Of a DNA stretch of 64,000 nt, positions 1-64,000 are shown piece by piece. The notes under the pieces were generated by a model. It was not told where the DNA came from. It saw only the letters and a program-made list of their open reading frames with translations, and made no database searches. Numbering within the stretch: position 1 is the stretch's first letter; each line of letters begins with the position of its first letter. The stretch comes from Blastocladiella emersonii ATCC 22665. Taxonomy: Eukaryota > Fungi > Blastocladiomycota. The stretch is from contig JANHCV010000002.1 of assembly GCA_025594325.1 (NCBI GenBank), positions 1,364,001 through 1,428,000 of the forward strand, given 5' to 3'. The position numbers were made by a program, and so were the translations under genes.

Positions 1-301
1 GCGCCGCGGCGGCGAGCCAGTTGACGTCGGCGGACGCGAGCAGCGACCCCGTGGCCAGCTGGACCAGGGTGAGGGTGGTCACCTCGGCCAGGGCCAGCGA
101 AACGGACGAGCTGGTGGCCTCATGGTCGGGGTTCGAGAGCAGGAACGAGAGAAGTCTAGAAACCGCCGCGATCGGCCGTCACGTCAGCGTCGGTCGTGGC
201 CAGAGCGAGCTGGAGGCTTCATACAGGCTGCGGTTCATCCACGCGAGGACCCCGACGGCCAGCGGCGCGGGCCGCGGTAGAGCCCATACACCGCGAGGCA
301 T
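1..301 (-). CDS. 5' part of a hydrophobic membrane protein running off the left edge (possibly DMT/nucleotide-sugar-transporter-like)
   Basis: ATG at 301; intron 224-156 (GTATGA...CTGAC...TTTCTAG). Spliced frame MPRGVWALPRPAPLAVGVLAWMNRSLLLSFLLSNPDHEATSSSVSLALAEVTTLTLVQLATGSLLAS stays open to the edge. The function is a guess. Confidence 0.5.
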
Positions 302-947
302 GGTGGTAGACGGTGGAGGGTGTCGCGAGCGAGAGCGGCGAGGGGCGACTGACTGATCACACTCGACGCGCGGCGGAGTGCATGCATTTAGCTTCCATCA
401 GGAAGCGGTGAAGAGAACCGGCGCCGGTCGCCCGCGCGGAAGTCGGACTCCCACGGGTCCGCGTCGCGGCGTCGCGGCGAGGCGGATCGGCCGCGACGAC
501 GCGTGATCCACGACGCGTCTCCCACCCGTGTCTCGCGCGCGGCGCGGTTCACACGGTGACGCGTCGGCCGCCACGTGAGCGCACCTGATCAACGCGTCGT
601 TCGCGTTCGCGGGGGAGACGTCACGCGATGTCACGCTGACGGAACGCGTCTCCCACCGACGCGACGCGCCGCGCCCCTCGAGCACGCACGCGCGAGACGG
701 ATCACCCCTTGCTTGTTCTCGCGCCGCGTCCCGCCGTCGCCCTCGCTGTCTGTCTTGGCACGATCCTTGGCCACGACCGCACACCCCACGCCACCACGAC
801 TGGCAGGGTACGCGCACCCAATCTCTCCTCCTCTCTCGGACGCACGGCCGAACGCACTGACATCTCATCCCATCCACCGACACTCACGCACTCACTTTCA
901 TCTCGCGCGCTCTCTCACCCACAGTACTCCCCACCTTCACCCTCGCC

Positions 948-3900
948 ATGAACATCAGGACGCGTCTCGTCGCCGGGGCGCGCCCCTGGCCCATCGGCTA
1001 CGTGTTTGCGTCGGCCGGCGCGCTGCTGCTGACGCGCAACCTGGTCCAGCGGACCGCCGAGTTGCCCGTGGCGCAGGCGACGCCGTTCCTGGTCGTGGCG
1101 GTCCAGTACGCGCTGCTGTCGTGGCTGCTCGCGCTGGTCCCGAGCTCGACGCGCAGCACCAAGCTCATCGACGTCGAGTCGCAGTCGTGGGCCGAGTGGA
1201 CGCGCAGCACGCTGCCGTGGGGTCTGCTCGTCGGCCTCGGCGCCCTCGCGCAGACGCACGCGCTCGGCGCCATGGGCCCCGCCGCCTCGCTCACCGTCTT
1301 TCTCCTGTCGCGCCTCCTGATCCGCTCGCTCGTGTTCCCGGCCGCCGCCAACGCCACGCAGGCGTCGGGGCTCGCCATGCAGACCCAGATGATGGCCGGC
1401 CTTATGTTTGTCGGCGGCGGCGTCGCCATGGCGATCGCCCGCGCGTCGGCCGACTCGGCCGCGCTCTCGCTCATCTACGTCGTGTCGCTCATCACGGTCC
1501 ACGTCGCGTCCGCGTGGGCGTACGAGGCCCACCTCTCGGCGCTCCACGCCAAGGCCGGCTCGGCGCTCGCCCCGTCCCCGACCCACGCGCTCGGCAGCGT
1601 CGTGTCCCGCGCCGCGTGCGACCTCGAGCTGCTCGGCTCCGTCTCCACTGTACGATCATTCTGCCGAACCATCTTAGTAGCACACGGACTGACCCTCATC
1701 TCTCCCCGACAGATCGTGAGCGCCATGTCTATCCTCGGCTTCGTGCTCTTCGACCGGTCGGCGCTGGCCACGTCGCTCAACCACGCCAAGTTCCCGCTGT
1801 TCACGCTGACGATTCTCGGCACGGCCACGGCGCTCGCGCACCTGTGCAAGCAGCAGGACGACATCGAGCTCGGTCTGCGCACCCCGGCCATGATCGAGCC
1901 GACGCTCGCGCCGCCGCCGCCCGTCCTCGCGCGCCGCCTGATCCGCGACATTGCCGCGGCCTCGGTCGCATGGCTCGCGGGCACCCCGGCCGACGCGGCC
2001 CCGGTGCCGCTCAAGATCGTCTTCGGCGTCACCTCGGCCGCGCTGCTCGTGCGGTGCGCCGTCCAGCAGCTCGCGTCGCGGTCCAACAACCCGCAGCAAC
2101 CCGCGATGGCGGCGGCCCGCGAGACGGCCACGGCGTCGCCGACCCCGTCGACCATCTCCGAGGCACCCACCACGGCGACGCTTGGCGTCAAGGGCCACGG
2201 GTACAGCAACGACCCGTACGCGACGGCTTCGGACGCGAGCGCCGGCCGGTGGGGAACGCTTAGCGGGTTCGGCATCAAGTTTGCGCTGCTCCTCGTCGCG
2301 GCGCTGTTCGTCCAGCTCCTGCTCCCCGGCCCGCGCGGCATGGCCGTCACCCCGACGCCCGGCGCCGACGCCGGCATGGAGGTGTACGTGATGCACGACG
2401 TCGGCGCGGCGGCCGCGGTCGCTGGCGGTAGCAGTAACGCGGTTTCGGGTGCTGCTGGTGCTGGTGCAGGTGCTGTGGCCGGATCGGCAGCGGCAGCAGC
2501 GGCAGGCGCGGGCGCGAACAAGGCGCCCGAGCCCGAGATCCCGGCGCTCGAGGTCGGCGTGTCGGCGCCCGAGTTCGACAACAAGAACGGCGCCGGCGCC
2601 GGTACCGGATCGTCGGCCGCGGCGGCGGCCGGCGGTAAGAACAAGGACGAGGAGGAGGTGTCGGCGGGGACCGACGCTGACCTGGACCTCGCTGCCTCCG
2701 AGTCGGCCGCGGACGCGGATGCCGCCGACGACGCGGCGGCCGAGGCCGAGGCGTCGGCGCACGCGCACAACACCAACAACAACAACAAGGACGCGGCGGC
2801 GATCGAGGTCGACGACCACGTGCGGATCGCGCTGCCGGAGCTCGGCAAGATCAAGCTGACGCTGGCGCTCAAGTCGAACCGCGGGCTGCATCCTGTGCAG
2901 GCGCCCGAGTTTGGCGGCCCCCTGCTGCTGAACGAGTCGTCGCTGGTGCCCGCCGAGCAGGCGGCGGGCGCGCCCGACACGTGGCTGGTCCAGGTGCCGC
3001 CGCGGCAGCAGGTGCCGGCGCGGCCGTGGGACGTGCCGATCGACCCGAGCACGGTGACGACGCGGTCGGCGAACCTGTCGTGGTCCGAGATCCAGCTCGG
3101 GCTGTCGACGCACCCCAAGTTCACGCACCGCGTCGCGCTGCTGACGGGCCTGTGGGCGCGCAACCCGGAGATCCAGTGGACGCCGTTCTGGTGCACGCAG
3201 GACGACCCGGAGATCTGGGGCAGCACCGTGGACGTGGGCCGCCGCACCGCGACCATGCACATGGAGGACTTTTTCCAGCGCGTCGGACGGTACCCGGCCG
3301 TGATCGAGGGCGACCCGGAGAACACGGCGCGGTCGCCGCACGTCAAGTGGTTCAAGATGATCCCGACGCTGCTCGCGCGCGCGCCGGCCACGACCAAGTG
3401 GTTCGTGATTGGCGACGACGACACGCTGTGGTACCCGCCGGTGCTCATGTCGACGCTGCGGTCGATTGACGCGGACCCGATGACCACGAGCATCTACCTC
3501 GGCGACGTGTCGGAGCTGCCGATCCAGGTCGAGCTGTTCGGCGAGATGGCGTTTGGCGGCGGCGGGGCCGTCGTGTCGCGGGCGCTGGCGGAGCGCATGA
3601 ACCCGATGATCAACTTCTGCATTGCGCAGTACCGCGAGATCTACGGCGGCGACGGGCGGCTCGGGCTGTGCATCGAGCTGGTCACGGCGCACGACGGTCG
3701 CGGCGCCGTGCACCTGACGCGGTCGCCCGTGTTCAACCAGATGGACCTGTGGTGGCTGCCGGACCCGCGCCTGTACCTGATGGCGCGGTTCGCGCGCGCG
3801 GCGCCCGCGTCCATGCACCACTACGAGTCGCAGCGGCCGCTGGCGAGCGGGGCGCCCGGCACGGACGCGGGCCTGCAGCGCGTGTACTCGACGATCCGGT

Positions 3901-4292
3901 CAATCCCGCCGCACCTGGCGTTCCGGCGGTTCATGGTTCCGATGGGCGAGCGCACGGCCGTCATCACGTTCGGGTTCCACGTGCGCATCTACAGCGCGCC
4001 CATCACGCTCGACCACCCGGTCGACCTCGACAGCGGCATCGACGTGCGGTTCATGGACCGCGTCTACTACCGCGACCTGTCGACGGAGGCGAGCCGCGCG
4101 CCGCCGCCGCCACGGCGCACCGACTACCAGGACTTTTGGCTCACCGAGTACTTCCCGCAGTCGGGGACCATGGTGTTCCTCGACGAGCCGTCGGGCGACC
4201 GCGTCCGCATCGTGTGCGCTGGGTCGCACGTACTCCCCGTCGAGACGCTGTGCGTGCCAGAAGCGGACCACAAGGGCGGGTTCTGGGAGTAG
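948..4292 (+). CDS. Fusion of a multi-TM DMT/nucleotide-sugar-transporter-like N-terminal region and a Fringe-like GT31 glycosyltransferase
   Basis: 1114-aa ORF with a likely in-frame 63-nt intron 1650-1712 (GTACGA...CTGAC...CAG). About 10 hydrophobic helices are followed by a further TM (GFGIKFALLLVAALFVQLLL), an Ala/acidic stem, then GT31 motifs KWFVIGDDDTLW, IYLGDVSE, MAFGGGGAVVSRALA, GGDGRLGLCIE, FNQMDL, SMHHY. Confidence 0.85.
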   Translation: MNIRTRLVAGARPWPIGYVFASAGALLLTRNLVQRTAELPVAQATPFLVVAVQYALLSWLLALVPSSTRSTKLIDVESQSWAEWTRSTLPWGLLVGLGALAQTHALGAMGPAASLTVFLLSRLLIRSLVFPAAANATQASGLAMQTQMMAGLMFVGGGVAMAIARASADSAALSLIYVVSLITVHVASAWAYEAHLSALHAKAGSALAPSPTHALGSVVSRAACDLELLGSVSTVRSFCRTILVAHGLTLISPRQIVSAMSILGFVLFDRSALATSLNHAKFPLFTLTILGTATALAHLCKQQDDIELGLRTPAMIEPTLAPPPPVLARRLIRDIAAASVAWLAGTPADAAPVPLKIVFGVTSAALLVRCAVQQLASRSNNPQQPAMAAARETATASPTPSTISEAPTTATLGVKGHGYSNDPYATASDASAGRWGTLSGFGIKFALLLVAALFVQLLLPGPRGMAVTPTPGADAGMEVYVMHDVGAAAAVAGGSSNAVSGAAGAGAGAVAGSAAAAAAGAGANKAPEPEIPALEVGVSAPEFDNKNGAGAGTGSSAAAAAGGKNKDEEEVSAGTDADLDLAASESAADADAADDAAAEAEASAHAHNTNNNNKDAAAIEVDDHVRIALPELGKIKLTLALKSNRGLHPVQAPEFGGPLLLNESSLVPAEQAAGAPDTWLVQVPPRQQVPARPWDVPIDPSTVTTRSANLSWSEIQLGLSTHPKFTHRVALLTGLWARNPEIQWTPFWCTQDDPEIWGSTVDVGRRTATMHMEDFFQRVGRYPAVIEGDPENTARSPHVKWFKMIPTLLARAPATTKWFVIGDDDTLWYPPVLMSTLRSIDADPMTTSIYLGDVSELPIQVELFGEMAFGGGGAVVSRALAERMNPMINFCIAQYREIYGGDGRLGLCIELVTAHDGRGAVHLTRSPVFNQMDLWWLPDPRLYLMARFARAAPASMHHYESQRPLASGAPGTDAGLQRVYSTIRSIPPHLAFRRFMVPMGERTAVITFGFHVRIYSAPITLDHPVDLDSGIDVRFMDRVYYRDLSTEASRAPPPPRRTDYQDFWLTEYFPQSGTMVFLDEPSGDRVRIVCAGSHVLPVETLCVPEADHKGGFWE

Positions 4293-4443
4293 ACGGATCA
4301 CAGTGGAAGTTGATCATCATTGCACTATACATTTGCGACTTGCCTGAGCATCAAGGAGTGCGTGTGTGCGCGTGCGTGAGTGGGGGATCATCTCGTATAT
4401 TCACGCCGGCCGGCCGCTGCTACTGTCCGAAGGTGCCGCGAAG

Positions 4444-5244
4444 CTAGATGAGCTTCTTGGCCTGGAAGAAGCTGCGCAGGTAGTAGACCTGCCAGCCACC
4501 GAGCGCGACGAGCGTAGTGATGGACAGCAGCGAGAAGCCGAGGACGCGCTCGTTGGTCGACTCTACACTCCCTGAAAGTCAGTCGCGGCGTTCGAGGATC
4601 AAGCGCAGAGCACGTACCGTTGGTGCTGCGCATGCGCTTTTCGCGGGCCTTGAGGTACTCCATCTCGTCGACGATCTCGTCCATGAGGTTCTCGAGTCGC
4701 CGCAGCTCGATCTCGACGGGCTTGAGGTGCTCGTTCTTCTCCTGGAACGTGTCGTCCTCGCGCGCGTCGGCGCCCGTGTCGAGGGACAAGGAGATGGTGC
4801 GCATCATGGTCGGGGTCGGGTTGAATCCTACGCGCGTGACGAGTGAGCGCTCGGGCCGACCCGGGGGAGGAGAAACGCGCGCTCACCGTGCTCGAGCGTG
4901 TTGGTAAAGCACACGTTGATCTCGGCGTGGTCGAGCGTGGTGAAGGCGAACTTGCCGGGCCCGTCAATGTTGGTGCGCTGGTAGTACTGGTTGCGGTGGG
5001 TGCCCGAGTCGCTGACGACCACGTCGACGAGCTGGTGCTCGCCGTCGGTCACGTCGTAGGTGCCGCGCACGAGCACGTTGCGCCCGACGTACGCCGACAG
5101 GCACCGGTGGTTCTTGGCCTCCTTGGTGCCGGGCGCCAGCGCCGACAGCTCGAACTTGACGGCGGCGGCACCCGGGACCGCGGCGATCAGGCACACCAGC
5201 AGCAGCACCGCGGTTGCGGCGAGTGACGTTACGGAGCGATTCAT
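4444..5244 (-). CDS. ERV25: p24 family (delta, TMED10/Erv25) ER-Golgi cargo receptor
   Basis: Signal peptide, GOLD domain (RCLSAYV...KFAFTT...VCFTN), coiled coil [43 protein letters not shown], and tail [12 protein letters not shown]. Two GT-AG introns. Confidence 0.93.
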
Positions 5245-7219
5245 GGCAGCGTGTGTGGTGGTCGATCGCGAGGGACGGCGGGTGTGGCGACCTCGCGAGG
5301 AGGCAGACAGGGCGACGCGCCGTGGCGGAACTGCGATCGCCCGTGCCTGCCACTCCGATCACGAACGCGTCGCTCTCGCTCACAGCGTGTCTCGCGCTCG
5401 GAAAAAGTGTCTCGCGCTCGCCTCGCGACTCCGCCGACCACCGCCGGCCAACATGACCACCACGCGGCCGTCTGGTGACGACATGCACGCCACCGATCTC
5501 ATTTCGATCCCCCTCACGCCGACCTGAGACGTCCAGGGCGCCGCGCTACGCCGCACCCTCGTGGCTGAGCGGCGCCCGTCACCGGACTGGCGCCCCCGCC
5601 CAGCTCAGCCCGGCAGGCAGGGCTGCTGGCAGGGCGGGTGAGCGACGCGTCGCCGTCATCGTCGAGTAACAACTCGGTGTGTGGGGATTGATCTAACGCG
5701 ACGGTGGAGTGTTGATTGCCTTCCCCAACTGCTCGAGTGGTTCAGGCCCTGGACGTCAGTCACGGACGAGGTTCACGGCGGGCAGAGACGAGGCGTGATG
5801 GACCATCGAGCGCAAACACGACCCGAGTAGATGGTCGCGAGAGCTTTCCAGCCATGACCATGGCCACATCTCCACGAGGCCGTGGTGCCTCACACGTTGA
5901 CGGACCGGAACGTGGCGAGCACGATCTTCACGATCGGTCGTTGGTCAGCAAGAGTCCACGTCGCGGGTGGCGAAGCGAGCGAGGAGCGCGAGGATCCTCG
6001 ACGCCCAGCGAGCGACCACGCAGGGCCGACGTTGGACCCACCACCGCCGCCGCCACCCGTCCCTGAGCACCACCAATCGCTCGCCGTGATGTCGGGACTC
6101 GGAAGAAACTTCATCAACGGTGGCGTCGATGGCGGATAGTTGCAACGCAGGGACGCGGGTGCGCGTGCGCGAGCGCGCACACCGGGTCCAGCGTGGTCCG
6201 CGATAGCCGAAGCCGCGCTTGTACGCGAGCTTCTGGTGATCCGGGTCGTGATCTTCGAGCTCGTAGGAGTGCGCCACAGCACGAGAGCGTGTCGCAAATG
6301 AAGATCCGCGATTGGAGGTGCCATGAACCATTGCTCGTTTCACCCGAGAGCTCTACCGCACCAGACCCGACGACGTGGGGTGATGGCCGCGGTCGCGACA
6401 CGTTGAGCGTGTCGCCGGTCATGGCCGCGATGACGACGAGGATCGTGTGTGGTGGTCACCGTCGAGGTCGACGTCGTGGCCATGGTCGCGGTGGTGGCCA
6501 TGGTCGGCGACGGTCGGATGGTGAGGGATTTGCCCACCGGCGGTGCGGAGTCGGCGTCGATCGTGGCTGCCGCGACGGTAGCCAATCGCGTTGCGCGGCC
6601 GGCGAGGTGTCGACCCGCGGCGACCTGCCGCTCGGCCAAGTGGCTGACGTCGATTAAAAGCGACTCGGAGGTTGAACAACGTCGGCGACGGCGCCGCCCC
6701 TCGGCGGACGCTTTTAGAGGCCCGGGTCCCCGCGGCCCACGCTTGCTCTCTCCCCCCGCCCTCCCCCTCCTTCCTCCACCTTCATCACCCACACCAAGTC
6801 CCTCGCGGCGACCCCACCACGCTCAACGACGACTGCTCCCTCGCCCGGATCCGTCGCCGTCTCGTCGCTCGCTCGCTCGCTCACCCACAACTAGCCAAGA
6901 CTCTGCTGCTGGCCAGCTAGTCACTCATTCTGCATCACCGCCCACGACCCGGTCGATTATTGCCCCTCCATCACCGGTCGCCTCAAGCTCGCAAGCCCTT
7001 CGCCCACACATTCTGCGTGCCCCTCCTTCATCTCCACGCTTGCCCTCATATCGCCCTCTCGGCCCCGTCCAACCGCTGCCGCCGCCACCGCCCACGGCGC
7101 CAACACCAACAACTCCGCCGTCGCCGCCAACCGCGCCCTTAAGACGCCGTTGTCCCCGTTGTCCCCGGCCTCGTCGTTGTCCCTCGCCACCTGCGCCTAC
7201 GCCCCGCACCTGCTCCTCC

Positions 7220-9689
7220 ATGTCGACCGCGCCACCATCCTCCGCCATGGCCTCCACAATCGGCCTCGCTCGCCTCGACTTCCCCATGCGCCCCGCCGCG
7301 CCCTTCGGCCTCCCGCCGTCGCCACCACCAACATCCGCCACGCTCTCTCTGGGCTACCAGCACCAGCAGCAGCAGCAGTCCTTTGACGTCACCTCCGCGC
7401 TGGCCGCGGACGCGACGACGAACGGCGGCAGCACCGGATCCCGGCCGGCCATGACGCTCGACATGTCGGCGGTCCTCGGCCGCGACTTCACCGGCGTCCC
7501 CTCGCCCTCCTCCCACCACCAACCCATTTCGGCCACGTCGCCCATCGTGCAGTTCCCGCAACACCCGCACCCGCACAGCCTCGTCCTGTCGCCCGTGTCG
7601 CCCATGAGCAGAGGGGCCGCCGCCGCGGCCATGTCGGCTTCGCCCCGCGTGCCCGTCGGCATGTCGGCGAACCCCGTCTCGGATCTGTTCCCGACGCTGT
7701 CGTTCGACCAGCTCGCCGCCCTGGCCTCGTCGTCCAACGGCGCGCCGAACGAGTCCATGTCGATGCCGGCGGCCGCCGCGACGCCGGCGGGCTTCGGTGC
7801 CAACCGGTTCCCGACGCCGCAGGCCTCGCCCGCGAGCCCGGAGCGCCCGACCGGCACCACCACCAGCAACAACTTCCAGGCATCGTCGTCGGCGCAGGCG
7901 CTGACGATCAACCTGGGGGCTTCCGCCGCCGCCCGTGGCCACAGCCCAACGTCGCCCGGCGTCTCGTCGCCGCTCGCGGGGCAGTCGGGGCAGAACGACG
8001 ACAAGGCCGCGGGTGCGTCGTCGTCCTCGGACGATGCGGACCTGAGCGGCGACGACGCGGCGGCCGCCAAGGATCTGGCCGACGGCGGCAGCGCTGCGGC
8101 CGGCAAGCAGCGGTCGCGGCTGTCGCGCGAGCAGATGAACGCCCTCAAGCGCGTCTACTCCAACACCTACTTCCCCGACAAGGCCCAGAAGGAGCAGCTG
8201 AGCCGCGACCTCGGGATCCCAGTGCGCACCATCCAGGTACGCTTCTTGGTGCACGGACTGGCGGTCGTAGACCGGATCACTGACGCTCGCCCATCCCACC
8301 TCCCTCCCGCAGATCTGGTTCCAGAACCAGCGCCAGTACCACCGCCTCAAGCTCAAGAAGAAGGCGACGCAGAAGCAGCAGGAGGAGAAGCAGGCGCGCC
8401 AGCAGGCCTTCATGCACGCCGCCGCCGCGCAGCAGCACCAGCAGCACCAGCAGGCGTTTGGCGCCGCCTACCCGCCGCCGTCCCCGATGCAGGCCATCGG
8501 GGCGGCCGGCCCGCTCCAGCAGTTCCAGGCGCAGCCGACGTCGCGCCGCAACTCGGCCCCGCCGCACTTCTTCGGCGCCGTGCCCGCCGGCATCCCGAGC
8601 CCGTACCTGCCGACCGCCAACAACAGCCTCATGTCGTCGCCCATGGTCCCGATCCGCCCGCTCGGTGGCGACCACCACCACCACCAGCAGCAGATGTCGT
8701 CGCCGGCGCTCGGTCACGGCCACGGGAACGCGTACTCGCCGCTCCCACTGCCCATCACGCCCAGCAACGGGTCGTCCGTGTGCAACTCGCCCATGATCCC
8801 GATGCCGCCGTCGCGCGCGCTGCCGCCCACGGCCGGCGAGTCGGGCTTTGCCGCCGCCATCAACCCGCTCTCGCCGTCGTTTTCGCTCACGCACCCGCTC
8901 GACACGTCGGCGCTCGCGTGCGGTAACGGCAACGGCGGGTACGGCATGGACGCCTCGACGACGACGACAGCAACCGCCGCGCAGGCGCAGCGGTTCACGT
9001 CGTCGCCGTCCATGGTCCAGTCGCCCCTCCTCCCGCTCGCCCCGAACCCGAACCCGCCGCAGGCGCAGGTCCCGCTCCGCCGCCCGCACGCCGGATCGCT
9101 GCCGCCGCTGCCGACCTACCTCCAGCAGCAGCAGAACGGGTTCCAGGGCCAGTACCACCAGCAGCAGCAGCAGCAGGTGCAGCCGGCGCATCACCAAACC
9201 ATTCCCAACCAGAACCAGCGCCCGATGCACCTGCTGCCGCAGCTCCAGATGGCCACGTCGCCACAACCCGCCGTGTCGCCCTCGGCCGCCGCCACGTCGC
9301 CGTACCTCGCGCAGCCGTCGCTCTCGCTCGCCGCGACGGCCTCGCTCCAGCACCACCAGCTCGCGGCGGCGCAGTCGCCGTCGGCCACCTTCGACATGGC
9401 CGACGTCTTCTTCAACAACAACGGGATGCTGCCGTCGGCCGCCGAGTCTTCGGCCTCAACGGCCGCCTCGTTCCCGACCGTCTCGTCCGGGCTCTCGCTC
9501 TCGACGCTGACGTCCGGGTTCCCGAGCCCCGCCCCCGCCGCCCTTGGCTCGCCCGCCGCGCAGGACCTGTTCGCATCGTCGCCGGTCGACATGTACAACG
9601 CGTCCTCGCAGCACCAGCAGCAGATGCCCTTCAACGTGGCGCCGCACCCGCACGTCCAGCGCGCACGGTCGCACTCCATGTACTACTGA
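7220..9689 (+). CDS. Homeodomain transcription factor with Ser/Pro/Gln-rich disordered flanks
   Basis: Splicing intron 8237-8312 gives KQRSRLSREQMNALKRVYSNTYFPDKAQKEQLSRDLGIPVRTIQ|IWFQNQRQYHRLK (Q50 class). Exon 2 is in frame with ORF 8412-9689. Confidence 0.92.
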
Positions 9690-9832
9690 GCGCGCGCACA
9701 CGCGCGGATCGCAAAAACTAGGCGAGAAAACCCCCAAGATGATGATGTGTCGATGATGTGCTCGATGAGAATCACTAATTGAAGTCCCCCACACTTTTGT
9801 TCTCTCGAAAACTACTACGTGTCTATGAGCGT

Positions 9833-12106
9833 CTATCCTCTCATGCCACCCCCGCTGCCGAGGACATGGAACGAGCTCGCCGTGCTCCACACGGGCACCG
9901 GGAATCCGCGGCCGAGCGATCCCGCCGATCCCGCCCCCGTCGACGAGGACGAGACGCGCGGGACGACGGTCCCGTTCCACGCCAGATCCTCGTCACTGCG
10001 CCCATGCCCGCCGCCGCCCGCCTCGCCCAGCGTGCGCACCGCGACCGCGACCGTGGTGCGGTTCCCGACCGCGCGCTCGCGCTTGCGAGCGACGTACGAC
10101 GCGATCTGCCGCTCAGCGAGCGCGCGGACCGCCGCGGCGCGCGCTTTCGGGTCGACGGGCGGCGGCGGGGTCGCCGAGGGACCGCGGCCGGCGCTATTTG
10201 GGAGCGGCGGGAGCGGGGCAGCGGAAGCAGCAGCAGCAGCGACGGTCACGGACGCAGTGGCCACGGCGAACTTGGCGACCTGCGACCGCCGCGCGCGCGA
10301 CGCCGCCGTGTCCGGGACCTCGAACATGGCGGCGGCCGCGGCGCGCAGGTCTGCGTACGTCTTGGCGCGCGCGGGGTCGGTGGTCGGGAGCACGGGCTCG
10401 AATTGGCCGCGGTGCTGCGATTCCCAGTCGTCGGATTCGGCTTCGACCGCGGGCATGGCGGCGGCGGCAGTCGTGGTTGGGGTTGGTGCGGATACGGGCC
10501 GGCCGGCGCTGCGCGACCCGATGGGCGATGCGGGCGGTGGACTCGTGCTGCTGCTGAGGTTCGGCGTCGACGTGGCCGCGGCGTACAGGCGGCGCTTGGC
10601 CTCGCGCCGGCGCGTGCGCGTCCAGTGGATCGGGTTCAGCGACGTCAGGTTCAGCATCGTGAACACGTTCTCCAGCATGGTCTGCTTGATGGCGTGGTCG
10701 ACGGCTGTCTCGCAGCTCAGGCTCGGCGAGTGGTTAATCTACGCGCAGTGTCAGCGATGGTGGCGAGGCTGGGGAGCAGCGAGCAAAGTACCTCGAGGAC
10801 GTAGGGCCGCAGCTTGTGGTCGAGGAGAATGTCGAACCCGAGCAGCTCGAATGACGGCGACCCGGCCGCGTTCGGGAAGCAGCTGCGGAAGATGCGCGCG
10901 AGCTCGGGCTGGATCGGCAGCAGCGACTTGGCGATAATGTCCTTGATGCTCGCCCACACGGCGCCCGAGCCGTCGTGGCCCAGTGAGTCGAGGTGCTGCA
11001 GCGCCCACGTCAGAGTCCTACACACGCCGTCAGCACGCGGTGGCCACTGCTGAGCGATGAAAGCACGCGTACCGTTTGGACCCACCCGTCGCGCCGCCGT
11101 CGACAAACTTGCTCGACTTCTTATTGATGGAAAAGTTGGTGAGGTGCATGCACACGCGGTGGCGGTTGGTCGCGTCGGGCCCGGTGCCGTACGGCTCGGT
11201 CGCGAACCGCGCCAGCCCCTCCTTGTACACGTACACGCGCAGCGGGTCGCAGTGTGTGATCAGCGCGTACACGCGCAGGTCGAACTTGTACCCGTCGATG
11301 AGCATCGGCTACACACGTGCGGGGTGTCAGCGTGCTGCCAGAGCGAAGAGAAGCCAGCGATGCGCACCCGCTCAATGTACTGCTGCACGACCATATCAAA
11401 CTCACCGTCGGGCTCATAGTCGTTGGGGTCCGACAGCAGGTAAATCCCGATGCCGCGCGACTTGGAGTCGGGTTTTGCAATGAACCACTTCCCCGGCCGC
11501 CGCTGCGCGTGCGCAACAAAGTCACGGTGTTCGGTGCGCATACACCACGTCCGCGGCCAGAACGCGTACTCTTTCGGGAACTGCGCGCGCATCCGTGCCA
11601 GGTTGCGCGCGAGGTAGTCCTTGTGGCACACGTGGTGCATGCCCGGAAAGTGGTTGATGCGCTGCCACGGCTCGAGCGCGAGCAGCCGCGCGACGGACAC
11701 CACGCCGTCCATCCACACCACGGTGCTCGACGCCTCGTCGCTCGTCAGCTGAAGTCCAGCGCCGAGACCCGCACGCTGTACTACGCGAGTCGCCGGGCGG
11801 CGAGAGTGAGGGCGTGTAGTGGAGAGAGGAGGGTGGTGGAAACGCACCGACGGCGTGCTTCGTGTTGTCCACGTTCAATGTAGGCGTGAACTTGGCCTTG
11901 CGCGTAGCACGCCCGCTGCCGCGGGCCACGTTCGCGGACGGCCGCTTGGCCTCGACATCCACGCTCGCCGATCGGTTGATGATGGGGCTCGGAGCGTCGC
12001 CCGGTTCGTCTTCATCGTCGAAGCGAGGCGGCCTCCATGTGGCCGGCGGTGGCGGCTTGGCTCCGCTGGCCACGGACTGGCGCTGCTCGTGGCGCGAAGA
12101 TAGCAT
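9833..12106 (-). CDS. TTLL6: Tubulin polyglutamylase, TTLL6/7/13-like
   Basis: Four introns. Motifs INHFPGM..CHKDYLARNL.RM, FIAKPDSKSRGIGIYL, VVQQYIERPMLIDGYKFDLRVYALIT, GLARFATEPY, CMHLTNFSINK, FELLGFDILLD, LE|INHSPSL. Confidence 0.92.
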
Positions 12107-12270
12107 TTCCGTTGGTTAATCGTGCTTCATTTGGCGCGATCGAGCGCGGCATGCATATCCGCGAAGGTCCATGGCGTCGCGCGCAATCGAACGGCGCGAA
12201 TCATGGGTTTAGCCGCCCGCGAGACATGGCGAGGCGAGACGGGGATGGGCGGAGCGGGCACGCGGGCAGG

Positions 12271-12318
12271 TGCGAGACGCGTCGAACTATCACATGATCT
12301 CACGCCCCGGTGCGAGAC
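12271..12318. promoter_or_regulatory. Candidate cis-element cluster in the TTLL/ChaC divergent promoter
   Basis: TGCGAGAC at 12271 and 12311, and ATCACATGATCTCACGCC at 12289-12306, which is 16/18 identical to 34719-34736 upstream of the dynein gene. Function inferred. Confidence 0.4.
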
Positions 12319-12585
12319 GTGTCTTCGTCGTCCCTCGCCGGCTTGCGCGAGTGGTCCGTCAACGCTGCTCCATCGGCCAGGCCATCACGTCCGCCGTGGC
12401 CGTGGAAGCCACCATGAGTCGCTTTCGAAAGCGATTACGTGATTGGCCAGCCTGGCTCGCGTCAGGGCCGCCGATCGCGCCATGGCGACTCGAAGCCCCG
12501 CCGTTCGCGCGCCACCGATCCTCGCTCTCCTTGACAACCGAGCGCCTGGCCGCTCTCCATGCATCTCGATTGAACGCCTCTTGCA

Positions 12586-13394
12586 ATGTGGATCTTTGGC
12601 TACGGCAGTCTCATCTGGAAGGTCGACTTCCCCGTGGCCGAGCGGTAAGCACCATCGCGCCGAGGACAAGTCGCCGCGGCAGCTTACGCGGCTAGCGCGT
12701 GCGGGTGTAGGGTACCGGGCGTGATCCGAGGCTACGTGCGCCGGTTCTGGCAGGGCAGCCACGACCACCGCGGCGTGCCGGGCGCGCCGGGCCGCGTCGT
12801 CACGCTGATCCCGTACGACGAGTGGAAGGGCATGACGGACGAGGTTCGTGTGATCTCGCTGCCGACGTACCCGAGAGAGCAACTACTCACACCCGCACTA
12901 TCACCGAGTAGTTCCGCGACGAGGCCGACTCGGTGACATGGGGCGTGGCGTACCGGATCCCGGACGACAAGGTGGACGAGGTCAAGGCGCACCTGGACCA
13001 CCGCGAAAAGGACGGGTACACGGTGCACGAGGTGGACGTGTTCCGCTCCCTCAAGGACGACACGCCGGCCGTGACGCGCGCGCTGTGCTACATGGGCACG
13101 ACGCAGAACGAGTCGTTCCACGGGCACAAGCCGCTCGACGCGCTCGCCGAGCAGATCTACCGCGCGCGCGGGCCGTCGGGCCCCAACGACGAGTACCTGC
13201 TCAACCTCGCCAAGGCGATGCGCGACCTCAAGCCCGACGCCGTCGACCACCACCTGTTCGAGCTCGAGCGCCGCGTCCTCGCGCTCCGCAAGCAGTTTGG
13301 GCCTGGCGGCGGGCCGATCAACGGGTTCGCGCCTGGCGGTATCCCTGGCGGCGATCTGGGCGAGGAGCCGGAGCATCTTGCGAATGGCAGCTGA
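12586..13394 (+). CDS. CHAC: ChaC-family glutathione-specific gamma-glutamylcyclotransferase
   Basis: [15 protein letters not shown], introns 12645-12710 and 12844-12911, [47 protein letters not shown]. Confidence 0.93.
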
Positions 13395-13460
13395 GCTGAT
13401 TGCTCTCAATTCCAATACAGCGTTGCGCGTAGTACCTTCGAGTCTATTTACACCGTTCCA

Positions 13461-13797
13461 CTAGCCCTTGCGCTGGAAGTAGGGCCGTGATGGCGCGTTG
13501 GGGTCCTTGTTCGACTTGCTCGCCGTCTCGAGCTGCGACTTGACGTAGGCGTGCAGCCGCGCCACGTTGTACTCGGGCGTCACGACGAAGATGTGCGTCT
13601 CGTCGAGCACGCGGAAGATGAACTTGTCCTTGGGCGGCAGAGTCGCGTCGTGGTTGATGAGGATCGCCGCGACGACCGGGTCCGAGCTACGCGGCGGCGA
13701 CGTCAGCGGTCTCGCCTGACAAGTCCCGTCAGCGTAAGGCCACACACCACTCAAGGATGGTGCCGGTAGTCACGGTGACGCCGCGTGGTTGTGACAT
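13461..13797 (-). CDS. TFB5: TFIIH subunit Tfb5/GTF2H5 (p8)-like
   Basis: Intron 13747-13687 (GTGTGT...CTGAC...GTAG). Spliced GTILEC|SDPVVAAILINHD...KFIFRVLDETHIFV matches the Tfb5 pattern G.LIECD...FII.DLDETH.FV. Confidence 0.78.
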
Positions 13798-13991
13798 TGT
13801 GATGCATGGATTCGCTGTGAGCGCCGACAGCGCCGATGTGTCTGTCACTCGGAAGTGACCGGGCGCGCGAAGGCGGCGGCGCGTTGTCGTCAACTCGACT
13901 CCTTCGCCCTCCGCTGCCCTGCTGCATCGATACCCTGAGCCCGGCACTCGCTACGAGCGACTGCAACGAATCAATCTGACCCAGCGCAACC

Positions 13992-14610
13992 ATGTCCGGC
14001 TTTGACCCGCGCCGCTCCGAGGCACTGCGCCAGTCGCTCGACGGTAGGCCGCGTCACACCGCCTCCCTACCCGCCCGCGCTCCCCACTGACGCGCGTCCG
14101 CCGTCGCAGACATCGAGATGATTGACCAGGAGGAGGCCGTGTTCGAGGGCTCGTACATCCCCGAGCCCGACGCGCCCGAGCTGTACGAGCAGATCCCGCA
14201 GCCCGCGTACTCTGGCGGGTTCACGCCGTCGGCGCCGGCCGGCCCGTCGCGCCCGAGCCGCCGCACCGGCGGCCACCGCGGGAGCGGGTCGTACAACGAG
14301 GGCGGCCGCAACAACCCCGCCGCCAACATGGTCCACGAGCGCTTCTTCAACTGTACGCGCTCTACGCGTCGCTTATCCCCGCTCTCGCTGACAGTCAGCT
14401 GGTGTAGCGTTCGGCGACCTGTACGACGAGGAGCTGATTGTGCCGTCGATCATCGCCGAGGCCACGGCCGCCGGCGCGTGGAACGCTGCCCAGCAGGCCC
14501 AGCAGCAGCAGCAGGGCCAGTCGTCCCCGCAGCAGGCGCAGGCCGCTGCGGCCGCGGCCGCGCGCCCCGACCCGCACTCGCAGGTCGCCACACCGACCGA
14601 GGAGAACTGA
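13992..14610 (+). CDS. Small acidic disordered protein with a CSN9/CSNAP (MYEOV2)-like motif
   Basis: Introns 14044-14109 and 14353-14407. Spliced VHERFFN|SFGDLYDEEL resembles CSNAP VHADFFNDFEDLFDDDD. TGA at 14608-14610 is in frame. Confidence 0.6.
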
Positions 14611-14732
14611 TACCGCACGCGCGTGTCTGCTGTGTACAGTCACCTCCGTGGTGATGAGCGAGAAATATCAAATGTATCGAAACTCACGACCCCTCCTCCT
14701 CCGCTGCACTCCGTGCCGCCACCGCCGATGCA

Positions 14733-16831
14733 TCACGACGAAACTCGACTCGACCCGTTCTGCGCCTGGGCAGGGGGAGAGGAAGAGGAAGAGGAGGCGT
14801 TGCGCAGCGACATCAGGACGAACAGGATGATCCCGACGGCAAACGCGAGCGCGAGGAAGTAGCACTTGCAGTGGTGGAACGTCTGCATCATGGGGCTCAT
14901 GGTCGCGACGCGCTCGGGGCTCGGGTAGCACGCCTCGCACAGCGCGTCGTCGTCGACGAACACGACCACGGGCAGCGCCGCCGCCACCGAGTTCTCGCTG
15001 TTCCCGCCGCCCACACCGTCGGCCCCGTCGCCCGACGGCTCACCCGTGTACGGCGGCATCTCGAACAGCACCGCGTCCTCGGGCGTCAGCGCGTTCTCGC
15101 GGAACACGGCACGCACCTTGCTGCTCTCGAGAAAGTCGTTGTCCGTCGCGAACAGCACCATGTCGTACGTCGCAATGTCGACGCCCTCGTCCTTGCCGCC
15201 GCCTGACTCGGTGGTTGCAGCTGGCGCAGACGGAGCGGCGACCTCGGGCTCGCTCTTGATGGGCGCCGCGGTAGCGGCCGCTGCGTGCTCGCCCTCGCCG
15301 GCCTCCTCGAGAATCGTGTTGTTCTCGTTGACGGTCTTAAGCTGGTTCGCGGCCCAGATATTGAACGCCTCGGGCGACTGGTTCGAGTTGCTGAGCGAGA
15401 GCGCGCGGCGGCGGCGCGGCGGCGTGCGCGGGGTCGTGGTCGCCACCTCCTCGGCGGGCACGGGCACCGCGAACCGCGTCACGGTGCCCGCGGGCACCGC
15501 TACCTTGGCGCCCGGCGTCCGGTGCGTGTTGATGACGAGCGGGCCGTCGGGCGTCTTGCTCGTGATGTTGTTGCGCACAATCACCTGGCCGACCGTCTTG
15601 CGCCGCTCGAGCCCCTTGCCCTTGCCGCCGTTGCCGCCGCTGCGCGCGTTCAGGGAAACGGACCGCGGCTTGCGCGACGTCCGGTGCTCCGGCGCACTGC
15701 GCGTGCCGACGTCCCGCTCGTTCTTGGGGTTCAGCTCGCGCGTCGATGCGACCGACGACGTCGCGCTGCGCTGCCCCGACGACGCCGCGGCCGAGTTGCC
15801 GCTCGAGCTCGGGAGCAGCGAGAGCCGCCGCGTCACGTTGGCCGCGGTCGCCGACATGCGGCGCAGGACCGACCGCGAGCCGCCCGGCGATAGCCCAGCC
15901 TTAGTACCGGCGCCGGTGTTGCCCTCCTCCTCGCTGAGCTCCGTCACGAGCTGCGTCTTCATGGTCCACGTCTGCGGCGTGAGCGGGTCGACAGCCGACA
16001 TGGACCCGTTGCTCGCGGCGCCGCCTGCGGCGGCGGGCGCGGTCGACGGGCGCGCACCGTTCGTGATGATCCGCGACACGAGGCCGTTGGTCGACCGGAT
16101 TGTGCTCGTGCGGCGGCCCGCTCCCACAGCAGAGGCGGCGGCGCCCGCGCGTTCCGGGTCGCCGCCGCCGCCCGAGCTGATGACGGCGTTGGACGAGGCG
16201 CGGCGCGACGGGGGTTTCGACGGACTCGTGCCCGTGACGGACGGCGGCGGGAGGTCGGCGAGCGCGGGCACCGAGTCGGAGACCGCGGCCGTCTTGGCCA
16301 CGTTACTCGGGACGCCCGGGAGCAGCGGGTTCAGGCCGTCTTGCCCGTCCTCGCGCGGGCGCACCATGAAGTACAGGACGTTGCCGATGATGTCCGTGTT
16401 CGTCAGCGGGTTCAGGACGTGGATCCGGTGGATGAGTTTCTTGCCGAGGTACACTACACGAAGGCCGGGGTCAGCTTCTGCGCGGCGCGCAAGGCGGGTC
16501 AGCGGCAGGGCATACCCTGCGTCTGGAACAGGATCTTGTTGAGGTGATGCGCGTCGTAGTACGAGTAGAAGGCCTTCTCGGGCTGCTTGTGGTCCCACGT
16601 CTGGACGCGGGCCAGGATGAAGGCGCGCTTCTTGGTCGGCGGCGGCGGCGCGTCGGGCGCGAGGTTCTTGGGCGGCGGGCAGTCGAGCGCATGGTGGCTC
16701 TTGACCAGGTCGCCGAACGCCTCGAGGCTGAACGAGTCCTCGTAGTCGGTCGACACGCTGTCAATCACCTTGGTCCCGGCCGTGTCGAACAGCCGGATGA
16801 ACTGCGGCTCGGGCCGCTTGGGCGCGGCCAT
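14733..16831 (-). CDS. Conserved-looking hypothetical protein with a C-terminal TM anchor (possibly DUF5092-like; from memory, unverified)
   Basis: One intron at about 16514-16455. Globular N-part (FILARVQTWD...FYSYYDAHHLNKILFQTQ|VYLGKKLIHRIHVLNPLTNTDIIGNVLYF), long Ser/Ala/Arg-rich insert, YDMVLFATDNDFLES..VRAVFRENAL block, and a hydrophobic C-terminal helix. Confidence 0.75.
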
Positions 16832-17190
16832 GGTGGGCAGTCGGCGCCGAGTCGGGTGAGAGGGGTGGGTGCAGTTGATGGGTTCGCCCTCGTTTTAGGT
16901 GTGATCCATGAGGCCGAGTGCGATGCGATCAGTGCGGCGTTGACTCGGTTCGCGACGAGAGATCCATGCATCCGTTGTCTCGAGCGAGTGGCGGGGACGG
17001 GCGCGGACTCGAGAGCACACCCAGCTTCGGGCCTCGTTATTCTCGAGGCGCTGGGATACAGCGTGTGTGAGTGGAGATTCGAGGGCCAGCGGCCACGTTG
17101 GATGGGAGACACGGCCGCGGACGCGCGGAACATCTCGCGCGAGTGTCTCCCAAGCTGTCAGCCCGTGTTTCACAAGTTTCATACATTTTC

Positions 17191-18417
17191 TCAGATACTC
17201 GCAATCGTGACGCGCTTCTTCCCCTTCCCCTTGGCCTTGCGCGTCGCGGGTGACAGCTCGTCCTCGTCGTCATCCTCATCGACGACCGTGACGGGCACCA
17301 CGCGCAGCGACTTTTTCGACAGCCCGCGCTCGGCCCACTTGCGGTACGCCTCAAAGTCGCGCTCGCGCCACTCGGCCTTGATCTTGGTCGACCACGACTC
17401 GTGGTCGAGGCCCGTCGACGACTTGGAATCCGTGGACGGCGTGGACGAGGCGGGAAGCTCGGGCGCCAGGCGGTCGCACTGCGCGAGCGCGTCGAGCGCG
17501 TCGGCGTACCGCTTCTGGTGGAACCGGGCCACGGCGAGGCGCAGGTAGCACTTGTACGCGAGCGGGCCGGGCGGGTTGAGCAGGATCGCGTCTACCGGTC
17601 GCACGGGTGAGCGATGGCCACGATGGTATCGAGGCGGGGCCGATGTACCTTGTGCGCTCCCAGCGGCGTCCTCGTGCTTCCCCAGCTTGGAGAAGGCGAC
17701 GGCGCAGTTGGCGCGGTACCGCGGCTCGTGCGGGACCATCTCGGCCGCGCGGCGGTAGTACCCGAGGGCCTCGTCAAAGTCGCCCGCGCGCAGCGCCTCG
17801 TGGCCCTTGCGGTTGTCAAGCTCGGCGACCTCGGCGCGCACCGTGTCGGGAAGGTCGTCCTTGTTTTCGAGGGTGTTGGTCACGCGCACCGCCTTGGCGC
17901 TCGTTCGAGGCGCAGCGGGCGCGCGCGGCGCGACCTTGAGCTCCGAGAGCCACTCGTCGAGCTGCTTGCTCGCCTTGGCCTGCTGGTGCGCGGCGACCTC
18001 GGTGCGGCGCATCGGCTGGATCCTACATGAAAGCGGGCGATGAGTTGCCGGTCGCGACGGTACGGGTGTACTCGAGCGTACTTGGGCGCGACCTTGCCGC
18101 CGAGCTCCTCGATGCGGTTCTCGATGCAGGTCTCGAGCTCGGGGTAGATACCCTCCTTGCCCGATCTATCGTGAGCAAGTCCGTGAGTCGGGCACCGTCT
18201 CCTTGCACAACAAACCGCTCCAGTACCGAAGCACGAGCAGCAGCTTGGTCAAGTACGGCACATCGGTGCACGTTCTGACGTAGCCGTAGTCGAGGTGCTC
18301 GACGTCATATTCGTCGAGGCGCACGGGGGCCTCGTCCGGCGCGGCACCGCCCTGCTTGGTCGGGTCGGTGAACTGGGCGAGCTCCTTGAGGCCCTGCAGG
18401 TCGTTTGGCGATAACAT
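17191..18417 (-). CDS. SPAG1: SPAG1-like TPR co-chaperone (axonemal dynein assembly factor), short form
   Basis: Three introns. VEHLDYGYVRTCTDVPYLTKLLLVLR|SGKEGIYPELETCIE matches the SPAG1 N-terminal signature (IEHLDFKYIEKCSDV..LE.IL..LRSGEEG.YPEL). One three-TPR domain follows. Confidence 0.85.
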
Positions 18418-18618
18418 GTGGCGGTTTGCGGTGAGTTGCAATGTGGCACGACACGGCGTAGCGGAGAGAAGGGAGGGGATCGGCGGCGGGGTGCGGCCAC
18501 GGACGCGACGCGCCACCCACTGGAACCGCGGCGTGGTGCGTTTCATGTGACGGTTGGGGGCGCCGCTGCTCACTCCTTGTTCTCCCGCATATGGATGCTT
18601 CTCGTCGATGAAATACTC

Positions 18619-19618
18619 ATGGACTCGATGCAAAGCGACTCTCAGGTTCGCCCGATGGGCGTAGTCGAGCTCCCGTTCGATGTCCTGCGAAGCGTGCTCT
18701 CGCAGCTCGAGTTCCTGGACCGAGTCCACTTTGCCATGGTATTCGTGCTAGAATGCCTCCAGGAGATCATACGCTCAGCACGGGCACCTGTTCTAGACTT
18801 GCAGAGAGCTGTACAGTGATCTGCAGCGGGACGAGCGGTACTGGCGCGACATGTACGACCGGTTTGGTGTCTTTGCGCATGCCCCAGGCCGTCGTCGCGA
18901 AGCGATGCTGTGCAGGCAGGACGTCGCACGCCAAGGTTTGTGAGCCTCTCCCTCCGCGGACCTGCCCTTGGTGCATCGCTCACAGTCCCGTCCACGGTGT
19001 CTAGTCAAATTGAAGGCCCACTTGGCCACCGAGGGCCGCGAACAACTCTCCAACCGGCCGCACTACATTCATCCGATCCAGCTCCCGGACGACCCGGCGG
19101 GCGCGCTCTCAGTCAAACTGTGCAACATGCAGGTTATGGCATCTCGGCATTCACGTTGGGTCCGGGAATGCTGACATGGCGCACACTCGCTCGTGTAGAT
19201 TGCAGTAAACCTGCTTGTCCCGGACGGCCAGTGGGTGATTGTTGCGCGCATCCGCTTCCTTCGGCTCACGGCGCCGACCTTTCTGCGTTGGAGGATCACG
19301 GTGCGCCCGAGCGGCTACCAGCCCTACGAGGAGAGGAACGTGTATCCATTGCTCGAGACCGAGGGCTTCGCCGACTTTGACCCGTCCGACGCTGGGGGAT
19401 TCCGCTGGTTCGCGCTCACGCCGCTCGCACGCGCCAAGTCGCGCCACGAAGAAGGCTCCAGTGTGATTGATATCGCCTCGCGCACCGGCTTCGCAACGTT
19501 TTTGATCGAGCTGCTCAACCGCGATTTCGAAGACAAGGAGTCCGAGTGGCAGTTTGGCGAGGTCCGGGCGCTGAACGCCGCGAGCGCGGAGCGGTGGCTC
19601 CTCCAGAGAAATTCTTGA
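18619..19618 (+). CDS. F-box protein with an unrecognised C-terminal domain
   Basis: VVELPFDVLRSVLSQLEFLDRVHFAM|TCRELYS...YWRDMY (F-box) after removing intron 18739-18796. Two further introns join to ORF 19235-19618. GC is lower than in the flanking genes. Confidence 0.7.
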
Positions 19619-19889
19619 ATAGACATCCGGTTATGCTCTTAGCTTGGACATCAGGCAGAGGGAAGGTCGAGACCAAACGCACGAACGCGGGCACGCAACG
19701 GAACGCGTCGCGATGCGCCACGCTGGCAGGCCACGTGCAGCGGTGGCTTGGCGGGCGGGAAGCCTTCGCGCCACGCTGGCCGCTCCCACCGCCGAGAAAC
19801 GCGCGCCCTTCCCTTCTCTCCCCTCCCGCCGCACTCTAACCTGCAACGGATCAGCTCTGCATCGACACACTTGACGCGCCGTCTCAACC

Positions 19890-21927
19890 ATGGAACACAC
19901 CAACGCGCCCGGCGCCGCCAACGGCCTCTCGCTCCCGCTGCGCCTGCGCTTCCTGTCGCCGTACCGCCGCGTGCCCGTCGACCTCGCCGCGACCATCGAG
20001 TACACCCGCACCGGGAGCTCGGGCGCACTCGCTCCTGCTGACATCGCGCCGCACCGCACCGTCGGCGGGCTCATGGCCGCTCTTGCCAACGAGCTCGCCA
20101 GCGACCCTGCCGAGCCGGTCCACGTCTGCGTCGAGCGCTCCTCGTTCATCTTTGGCGGTCGGATCCTCCCCGCGGGTAGTGAGCCGCTCGTCGACGCGCT
20201 CGGAAAGGTGACCTTTCTTGTTTCCTCGCGTGCCGTGAACGCGAGAGCTCACATTCTCCCGGCAACTCTAGTTCCTCCCCGACGCCGACACGGCCGCTAC
20301 GCAGACGCAGGAGATCGTCCTGACACTCCACGCGTCGCTTCGCCTACTGCCCAACCCGCCGCGTCAGGTCGTCGCGCCAAAGCCGGTTGCGCTTCCTGTC
20401 GCGAGCACCGGCGCTAGTTCCTCCGCTTCGTGGTTCTCTCACAACCCCAGCACCGCTTCCTCTTCCTCGTCGCCGGCGCCCGTGCTTCCCGCGTTCAATG
20501 CCGCGTCGCTGCCCTCTTTTGCCTCGCTTTCGACCCAAGCCAGCAACGCGTTTGCCGCCTCGGGTCTGACCAGCCGCGCGCCCGCCCCGTCGACTGCAGC
20601 CCCGACCGGTCTCGGAAACCCTTTCTCGTTCGGCCAGATCCCGTCGACGCACGCCGATTCTTCCTCGGGAGCTTCGTCGTCGTCGTCCCACCCGTTTGCG
20701 GCTACGGCGTCGCCCTCGCCGAGCCCGCCTCCGCCTCGCTTCCCGTACGGCGGGAGCAACGGCGTCGTCCCGCCCTTCGTATACCCGGCTCCAACCGCCC
20801 TCCCCGCTGCTGCTTCATCCTCGCTCTCGTCGGCCTCGGCGCCCCCGTCATCCGCCACGCCGGCACCCTTTGTCCGTCGCCGGTCCTCGGGTACCGCCGG
20901 TCTCGGGTCCTCGGCCGCCGCGTCCGCCTTCTCGACCAGCTTCAACCCGACCTGGTCGACCGCGCACTCGACGGCTACCCGGCCAAGCACGCCGAGCCCG
21001 ACGGACGCGATCCAGTCCGTGCCGCCATCGCCGTTCGGCACTGCTCCCGCAGCCGACGCGGGCACGCTTCCGCCGTCCATTGCCGAGCCCATGCGCGCGT
21101 ACTGGGAGCAGTACCGCAACTACTACAACGACTATTACCGCAACTACTACGCCGCCCAGCTCCGCGCCATCCTCGCCGCTCACCGGGCTCAGACCCAGGC
21201 CCAGGCGGCCGCCGCAGCCGCCGCGTCGGCTTCCGCTTCTCGCCCTCCACCGACGCCGACGGTCCCCGAGCCAGCAGCGCAGCCGCGCGACGCTCCTCCT
21301 CCTCCCGCTGCTGCCGCTCCTGCACCCGCACCTGCGCCACCACGGCTGATCCTCAACGCCATTGTCCCGCCATCCTACTGGGTCGCGCACCTCGCCAACC
21401 AGTTTCGCGACGGCCGCGTCACCATCCTGTCCTTCTTCGGGATTGTCCTGCGCTGGTGTCTGTTCCAGTGGCTCTTCGGCGCGCGCGGCATGACCCAGGC
21501 CACGTTCGGCCTCGCCCTCGCCGTCGCGGGCTTCCTGTCGAGCATCGGGCTCATCGCGTGGGGCCGGCTCTGGAACGAGGGTCTCCGCGCCGCCATCGCC
21601 ATGATCCCGACGGGTATCGTCGTCGGGCCCGAGGCGCCTCCCACCGCCGCTGTGGAAGGTGATGCCCCGGCCGAGCAACAGCCGCAGACCGAGGCGGCGC
21701 CGCCAGAACAGCCGCGCACCCTCATGACGTACCTGCACGAGTCAGCCAGCGTCCTGGTCGCCTTCACGCTCAGCGCGATCCCGGGCACCCACCCGCTCGA
21801 CCCCGCGACCACCGCGTACGAGCAGATGGCCGCCATGGAGGAGCTCGAGGCCGCGGTTGCCGCCAACGCCGCTGCCCGCGGGAATGGGGCTGCGGGTGCG
21901 GGTGCGCCGCCGGCCGCCGTCGCCTGA
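19890..21927 (+). CDS. HERP/HERPUD-like ER-membrane ubiquitin-like-domain protein (ERAD)
   Basis: N-terminal UBL-like segment (SSFIFGGRIL), intron 20208-20271, Ser/Pro-rich linker, Tyr-rich YWEQYRNYYNDYYRNYYAAQ, hydrophobic hairpin, and C-terminal LVAFTLSAIPG (compare HERP F..FF.SL.P). Confidence 0.68.
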
Positions 21928-22097
21928 GCTCGGCCACGACCGTGGTCGTTTCTGCGCTGGCCGCGGATCGACCGACGCTCCTCCTTCCCCTTCGCGTGTA
22001 CACACTCTTCTTCTCCCCACCTCACCACATCCCCCTTGCGCAACGAAAAATACATCCAAAACTACAGATTGATTTATATAAAAACAACGGCAAATCA

Positions 22098-25000
22098 TCA
22101 TGTACTGAGCGACAACACGCACGCGACGCCGCGGTTGACCCAGTGCTCCTCGGGGTGCCTGCTGGGCAGCCGCATGCTCATGACGTAGTTGGTCGAGTGA
22201 CCCGTCGTCGACAGCGTGCCGCGGCGCGCCAGCGTCTTGTACACGGGGCAGTCGTACGAGCTGTCGGTCTTGAACTTGGCCCGCTCGCCAGGCCGCAGCC
22301 AGATCACGGGCAGCGTGTCGTAGAGGACCTTGGGCAGGGCCTCGGCGAGCGCCTGCGACGGCGGGTCCCACCGTGCGCCCTCGACAAAGATGCCGTTCAC
22401 AAATACACCGTCCTCGGGCCGCACGCCCGCCGTCTGCCCGGCCTGCACCTGGTACTCGAGCGCGACCAGGTCGATCGGGATCGTGTACTTGCGCGCGAAG
22501 TTCTGCAGCACGCCCGTCAGGAACGACTGCGTGAAGAAGAAGCCCGAGATCCAGAACACGACGGGCGGGCCGACGTCGATCCAAGACTGGAAGAAGGCCA
22601 GGCGCGCGAGGAGGTCCGCAAAGTACCCACCGAGCGGCTTCATGCTCGGGTACGACTTGCCCGACCACATCTTCGGGATCTGCGCCGTCTGGATCGACTT
22701 GTTCAGGTCCTCGAGGTCCGCCGACATGACGACCAGGCCCTTGAGCGCCTTGAGCAGGTTCTTGAGCGAGTCCGACACCAGCACGTGCAGGTTGCGGAAC
22801 CGGATGCACTCCTGCAGCAGCACCGTGTTCATGCTCTCGTTGTAGCTGACCGGGTACTTTGCCTGGATCGCGCCCAGGTCAAAGAACGGCGGCAGCCGGT
22901 GCAGCATGTCCGTGGCCACATCGAACACGAGCGACTCGGCCGACGCGCCCCCACCCCCACCGCCCGACGTCTCCTGCGTCGAGATGATGGCCTTGAGCTG
23001 GTTCTCGGTCTCGAGCTGGTTCTTGGAGATGTCCGCGTTCTCGTGCAGCGAGAACACCTCGGGCTTGGTGTCAAGCGGCAGCTGACGGATGTACTCGAGC
23101 GCGTCCGCGTACTTGGCGTTGGGCGGGATCCGGTACACGCCCGACGGCGACAGCGCGAAGCTGTCCCTCTCCACCACGTTGCGGTTGTAGTACAGCGACA
23201 GCAGCGACAGCAGCGTGCGCCGGTCCTTGTCGTCGGTCACGCGCCCGCCGTAGTTGCAGTGGCCCGTCAGGTACACGAGCGCAGAGTACGGTACCTCGGC
23301 GTACTCGTTCAGGAAGTTGCGCAGCTGCCGCACTGAAATGCGCAGGTCCGTGTCGTTGAACTCGTACGGAATGTTCCAGCCTAACGGTGAAAAAGGTTAG
23401 TGAGCGTGATGGGATCAGTGATGGCGCGCGCGCCGGCGGCGTACCGATGGGACCGAACTGGCGGCGCTCCTGGACGACGGCGTGGAAAAAGCACAGCGCA
23501 AACAGCATGCGCTCGAAGGCGAGCTGGCGACTGCACCCCTCGTGGAACGTCTTGTCGCTGATCGGATCCGTGAGATAATTCTTCATGAGGTTGGCGCGCA
23601 GGCCCTTGGGCGGCTCGTTGGTCATCTTGACGCCGTTCTGCAGGATCGTCACGGGGAACTTCTCGGACGGGTACGACGTGAGCCAGATGCGGAAGTCGCG
23701 GTGCACCGTGTCGGGCGTCAGGTCCTCACAGATCTTCTCGAGCGCCGTCATCCACGACACGGCCAGGTGGCAGTTCTGCAGCACGATCCACGCGCCCTCG
23801 GCCGCGGCCTTGGAGATCATCTTGGCCGCGATCGGACCCTGGCCCTGCCCGAGCGAGATCGAGTTGACCTTGTTGCCCGGCATCTTGCGGTCGTCGGCGA
23901 ACTTAAGCAGCGACGTCATCGGGTCGGCGCCGGGCGACAGCACGAAGATGAGCGGCGTCGTCGAGCTCGAGTCCGAGAACGACGCGGGTAGGTCGAACGG
24001 CGGCGGCTCAATGAACCGCCGGCCCATGGTCTCGATGATGAACTGCTGCAGCGCGGGCACCAGCTTGTCGTAACGCAGGCACCGCAGTACGAGTAGGCGC
24101 TGGAAGACGGACAGCGTCGACTGCAGGCCGCCGGGTAGCGGGATCTCGTGCGGGCTCGCCGACTCGTACAGCTTGCGCATCTCGCCAACGTGCTCGATGA
24201 AGACGGTCAGCAGCTCGCCGAACGCCGGGAGCTTGGACAGCCGGCACAGGTCGGCCCACATCGACTCGGAGACCCACGACGGGTCCGGGTTGGCCGGCGA
24301 GCCGTCGATGGTGCCGAGGCCGCCGATCATGAGGAACTTCCACTCGTCGGCGTTGAGCTTGTTCTCGGCGCGCATGATCGAGGCGGTCAGCAGGATCGAG
24401 AAGACCAGCTTGTCCTTTTCGAACAGCGACCGGCACACGTTGAGGTACAGTGACTCGGTGAAGTGGCGGCGCAGGTTGGCCAGGCGCGTGTCGAGGACAT
24501 CCGACTTTTCCGACTTCTCGATGGACCCGATGAAGAGGTTGATGAACCACGGCAGCGAGTACTGGTACATGGGCTCGAGGTTGGCGAGCACCGCGATACA
24601 GAAGAAGAGCACCGACGAGTGCGCGGCGATCGGCTTGTACCCGGACCGCACCGTGTCGATCTGGATCTCCGTCTTCTCGGCCACGGCCTGCTTCTCCGAG
24701 ATGGTCTTGGACAGCACCTTGGACGACGCGAGGATCTGGATCGCCGTCTCGTCCTCGAGAATGTTACCGCTCGACGACGACAGCACCTCGAGGATCTTGT
24801 CCTCGATCTCCTGCAGCTGCTTCTTGTTTTCGGCCGACTGCAGCAGCAGCTGGTTCTTGGCCTCCTCGAGCTCGGGCTTCTCCTTGGCGATCACGATCCC
24901 GAGCAGCTGGTCCTCGAGACCCTCGGGCGTGATCATGAAGTTGAGCAGCGTCACCTTGGTCGACAGCTCGGGCAGATAGTGCGGGTTGCGCAGCTTGGTC

Positions 25001-28000
25001 GTCACGTAGAAGCGGAACTCGGACGAGTACTCGATGGTCGAGTCGCCGAGCCGGATGAACGTCATGCCGCCCTGCTTGAACGTCTGCTTGGCCAGCAGCG
25101 GCTCGAGGACCGGGTCGAGCTCCTCGCCCACGTTCTCGAGCAGCACCGGGTTGCCGAACTGGATCGCGTTCTCGAGCGTACGCAGGTAGTCCGAGTCGGT
25201 CAGCTTGATGAGCTGCAGCTGGTTGCTCTTCTCCATGTTCTTGATCCACCGGTTCGCCTGGCCCTGCGGGTCGATGAGCAGCGGCCACCGCCGCGAGTTG
25301 GACATGGTGATGGCGTTGTCGATCGAGAACGAGTCGTTGGGCAGCCCGGCCAGCGTCCACGACCGGATCTTGACGGGCTCGCCGAGCACGAGCGACAGCG
25401 ACACCGTGTCTGAGCACGGGATCTTGCGCTCGCGGCACTCCTTGACCCACGCGTTGATGCAGTCGTCGCGGTACAGCTTGGTGAAGGCGCCGAGGTACGC
25501 GACGATCCCGGCCGACACGAGCACGTCGCCCGTCAGCGCCGTGTACTTGATGCCGAGGTCGGCCGCGCACTTGGTCCACCGCTCCTGCTCGTCGCCGAGA
25601 CTCCCAATCAGCTTCTCGGCGCGCACGAGCTGCTTGGACACCGAGTCGACCTGGTTCTCGAGCGCCTCTTTCTTGGCCGTCATCTCCTTGAACTTGTTCT
25701 CGAGCGCCGTCATCTTGTCGACGACGGCCTTGAGCATGGCGCGCTTCTCCTCGAGACTCTTCATCGTCTCGTTGAGCTCCGACTCGGCCTTGCCGAGCGC
25801 CTCCTTCTTGGGCCCAATGACCTTGGCCACGCGGTCGTACATCTCCATAGCGCGCACCCACTTGCAGAGCCCCTCGGCGGCCGACGACGCCGACTTGACC
25901 TTCTCGGGATCGAACTCGGGGTTCTCCATGTACCTTGCGCGGATCACCTTCATGATGGCCACGGGGATGTTGTCGCGGTCGTAGGTGCGCAGCGAGTCGA
26001 GGAACTTGAGGTCGCCGAGCAGGGCCTTGGACGGGCCCCAGAAGTCCTCGACCTTCTTGCCCGTGGCCGGGTCGGGCACTTTGACGGGCTTGATGTCCTT
26101 CATGATGCACACGGCCTCCATGACCAGCTTGACGCCGGCGGGCGGGTTCTTCATCGACTTGATCAGGTCGATATCGTTCTTCTTGAGCGTGTCGAGCGCG
26201 GACATGGCGGCGTTGAGCGCGGGCAGCGCCTCGCTGAGGTCGGCCTCGCACTCGTCTTTGATCGCCTTGGCCTCGGCCGCTTTCTTGCTGGCCACGGCCT
26301 CGTCGGCCGCCACGACCTTGCGCGTCTCGTTCACCTCCTTGCTGTCGCGCTCGATCTGCACCATGATCTGCGCCGTCTCTTCCTGCGCCTTGATCAGCTC
26401 GGGCTGCAGTCCCTCGAGGTCGACCTGCATCTTGCTGACGGCCTTGCCGGCAAACTCGAGCTTCTCGAGCCCGTTGACGTAGCGGAACTTGAGCTTGGAC
26501 ACCTCGGCGCGCTTGAGCGAGAGCAGCGACTTGTACGCGCGGATCAGCTCGAGGTACGACGTCGGCGTCACGTAGTTGTGGCGGCGCAGGTTGTTGAGGA
26601 ACCGCGTCGACAGATCGCGCACGCCCATGTGGAACGACTTGCACGTCTGCACCACCTGCGCCCGCACGCCCTCCTCCATCTCCACGTCCGACAGGAACTT
26701 GGACGCCACCATCTCGAGCGCATCGTCCGGCCACGGCTGGTACCAGTCGATCGTGCAGCAGTTGATGATCTACAAGCGCGAGCGGAGGTTAGCGCATCGT
26801 GGATCCATGTCATGCGAGTGCGAGTGCGTACCGAGGGGAACTTGCGAAGTCGGACGCGGAACGCCTCGCCGACGGGACTCATACACAGGACGACGTGGAG
26901 CAGCTCGCGGCACCGCTCGATGAAGAAGGCGAACAGCGACGCCGTGTCCTCGGCGCCCTTGCGCTTCATGCCCTCGTTGCGCACGAGCTCAATGATCTCC
27001 GACCTTTCGTCCGGCGCGAAGATGTTGGGCACCTCGCCCGAGTTGAGCAAGTTGTTGATGTCCTCGAGGAAACTCTCCTGCTGGATCTGCGTGTCGCTGA
27101 ACAGAAACACGGTCGGCTTGCCCTCGCCGCCGGCCTTGCGCATGATCTTCTTGATGTCGTCGTGCCACTCGGTGGTTCCGTAGTTCTTGGTGATTTCGAC
27201 TAGATTGCGACGATTGTAGTCAGCGTCCCGATTCGAGAAGGCCGTGGCCATCGAGCGAGCGTACCCTGGAACAGCTCGTACTGGCCCATGAAGGCCGCGA
27301 GCCGCGTCAGCGACTGGCGGCCACTGCCGCCGACGCCGACACAAACCATGTTGCCCTGCGGCTGCAGCAGGACGCGCGAGATGCGGATCAGGTGCTCGAT
27401 GGCGAAGCGGAACATGACGAGGTCCATCTGCTTCTTGCTGAGCGCGTTGTACTCGGCGAGGTTCTTGTCGACGAGGTCCGTCATCCACTCGACGCTCTCG
27501 AGCTCGTCGTAGCTCTTCTTGGTGCCTTCGCCGAACGCGCCGAACATGAGGCTGCGGATGTCGCCCTCGGTGACCTTGCCGTCGTGGTCCGTGTCGTAGG
27601 CCTTGAGCGCCTGGTGGAAGCTGATCTGGAACGCCGACTGCGTCGTCTTGTCGATCATGCCGAAGAACCACTCGCGGTCCGAGTCGTCGACGAGCCGGTC
27701 GTAGAAGACGCGCATCACCTCGTGGATCCACAGCCGCACGATCTTGACCGAGTCCTGGTACCGGTCGGGCGCGCTGAGCAGGATGCCCTGCACGATGCGC
27801 GAGAAGTCGCGCAGGTTGAACGTGTAGTGCGACTTGGTCGGCGTCGGCAGCAGCGAGTCCATGGCGTTGCGGTACACCTGGCGCGTCGCCTCGACGATGG
27901 GCACGGCCAGGGCCTGCACGGCCTGCCCGAACCCCTTCTTGAAGTGCCAGTCGAGGATCACGCTGAAGATTTTGTTGAGCGTGATGTCGTCGAAGGCGTT

Positions 28001-31000
28001 GATCCCGACAAAGTTGAAGTGGCGGAGGAAGCGCGACGTGACCGGGTTGCGGCCGCCGCCGGGCGGGCCCATGGCCGCGACGAACTGGATGTCGACAAAC
28101 TCCTGGAACGCCTTGTCGCCGAGGTTGTACCAGCCGCCGTGGTCCATCCACTGGCGCAGCAGCTCGATGGGCGGCTGCGCGCCGTACACCTCGCGCGCGG
28201 GCATGTTCAGGTCGTCGACGAACACGATGGCGCGCTTGCCCATCATGGGCCCGTACACGCCCTTGCGGCGCTTGTCGAACTTGGACTCGAGGAACTCCTG
28301 CGTCTGGCGCGCCGACGTCTGCGCCGAGAACGTCAGGAAGATGTTGGTCCACTGGTCGCCCGGCAGCTTGTTGAGCGTGTCCATGATGTACATGGTCTTG
28401 CCCGTGCCCGTCGAGCCGATGAAGAGCACCTGCTTGTTGATCTTGGCGAGCAGCTTGAGCAGCCACGAGTACCGCATCGTGTCGATGGTCGGGACCAGGA
28501 TGTCGGCGAACCGCGCCGCGGCCGGGATCGGCGCGTCGCTGATCTGCTCGACCCACGGCTTCCACGACCCGTTGACGAGCGTGTAGTCGTAGACGCTGCC
28601 GTCGGTTGGGAACTGGCACTCGGTCACCGTCTTGCCGGTGAGCGAGCGCAGAAACACGTTGAACTTGGCGCGGCTCGCCTGGTTGAGCGCGCCGCCCACG
28701 CTCCACACGAGCGAGAACATCATGATGGCCTGCAGCGTGATATTCGTCGCCACCTTGTAGTCGAGCATGAGGCCTTGGAAGATGTTCATGCACGACCGCG
28801 CCAGGTTCGAGTCGAGCGTCTCGCACAGCTCAACGCACTCCTTGCGCACAAAGTCGAGGCTGCCATCCATCCACTCCTCGAACAGCGCCGCGATCGACGC
28901 CGACTGCTGCGGGTTCTTGTACTGCTCGTTGAGCCAGCTCTTCATGATCGGGCGCCAGCCGAGGCTGCGCGGCTCCATGTAGATCATGCCGCATCGAGAC
29001 ACGGTGGCGGGCTACAGTCACGGTTTCGCGTCAGTGGCGACTCGAGTCAGGCTGCGTGAGCGGGAAACGCACCGAGGCCACGGCCAGGTCTCGGACCTCG
29101 AACATCATACTCATGGTCGACGACAGCTGGATGATCTCGCCGCTGTTGAGGCACAGCTTCTTGTTGTCGTCGAGCACCGTGTTCATGTTCTCGATCCACA
29201 CGGCGTCGACGGGGCCGTCGAACAGCACCCACTTGCGGTCGGGCGACTGCGACGAGGCGAAGCCGCGGAAGCAGATGGCGAGCACGCCGTCCGACCACTC
29301 ATGCGTCGTCATGTCGAACTGGCCATACAGCTGGCCCATGGTGATCGACTTGGGGTTGAGCACCTGGTACTGGACGCGCTCGACGTTGGGGACGCCGAGC
29401 TTGGCCATCTCGGTCAGCGCGCCGGCGAGGACGCGGTAGCAACACGTCTTGCCCGACGTGGCCTCGCCAACCAGCATGAACCCGTGACGCACGAGCATCA
29501 TCTCGTACACCTGCAACACCTTCTCGAGGAACGTGTCCGTGAGCTGGAGGTTGAGGCGCTCGCACGACAGCTTGATGTTGGTGATGAGGATCTCGTAGTC
29601 GGGCGTCGGCAGCGTGCACCCGGGGAACAGATCCGAGATGATGCCCTTGAACAGCGGGATGTCGTGCGACAGGAACTTGGGCAGGTTGACGTCGTTGATG
29701 GAGCGCAGGATGAGAATGTTCTCGTTCTCCTGCGGGTACTTGAGCTTCCTGTAGTCGTGGCAGCGGATCAGCAACGACTTTCAAAGCAGAAACCAGGTTC
29801 AAGCACGTACAGAGCACCGGCAGCGTTGAGTACCGACTTGACGGCACGCATACCGTAATCGTAGTGATCCTGCGACGACAGCTGCTCGGAGCAGAGCCGG
29901 TACGTGGCCGTGATCTTGACGGCCATGCTGCGCGCGTCGACGAACCCGAACGAGTAGAGCGAGATCTCGGCGATGAGCGTGTAGTCGGGCACCATCATGG
30001 CCACGGGGCGGAACAGCGACTTGAGGTTGTCGGGCAGCTCGGAACGGCCAGCGTAGCCGGGGTTCATGGTGATGAACACGGCGCAGCCCGGGTTGAGGTT
30101 GAGCTCGGTGCCCTCGAAGATGAACGTCTCGGCGTTGGCGAACTTGGCGCGCTGGATCGTCAGGATCTGCTGCGCCACGACCGAGAGCACCTCGAGGTCG
30201 ATACGGTTGAACTCGTCGAAACACGCCCACGCGCCCGACGCGGCGAGGCCCTTGAAGAACTTGCCCATGGCAATGTAGTCGAGACCGTCCGAGCAGTTGT
30301 AGACGACGCAGCACTTGGCGATGGCCTTGGCGAGATCCTTGACGGACTCGGTCTTGCCCGTGCCAGCGGGACCCTCGGGCGCGCCACCGAGGTTGAGCTG
30401 GAGCGCGCCGAGGAGCGTGCGGAAGCACCGGTCGGTGAGCGGCGTGATGACGAGGCGCCCCGTGTTGCCGAGGTACTCGTAGCCATACTTGACGAGCGAG
30501 TTGATCATGCGCACATTGACGCCCTTCTGCGGCTCGTAGTAGTAGCGCATCTGCGACAGCCACTCAAAGTCGTTGATATCGACGACCTTGGCCTGCTCGA
30601 GCAGCGCGACCACGTCGCGCGCGTGCACGTCGACGACGACCAGCGCCTCGAGCGTCGAGCGGACCACGCGGGTCAGGCTGCCGCGGACGAGCTCGACGAT
30701 GCGCGAGAGCTGCTTGGACGCGGCCTCCGAGTAGGCGGCCAGCGCGTTCTCGGTGATGGCCTTCTCGACCTGGCGCGTCCAGAACACCTGCGACACGGTG
30801 AGCACGGCCTGGCCGGGCCACTGCAGCACCCACTTGTCGCGGTCGGCCTCGCGGTAGTTGGCGTAGGACTGCTCGACGACCTCGAAGACGCTGACGAACA
30901 TGCTGCGCTCGACGTCGAGCAGCCACTTCTCGACGGCGCCCGCGGCCTCGGCCGTCGAGATCTTCTTGGTGAACGGGATGAACTCCTTGAGCGCCGAGTA

Positions 31001-34000
31001 CATGCCGGCAATGTCGAGGTTGTCCTCGAACTGCAGCGAGTTGATGCCCTCGAAGCACTTTTTGAGGTGCGGCTGCACGCGCAGCGGGTCGCGCGTCTCG
31101 GACAGGATCTCGAGCATCTCGTCGTTGGACAGGAAGAAGAAGCGCGGGAAGTAGATGCGCTTGACCTCGAGGTAGTGGTTGAGCCCCTTCTGGATGAGCT
31201 CGAGCTCCTCGTTCGAGTGGTTGAGCTTGTCGAGCAGGCCGGGCATGGCCGTGGCGGCGAGGACGTGGTAGTCCTGCGCGAGGTACTTCATGAGCTCGCG
31301 CCAGAAGGCGTCGACGCCGCGGAACCGCTTGCCCTCGGTCGGCATCTGGCGCATGATGTCCTCGGAGCTGAAGATGGGCTCGAGGTACAGCCACGTCATC
31401 TGGACCTTGAGCCACACGTCGAGCACCTCCTGGATCAGGTTCAGCTTGGCGTCCCACGCCTTGCTCTCGTCCTCGAACGGCTTGATGTACGGGCTGCCGC
31501 GCATCGCCTGCGTCTTGACAATGTGGTCGTCGAGCAGCATCTGGATGTCGTCGATGGCCGACAGGATCTGCGTGCCCGTGTCGCGGTAGTCCATGGCCGT
31601 GAACACGATGTTCTCCCACTCGGTGTACATCTTCTGCAGCGCCTTCTCGAACGAGTACTCCTTGCTGGCCGTGGTCGAGATGGTCTCGAGCTGCTCCATG
31701 AAGTGGCCGAGGTTGCGCTCGAGCACGGACCCGAGCGTCGTGGTCTCGTCGGGCGAGAACTTGTACCCGACGACGCCAGAGATGGCCTGCCAGTGGCGGT
31801 CGCGCAGGCCCGGGTTGCACAGCACGCGGATCATCGGGATGTGCACCTTGAACTGCTCGAGCTCCTCCTTGATGCGCTGCGCCATGGCCGCGGGCTCGTG
31901 CGACTCGAACACGTTGAGGATCTTGTACACGTTGCGCCACATGGTCGTCACGTCGTTCTCGACCTTCTCGGCGTCGAGCTGCAGCAGCGACCCGTTGATC
32001 CAGGTGTTGCACGACCGCTGGAACTCGACGGCCGACGAGTAGAGCGTCATGTACGGCGCGAACTGCATGCTGACCTGCTCGAGCACCGGGAACGCCGTCG
32101 ACTGCCACCCGAACAGCATCTCGTCGCGGTTGAACGATGCCGTGCGCTCGGACAGCGAGTCGAGCTTGGCCTGGAACTTTTGCGCGACCTTGAGGTACTT
32201 CTGGATCTCGTCCACGTCGCCGTACTGCGAGAAGTCGACGAGCTGGCGCGACAGCGTCTCGAGCTCGGTCTGCAGCTTCTCGCGGCGCTGGTTGAGCTCC
32301 TCGTCGTTGGCGCGCCGCGACGCCGTGATGAGCTCCTCGCACGCCGTGAACGCCGGGTACATCTTACCCGGCCACGAGAAGAGCGTCGCGTTGAGGTCGT
32401 AGTCCTCGCGCTTCATGTCGTAGTAGGTGAACAGCACCGACAGCTGGCTGCGGCACTCCTCGACGACGCCCTCGAGCTTGGGCACCTCCTCGGACCGCAC
32501 CTTGTCGAGGTACTTTTGCAGGTTGGCCATCTCCTCGACCGACGTCGGGTGCCGGCTGAGGTTGTCCGAGATGTCGCTGTACTGCGCCGAGAGCCCCGCG
32601 TGGTGCGTGCGCATCTGCGCAGCGACCTTGTCCATGATGGCCGACGCGAGCGACACGGCCTTGTCGGCGAGGCTGGTCACGAACTCGTCGCACCGCAGCT
32701 CGACGAGCGGGAACGACACGACGAACGGGTACGCGGCGAGGAGCCCGTTGCTCGCGAGGTCGCGCAGCCGCTTAGCCTCCTCGACGAGCGTCTCGAAGGA
32801 GACCCCGCCCTCGTCGGCGGGACCCATGGGCTTGTCGACGAGCTCGCGAACGGCGCGCTCGAGGTCACCCGAGATGAGGTCCTTGTGGTTGTCGAAGACC
32901 GAGAGGTACTGCTGCGGCGTCGTGAGGAACTTGGTCGCGGCGCGCTGCAGCCGCTTGCGCTGGTACCCGACGATCTCCGGGTACGTGGCCTCGTGCGCGA
33001 CGGCGAGGTACTGCACGTTCTTGGTCGCGAACAGCTGGGTCTCGATGCGCGGCACCTTGTCGAACGCGAGCAGCAGCGTGTCGACAAGGCTCTCGAGCAT
33101 GGCCTGGATGTCGCGCGGCGGCGGCTCCATGCGGATCTCGCCCTTTTCCGTGTCGTGAACGAGCTTGATGCCGAACTGCGGCGGGCTAAGCCGCTTGATG
33201 AGCGTCACGTACGCCTCGAGCGCGTTGGCCGTGATCTGGCGGAGGAAGTTGGTCATGCAGATGGCGATCAGGTTGAAGAAGCTCGGCAGCTTGGGCGGCG
33301 GGACGGCCGACCACGAGTTCTTCTTGGCGCCCTGGTAGAAAACGTTGAGGATCTCGGGGTACCATCCGGTCATGAGCCGCTCGCGCGCGTGGTCGACCTG
33401 GTGCGCGACCGCGGCCTTGAACCGGCGGATCTCGAACGGCTGCTCCTCGAGCATGATGGCGGCGCTGCTGATCACGGTCAGGTTGGCGCACTTGGCGAAG
33501 ATGGCCTGGATCTCGAGCAGCACCGGGTTGACGAGCAGCAGGTTGTTGGCCACGTACTGCCGCGAGTACTTGAAGTCGGACTGCCACGTGGCCGTGGACG
33601 TGCGCAGCGACGTGAAGCTGAACTCGTCGTCCTCGTCCTCGGCGCCGGCGTTGGTCTTTTCCCGCGGGTCGCGCAGGACAAAGTCGACAATGGCCTTCTT
33701 GACGCTCATGTGGTAGTCCTCGCGCATCTCCGTCGACAGCGTCTCGACCGAGTCCGGGAACCGCTCCTTGAACTTGCCCGCGATGAGCCGCAGCACGTGG
33801 TCGAGCCACCGCCGGTCCATTTCGGCGACCTTGGTCGTGTCGACGCCCTTGGTGATGTAGTAGTAGTACCGTTGCTAGGCATGGGCGGGGCATTTAGTTG
33901 ATCGTAATCCGTGCACAGGTCGAGCGGGCGTACCATGGTCTCGCGCTCAGCCGCTGCTGCATCGTCAGCTGCCGCATCACCGCCGGGTTGCCTATTCACG

Positions 34001-34555
34001 AGACGAGAGGGGTCGAGGTCAGCTCAAGCGGCGAATAGACCGCCCCACTCAGCGAACGTACATGATGAGCGAGACCAGCTCGCTACGAAACTGCTTGTTG
34101 CGCTGCTCGGCTTCGAGGTGCTCGTGCTGCTTGTGGTGCGCGGCCGCGGCTCGCCGCTTGGAAGTGATGGGCGGCAGGACCTTGGCGCCGGTGAGCTGAC
34201 CGACGGGCAGGTCTACGGGGTCGCACGATTGCGTCAATACAGCACCGCGCACGGATGTGTGCGCGACGATGGTCGCACCATGATGCAATGCGCTGAGAAA
34301 CCGCTCGTTGAGCATCTCAAAGTTCTCGAGCGGCGACTTGTTGAGGTCGTAGCCGTCCTCGGTCGGCACGATGCTGTAGTCGCGGCTCCACTTCTTGCCG
34401 AGGCGCAGCAGGTTGCTGGACGCGAGCTCCTCCTGCGAGGATGTCCTTCTGGCGTCCCCATGGACGTGTGCTCCGGGCAAGCCGGAGTCGCTCGCGGCGC
34501 CCGCCTTGGAGCCGTCAAAGAGCCGCTGGGCCTTGCCGGGGACATGGCGCTTCAT
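22098..34555 (-). CDS. DNAH7: Axonemal inner-arm dynein heavy chain, DNAH7-like
   Basis: Seven GT-AG introns. N-terminal [13 protein letters not shown]...WLDHVL...[16 protein letters not shown] (DNAH7-type), P-loops [32 protein letters not shown], stalk/MTBD, and C-terminal [15 protein letters not shown]...HWVNRGVA. No disabling lesions seen. Confidence 0.96.
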
Positions 34556-34710
34556 GGTCACACGGCGATGCAGTTGGGTCAAGGAAGTCGTTGCATGGAT
34601 TGAGATGACAAGAATGCCGGTTGTGCAAGTGGGCAGCAGACACCCGTTTGACTGGCGGTGAACCCGCGACGCGTCGCGCCCGCCCGCGTGATCTCCGCGA
34701 CGCGTCTCCC

Positions 34711-34736
34711 TGCGAGACATCATGTGATCTCACGCC
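34711..34736. promoter_or_regulatory. Candidate cis-element upstream of the dynein gene
   Basis: TGCGAGACATCATGTGATCTCACGCC, about 160-180 nt upstream of the ATG. It shares an 18-mer (16/18) with the TTLL promoter and the 12-mer TGCGAGACATCA with the AXDND1 promoter (47266-47277, reverse complement). Confidence 0.4.
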
Positions 34737-34902
34737 ATTTCGCGACGCGTGGTTTTCGAGTCGATCGGGACTCGATGAGGAGACAGGGGAGGCATATTGG
34801 GAATGAAATCTATGTTCGAAAAGCAGTCTGTGAGGCAGGCCCGCGCGCCACAAGAAAACCGGAGGCTCGGCCGGCGACCCCCGCACGACGGCGCGACCGC
34901 GG

Positions 34903-37900
34903 CTACTGGTTCGGTGGGTCCTGCCCGTGCGGGTGCAGCGACGAGGCGCCCTGGCTCGACCCGGAACCCGTCCGCCCATCTGGACTCAGCATCTGGTTGG
35001 ACGCCATGGAGCTCGCCCTGGACACGTTCGAGTTGACCGAGGTCTGGCTACGCACCACTTCGCTCTGGCCGCGGTGGAGGATGGACGAGAGCGGCGCCAT
35101 GAGCCCGCTTCTTCCGCCGCTCATGAGGCTCGGCGTGAGTAGCGACGACTTCTTGCGGCTGTTGCGGATGTCGGCCGACAGCCGCTTGCTCGTTGCATCG
35201 GCCTCCTTGCGAGCCTTCTCCTCCTCCTCGGCCTTGCGCCGCGCGTCGCGCTCTTGCCGCTCGTTGATGACGGCGCGGAAAACCTCGCGCACCGTCGGGT
35301 ACTGCGACAAGATATCGTTGAAGTCGTCCTTCTTGAGCACGCACTGAGAAGGCACGAGCGAGTGAGCGATTAGTTTCCGGTGTAACAGGTAAGCTGAGGA
35401 GATGAAACGCACCAGCTCCGTGTCCATGGCGGTCCTCGCCGTCGCCGTGCGCCGAGACTCCTGGAACAGCGCAATCTCGCCGAAGAAGGCGCCCTGGTTG
35501 AGCGTCGTGAACACCTTGGACTCGTCCTTGGGCATGATGTCGACGCTGCCGGACCGGATAAAGTACATTTCCGTGCCCACGTCGCCGGCCTTGCAAATCT
35601 ACATGCGGCGACCGATAGTTAGCCCCGATGGCCTGCAAAGCGCCTCGTCAAGAGCAGGCGTACGTAGAAGCCCTTGCGGACGCTGATCATCGTGACCCGC
35701 TCGCACAGCGCGACCTTGAACACGTCGTCGGCGGTCTGGAAGATTGGCACCGACGAGATGAGCCTGTTCGAGGTGCGCGAAGTTAGTCACACAGCTCACG
35801 CGCGAGAGTGCGAAGTAATCGTACTCGTAGTAGAGGTGCACACAGACCTCGAGGTAGATGCTCTTGGGCAGCTGGTTGAATGCGTTCTCGGTGTCCATGC
35901 CGCGCTTGTGGATCCACTCGAACTCTACAACGCGGCGGCAGGATCAGAGGACCGATCACCGACGCACAGCTCAAGTGAGCAGCGCACCCTCCTGGTCGAG
36001 CACCTTCTTCTGCAGCTCCGTGGGGAACTCTTGCTTGATCATGTACTTGGACATGAAGTTGCGGCGCAGGTTGCGCAGTTTCGCTACACGGAAGAATTGT
36101 GGCGGAAGCAGTCAGTGGCCACGAAACGGCAGGAACCAGACACGCGAGGTGGATACGCACCAACTTTATCGAGCGCGGCCTGCGAGTCGAACGAGCGGAC
36201 GATTTGCGACAGGTTGCCGAGAATCGAGCCGTAGACGCAGGCGGCGAACATGGCTTCCTACTCTCGCGAAAGGACGGGTCAGGGACGGCATAGAGCACGG
36301 CTGACCGCCGAGCTCGACACGTACCACGATCTGGTACACGGCCTCAGCGAAACACAGCGTTTCTCGCGGGATGAAGAAGAGCGAGCGCTGCGTGACGAAG
36401 CTACGGACGCAAGCGCAGTGAGAACCCGCGACCGAGACGTTTCGGAGCGAGAGACGTACAAGTTATAGAAGTAGCGGTACGTGAGGGACGTCGGCATGCC
36501 CGTGTACTTTTCCTTGGCAATGTACCGCTCGTCCATCCACCGCGTGTGCTCCATGATGGTCGTGTTGACGAACCACCACCCGCACGAGTCGAGGTGCGTC
36601 ACGTACAGACTGAGGATCAGGTTCTTGCACAGGCGCGAGATGGGCGAGCTCATGCCGGGGAGGTGGACCTTGAGCGCCCACGAGATGGTGCCGACGGTGC
36701 CGATCAGGCGGATGAAGCGGAGGACCGAGTACGCGATGAGCTCGTCGGAAATCTCGCTACACACACGCGCGCGGCGAGTCAGCATGCGGTGCCGGATGCG
36801 GCGGCCGACGTACGTACTTCATGTGGTACGAGTAGCGCAAGCTGACAAACTGCAGCCCGGCGACCGGCTTCTTGGAGAAGGTGCCGTCCGAGTAGACGTA
36901 GTACGGGTTGTAGCACTTGAGCGTGTCGGCGAGCGGGCCCTGCGAGCGCGCCAGGAAGATGATGATCCAGTCGAGCGGAATCGCACCAATGACCTCGGCC
37001 CAGCCGTGCATGTTGTTGAAGTAGAAGCGGCGCTTCTCGATGGTCGAGAGCACCAGCTGGCCGTACTTGTCGATCTTGGGCCGGATCAGGTTGGCCGCGA
37101 TGCGCATGAAGTACAGCACGTCGAACAGGAAGAAGTGCAGGACAAAGTCGCTGCCGAACTCGCACATGAACGCAAACGCGACGGGGATGATGATGAGGTA
37201 GTCTACATGAGCGACGCGTGTCAGTCAGCAATCGAGACGGCGAGTCGATGACCGCGAACGCGTACAGATGTCGACGAGCCACATGATCCGGTCCCACATC
37301 CGCCACTCGAACGCGTCGGGCTCGAGCAGGAGGTGCCGCGTGTAGTTGAAGATGCGCTCGCGGATCGGACCGGTCAGTCGCTGGAGGAAGCTCGGTGCAG
37401 GCGTTGCTGGGTCGTAGTTTTGGTCGACGAGATTGTCCGTCTCCTGGTCCACGCCGCCCGTCGGCGACGTGGCGTTCTCGTTGGCCGCGGGCGCGGATCC
37501 GGTGCTCGGCGAGCGCGTCATGCCGGCGGCCGGCGGCGGCTGCTGTTGCTGCTGTTGTTGTGGTGGCGGTGCCTGCTGATGCTGAGGGTGTGCCGCTGGA
37601 TGCGGCGCCGACTGGGCCGAGCTCGGTGTCGAGGCCCCACCCGGCCCAGCCGACGCACCGGCAGTTCCATGGCCCGCCGACGCGTTGGTCGAGACCGAGC
37701 GCACGTCGCCCGCGCTTTTCTCGTGGGTGCCGCTCGACGTGACCGAGCCGGCGTCGTCGCGGAACGAAGCGAGGTCGGCCGAGAAGGTCTCGCGGAGCGC
37801 GCTCGGGCCGTGCATTAATGGCGGGTGGTGCGGCGCGCTCGTGCCACCACCACCGGCGCCGGCACCGGGACCTCCGTGACCCCCACCGCCGACCGACGCC

Positions 37901-38985
37901 GAGGAGCCGTGCGCCGAAGCAGGGCCCGAGGTGCGGGCGATGTGCGGTGGGACCGCCGCGGACCCGCGCGTGAGTGTGTGGTGGACGGTTCGGCGGCCCA
38001 CCTCGATGCTCGCGTTCGAGTGCTTGAGCGAGTTGGCGCCGCCGGCCTCGCTGTTACTGCGGCGGGTGCGGCCCTTCTCGAGGTCGAGACTGCCCGTCGC
38101 CTCGGGCTCGCGGCGGTGGACGACGATCGGCTCGGGCGGCTCCGGTTCCGGCTCGGGCTCGTCGAGGGCGTCGATGGCCGCGGTCTCGGGCTCGTTGAGG
38201 CGCATCATGGAGCGAGCGGCGACGGCCTTGATGGCGAGGGCGACGTTGGCGGGCAGCGAGCCGACGGGCGGCGTCGCACTCACGTTGTGGCTGGACACCG
38301 GGACGCTGCCCCGCTTGGGCGGCGCGACCGAGTGCTGCGCGAGCTGCGAGACGATGCGCTCGTGGTTGCGCGACAGCGTCGACGTGGCTGCGGCGCCCGG
38401 CGGGCTCAGGATGGTGACGCTGCCGGCGAGCGAGCCCGGCGCGGTGCCGCTCGACCGGCTCTCCATGGCCTGCGAGGACGGTGGGCCCTGGCTGTTGGCG
38501 ACGCGCCAGCCGACCATGTCGCTGAGCGAGCCGAGCGACGAGTTGGGCGTGTCGTCGTCTTCGCTGTCCGAGTTGGTGAAGTGCATGCGTGTTGGACCGA
38601 CGTTGGCCGAGCCGACGGCCGAGCCGATCGCGGAGCCGCCGTTGACGGGCGACGGCGACGGGGCGCGCGAGCCCATGGCGGGAGAGTGCGTGTGGTTGAG
38701 CGAGGCGGCCGTGGCGAACACGTCGTTGTCCTCGCCCGTCTTGGGCATGAGAATCTGCGCCGTGGACGAGGCGGACGACGCCGACTCCTCCTCGTCGAGC
38801 GCGGACATGGACATGAGGCTTTCGGGGCGGCTGCTCGAGGTCATGGTGATCTTGGGGATGGCGAGGCCGAAGTCGCGCGAGTTGCGCGAGCTGTCGTTCT
38901 CCTCGCCGTCGTCGCCGACCGTGATGAGCGGCGGCTGCCGCGGCGGATCGGGCATCGACCACGCGGACGAGCTCTTATGCGCCAT
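34903..38985 (-). CDS. 6-TM cyclic-nucleotide-binding channel-like protein (CNG/HCN superfamily) with a non-canonical pore loop
   Basis: Nine GT-AG introns. Long disordered N-terminus, S1-S6 (WDRIMWLVDI; FDVLYFMRIAANL; EVIGAIPLDW; LRFIRL; HLDSCGWW; YGSILGNLSQIV), C-linker (QLPKSIYLEV), and CNBD (ICKAGDVGTEMYFIRSG...FFGEIALFQESRRTATA...YPTVREVF). Confidence 0.92.
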
Positions 38986-39066
38986 GGTGGGCAGCACGTC
39001 GTCGTCGTCGGAGGGTTACGCGCGTCAAAGCGGGCTACACGCGTGCGCGCCGCGAGTTAGCCGGGC

Positions 39067-39140
39067 GGGGGGGGGGGGGAGGGGGGGGAGGGGGGGGAGG
39101 GGGGGGAGGGGGGGGAGGGGGGGGAGGGGGGGGAGGGGGG
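39067..39140 (+). repeat. G-run tandem repeat G13-A-(G8A)x6-G6 with G-quadruplex potential
   Basis: Directly visible 9-bp period, 82-155 nt upstream of the channel ATG. The G-rich strand is the template strand. Confidence 0.95.
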
Positions 39141-40000
39141 TGGACTCCATCTCCATCAAGGATTGCCATCCGCGCGCGTTGACATACGAGAGAGAGAGGT
39201 GGGGAGCGATCAGTCTCGTCCGGGAATACCGAGCGGCATCTATATCCGGTGCCGAGGGGAGGAGCGAGGACGGATCCGCCTGCGGGCGCGATTTGCTAGT
39301 CACTCGCTGTGTACCTCGCGCGCTCTCGCACAGCTCTTCTACGAGTAGGGCGACGCGTGTGGAACTGAGCGGCTGGGACACACGGCGCGCGGTTCTAGAA
39401 GACGGCCTCCGTCGTACCAGGTGCGACCAAGACGCGGGGACGGTGGCGGTTGCGCGCGAGACAGGGGCAGGTGACCCTTGCACAATGACAAATGTCGTGT
39501 CGTTACATTGAGTGCGGGCGGGCGAAACAGAAGCTCTCCCGGCGGCCGCCGTGTCTCGCACGCGACGCGTCGCCTTGGCGCGGGTGGCGCTGCGCGACGC
39601 GTCTCGCGGCACGTGCCGTCTCCGAACGCCCGAAACACACACCCGCTGCACGCATCGACGGAAGGCCCGCACCGCTCATCCGTCTGCCGATGCTCGCCTC
39701 AGGACGCAAACTTGTCCCACTCGAGCTGTTGAGGCGGAGGCGGAGGAGGGGAGACGGCGGCCTGCCTACCCGATCCCAGCCTGGTGGAGCATGCCATCGT
39801 CGAAGATTTAGTGGCACTGGCTTCCGAATCATCTCAGATATAGTATGAAGTGATCGTGAGCAGCAGACCGCCAAGACCGCCACGTAGAAGGCTCGAAGGC
39901 TGGGGCCTGCCGGCGACGCGCCTTCGCGAGCGGGCTTCTCTCCGAGTCGCCTCCGGCACTGCGCGCTGGACTCGCATTCCGCGCTGATACACTTGTCGCA

Positions 40001-40772
40001 ATGAACATCTTCCGCAAGGAGGCGCCCAAGAAGACGATGCGCAAGCAGCAGCGGCAGCTGCGGTCGGCCGAGCGCGACCTGGACCGCGACGCCGTGAACC
40101 TCCAGCGCCAGGAGAAGCAGCTCGAGCTGGACATCAAGAAGGCCGCCAAGGCCGGCCAGACGGGCCAGTGCAGGGCGCTCGCCAAGCAGCTGATCCTGGT
40201 GCGCAAGCAGCGCGAGAAGCTGACGTCGGCCAAGACCCAGCTGCGGTCCGTCGGCCTCAAGACCCAGCAGGTCGCCTCCAACATGGCCATCGCGTCGTCG
40301 CTCCAGGGCGCCACCAAGGTCATGGCCCAGTCCAACCGCACCACCAGCGTCGAGAAGCTGCAGGCCACCATGATGGACTTTGAGCGCCAGAACATGCAGA
40401 TGGACATGAAGGAGGAGATGAGTGCGTTCGCTCTGCTTTCGTGGCGGCGACCCGGGCCGTTGACTGACGCGCGTGCGCCCGACCGTAGTGAACGATGTCA
40501 TCGACGGCGTCATGGACGACGAGGAGGACGAGGAGGAGGGCCAGAACATCCTCGACCAGGTGCTCGACGAGATCGGCATCGAGGTCAGCTCATCGGTACG
40601 TCTTCTCTCGCGACTCGCGCCGTTCGCTCCCGCTGGATCTCACGCGCGCGACGACCTCTAGCTCCCGTCCGCGAGCCGCACCGCGCTCTCGTCCAAGCAA
40701 GCCGACGCGGAAGCAGACGCGGATGCCGAGGCCGACGCGATGCTCAAGCGGCTGGCCATGCTCAAGAACTGA
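40001..40772 (+). CDS. CHMP2B: ESCRT-III Vps2 family subunit, CHMP2B-type
   Basis: Introns 40422-40488 and 40596-40661. LQRQEKQLELDIKKAAK...CRALAKQLILVRKQ, DEEEGQNILDQVLDEIGIE, and C-terminal MIM1-like MLKRLAMLKN*. Confidence 0.88.
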
Positions 40773-40837
40773 CCCCGACTCGACTCGCTGCTGCTGTTGT
40801 TGTTATGTACAGGTTGTTTATCGCGCAACAGGACCGA

Positions 40838-41194
40838 CTACTTGTAGTACATCTCGAGGTTCATGCCGTCGTGGATCTCGTAGTCCTCGAGCGTGATGTG
40901 GTCCTTGTACACCGTGTACCTACGAAGGGCCGCGCCTGTCAGTGCTCCCACTCCACGGCTCAAAGAAGCCAGAGCAGCAACACATACCACTTCTTGAGCT
41001 CAATCTTCTCGGGCCGCGTGCCCGTCTGCGCCGCAATCAGCTTCTTGAGGTCACCGACCGTGTCGTCCGGGTTGCACTTGACGCGGACCTTCTTGCCGAG
41101 CCGGTCGCTGCGAGGGCGCGGGCACCCGCGGTTAGCGTGGTTTCGTTGCATAGAGTGCCGAGTGTGATACATGCTTGCAGAGAATCTCAATCAT
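40838..41194 (-). CDS. HUB1: Ubiquitin-like splicing factor Hub1/UBL5
   Basis: Exons 41194-41175, 41107-40988 and 40919-40838 total 222 nt, or 73 aa: [73 protein letters not shown]. Confidence 0.97.
41108..41174 (-). other. Non-canonical GC-AG spliceosomal intron (HUB1 intron 1)
   Basis: Donor AA|GCATGT, branch GCTAAC (41136-41131), acceptor CGCAG|CGAC. This is the only junction that restores the invariant N-D-R-L-G-K-K. Confidence 0.9.
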
Positions 41195-41336
41195 GATGGT
41201 TGCGAGCGGGGACTCGAAGCCGCGGCTGAGACCGACTTGACTCACCGCCGACCTCCTCTGCGGAACATTCTCGAGCAAAGCGTGAGACTCATGGGGTATG
41301 ATGAAAAGTGTATTCGGCGCTCGGGCGAGGAACGCG

Positions 41337-43745
41337 TTACTCGGGCTCGGGGCCGGGGAGGACGATAGCCGGGTGCGAGCCGGCCGCCGCGAGGGCGGGG
41401 AGCGACGCCGTGGACGAGGATGCCGAGGGCACCGCCGTCGTCGAGTTGGACGACGGCGCCGAACCCGCGCGTGACGGTGACGCCGTAGACGGTCCCGCGG
41501 ACCCAGACGCGGACGATGCAGAGGACGATGCCGCCGCGTTCGCTGCAGCCGCCGCGTTAGCGCGCGCGACAGCGACCTGCTCGACCATACGGAACTCGGC
41601 GAGCTGGCGGTCGATCTCGCCGGCCATCTCGGCGGCCATGGCGTGCCACGTCGATCCGGGCGGGTGGTACATGGTGGCGTTGGCGCACATGAGCATGAGG
41701 TCGCGGTGGAACGCGTCCGTGGACGAGGTGCGGCCCTCGCGCACGCGCTGCTTGATGGTCTTGAGGTCCATGGGCTCGGCGATCACCGACCGGTACATGG
41801 CCTCGTTCTCGCGGCGCACCGCCGAGAAGAAGGTGTGCCCGAGCCGCGAGTTGGCCACGTCGTCCCACTTGTGCATGCACAGCTTGCGCCACGCCTTGAA
41901 CCGGTCGTCGCTCGCCCGCAGCGACGGCCGGCGGCCGCGCCGGCCGCGCACGCTGGCAGCAGCGCCCGACGGGGCGGCGCCCGGCAGACTGGCCGAGGAC
42001 GACGCCGCGCTTGGCGAGGCAGGTCCGTTCGCCGACGCCGTGTCGCCCAGCGTTGGCGTCTCCTCGCGGTCGGTCCGTCGATGCGGCGTGCTTGGCGCGG
42101 GCGAGTCGCGGTCGGTGACCGGGTCGAGCATCACAGACGGACCCTCGGAGACGGTGTCAAAGTCGTCGCCCTCGGTCGAGGCGCCGTCGCCGAGCAGCGT
42201 CATGGCGACCGCGTGGTCAATGGCCGAGAAGCGGGGCGCTGGTCCGAGCGCGACGGCCTGCGCCGAGGCGGGGGCCGGCGAAAGCTGCTTGGGCGCGAGC
42301 ATGACGCTGGACATGGGTGGCGGGGATGGGCCGGGTGGTGGCGACGCTGCTGCGACCGCGGGCCGATCGACGTCCATGCCGTCATTGTCGACGGCGATCT
42401 CCTGGTGCACGGGCTGAGGTGGCGGGATGACGAGTGGTGCGGGAAGCGGGACAGTCGGTGCGGCGAGAGGGACGGCGGGTGCGGCGACGGGTGCAGGAGC
42501 CGTCGGGACGGCAGGTGCGAGTATAGCAGGGACAGTCGGGAGGGTGTGTGCGAGTATAGGTGCATGGGCAGTCGGGATGGCCGTTGCCGCGTTCAGCGCA
42601 GCGTCGAGGGTGGGAGGTGACAGGAGCGGCGAGCGAAACGGCTCGACCGAGCTGGCGCGAGGCGTCGCCGCGGCATCGGGCGCCAGGACCGGTGCCGTGA
42701 CCGGCGACACGGGCAGCGGGACGACGACTGCAGGTGAAGTCCGCGTTGGCGTGCGGTCGGTAGCCGACGGCGGACGCGGGCCGGGCGTAGGCGGAGGCGG
42801 GAGCGTAGCAGGCGGAGGTGGTGGCCGAGGCGAGACCGGCGCCGGTGGTCCAGGCGGCGGCCCGTCCTGCGGCGGCGGCGGGGGCGGGTCAGCGCGGTCG
42901 GGGCCTCCGGCCAGGGGCGCTAGGTTAGGCGGGAGCGCGGCGAAAAAAGGCGACCGCGGCGAGGTCAAGTCCGCGCCCGTCGCGGCACGCTTTCGTGGCG
43001 GCTGCGGCGTCAAGTCGACCTCGTCCGACCCGTGCTCCATGGCAGCGAAGTGGGGCTCGGGAGCGGCGCGTTTTGGCGTGCGGAGGATGGTCGGCGAGAC
43101 GGTGGGGAGCCCGTTGTTGGTGCCGTTGAGTGTCATCGGTGACGAGGGCCGCGCGAGTTCGGCGAGCGGAGAAGTAGGCGCGGTGCTGCTCGGGCCAATG
43201 GACGCCGAGAGGGAGTCGGTCGGCGGCGGGTAGAGCTTGCGTAGCTCCTCGCTAGAGAATAGTGCAAGATCAGTCCACTGATCCAACGCTACGAGCCGGA
43301 TCCGAGCGTACCGCAAGATATCGTCCTCACTCTGAATCGAGTTGAACAGCTCGCGGATCCGCTTCGCATACAGCACCTGCAGCGTGTCGCGGAGCGAGAG
43401 GCCGACGCCGAAGGGGCTCTGCTGCATGATCTGCTGGTAGTGCCACTGCAGCTTGCGCACGCCGGCGCGGCGGAGGTGCGGCGACGAGAGCGGGCACGCG
43501 GCGAGGAGCTTCTGGATCGCGGTCCAGTTGAGCACCGCGGGCGACATATCGTTGACGCGCGAGACGGCGGCGAGGAGGAGGAGGTAGTCCTGCGTAGACC
43601 ACGGGATCTTGGCCGGCTTCGCGTCGGACGACGGATCGGCGGGTGCGGCGGGCGCGTGAGCCGCGGGGGCCGCGGCGGCGTGCTCGACCCCGATGCTCAG
43701 CGGGTCGCGCTCGTCGGGTTGCATTGCAGGTAGTGGTGTGCTCAT
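41337..43745 (-). CDS. BRD8: BRD8/Bdc1-like bromodomain subunit of the NuA4/TIP60 complex
   Basis: N-terminal PWSTQDYLLLLAAVSR...NWTAIQKLL SANT-like segment plus coiled coil, one intron at about 43309-43255, Pro-rich linker, and a bromodomain (YRSVIAEPMDLKTIKQRV...FHRDLMLMCANATMYH). Confidence 0.82.
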   Translation of the reverse strand: MSTPLPAMQPDERDPLSIGVEHAAAAPAAHAPAAPADPSSDAKPAKIPWSTQDYLLLLAAVSRVNDMSPAVLNWTAIQKLLAACPLSSPHLRRAGVRKLQWHYQQIMQQSPFGVGLSLRDTLQVLYAKRIRELFNSIQSEDDILRYARIRLVALDQWTDLALFSSEELRKLYPPPTDSLSASIGPSSTAPTSPLAELARPSSPMTLNGTNNGLPTVSPTILRTPKRAAPEPHFAAMEHGSDEVDLTPQPPRKRAATGADLTSPRSPFFAALPPNLAPLAGGPDRADPPPPPPQDGPPPGPPAPVSPRPPPPPATLPPPPTPGPRPPSATDRTPTRTSPAVVVPLPVSPVTAPVLAPDAAATPRASSVEPFRSPLLSPPTLDAALNAATAIPTAHAPILAHTLPTVPAILAPAVPTAPAPVAAPAVPLAAPTVPLPAPLVIPPPQPVHQEIAVDNDGMDVDRPAVAAASPPPGPSPPPMSSVMLAPKQLSPAPASAQAVALGPAPRFSAIDHAVAMTLLGDGASTEGDDFDTVSEGPSVMLDPVTDRDSPAPSTPHRRTDREETPTLGDTASANGPASPSAASSSASLPGAAPSGAAASVRGRRGRRPSLRASDDRFKAWRKLCMHKWDDVANSRLGHTFFSAVRRENEAMYRSVIAEPMDLKTIKQRVREGRTSSTDAFHRDLMLMCANATMYHPPGSTWHAMAAEMAGEIDRQLAEFRMVEQVAVARANAAAAANAAASSSASSASGSAGPSTASPSRAGSAPSSNSTTAVPSASSSTASLPALAAAGSHPAIVLPGPEPE

Positions 43746-43938
43746 GATCGGCGGTCGGGACGGGTGAGGACGCGCGGACGGACCGTGCGAACCGGCGAAC
43801 GATGAGCGTCGCGACCTCCGCTGCCTTCGAATTCGTCACGGGAGGTCATGCATACCCGCTTTCGCTCTCTCGCAGTCGCGCCGATCGCTATCATGAATCA
43901 ATGAATGTATCAGAGAGTGCATGCAATGCGCTGCGCCA

Positions 43939-46900
43939 TCACCGGTTCCCCATGACTGAGCCCCGCCGCGACGATGTCCGCGTCGGCGAGGCGACGCCCC
44001 ACACCGGCTCGCCCGGTGTTGCGCCGGACCCCGACCCGGCCGCCGCCGCCATCCCGCCCGTCGCCGCAATGTTGGTCTGGTGGCGGCTCGTCTGCTCGAA
44101 GGGCGTTGCGGGCACGTCGCTGACGTCGGGGTACGACCCCATGCCGTTGCGCCCGGCGTCGAGGTAGTGCGAGTCGAACTCGAGCACCTCCTCGTCCTCA
44201 AGATCGAGGTTCGCCATCGTCTCGAGCGCGTGCGACACGGCGGCCGCGGCGGCCGAGCTCGGCCGGCGGCCCGCGCCACCCTCGCCTGGGATCCCGAGGT
44301 TGGCCCCGGGCGTCTGCGCGAGCACCGGGTACCGCGGCGTCGCGCGGTCGTCGTCGAGCCCGCCGCTGCCGCCGCCCACATTGCTGAACGGCGTCTCGAG
44401 CGTGCTCGGCCGCCGCGAGTCGGTCCCCGTCAGCACGTCGAGCTCGCGCGACCCCATGGACGAGGCGATCCCGCGGGTCCACGCGGTACCCGGCGGCATG
44501 TCCGAGTCGACGCCTTCGGCGACGCTGCCGAGCTCCATGCCGTGCGCTGTCGACACGCGCCGCGACGCGGCCGTGCTGGGCGCGCGCGCGTCCGGCGTCG
44601 AGGTGCCCGAGAGCCCGCCGATGCCCGTGCCGGTGAGCACCGATTGTCGCCGCTGCATCTGGATCACGCCCGTCCGCTTCTCGGCCTCGAGCAGCCGCTT
44701 GGCCGTCATGAGCCTACACGCGCTCCGTGTCAGCTTGAACCTCTTTCATCCCGCTCGCGCGAAATTACGCACCATGAATTGGAGTACGAGTGGACCACCA
44801 GGCGCAGATTCTTGCGATCGTCGCTGAGCAGCTCGAGGTCGCCCGAGTCCTGGATCAGGCTCTCGCACAGCCCAAACAGGTCCTTTTCGAGCTGGTGCAG
44901 CTCGTCGTCCCACGACTCGTCGGGCGCCTTGCGGCCCGACTTGATGAGCAGGTGCACCATCCACCGCACCAGCGAGTTGTGTAGCTTGATGTTTTCTACG
45001 ACGGAATCGAGGGTCAGGTTTGCTTCGCGCCTCGCCGTTTGCCGGTTACGTACGCTCGTTGCGAAGCTCGGAGTCGTTGGCGAGCTGGTCCGACACCTTG
45101 ATGAGCCACGCCTCGACGTTGGCCGGGAGCCGCCGCTCGTCGCCCGACGACGACGCGGCCATCATGGCTACACGATCGCACTGTCAGTTACTGAACCCAC
45201 CCACAACACTACCCCAAGCCGTACCGACGAGCACCGAGATCTGGTCGTGCCAGCTACTGAGCGACTCCTTGAGCAGCGCGCGCTCCGAGTTGCTGAGCGG
45301 GCGCGTGTTGTCGCGCGACGAGAAGAGCGAGTACCGGTCCTCGAGCTGGTTCTGCAGCGAGATGACCTGAGACGCGACGCCGTCGTCGCCCGAGACGCGC
45401 GACCGCATACGAGCGATCCAGTTCTCGAGCTCCTCCTTGAGGTGGAACAGCCGGTTCTGCAGCTCCACGTACTCCTTGCCGCTGCTCGACTTCTCGTTCT
45501 TCTTGAGCAGCGCCCCGCCCAGCGCCACCCACCCCTCGAGCGACCGCTGCAGGCCCGTCAGGTCGTCCATGATGTGCTCGTCGCGGTCCGACGTGTACCG
45601 CGTGCTGACCTGGTTGATGTGGTCGACCCACCGCTTCAGCATGTCCTGCACCGACTTGGTCTCGAACATGAGCAGCGTCCGCGCGCGGTCCATGGTCTGC
45701 ACCTCCTCGGCCGGCTCGGGCACCATGTTCGGGTCCTCCCACGGTAGCACGGGCGGGTTCGCCGTGGGCCGCACGCCGCGCGCACTGTTGCCGCGAGGCC
45801 GGCCGCCCGCGCCGGGCACGTTGAGGGTCCCGCCCGCGGCGTGCCCGCCACCGCCCGAGGTGCGGTGGTCGGTCGGCGCCTCGGCCGTGTCGTCGATCTC
45901 GAGCGATTTTTGGAGTGTGCGGATCTCGCGCAGCGTGCGGCCGAGGACCGACAGGCACTTGTTGTCCTCGTGGTCGATGCCGTGGGCGCGGGTCTTGAGC
46001 TCGCCCATCCACTCGTCGATGCGGCGCTCAATCCCGTCGACCTCGGTGCGGTAGTGCGTCGACATGATGGAAATGATATGGTTGACGGCGCGCAGGCGTC
46101 CATACTCGTACTTCTGCAGGATGGCCACGTCGGGGAGCCCGTGCTCGCTGCCGATGCGCAGCGCGAGGTGCGTCGCGGCGTCGACCCACACCTTCTTCTC
46201 GAGGTCGATGCTGCGGATCGACTGCTCGAGGCGGCGCCGCTGCATGCGGTACAGGTTGTGGTACTCGGTGAGCGTGGCGTCGACCGTCTCGCTGCGGGCG
46301 AGCGCGTCCAGCAGACCAACGCGCCCACCCTCACCCTGCTCGGCGACCAGCGTATCGGCGCGCTGGATCGCCGCGAGGTGCTCGCCGAGCGTGCGCATGG
46401 CGTCGCGCGTACGCAGCAGCTCATTGGACAGGCGGCGGTTGATGACGCGCTCGGCGCACAGCTCCGAGTACACGCCCTTGACGACGCGCGGGATCTGCGC
46501 GAACATGTTGGCGTACCGCTTGCGCAGCTCGCCCAGGATCTCGCCGCGCTCGATCATGTGCAGCGTCACCTGCCGTACCATCTCCTGGAACACCGAGTCG
46601 AAGATGGTGTGCTCGTCCTCGGCGAGCCGCAGCAGCGCGCGGATCTCGTTCGGGTACTCGTGGTGCGGGTTCGCCGCGCCCAGCCGCGCCAGCATCGCGT
46701 GCATGTTCTCGCGCAGCGCAATCACGTCCTTGCGCGCCGCCTGTACCGCGATCGTCGTCGTATTCGCTGGCCCGCCCGCGGCGGCCCCGGCGCCGCCGCT
46801 GCCCGCGCTTCCGTTGCCGTTGACGGGAGAGACGCGGCCCGCGAACTGCGCGCCAGCCGCGGTCATGGACTCGCCCATGATGGCCTGCAGCAGGCCTTCG

Positions 46901-47157
46901 GCGCCAGGCGCAATCGAAGAGTTGTGCTGCTTGAGCCCCTGTGCACCGCCTGCGCCGCCGAACCCGGGGAGAGGTAGAAGCGAGACGTCGCGGCCTGCCG
47001 ACTGCGGCGACTCTTCGATGGCATCGAGACCCATGAACCCGCCGCGCAGGCCGCCGCCGCGTTTGGCCTTGCCGGCGCGAGACCGGCGTCGTGTCGACAG
47101 GTCGATTTCATCGAGTTTCGGAAGGTCCTCGAGGACCGAGGCGGGTAGATGTGACAT
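43939..47157 (-). CDS. AXDND1: Axonemal dynein light chain domain-containing protein (AXDND1-like)
   Basis: ARKDVIALRENMHAML...EHTIFDSVFQEMVRQVTLHMIERGEILGELRKRY (p28/DNALI1-like domain) followed by long coiled coils. Three GT-AG introns join ORFs 45184-47157, 44730-44969 and 43939-44709. Confidence 0.8.
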
Positions 47158-47326
47158 GTTATTGCTTCATCTGAGTGCGGAACGCGAGAAGGGAGGGCAA
47201 CGGCAAAGAAGCGAGGGCGCGAGACGCGTCGCTCACCACGCGTCGATTATCGCGTGACAGCCGCGTGATGTCTCGCAGCGCGACTCCGTGCGAGGCAAGT
47301 CGAAAGTCGCAAATATATTCTCAGAT

Positions 47327-50300
47327 CTAACCCCACACGTCCTCAATGTAATGCCCGGCGTTGCGCAGCGCATCCACGTGCGCGTCGCCGTCGCCGCCCA
47401 GCTTGGCCGCAAAGATCCCCGTGATAGCCGCCGCCACGTCCTTGGCCATCCCGCGCGCCGACCCGCAGATGTAGAAGACGGCCTTGCGCTCGTGCAGCAG
47501 GTCGAACACGAGGTCGGCCTCGGCCTGGATCGCGTGCTGGACGTACTTGGCCTTAGCCGCGGGGTCGCGCGAGTAGGCGACGTGGAGCTTGGTGAGGACG
47601 CCCTCGCTGACGTACTGCTGCAGCTCTTCGCCGTGGATCAAGTCGTGCTGCGGATGGCGGCACCCAAAGAAGAGGTGCGACTCGGCCGTCGTCCCGCGCG
47701 CCTTGCGCTCCTGCAGGAAGCTGAGGAACGGCGCGAGCCCGGTGCCCGCGCACACCATGACGACGGGCGTGTCAGCGCCCTCAACGGGCAGGTGGAACGC
47801 GTCGGGACACGGTTTGACGAGTGAGTGCACCTGGTGGCCCGGCTCGACGCGCTGCAGGAACGACGCGCACAGGCCAAGCGGGCCGACGCCGACGCACAGC
47901 GACACGCGGCCGGGCGTGAGCCGCGCGCTCGACGCGATCGAGTACCGCCGAGGGAACACGGGCGCCGCGTGTGTCAGGACGTCGGGGAGCGTGATGCCCG
48001 GCGCCGCCTGGATCGCGTCGCCCGCGCTGCGGAACGACGTCGTGACGCGCTTGGTGACGTTTGCGTCCTTGTGCCGGATCGCCGTCGCCGTGGCCTCGTC
48101 GCCCTGCCGCGTTGCAACGACTTCGGCGAGCGGCGCGCGGACCATGCCCGCGAGATCAACAAAGTACGTCAGCGCGTCGCGCACGCGGCACGCGCGGTCG
48201 ACGCCGATCGACGCCGCGGGCGATTTCGGGTTCGCGATCGTGCCGCGGAGGAGGAACGCCGAGTCGAGGTCGAGCCCGAGGTGCTGCGCGACGGCCGCGA
48301 CCATGGCCGGGTCGTTCTCGGGCCACACCTCGAAGTGGTCGCCCTCGCGGTACGTCGGGACGGCGCCCGAGTCCGACGATGACGGGGTGAGCTCGAACTC
48401 GATGTGGCGCGTCGATTTGCCCTCGATGCCCTCGATCCCCTCGACGGGCCGCAGCAGCTCGCGGTTGACGATCAGCTTGGCGGCCGGGTGCGATGCGGGA
48501 CGCACAGGCGCGACGCCGTCCCCCGAGACCAGCTCGACCTGGAGCTCGACGAGCGACATGGCGCTCTGCATCATCGGGTGCTCCTTGGCATCCGACAGCG
48601 GCGCGGCGATGCTGAGCAGGTCCTGGACCGCGACCCAGAACCGCGCGTGCCACGCCGTAAAGTGGGCATCGATATCGCCGTCGGCGTCGCCCGCGCCGAC
48701 GGGCAGCAGCCGCTCGCCGCCGAGCTCGTTGACCCGCGCGTCGACGTACTGCGGGAACGCCTGGAACGTGCGCGACCACTGGCTGTTGCCGCACCCGAAC
48801 ACCGCGTACGTGAGCCCCGCCAGCGGCTGCGCCGCGGGGTCCGCGGCCTTGAGCCACGCGGCCGCCGCGACCGCGTTGTCCGGCGGCGACCCGTTGTACG
48901 TCGACGTGATAAAGACGTGCAGCGCCGACTTGTCGATGCTCGCGGGCGACGCGGCCCACGCGTCGAGCGTCATGGTCGTCGCCGGGAGGTGGAACCGCTT
49001 GGCCGTGGCCTCGAGCTGGTGCGCGAAATCGGCCGACGTGCCCATGTTCGACGCGTACACGACGACGACGTTCTTGGACCGGCCCTCGGCCGAGTCGGGG
49101 AGCGAGGCGAGGAGCGAGGTGCTGCCGAGCGCCGGGTCCTTGGCAGCGAGCTGCGCGGACGTGGTGGCGAGGTCGGCCAGCTCGGGCAGCGAGTCGCGCT
49201 TGTGGACCGTGAGCCGGAGACTCGTCGGACGCAGCGTGAGCGCCTTGAGGTCGTACGGCAGCGGGACGGGCCCGTCGTACTCGAACGTGAACTTGCGGAC
49301 GAGCGTGGCGAGCGCGATCTTGGCCTCTTGCATCGCAAAGGCCATGCCGATACACGACCGCTCGCCCGAGCTGAACGGCAGCCATGCGTACGGGTGCCGC
49401 TTGGCCTCGTTCTCCTTGCTGAAGTGCTCCGGATTGAACACGTCCGGGTTCGCGCCCCACGCGTCGCGGTTGCGGTGCATGCCGACAATGTTGACGAGCA
49501 TGATGTCGCCAGCGTTGACGCGGGTCCCGCCCCCGATCACCGTCGAGCTCTTGCACGCCTTGAACAGGCCGGGCGCCGGCGGGTACAGGCGCAGCGACTC
49601 CTTGAGCACCATGGTCGTGTACGTGAGCTGGCCGAGCTGCTGCTGCGTGATGGGCGCGGCGGGGTCGCGCCCGCACACCCGCACCGCCTCCTCGAGCACC
49701 TTGGCCTCGACCGCGGGCGACTGCGTCAGCAGCCACAGCGTCCACGACAGCAGCGTCGCCGTGGTCTCGTGGCCGGCGATCAGGAACGTGACACATTGGT
49801 CGATGATGTTCTGGTCGTCCAGTTTCTCGCCCGACTCGGTCGTGGCCGTCAGCATGAAGTTGAGCAGGTCGCGCTTGTTGGCGTCGGGCGCGGCGTGGCG
49901 CTGCTGGAGCACTTGGTTAACCGTGTCCTGCATCAACTTAACGCCCGCGTCGAACCGGTAGTTGCGCGCCGTCGGGATCATTTTGTACAGCCGGATGTGG
50001 TTGTCCCGTTCCTTGGACTCGTTCAAGCAGAAGTTCATGGCGTCGATCTACACGTATGACACGGGTCAGCGGCCGGCCATGGAAACGAGGATAAACAGAA
50101 CGTACAAATGGATGCAGCAGCGCGTCCGGCCCGTCAAGAAGACCGAACGTGGTCCCGAACCCGCACATCGAGATGGTCTCGAGCGCGAAGCGCGTCATCC
50201 ACTGCGGAATGTCGACAACCTGGCCGTCCATCTGCTCGAGCGAGCCGACGAGCTTGGTCGTGGCGTCGAGCATGTCGGGCAGGTACATCTTCATGGCGCC

Positions 50301-51120
50301 GGCGCTGAAGGTGGGCGTGAGCAGCTTGTGCGCGGGCGCCCACTTGGGGTCGGACGTGTCGGTCGTGAAGAGGCCACGGCCGCCGAGGGCCTGCAGCTCG
50401 GCAAAGACACCCGCGATCTACACAAGTAACGTGGTGAGTTGACGGCGTGAGCGCGGAAGGCACGAAGGACCGCGTACCTTCTTGGTGAAGAAGGGCGACT
50501 CGTTCATGACGGCCTCGACGAGCTCGGGGTCGCTGGTGGCCACGAGCGGGATGTTGAAGGCACGCATGCGGAACGTCTTGCCATAGTCGCGGGTGAAGTT
50601 GCGCATGGCGGCGATAAAGTCGGGCGCGAGCTGGTGGACGTTGCCGAACACTGGGAGACCCGGCGGGCCGACATCCTGCTTGATGGTGAGCTTGCCCTCG
50701 ACGACGTGCAGCTTGGCAAACTGGGCGAGCGTCGCCGGCAGGAGATCGAGGACGGGCCGCTTGTCCTCGGTGACAAGGTACCACTCTACACGCGCGGACA
50801 GGGTGAGTTCGGTGGATACGAACGTAGAGTGAGGAGTGACGCGAACCATCGCCAGTGAGGCCGAGCTTGGCCGTGATCTGGGCGCGAATCTCGGGGGCCG
50901 TGGTCGTCGGCGCGTAGTGGATGGCGGCCTCGATGCCCGAGGCAACGACCGTGGTTGCCTTGACGGCGGCTGAGTCGGCCGAGGTCGGAGACAGGCGCGG
51001 TGACTTGAGCGAGAAGGCCGAGCCGATGGAGCTCAGGAGGCCCTTCTTGGCAGGCTGCTGCGCGACGGGGCACTCGCCGCCCTCGCTGCTGTCGGCTGTC
51101 ACGATCGGTACAGGCGACAT
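47327..51120 (-). CDS. Self-sufficient cytochrome P450-NADPH reductase fusion (CYP505/CYP102-like) with an N-terminal extension
   Basis: Three introns. I-helix AGHETT, ESLR (ExxR), heme loop FSSGERSCIG, FMN ASNMGTS/STYNGSPPDNA/FGCGNSQW, FAD RRYSIASS, NADPH AGTGLAPF and YICGS, and terminal DVWG*. Confidence 0.95.
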
Positions 51121-51782
51121 GATGGGGTTCGTCTATCGCATTTCATTCATATGCTGAAGAATGAAAGAGCGCAAGGCGCGAGGGACCATGAGCGACCGAG
51201 ACGCGACACGCGCGCGCGGGTGTCCGCAGGCGTGATTTCGCTCCATCGCCCACACGCGCGCGCATCGATCGCGGGTTCCTCTGCACAATAGCCCGCACCA
51301 GCAAGTCAGCGAGCGGCCGGGGCGGGAGACGCGGTGCGAGACACGGCGGAACGCGTCGCGTTGCACGCGTCGGGCGTCCCCGTGCGGCGCGCGTGACCGC
51401 CGCGAATTCGGCGCCTCTGCTCTTCGTCGCGCCCTCGTTTTCCCCCTCCCCGACCCACTCGCAGTCCCTCCTCAGTCGCGGCGAGGCACACGACGCCCCG
51501 CAACTGCACGCATCGACTCGGCCTCGGCGCGCCCGCCACGCCCTTCCGTTTGCTCTGCGCCTTGGATCCGGGGCGCTCTCCCCTGTCGGTCGCCCTCGCA
51601 ACCTTGGTCGCGCAACCGACCCACCCACCACGCACTCTCGCGCCGCAAGCGCTCTCGCACCCGCGCAGGAGACAGCGTGACGACGGTGGTTCCTGCGTTT
51701 GCACACGCCTTCCCCGCGCTCGCGCTACGCCACCACCCCCGCCACCCAGCACGACCACCATCCCCACTGCGACGCCGTCGTC

Positions 51783-54337
51783 ATGTTCAAGGTCGGCCCC
51801 GGCGGCGGCCCGTTTGGCCCCGGGTCCGGATCGGGCGCGTTTGGCGGCTCGGGCGGCAACGGCAGCGGCAATGGCGGCAACGGGACCGGCGCTGCCGCGC
51901 CGCCGCTCACGTTGCCCAAGGTGCTGCACTTTCTGCAGGCCGAGTGGCGCAAGTTTGAAATGGAGCGCAACTCGTGGGAGATTGAGCGTGCTGAGCTCGA
52001 GGTACGGCCTGTGTGTCGGCTGCGTTGGGTTGGGGGAAGCGCGAGTCTGACCGAGATCGTGTCGACGTGTAGAGCAAGGTCGCCGTCCTCGAGGGCGAGC
52101 GCCGCGGCCTCGAGAACGTCAAGTCGGACCTGATCAAGCGCATCAAGATGCTCGAGTTTGCCCTGCGCCAGGAGCGGTACGGCGAACCTTGCGCGTGGGT
52201 CATCTTCTGCGCCCGTCACTGACGAGCCCCGATCGCGTAGGATCAAGAACCTGCACACGCCGAGCGCAACGAGCGCACCGGGCAGTCCGGGCATCCCGTC
52301 CGCCGCCAACGCGGCCGTCATTGGCGCCCTGACGGGCACGATCCGCGGGCAGTCCCCGGTTGCCGCCGCTGCCGCGGCTTCTGCGCCTGCGCCCGCACCC
52401 GCGGCTGCTCCTGCGGCTGCGCCACCATCCTCCTCGACGACCGCGGAACCCGTGACGGAAACCGCAGCCGCCCCTCCATCTGCCGCTTCGCTGGCCGATA
52501 CGACCATCATGCCGTCGTCGGTCGTCGCGACATCCGCACCCGCACCTACGCCGGCACCCGTACCAGCGCCGTCCGTCACAGTATCTGGCCCACCACGAGA
52601 CCACCGCATCGTGCTGACGACGCGTGCGCGCGCCGACACCGCGCGCAGCCGCGACGTGCTCAAGGCGTACCTCAAGGAGGTCAACACGCTGTCGGCGGCG
52701 GCCTCGCGCGCGTCCGTGTCCCGCGGCGCCCTCGCAAACGACACGTTCGACCAGCCCGTTGCCGAGACGACTTCCGCGTCGTCCTACGGCGGTAGTTCCG
52801 CGGCAGCGGCCGACGGCTGGTCGTCGCACGGCGGCATGACCGACTCGCTGACGATTGCGAGGCGGAGCGGCGGTGGCAACGAGCAGGGGCACCAGGCGGC
52901 GCCCGAGTACACGATCCTCGGCCGGTCGAGCGCCATGCAGAGCGAGATCGGGAACACGACGACCATCTCGCCCACGACGTCCGACGAGAACCTCGCTGCG
53001 CTCGCGGGCGGCGCCGAGCGCAAGAAGGTGCCGCGCAGACAACGCAAAGAATGTACGTTACATTTCTCGTGTTGTTACGAAGCGATTGCTGACAGGCCAT
53101 CGCGAGGACAGCCATTAGTACCCGAAGCGGTGGGCTCGACAAGGACCTCGCGGCGCTGACGCTCAACGACTCGGGCACGCTGAGTCTCGCGGGCGGCGGC
53201 GCGTACCGCGGCGGCGTGCTCGACACGTCCGCCTCGGCCGACACCGACGACGCGAGCTCGCGCGCCGACGCGAACCCGTGGCGCAACGTGCACATGCTGC
53301 GTCACCACGTCGGGGCCGTGCGCATGGTGGATTTCCTGCCGAGCGAGGCGCTGCTCGCGTCCGCGTCCGAAGACCACACGGTCAAGCTGTGGTCGCTGAG
53401 CAAGAAGAAGCGCGACCAGGACGCGTACCTGACGCTGCGCGGGCACCGGTGCCCGGTCCTCGCCGTCGCGTTCGACTCGCAGAACGACTTCCTGTTCTCG
53501 GGCGGCGCCGACGCCTCGCTCATGGTCTGGAAGCTCACCAAGGACCGCACCCCGCACGCGGCCTACGACAAGCGCGTCCGGCTCACGCAGCTCGACGGGC
53601 ATACCGACGCGATCTGGGACCTCAAGACGCACCCGGCCGCACCGCTCCTCGCGTCGTGCTCGGCCGACGGAACCGTGCGCCTCTGGGACACGACGCTCGG
53701 GTCGACGCCGCTCCTCCACACGCTGCGGCTCGCCGAGACGAACGTCGGCGCCGGCGTCGTCCCGACCTCGGTCGCGTTCGTGCCCACGGACATGAAGAAG
53801 CTCGCCGTATCTCTATCCTCGGGCTCCGTCGCCCTCGTGGACCTCGAGACGTCGGCCGTGATCTCGACCTTCGACACGGGCACCACCGCGCAGGCCAACC
53901 GCGTGGTCACGCACCCGACGACGTCGCTCGCCGTGTCGGTGCACGAGGACCGCAGCGCGCGGTTCATCGACACGGCGTCGGGCGCGGTCATCCACCGCAT
54001 GGTCGCTGCGCACACCACGGCCGTCGCCGCCGCCGACATGCACCCGTCCGGCCTCACGCTCGTCACGGGCGGCCACGACTGCAGCGTGCGCGTGTGGGAC
54101 GTTGGTACCCGCGCGTGCGTGCACGAGGTCACGGGCCACCGCAAGCGCCGCGACGAGGGCGTCTGGAGTGTTCGGTTCGCCGCGATCCCGAGCTCCGCGG
54201 CGGTGCCACCAGCGAGTGGTGTGTTTGGGGCGACTGCGTCGGCAGCAGCGGGGGCGGCGGCGTCGGGAGCAGGAGGCACGCTGCTCGCGACGGGCGGCGC
54301 GGACGCTGTGGTCAAGGTGTACCAGCGCGGCGGGTAG
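51783..54337 (+). CDS. STRN: Striatin (STRIPAK scaffold, Pro11/Far8-like)
   Basis: LTLPKVLHFLQAEWRKFEMERNSWEIERAELE|SKVAVLEGERRGLENVKSDLIKRIKMLEFALRQER, low-complexity middle, and C-terminal WD40 repeats (LASASEDHTVKLW, GHTDAIWDL, GGHDCSVRVWD). Three introns. Confidence 0.93.
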
Positions 54338-54467
54338 CACCCACACGATTTTGGTTGGCGAGGAGGGGAAACCGAGGACGGGAAGCGAGAAGAGAAATAC
54401 ATTTCAGTTCCGAAAGCAACGCCGTTAGACATGTATTGCGGGGGTCTGGGTATGTGCGAGAGACAGT

Positions 54468-55868
54468 TTAGTGGAGGTGGGTGACGCCCTCGAACGTCTT
54501 GCCCTTGTACGCGTCGAGGCCCTCGCCGGCGTACGAGACGAGGGGCGAGATCTCGACCTCAGCACCCTCGGCGAAGGTGGCCCCAGCGGCCTCGAGGTAG
54601 CGGTGGTGCAGGTCGAGGATATCGCGGCGCGAGGTCGCGGGGGAGTCGACGCCGTCCTTGTTCTTGAGCGGCGAGAACTCGTCGCGGCGCTCGCCCTCGA
54701 ACACGGCAAACGAGTCGGTGAAGGGGAACACGTCGAAGATGAACAGCTCCATCTTGACGCCGTTCGGGGTCGACGGCGCCACCGTCTCGCCCGACGCCAG
54801 GTCGACGTGCGCGATCTTCTTGTGGGCGACGTGGTACTCGAGCTTGTCCTCGAACTCCTTGACGCGCTCGAGGAAGGCGCGCGTGTAGAAGTGGTTGGCG
54901 ATGTTGGCGGCCGAGAGGAGCAGGGCGCCGTCGGCGGGGTTGCGGGCAGCCGAGACCTCGGCGGGGATCTCCGAGTACTCGACGACGCCGTACTTGCCGT
55001 TGCGCAGGCACACGACGCCGACGGGCTCCTCGGGGTCCGTCTTGCGCACCGTCTTGGCGCCGACCTCGGCGCCCTTGACGATGTTGTAGCCGAGGAACAC
55101 AGGGTCGGCCACCTTGACGAGGCAGTTGTCGACGCAGTACGCGTGGATGTACTCGACGCCGTGCGCCTTCATGTGGGCGAGGATGCCCGCCGACTCGAGC
55201 GCCGCGTACACGCCGCCGTTGCCGTCGGGCGCCACGGCGAGGCGGTGCTTGGCCTCGAGGAAGATCTTGCCGTCCTTGGTCAGCGCGGGGAGCGTGCCCT
55301 GCTCGAAGAAGTGCACGTTGGCCTTGTCGAGGCCAAAGTACCCGTGCTTGTCGAAGAAGGCGACCGTGTCCTTGCGCGTCGGGCCCGACACCATCACGTA
55401 CCACGGCAGCTTGCCGCCGGCGACCGTCTGCAGGCGCGCCAGGCGCTCGGCCTGCAGCTGGAACAGCGACTTGGCCGACGGCAGCTTGATGTCGAAGCAC
55501 CCCTTGGGGTCCTTGGACCCGAGGCGCGTGCCCTGGCCGCCGGCCATGAGCAGCACGGCGACCTGGCCGGCCTTGATGGCGGCGAGGCCGGCCTCGCGGA
55601 ACGTGTTGAGCTGGTCGGGCGACGCCGACGCCGCCGACAGGAAGACCGACGAGGGCAGCGGCTCGATCTTGGTGGTCGACGTGTCGATGGCGGACGCGGC
55701 CATGGCGGTCGCGTGGATGCGGTTGACGCGGGCCGGGTCGATGGCGGCCAGCTGCGCCGCGTACTCGGCCTGCTCGGCCTCGGCCAGCGAGTCCCAGTAC
55801 GTGAAGACGTGGCCCTGGCCGGCCGCCTCGTACTTGGCCTTGAGCGTCGAGATGTCGATGGCGGTCAT
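54468..55868 (-). CDS. UAP1: UDP-N-acetylglucosamine pyrophosphorylase
   Basis: Intronless. LLMAGGQGTRLGSKDPKG, PSAKSLFQLQAERL, FFEQG, APDGNGGVY, CVDNCL, VVEYSE, ANIANHF, KMELFIFDVF, EFSPLKN. Confidence 0.96.
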   Translation of the reverse strand: MTAIDISTLKAKYEAAGQGHVFTYWDSLAEAEQAEYAAQLAAIDPARVNRIHATAMAASAIDTSTTKIEPLPSSVFLSAASASPDQLNTFREAGLAAIKAGQVAVLLMAGGQGTRLGSKDPKGCFDIKLPSAKSLFQLQAERLARLQTVAGGKLPWYVMVSGPTRKDTVAFFDKHGYFGLDKANVHFFEQGTLPALTKDGKIFLEAKHRLAVAPDGNGGVYAALESAGILAHMKAHGVEYIHAYCVDNCLVKVADPVFLGYNIVKGAEVGAKTVRKTDPEEPVGVVCLRNGKYGVVEYSEIPAEVSAARNPADGALLLSAANIANHFYTRAFLERVKEFEDKLEYHVAHKKIAHVDLASGETVAPSTPNGVKMELFIFDVFPFTDSFAVFEGERRDEFSPLKNKDGVDSPATSRRDILDLHHRYLEAAGATFAEGAEVEISPLVSYAGEGLDAYKGKTFEGVTHLH

Positions 55869-56359
55869 GGTTGGTTGATGCGTGGTGCGACTATGTGCAA
55901 GTGCAGGTAACGGGGAGAGCGGGGAGGGCGGGCGGGAGGAGAGTTTATATAGCACTGCACTCTGCACGCCTCGATAACGCGCACGCTTCGAGAGAAGAGG
56001 GAAGCGGTCAACCGCACGTGGCGGAACCGGTCAGGTGACGCGATCCAGTCGGGCGCGTCGTTCAGCTTTTTCGGCCGCGGCCGCCCGCCTTCGCCACCCG
56101 CCGCCCTTTCTGCCCTGCCCGCAGTGTCCCCCACTGTACCCGTAATCAGCCAGTCGGTCCGCCCAGTCTCTCGCTGCAGCCGCTCTGCTCTGCCTCGCAG
56201 CAGCTCATGTAACACACGCTGCCGTGCCCGGTCTAGCAGTCCCGTCCCGCGCGTCGAGCCGTGCCGTGCCGTGCCGCGCCACCCCGCCCTGGTCCGCCCA
56301 AAACCGTCTCCTCCTCTCCCCTCTCACTCCTCGACACGCAACCGAGATCACGAAACAGC

Positions 56360-58359
56360 ATGTCGCAATACGGATCGCGCTCCTCGCTCAACGAGTTCTC
56401 GCCCAGCGCCGCGTCGACGGCCTCGGTGCAGGACAACGCCCGCATCATGGACAAGACGTGGGAGATCGTCCAGAAGAAGAGTACCAGCGCTCCTCTGGCC
56501 GCATGCATCGCGGCGTCGCCCTAATGCGCGATCGTGTAGCCTTCACCAAGTGGGTCAACACCAAGCTGCAGCTGCGCGGCATGGCCGTGACGGACCTGGC
56601 GACGGAGCTCGCCGACGGCGTGGCGCTCATCAACCTGCTCGAGATCATTGGCGACGAGCCGCTCAGCCGCTACACCAAGTCGCCGCGCCTGCGCATCCAG
56701 AAGGTGGAGAACCTGAACGTGGCGCTCGGCTTCATCAAGCGCCGCGGCGTCAACCTCGTGTCGATCGGCGCCGAGGACATTGTCGACGCCAACGAGAAGC
56801 TCATTCTCGGCATGATCTGGACCATCATCCTGCGCTTCTCGATCGCCGACATCTCCGAGGAGGGGCTCACCGCCAAGGAGGGCCTGCTGCTGTGGTGCCA
56901 GCGCAAGACGGCGCCCTACGCGCCCACGGTCGCCGTCAAGGACTTCACCTTCTCGTGGCAGGACGGCCTCGCCTTCTGCGCCCTCATCCACCGCCACCGC
57001 CCCGACCTCATCGACTTTGAGAACCTCAACAAGGCCGACAAGCACGGCAACATGGCGCTCGCCTTCGACGTGGCGCAGACGCACCTCAACATCCCCAAGC
57101 TGCTCGACGTCGAGGACGTGGTCGACCTCGTCAAGCCCGACGAGCGGTCCATCATGACCTACGTCGCCCAGTACTTCCACGCCTTCTCGCAGCTCGACAA
57201 GTTCGAGGTGGCCGGCCGCCGCGTCAACAAGTTTGTGCAGGTCATGGCGTCCGCCTACGAGATGCAGAACGACTACGAGAAGCGCGCGCGCGCCCTCGTC
57301 GCCCTCGTCGACGACAAGCAGGCCGCGTGGGCCGCGACCACGCTCGCCGACACGTACGCCGAGGCCAAGGTGCAGTCCAACGACTTCAACGAGTACAAGA
57401 ACTCGGTCAAGCGGACCTGGGTCCAGGAGAAGCGCGAGCTCGACGCCCTGCTCGGCAACATCCAGACCAAGCTCGCCACGTACCACCTCAAGCCGTACGC
57501 GCCGCCCGCGGGGCTCGCGCTCGCCGACGTGGACGCGCACTGGAACCAGCTGCTGGTCAAGGAGGGCCAGTACAAGAAGTCGATCAACGCCAAGATCAAG
57601 GACATCAAGGAGACGCTGCAGACGGCGTACGCGACCCAGGCCAACCAGCTGCAGGCCGAGCTCAACGACATTTCGCTCGCCCTCGCCGACCTCGACGGCG
57701 AGCTCGACCACCAGGCGGCGCGCGTCGTCAGCCTGCAGGACCGCCTCCCCGAGCTCAACACCAAGCTCGCGGCGCTGCACGCGCTCAACGACGAGTGCCG
57801 CGCGGCCAACATCGAGGAGAACGAGTACACGATCTACTCGGTCGAGGACCTCGAGTTCGACCTCGGGGTCGTGACGGCGTCGTTGACCAAGAAGCTCGGG
57901 TTCGTCGAGAACCAGCGCGTCGCGCGCCAGATGACCAACGTGACGCCGCAGCAGCTCGAGGAGTTCGAGACCACGTTCCGCCACTTTGACAAGGACCTCT
58001 CCAACACGCTGTCGGACATTGAGTTCAAGGCGTCGCTCGCCGGGCTCGGCATCGCCTACACGGACGACGAGTTCCTCCGCGTCTTCACGTCCGTCTCGCA
58101 GGACGAGGGCGCCGTCAACTTTGAGCAGTTTGTCGGGTTCATGCGCAACCTGACCGAGGACCGCACCTCGGCCGACCAGCTCCTCGCCGCCTTTGGTCAG
58201 CTCGCCAACGGCAAGAACACCGTCTCCGAGGCCGACATGCGCATCGCCCACCTCCCCGCCGAGACGATCCAGTTCCTCACCGAGGTCATGCCCCGCGACG
58301 CCTCGGGCGACAACTTTGACTTTGCCGCTTACCTCGCCCAGGCGTTCCCGCAGCAGTAA
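56360..58359 (+). CDS. AIN1: Alpha-actinin (two CH domains, two spectrin repeats, EF-hands)
   Basis: WEIVQKK|TFTKWVN, DLADG-type LADGVALINLLE, IDANEKL-type DANEKLILGMIWTIILRF, AKEGLLLWCQRKT, SWQDGLAFCALIHRHRPDL, PDERSIMTYV, and EF loop DKDLSNTLSDIE. One intron. Confidence 0.95.
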
Positions 58360-58592
58360 CGCTCGCGAGCGCGAGTCCCCGTCTTGCAGCCCGTCTTGTA
58401 TTCCCCCACCACCCTCGCGTCTGAAATGATTGAATAATTGATCTGCCTACCCGTTCTCCTGCAAAATTTTCACGCCTGAGCCCTTCCCACGCGGACTGAG
58501 ATCGAGGGCAGGGTCGGCCGCAAGCCGGGTCGCGCGTTCCTCCGCGACCCCTCCTCTCTCCCCTCATCATCAAATGGAGTCTACACCAAACC

Positions 58593-61089
58593 ATGGAACC
58601 TAGTGAACCCGTACAACCACCAACCAGCGACGCCGGCGCCGATCCGCGCCCGCCGCCGGCAAAGCGACTGAAGCGGCCGCGCGTGTCGCACGCGTGCGAG
58701 ACGTGCAAGCGGCGCAAGTCCAAGTGCGACGGCCAGCTGCCGTGCCGCAACTGCAGCGAGAACCACCTCGAGTGCCGCTACAGCGACCCGACGCCGCGCC
58801 AGGCCAAGGGCGCCGCCCGCGCGGCTGCCGCGTCGGGCGCGCTGACCGCCGCGGGCGACCCGACGGCGCTGCTCGACCCGCCACCGCCGACGCAGCAACC
58901 GCTCGACTCGAACACGGCGACGTCGTCGATGCAGCGCGCGCCGACCGCGCAGGAGATCGAGGAGATCAGCGACTCAATGACCCTGTTCGTGCGCATCGAC
59001 GACGACGGGCACCCGCGGTCCTTCTCCAACTTCGGGCCCTCAAACGGCATGCACGTGCTGCGCAAGTGGTCGGCCTCGGTGCGGTCGGGCGTGGTGCACC
59101 ACCCGGCGGCGTTTGGCGACCGGATCCCCCTGCGCGAGCTGCAGCGCGAGGCGGCGCTGTTCCCCGCCAAGGCGATCGTGCGCCGGCTCGTCGATGTGTA
59201 CTTTGAGACGGTCGGCGTGTGGATCCCGATGGTCGACCGGCGCGCCGTCGACCGCGAGCTCGCGCTCGACGTGCCCAAGTGCGCGTTCCACGTGTACGCG
59301 ATGATGGCGTGTGGCGCGATGCGCCTCGAAATGGCCAACCGCATCACCGCCGTCAACGCGCGCGTGCTCCTATCGCGCGTCTTTGCCGAGCGCGCGAAAC
59401 ACGGCCTCCTGCGCATGGACTCGCTCCACCTCCAGTCGATCGAGGGCGTCCAGGCCGCCCTGCTCCTCACATATTACTCGCTCAACGTGCCCAGCATGTC
59501 GCCGTGGATCATTGCCGGCACCGCGGTCCGTATCGCCCAGGACGTGGGTCTGTACCTGCCGCCCGACACGGCCCAGTTCCGCGCCGTCCAGCGGTGCGTC
59601 CCGACGGCGCTCAAGACGTTTGGCGGCGTGTTCGTCGTCGACTGCCTCATGTCCCTCGTCACGGGCAGGCCCGCGATGCTGAGGGAGGAGGAGTGTTACC
59701 TCGATTTCGAGGGGTTCCTGCGCACGCCCGAGAACCAGGCCAAGTACGCCGACGAGCTGCTCGTCGACACGGACCACCCGTTCATCTGGTACGGCTCGTG
59801 CTACCTCTGTTCATTCGGCCGAGCTAACAACGCAACTCGATAGGGTCATCCGCCTCGCCAGCATCATGTCCAAGGTGACGCGCAGCCTCAACAGCATCGA
59901 GCTGCGGCGCAAGCTGCCGTACACGCTGCCCGAGATCCACCAGCTGCTGTCCGACTTCCGCGCCGCGCTGCCCGCGAGCATGCTCGCGTCGCGCACCCAC
60001 CCGACGCCCGTGATGCGGTGCCAGGCCGCGGTCCTCGAGCTGCACTACTACTCGCTCGTCATCTCGCTGTACCGCCCGCTCGTCTCGGCACGCTCATCCG
60101 TGATCCCCGCGCCGCTCAAGCAGCAGTACCTCGCCCTGCTCAACGGCGCGCTCGTCGCCATGCTTGACGTCTTTGACACGATCGCCCCCGACCTCGCATC
60201 GTACCCTCACACCGTTTTCCATGAGCTGCTTTCGTGCATGTCGTGCTGCGTGCTCCTCGTCGCGCACGACCCGAGCGCCGGCCGCACGCTGACGGCGACG
60301 ACGCTCGGGTACCTCGACCGCATCCACGGCATCATCCAGCAGTGCGCCGAAGTGTGGCCCGCGATCCACAGGCTCGCCCTCGTCACGCTCGAAATCAAGG
60401 CCACCGTCATGGGTACCACACCCAGCGTCTCGAGCCTCGACGCGCACCTGCAGTGGGTCACGGCCCGCATCAACGCCGCGTCCGAGGCTACCATGGACCT
60501 CCTCGAGACCCCGCGCGACGACCAGCGCGCTGCCGTCGCCCTCGTTGCGGAACGGTACCTCACGCTCGAGATCCCCGGTGTCCCGATCCCGCGCGCCGCG
60601 GCAGCGGTGGAGCCGGCGGCAGTTGCGGCGGCGGCGACGCACCTCCCGACGCCCGCGCCGCTGATCCTCTCACCTACGTCCGCCGCGCTCGGCAACCCGC
60701 ACGCGAGCGGGGCCGCGCTCGCGCCAGCACCGCCGCCGGGTCCCGACCTGCTGCTCAGCGCGACGGCCCTCGCCAATTTCCCGTGGACCCCGCCGCCACC
60801 ACCACAACTCGTTGGTGCACCGCCGCCGTCGGCCATGTTCAACCCGCTTCCGCCCGCACCACCGCCACTGCAACCGTACCTCGCGCTCCCGACGCTCCCC
60901 GACGCGCTCGCGACCACGGACCTGTCGGGCGTCATTGACTGGTCCGCGTTCGATCTCTCGGTGATGCCCGGCGGGATCAGCGCGATCCATGCGATGATGT
61001 GGGGCGCGGGCGCGGGCGCGGGGATCGGAGGCGGGGGCGGTGGGGATGGAGGAGGAGGGTCTGCGGGGATTGATGGCGGGGGATGGTAG
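58593..61089 (+). CDS. Zn(II)2Cys6 fungal transcription factor with a fungal-specific TF middle domain
   Basis: HACETCKRRKSKCDGQLPCRNCSENHLECRY, then YFETVGVWIPMVD, WIIAGTAVRIAQDVGL, SLVTGRP. Intron 59789-59843. Confidence 0.93.
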
Positions 61090-61564
61090 GGTGAATGTAG
61101 CAACAGTTTTGGCTCAAAGGAACCTAGAACTTGAGCAGTAACGGGAGGGGCAGAGAATGAGGCGTGCACGTGATATGACCGGCGCGTCGGTCGAGCTAGC
61201 CTTGCGGGGAGCCCACTCACTTACACATCAAGATCGCTTCCCAACGCGATGCTTGCACTGGAGTTGTTGTTGAGAGGCCGGGATTACCACGATCGCAATC
61301 CCAGTCCAGTTGGAGCACGGAGGATTCACGCTCAAGCTCTGACGGCGGCCGTTCGATTCAGAGCAGCGTTGAAAGCAACGTCTCGAGAAATAGTGCTTGA
61401 AAAGCGTTGTAGATCACGCGCTCGACTGAACGCCCGCCGAGGCAAGCGTTGGCCCGATCTCGTCGAGGGAAAAACCATGTGACACGTTCGCTCGACCCGC
61501 CGAGGCGGTTTCCCATGCGCACCGGCTCGCAACGCGTCTCTTCTCCTCAAAACGCTTCGCTTCC

Positions 61565-62394
61565 ATGAATCGACCGCACGTCATGAACTTTTCTGCGTTG
61601 AAAACTCTCACTGTGACTTTTAACCTGTGGACGTCGATGTCGATCGTTCTTGGTGCACCTCGGCTCAAGGAGCTTCAGATCACAGGTCGGACAACCGAAG
61701 ACCACGACGTTGAACCTGATCTCGCTTTTCACTCATCTTTCGACAGATTGACCCAGCTCTGCTTGAACACCGACGCCCCACGCCCAGCTATTCACGAGGA
61801 AATGTTTCCGTCATCCGTTCTCTTGCAGTCCACCCCAAATCGTCGTCGCAGGTCGTTGGCGGGTGTTGGCCGTCCGTCAAGCACCTTCGTCTCCTCAATG
61901 TGCAGCCGCAGGACACCTTTGACCTGCGAGTCGTCGCGTCCGAGATCCCGGCGCTCGCCGAGCTCACGATTGACTTGATGAACTTGAGTATCCATCCCAC
62001 TATCGACCTGAGCATGCTTCTGTTTCTGACCGGCGGATGCGGGATCCGGCAACTCTCAGTTGCATCGCGTACAACCCGGCTCAAGTGGACTTCGGATGGC
62101 GGAACGACCACTGTGGCAAGCATTTTCTGGACACGGCGGACTTCGTCGCAGGCTTTGCGCGAGCTTGCGACTCGGACATTGAACCAAGGGTCGCGAACCA
62201 CGATCAAGCTCAACGTCGGTGCGGGCGACGAGGCGCCGAACCTCGCCACTGCGCAGGCTGTGGTTCATCTGCTTGCCAGCTTCACCGATGCGTGTACTAC
62301 CGTGCTTGTTGACACGTCGGACAAGGGTGTCATCGTGGTCTTGCGCGAGCGCGCTGCGAAGATGCGTGCACAACTCACTTTTGTTGCGATTTGA
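61565..62394 (+). pseudogene. Frameshifted, 5'-truncated paralogue of the adjacent F-box/LRR gene
   Basis: MNFSALKTLTVTFNLWTSMSIVLGAPRLKELQI aligns with LHFPALESLSLPITLWKPLSRVLGAPNLTKLRF of the 62575 gene. The LRR-like reading (WPSVKHLRLL) continues in another frame after about 61790. No F-box or intron explains the break. Confidence 0.6.
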
Positions 62395-62574
62395 ATAATG
62401 GAGCTCTTCATTTATACTATACAGTCATATGTGTTGAGCAACCCTTCGTCGTTCTGCCCTGGAGGCGCGACGCTCATTTCGTGTGACGAAAACGTGACGT
62501 GCAGTGCGCCACACGGAGCCACATCGCGGCGTCGTCAGACGGGAGTCCGCGCTCCCCCAGCCGCGCCGCACAGC

Positions 62575-64000
62575 ATGAAACTAATGGACGCTCCTGACGA
62601 GATCTGGCTTTTGATCATCAACGACTTGCTGCATTTGAACGCGAAACGCGATGTCATTGCGCTGAGCACGACCAGCCGCCGGTTTGCGGACCTGGTCCGC
62701 CCCGTCCTTCACCGGACCATGACGATTAAGCTAAACGCCGACCAGCTTCCTGGATTCTGGCAGGGCGTGCCCATTTGCACGTTTGGCAAACAGCTTGATC
62801 TCCAGCCGTTGCGCGGTTGGCTGCCGCTCGTCAGCGACATTGTGCTCAAACCGAGCTATGCGACCCAGGTCACTGCGAGCTCGATCCCGCCGCTTCGTAC
62901 TCTACTTGAACCCGCAGCTGGTCCTTTGCCCGAGCCCACCGTCGCAGATCTAATTGCTCGGCTTGCCCAAAGCAACCCAATCAACTCGTTCCGTGTCCGC
63001 GGACTCGTCCTCAGTAACGAGTACCTGCTCCACACGATTTCAAGTATTGCTCCGAGTCTCACTCTACTCGACATCTCAATGCAGCAGCTTCCTGTTGCGC
63101 TCAACCTCGAGCATCTTGCTTTGCCATCGCTTACCTCCTTTTCCTTCTACGTCGGCCTGTTGAACAACATGCTCCTTGGCCTCCCGCAGGCTCCCAAGTG
63201 CAGCAAACTCAAGCTTTACATCCCGAGGTGCCCACCAAACCTCATTCGTCAAATCCGCGATATGCAGCATCTCCGATCGCTTACAATCGACGTCTCCGAT
63301 GTCTCCTCGCGTCGTGAGCTCTCTGCCATGCTGCTGACATCGGGCTCTCCCGCCGCATCTCTCGTTCACTGGGGCATCCCCTGGCTGACAATTGAAGAGA
63401 TTGAGCGGCTGCCCTCGATGCCGCACCTCGCATCCTTGTCCCTGCGCCGTCAGAAGACTAACAAGGAACGAGGTGGCGGGGCTCTTCCGACGACCCTCGT
63501 CGACCATGAGCGCGTGGCGCGAATCGCTGCCCGGTTCCCTAACCTTCGCAAGGTATCAATCGACGGCCCAATCGATGCGGATGTTCTTGCGCATCTTTCT
63601 TGGCTTAGCATCGCACCCGCGCTTCATTGTGTTGAGCTCAGCGACCCTTGCGCGTTTGCACGTCCCGTCAATGTGGCTTCGACCCAGCACCTGTTCGACA
63701 ACAGTTGGGGTTTGCATTTTCCGGCCCTTGAGTCGCTTTCGCTTCCTATCACGCTGTGGAAGCCCTTGTCGCGAGTCCTTGGCGCGCCAAACCTCACCAA
63801 GCTTCGATTCGAGAGCACGGGTTGTCACTCGAGCCACATCAAAAGCAGACTTGCGCTACACGAGTCGCTTGCGCGATTGACGAGCTTGGACCTCGAGCTC
63901 GGCAACAAAGTCCCTTTCTTCTACGCGAAAGACTTTCCCGTCCTTTCCCATCTTTCTGCCTCGCTTTCAACACTTCGAGAGCTCGGGGATCGCTTCCCAT
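62575..64000 (+). CDS. F-box plus leucine-rich-repeat protein (3' end beyond the window)
   Basis: Uninterrupted frame from ATG 62575 to the edge. It is absent from the ORF track, presumably because it has no stop in the window. MKLMDAPDEIWLLIINDL...VIALSTTSRRFADLV (F-box), then LxxLxL repeats (PSLTLLDI, HLRSLTI, PHLASLSL, FPNLRKVSI, FPALESLSL). Confidence 0.8.
   Translation, partial: MKLMDAPDEIWLLIINDLLHLNAKRDVIALSTTSRRFADLVRPVLHRTMTIKLNADQLPGFWQGVPICTFGKQLDLQPLRGWLPLVSDIVLKPSYATQVTASSIPPLRTLLEPAAGPLPEPTVADLIARLAQSNPINSFRVRGLVLSNEYLLHTISSIAPSLTLLDISMQQLPVALNLEHLALPSLTSFSFYVGLLNNMLLGLPQAPKCSKLKLYIPRCPPNLIRQIRDMQHLRSLTIDVSDVSSRRELSAMLLTSGSPAASLVHWGIPWLTIEEIERLPSMPHLASLSLRRQKTNKERGGGALPTTLVDHERVARIAARFPNLRKVSIDGPIDADVLAHLSWLSIAPALHCVELSDPCAFARPVNVASTQHLFDNSWGLHFPALESLSLPITLWKPLSRVLGAPNLTKLRFESTGCHSSHIKSRLALHESLARLTSLDLELGNKVPFFYAKDFPVLSHLSASLSTLRELGDRFP

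What the first reader, a model, noticed from the sequence alone, without database searches (positions are those of the whole stretch)
36325..36400. CNG/HCN-family channel with a collapsed selectivity filter (F-F-I-P-R-E instead of T-T-I-G-E or C-I-G-Y-G)
Seen: a 76-nt exon with canonical splice sites on both sides gives YRYFYNF|FVTQRSLFFIPRETLCFAEAVYQIV|EAMFAACVYGSILGN. Aligned to CNGA (YSLYWSTLTLTTIGETPPP...FATIVGN), the pore helix and S6 are kept, but the filter Gly is replaced by Pro, the Thr residues by Phe, a basic Arg is added and the loop is about 2 residues shorter. The gene is otherwise intact across nine introns, so it does not look like a pseudogene. Established: Blastocladiella phototaxis uses a rhodopsin-guanylyl cyclase and a GYG-type CNGK channel, and zebrafish sperm HCNL1 has a non-conducting pore. 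Inference: a distinct class of zoospore cyclic-nucleotide sensor, either a non-conducting or anion/unusual-selectivity channel or a modulatory subunit, located directly upstream of an inner-arm dynein gene. This is the best candidate for an undescribed system here.
Basis: partly seen in the sequence, partly recalled or inferred. Interest (0 to 1): 0.78.

Follow-up and report, generated by a model that had tools for sequence, protein, structure and literature searches.

The report
Fungal cyclic-nucleotide channel without glycine filter
This exon encodes the pore loop of a cyclic-nucleotide-binding channel relative in the swimming-spore fungus Blastocladiella emersonii. The usual glycine-based ion filter is replaced by a hydrophobic Phe-Phe..Arg loop that is conserved across two fungal phyla. 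It therefore marks an undescribed channel subfamily, not a decaying gene, and what it conducts, if anything, is unknown.

Summary
Exon 4 (36400-36325, minus strand) reads (F)FVTQRSLFFIPRETLCFAEAVYQIV. It lies in a clean 10-exon, 1165-aa gene that is identical to GenBank H9P43_002412 of Blastocladiella emersonii ATCC 22665.

The protein has an HCN/CNG-like S1-S6 domain, shown by profile search and by AlphaFold2 plus Foldseek. It also has a C-linker and a canonical cyclic-nucleotide-binding domain. It matches no Pfam ion-channel model.

The filter position holds S-L-F-F-I-P-R-E with no glycine, and no alternative GYG or TIGE exon exists in the gene.

This is not decay:
- Five paralogues in this genome carry the same loop, one of them on an intron-free reading frame.
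- All relatives inspected carry a glycine-free loop, and in every named source the host is a zoosporic fungus (Blastocladiomycota or Chytridiomycota).
- The consensus is [AS][QE][KR][AS][LM][FY]F..R[DE], with an invariant Arg.
- The loop and S6 are more conserved than the voltage sensor, the opposite of the plugged-pore HCNL1 precedent.

The known GYGD channel BeCNG1 is a separate gene.

Function is unproven. My best guess, at about 0.4, is a cyclic-nucleotide-gated tetramer with a pore lined by side chains that is not K+-selective. A plugged pore (about 0.25) and a silent subunit remain open. No transcript data were available.

Verdict: a new variant of a known kind, interest 0.66.

The parts
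34903..38985 (-). Whole gene: 10 exons, 1165 aa, identical to GenBank H9P43_002412 (P0042). It has a disordered N-terminus of about 565 aa, then S1-S6, a C-linker, a CNBD and a charged tail.
   Evidence: Splice model; identity to P0042.
36325..36400 (-). Exon 4 (76 nt), residues 801-826. It encodes the end of the pore helix, the filter-equivalent loop and the start of S6.
   Evidence: boundaries are TAG| and |GTACGT.
36352..36381 (-). Filter-equivalent loop L808-C817, LFFIPRETLC. F809 and F810 are nearly invariant and R813 is invariant in the family.
   Evidence: Translation. AlphaFold2 coil between two helices, pLDDT about 93. Family invariants.
36382..36485 (-). Pore helix L793-S807 (LTYRYFYN|FFVTQRS), split by intron 3 (36401-36459).
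   Evidence: AlphaFold2 helix 229-243 of P0042:565-862; translation.
36076..36351 (-). S6, residues 818-861, spanning exons 4, 5 and 6. It carries the invariant E820, E827 and G836, the YGSILGN motif, and L839/S843 at the predicted bundle crossing.
   Evidence: Tetramer contacts 839-839, 839-843 and 843-843.
36460..36756 (-). Exon 3: S4, the S4-S5 linker, S5, the turret and the start of the pore helix. This was the query for the exhaustive search.
36669..36746 (-). S4 plus linker, DELIAYSVLRFIRLIGTVGTISWALK. It has only two S4 arginines (R715, R718), followed by Gly at the next two positions of the every-third-residue series.
   Evidence: Translation; AlphaFold2 helix; family alignment.
36818..37202 (-). 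Exon 2: S1-S3 and an extracellular S3-S4 beta-hairpin insert with the Cys and NPxYxY motif.
35299..35684 (-). Cyclic-nucleotide-binding domain, residues 951-1034, spanning exons 8-10.
   Evidence: Pfam PF00027 at 2e-21 on P0042 and 3.8e-16 on exon 9 alone.
35434..35484 (-). Phosphate-binding cassette FGEIALFQESRRTATAR, with the canonical G-E...R-T-A residues.
   Evidence: Translation. F, G, E, R and A are invariant in the family alignment.
35825..36083 (-). C-linker (exons 6-7), AKLRNLRRNFMSKYM...HLYYE.
   Evidence: Aligned to the C-linkers of SthK, TAX-4, CNGA1 and HCN1 through orthologue P0003.
37266..38985 (-). Exon 1: low-complexity N-terminal region (573 codons) running into the start of S1.
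   Evidence: no Pfam match.

Best explanation
What is shown (about 0.9). The exon encodes the P-loop of H9P43_002412. This protein belongs to an undescribed clade of the CNBD-channel superfamily found only in zoosporic fungi. It keeps an S1-S4 voltage-sensor-like domain, S5, a pore helix, S6 with an HCN-like gate stretch, a C-linker and a ligand-competent CNBD. The glycine-based selectivity filter is replaced by a conserved loop, hydrophobic-[F/Y]-F-x-x-R-[D/E] (here L-F-F-I-P-R-E).

How it most likely works (inferred, about 0.4). Four subunits assemble around a central axis as in HCN and CNG channels. cAMP or cGMP binding to the CNBD acts through the C-linker on the S6 bundle crossing (Y835, L839, S843, R847). 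The outer pore cannot form the backbone-carbonyl cage that selects K+, because Phe and Pro occupy the glycine positions. Any conduction must therefore run through a throat lined by side chains and framed by aromatic rings and a ring of four invariant arginines. That would make it not K+-selective, and either weakly selective or anion-favouring.

The permeant species, the voltage dependence and the physiological role are not known.
For: Gene and exon.

Superfamily membership:
- The profile of the transmembrane domain hits HCN4, HCN1 and HCN3 over S1-S6 at E 7.6e-12 to 4e-11, then hERG and CNGA1.
- Full-length orthologue P0003 hits SthK at 1.5e-36 and TAX-4 at 4.6e-26.
- AlphaFold2 on the window's own P0042:565-862 gives pLDDT 94.3 and pTM 0.87. 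On orthologue P0001 it gives 91.8.
- Foldseek of the P0001 orthologue model returns top hits that are all HCN, TAX-4, SKOR, CNGA1, hERG or GORK, with TMq 0.55-0.69.

CNBD: Pfam 2e-21 with the binding-cassette residues invariant.

The loop is conserved, not decayed:
- Five paralogues in the same genome carry it.
- All 35 hits of an exhaustive HMMER search of 1.84 billion representatives that I inspected lack glycine and keep the Arg.
- R813, E820, E827 and G836 are invariant.

The pore module is more constrained than the voltage sensor. Mean top-residue frequency is 0.56 for the loop, 0.60 for S6 and 0.55 for S5, against 0.37-0.48 for S1-S4. In HCNL1, the one proven plugged-pore CNBD channel, the filter string is not conserved between species (PMC7306766).

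Tetramer: four copies of 735-862 score ipSAE 0.37 against a best control of 0.02. That mark was reached by 21 of 30 solved homo-pairs and 0 of 23 single chains in the tool's calibration. The runs agree in at least 83% of contacts and partner pLDDT is at least 62. Residues 809-812 and S6 839/843 are in the inter-subunit interface. The tool warns that this pass may come from memory of solved channels.
Against: - There is no functional, transcript or localisation evidence of any kind; no RNA run was listed.
- L-F-F-I-P is bulky and hydrophobic, and the predicted tetramer puts 809-812 in contact between subunits. That fits a hydrophobic plug just as well as a throat.
- No tetrameric P-loop channel with such a loop is known to conduct. 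In HCN and Kv channels, changing GYG abolishes conduction (PMC7306766).
- The invariant Arg aligns with the Arg that follows GYG in HCN4. It may be an inherited HCN-like feature, not a determinant of anion selectivity.
- I had no model coordinates, so no pore radius could be computed.
- The register of the loop against canonical filters differs by up to 3 residues between alignments.
Confidence: 0.42

Rival explanations
1. Plugged central pore, as in HCNL1. The Phe-Phe loop seals the axis permanently. The protein signals or conducts by another route, for example a proton or cation leak through the voltage-sensor domain, or it acts purely as a membrane cNMP or voltage sensor or scaffold.
For: - The loop is hydrophobic and bulky, and residues 809-812 touch between subunits in the predicted tetramer.
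- A precedent exists: in HCNL1 the pore domain is non-conducting and protons pass through the VSD (PMC7306766).
- In the window's orthologue group, S4 has only two Arg followed by small residues, R-x-x-R-x-x-G-x-x-G. From general knowledge, small residues at S4 charge positions can open gating-pore leaks.
- Some paralogues have His at these positions.
Against: - The loop and S6 are more conserved than S1-S4, and S4 beyond the first two Arg varies freely among paralogues. This is the reverse of HCNL1, where S4 is conserved and the filter string is not (PMC7306766).
- The CNBD and C-linker, which act on the S6 gate, are fully conserved, whereas HCNL1 is not cNMP-gated.
- A purely structural plug would not obviously need an invariant Arg and two invariant S6 glutamates.
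Confidence: 0.25
2. Silent or modulatory subunit. The protein does not work as a homotetramer but co-assembles with a conducting CNBD channel (BeCNG1 or another of the four conventional CNBD-channel genes) and alters its conductance or gating, as CNGB subunits do.
For: - The genome also holds conventional CNBD channels: L005 with GYGD, plus the loci L006-L008.
- Heteromeric CNG channels with divergent B subunits are well established (7rh9 and 8ev8 among the hits).
Against: - The transmembrane domain is very far from the conventional genes. The family profile gives E 2e-6 or weaker against them, versus 1e-25 to 1e-62 within the family. The GYGD gene sits on a branch of more than 4 substitutions per site in the tree.
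- The family has radiated into at least five paralogues per genome, each with the same loop. That suggests they assemble among themselves.
- The homotetramer prediction passes its controls.
- A Gonapodya species carries a family member (P0035), while BeCNG1 was not detected in Gonapodya prolifera (PMC9616733). This is weak evidence, because the strains differ.
Confidence: 0.1
3. Artefact or decay. The exon is mis-predicted, an alternative canonical pore exon exists, or the gene is a degenerating pseudogene.
For: - No transcript evidence could be obtained.
- The genome paper mentions no RNA-seq support in its main text.
Against: - The model is identical to the independent GenBank annotation.
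- It is collinear with orthologues from three other genera.
- An intron-free paralogue has the same loop.
- Introns 3 and 4 are only 59 and 67 nt, and no GYG- or TIGE-coding stretch lies in the transmembrane part of the gene span.
- The reading frame is intact over 3.5 kb.
- The loop motif is conserved across two phyla.
Confidence: 0.02

Closest known systems
HCN channels (HCN1-4)
   Same: They are the best profile and fold match over the whole S1-S6. The arrangement is the same non-swapped CNBD-channel layout followed by a C-linker and CNBD. The S5 motif H-x-D-x-C, the S3 motif IPxD and the S6 end Y...G...SLD all align. The invariant Arg aligns with the Arg after GYG in HCN4.
   Different: There is no CIGYG. 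S4 has 2 Arg in the window protein, not the long HCN series. An extracellular S3-S4 beta-hairpin insert is present. Identity is only 16-18%, and there is no Pfam Ion_trans match.
HCNL1/HCNL2 of fish sperm (PMC7306766)
   Same: They are CNBD-family proteins of a swimming cell in which the canonical filter is lost (WPFLE or WISTK in place of CIGYG).
   Different: [quoted passage not shown] Here the loop is conserved across phyla, S4 is short and variable, and the cNMP-binding cassette is intact.
BeCNG1 of B. emersonii and sperm CNGK (PMC4046227, PMC9616733)
   Same: Same organism, same superfamily and a cGMP/cAMP-binding domain. It is plausibly part of the same cyclic-nucleotide signalling world of the zoospore.
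   Different: BeCNG1 has GYGD and is thought to be K+-selective. It is a separate gene (L005 at C19:~283 kb, reading RVGYGD) that matches Pfam Ion_trans_2. It lies on a very long branch from this family.
Animal CNGA/CNGB and C. elegans TAX-4
   Same: The C-linker and CNBD are strongly similar (E 1e-23 to 5e-26). The S6 pattern E-x6-[E/D]-x-L...G-N resembles CNGA by my recollection; this was not tested residue by residue here.
   Different: The T-I-G-E-T-P filter with its glutamate ring is absent.
Prokaryotic SthK and plant SKOR/GORK/AKT1
   Same: SthK is the best full-length sequence match from S6 to the CNBD (1.5e-36). SKOR aligns to the pore module without gaps.
   Different: All of these have T-[TV]-G-Y-G-D. 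Here the same positions read S-L-F-F-I-P.

Membership tests
CNBD-channel superfamily (HCN/CNG/KCNH/plant Shaker-like/SthK) | Six-transmembrane core: S1-S4 bundle plus S5, pore helix and S6 | tested here: met
   The family profile hits HCN4 at E 7.6e-12 over profile positions 4-284. The AlphaFold2 model of the window's own protein has pLDDT 94.3. Foldseek of the orthologue P0001 model gives HCN1 at E 1.6e-7 and TMq 0.65.
CNBD-channel superfamily (HCN/CNG/KCNH/plant Shaker-like/SthK) | C-linker and cyclic-nucleotide-binding domain directly after S6 | tested here: met
   Pfam PF00027 at 2e-21 on residues 951-1034. The C-linker plus CNBD of orthologue P0003 aligns to SthK, TAX-4, CNGA1 and HCN1.
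CNBD-channel superfamily (HCN/CNG/KCNH/plant Shaker-like/SthK) | Ligand-contacting residues of the phosphate-binding cassette (G-E ... R-[TS]-A) | tested here: met
   The sequence is FGEIALFQESRRTATAR. F, G, E, R and A are invariant in 19 family members. Actual binding and cAMP/cGMP preference were not tested.
CNBD-channel superfamily (HCN/CNG/KCNH/plant Shaker-like/SthK) | Tetrameric assembly around a central axis | tested here: inconclusive
   Prediction only. ipSAE is 0.37 against a best control of 0.02, the runs agree in at least 83% of contacts and partner pLDDT is at least 62. The tool warns that a pass may come from memory of solved relatives.
CNBD-channel superfamily (HCN/CNG/KCNH/plant Shaker-like/SthK) | Glycine-containing selectivity filter (T-x-G-Y/F-G, C-I-G-Y-G or T-I-G-E) | tested here: not met
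   The loop is S-L-F-F-I-P-R-E with no Gly. The same holds in every relative inspected. There is no alternative exon.
CNBD-channel superfamily (HCN/CNG/KCNH/plant Shaker-like/SthK) | Match to Pfam Ion_trans (PF00520) or Ion_trans_2 (PF07885) | tested here: not met
   There is no hit at E <= 1 for P0042, P0001, P0003, P0005, P0007 or P0018. The GYGD gene of the same genome does hit Ion_trans_2.
HCN subfamily | CIGYG filter and a long S4 with many regularly spaced basic residues | tested here: not met
   There is no CIGYG, and S4 of the window protein has two Arg.
HCNL (proton-conducting HCN-like) | Non-conserved pore string, a Met interrupting a conserved S4 Arg series, and no cNMP gating (PMC7306766) | tested here: not met
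   The pore string is conserved, S4 is short and variable, and the CNBD cassette is intact.
CNGK/BeCNG1-type K+-selective CNG channels | GYGD signature | tested here: not met
   The signature is absent here. It is present in the separate locus L005.

The most novel reading that the evidence does not exclude
The family is a cyclic-nucleotide-gated anion channel, or one with otherwise non-cation selectivity, built on the tetrameric P-loop scaffold. The two conserved aromatic residues per subunit would line the throat and stabilise anions by ring-edge interactions, as in the bestrophin neck or the Fluc Phe box (my recollection, not tested here). The invariant Arg ring would supply the positive potential. 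This would be the first anion-selective member of the voltage-gated-like P-loop superfamily, and a new effector of cGMP/cAMP in fungal zoospores.
Probability: 0.15. Interest if true: 0.9.

Novelty: new variant of a known kind. Interest (0 to 1): 0.66.

Why it matters
The glycine-based filter is the most conserved feature of K+ and CNBD channels. The only CNBD relatives I know of that lost it (HCNL1/2) turned out to use a different permeation path.

Here a whole clade has swapped the filter for a different but equally conserved motif. It has at least five genes per Blastocladiella genome and is present in both Blastocladiomycota and Chytridiomycota. It keeps the gate, the C-linker and a working-looking cNMP site. 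So the pore loop does something specific that is not K+ selection.

B. emersonii is the model for rhodopsin-guanylyl-cyclase phototaxis and a source of optogenetic tools. Only one cGMP effector channel (BeCNG1) has been considered so far. These genes are unexamined candidates for further cGMP/cAMP effectors in zoospore swimming, encystment or germination.

If the protein conducts, it could also become a new cNMP-gated tool with unusual selectivity.

Because these proteins miss the Pfam ion-channel models, they are annotated as 'hypothetical' and are invisible to domain-based channel surveys.

Tried and rejected
- **Exon-by-exon searches.** Only exon 9 (CNBD) matched; the transmembrane exons gave nothing or chance hits.
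- **Joined model.** I did not send my joined spliced model to any search tool. It was built only inside a local script. Later steps used database protein P0042, which a search returned and which proved identical to the model.
- **RNA evidence.** The look-up of sequencing runs listed no run, so read laying was not used and the exon has no transcript support.
- **Word-index protein search.** The search on the orthologue's transmembrane region found only 7 proteins, because of its limited sensitivity. The taxonomic claim therefore rests on the exhaustive HMMER search with exon 3. That search reaches only this clade: HCN and CNG channels themselves were not hit.
- **ESM Atlas features.** These gave only generic Ion_trans clusters.
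- **Literature.** Searches on Blastocladiella/CNG, BeCNG1, chytrid/CNBD/filter and Allomyces/CNG, plus the eukaryote-wide CNBD-channel survey PMC7576140 and the genome paper PMC9730499, found no description of this family.
- **Alternative-exon idea.** Rejected.
- **Pseudogene idea.** Rejected.
- **dN/dS.** I considered it on Allomyces orthologue pairs but did not run it. The pairs are about 99% identical, so power would be low, and conservation across phyla already answers the question.
- **Reference tree.** No tree with HCN, CNG and KCNH reference sequences was built, because I held no such sequences. Only the GYGD gene of the same genome served as outgroup.
- **Pore radius.** None could be computed, because model coordinates are not exposed.
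- **Earlier scan notes.** Searches by words and across the genome gave nothing on the paralogues.
Full report
**1. The observation**

On the minus strand the sequence reads ...TACCGCTACTTCTATAACTT|GTACGTC...CGTCCGTAG|CTTCGTCACGCAGCGCTCGCTCTTCTTCATCCCGCGAGAAACG...CAGATCGTG|GTACGTG. A script that anchors every donor and acceptor gives a 10-exon gene running from ATG 38985 to stop 34903. It has nine GT..AG introns of 59-77 nt, several with CTAAC-like branch sites, and a 3498-nt frame of 1165 codons without an internal stop.

Exon 4 is exactly 36400-36325 (76 nt). It encodes F801 (split codon) to V826: FVTQRSLFFIPRETLCFAEAVYQIV. The model is identical to database protein P0042, 'hypothetical protein H9P43_002412 [Blastocladiella emersonii ATCC 22665]'. 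Two paralogues of the same genome are likewise GenBank proteins of that strain. The window is G000:C11:1364001-1428000 of a 32.65-Mb, 21-contig assembly.

No transcript data could be found; no RNA run was listed. The reading is still secure for four reasons:
- Orthologues annotated by other groups (Allomyces macrogynus, A. arbusculus, A. javanicus, Catenaria anguillulae) are collinear across both junctions.
- Paralogue L004 (C1:4.997 Mb) carries S5, the loop and S6 on one uninterrupted frame.
- Introns 3 and 4 are too short to hide an exon.
- No GYG/GFG/TIGE-type string is encoded in the transmembrane part of the gene span in any frame.

**2. What the protein is**

Searched exon by exon, only exon 9 matches Pfam (cNMP_binding, 3.8e-16). 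The transmembrane exons match nothing in Pfam or in PDB sequences. Even the full-length protein matches only cNMP_binding (2e-21) and neither Ion_trans nor Ion_trans_2. The same is true of five relatives. This explains the 'hypothetical' annotation.

Homology to channels is nevertheless clear:
- The Catenaria orthologue P0003 is 54% identical to the window protein over 485 residues. It hits SthK at 1.5e-36, TAX-4 at 4.6e-26, CNGA1/A3 at about 1e-23 and HCN1 at about 2e-21. The HCN1 alignment starts in S4.
- A profile of the S1-S6 region of 20 family members hits HCN4, HCN1 and HCN3 over the whole S1-S6 at 7.6e-12 to 4e-11, followed by hERG, CNGA1-3, TAX-4, Eag1, GORK and SKOR.
- AlphaFold2 models are confident. 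The Allomyces orthologue scores pLDDT 91.8. The window protein residues 565-862 score pLDDT 94.3 and pTM 0.87.
- Foldseek of the Allomyces (P0001) model against the PDB returns only CNBD-family channels at the top: HCN1, HCN4, TAX-4, SKOR, CNGA1, hERG, Eag1, GORK and AKT1, with TMq 0.55-0.69.

The model of the window protein gives these segments:

| Segment | Residues |
|---|---|
| S1 to S3 | about 566 to 667 |
| Extracellular beta-hairpin insert between S3 and S4 | following S3 |
| S4 plus S4-S5 linker | 706-731 |
| S5 | 739-768 |
| Pore helix (LTYRYFYNFFVTQRS) | 793-807 |
| Loop (LFFIPRETLC) | 808-817 |
| S6 | 818-861 |

The C-linker and a CNBD follow. The phosphate-binding cassette FGEIALFQESRRTATAR is canonical, and its F, G, E, R and A are invariant in the family.

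**3. The loop against canonical filters**

Three tool alignments place it slightly differently:
- phmmer against SKOR is ungapped from S5 to S6. It puts S807-L-F-F-I-P812 on T-V-G-Y-G-D.
- The family profile against HCN4 puts F809-F810-I811 on L-C-I, leaves a 2-residue gap opposite G-Y, and pairs P812 with G and R813 with the R of GYGRQ.
- phmmer of P0003 against SthK puts the second Phe on the D of GYGD, with a 2-residue insertion later.

All three agree that no glycine is available at the filter. The secondary-structure prediction agrees that the coil between the pore helix and S6 has ordinary length.

'Collapsed' is therefore too strong. 'Replaced' is safer.

**4. It is a conserved family trait**

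The own genome holds five paralogues:

| Paralogue | Location | Loop |
|---|---|---|
| Window gene | C11:1.40 Mb | TQRSLFFIPRE |
| P0004 / L002 | C11:0.297 Mb | AQKALFFLLRE |
| P0007 / L003 | C1:0.569 Mb | AQKALYFMPRE |
| L004 | C1:4.997 Mb | AQQVMFFAFRD |
| L009 | C11:2.628 Mb | ALQSIVYVFRD |

An exhaustive HMMER search of 1.84 billion cluster representatives with exon 3 (S4 to pore helix) found only 35 proteins at E <= 1e-3. Every one I read has a glycine-free loop with the Arg. A more distant subgroup reads S-L-V-L-K-[LI]-R.

All hits that carry a source name come from zoosporic fungi:
- Blastocladiomycota: Blastocladiella emersonii and B. britannica, three Allomyces species, Catenaria and Sorochytrium.
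- Chytridiomycota in the broad sense: Polychytrium, Gaertneriomyces, Gonapodya, Synchytrium, Phlyctochytrium, Nowakowskiella and Irineochytrium.

Two further hits are known only from read assemblies.

In a 19-sequence alignment, R813, E820, E827, G836 and D850 (window numbering) are invariant, and both Phe are at least 90% conserved.

Conservation by segment, as mean frequency of the commonest residue:

| Segment | Value |
|---|---|
| S1 | 0.48 |
| S2 | 0.37 |
| S3 | 0.37 |
| S4 | 0.43 |
| S5 | 0.55 |
| Pore helix | 0.46 |
| Loop | 0.56 |
| S6 | 0.60 |
| C-linker | 0.57 |
| CNBD | 0.62 |

A quick maximum-likelihood tree groups the window gene with Catenaria P0003 and four Allomyces proteins (SH-aLRT 100). 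This group sits inside a Blastocladiomycota radiation (SH-aLRT 100). The chytrid sequences and L004 fall outside it, and the GYGD gene of the same genome lies on a branch of more than 4 substitutions per site. Left out of the tree were fragments shorter than about 300 residues and L009. The root is a midpoint root and the basal order is unresolved.

**5. Relation to the known Blastocladiella channel**

BeCNG1 carries GYGD and is the proposed K+-selective effector of the rhodopsin-guanylyl cyclase (PMC4046227; its distribution is given in PMC9616733). In this genome a CNBD-channel gene at C19:~283 kb reads ...ITLTTDRVGYGDVH... and matches Ion_trans_2. That gene, not the window gene, fits BeCNG1.

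Three more conventional CNBD-channel loci exist (C11:1.733 Mb, C11:1.739 Mb and C18:1.891 Mb). None of the papers I could search describes the glycine-free family. This includes a eukaryote-wide survey of CNBD channels (PMC7576140) and the genome paper (PMC9730499).

**6. How it may work**

The following are shown:
- the fold;
- the CNBD with intact binding residues;
- conservation of the loop and of S6;
- absence of any glycine filter.

The following are inferred.

(a) Tetramer. Four copies of residues 735-862 scored ipSAE 0.37, 0.40 and 0.36 against controls of 0.00, 0.00 and 0.02. Contact agreement was at least 83% and pLDDT at least 62. The tool's mark was reached by 21 of 30 solved homo-pairs and 0 of 23 single chains. 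The tool warns that a pass for a family with solved complexes may come from memory. The interface is the classical one: the pore helix (795-806) packs against the neighbour's S6 (818-833). It also includes loop residues 809-812 and S6 residues 839 and 843 meeting their counterparts.

(b) Gate. In the HCN1 alignment, Y835, L839, S843 and R847 fall on the HCN1 positions that I recall as the inner gate (Y386, V390, T394, Q398). That identification is from memory and was not tested.

(c) Outer pore. With Phe and Pro at the glycine positions, the carbonyl cage for K+ cannot form. This follows from established K+-channel structural chemistry.

Whether the Phe side chains plug the axis or frame a throat cannot be decided without coordinates. 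I favour a working central pore, at about 0.4, for three reasons:
- The pore module is the most constrained part of the membrane domain.
- The CNBD and C-linker machinery that drives the S6 gate is fully kept.
- In HCNL1, the one proven plugged-pore relative, the replaced string drifts between species and cNMP gating is lost (PMC7306766).

Against this, the loop is strikingly hydrophobic. The invariant Arg may simply be the HCN4-type Arg after GYG. No precedent exists for conduction through such a loop. The plugged-pore reading (0.25) and the silent-subunit reading (0.1) stay open.

**7. Context**

Downstream on the same strand lies a dynein heavy chain gene. Open frames at 23071-33820 match DHC_N2, AAA_6, AAA_8, AAA_9, MT and Dynein_heavy. 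Whether it is an inner-arm dynein was not tested. Adjacency is not evidence of a shared function in this eukaryote.

**8. Verdict**

The finding is a new variant of a known kind. It deserves bench work because it breaks the most conserved rule of the superfamily in a constrained way, in an organism already used for cGMP optogenetics.

Noticed in passing
window 23071-33820 (minus strand): There is a large dynein heavy chain gene just downstream of the channel gene on the same strand. Its frames match DHC_N2, AAA_6, AAA_8, AAA_9, the MT stalk and Dynein_heavy. The isoform (inner arm, outer arm or cytoplasmic) was not determined.
   Followed up: partly
L009 = G000:C11:2625500-2630000 (match at C11:2627251-2628630, minus strand): This is a fifth paralogue of the glycine-free family. 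Its loop is ALQSIVYVFRDIN, with Tyr-Val in place of Phe-Phe and the Arg-Asp kept. It was found only with the family profile, not with the single-exon query.
   Followed up: partly
L007 = G000:C18:1890000-1894000, around locus positions 1880-2000: Another CNBD-channel gene of this genome reads ...YIYSAYWV... and then, after a likely intron, ...VVVTVPGFADLEAPT... where a T-V-G-F-G-D filter would be expected. It may be a second kind of non-canonical filter or a splice-site issue. The pores of L006 and L008 were not resolved either.
   Followed up: no
window 36818-37202 (exon 2), residues about 668-705: Blastocladiomycota members carry an extracellular S3-S4 insert that is predicted with high confidence as a small beta-sheet. 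It has a nearly invariant Cys and an NPxYxY motif. The chytrid members lack the insert.
   Followed up: partly
window 36669-36746 (S4): In the window gene's orthologue group, S4 reads R-x-x-R-x-x-G-x-x-G. Other paralogues have Arg, Lys, His or Gln at the third and fourth positions. This variability contrasts with the conserved pore loop.
   Followed up: partly
window about 39030-39160, upstream of the ATG: A simple-repeat tract translates as long poly-Pro or SPP runs in the minus-strand frames. The N-terminal 565 residues of the protein are low-complexity, with a poly-Gln/Pro stretch.
   Followed up: no
database proteins P0023, P0029, P0033, P0039: Public names of family members are misleading. 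They include 'Kinesin-like protein kif27' (A. javanicus), 'Cyclic nucleotide-gated olfactory channel' (Nowakowskiella, Irineochytrium) and a Synchytrium gene model that appears fused to an SRP-receptor beta subunit.
   Followed up: no
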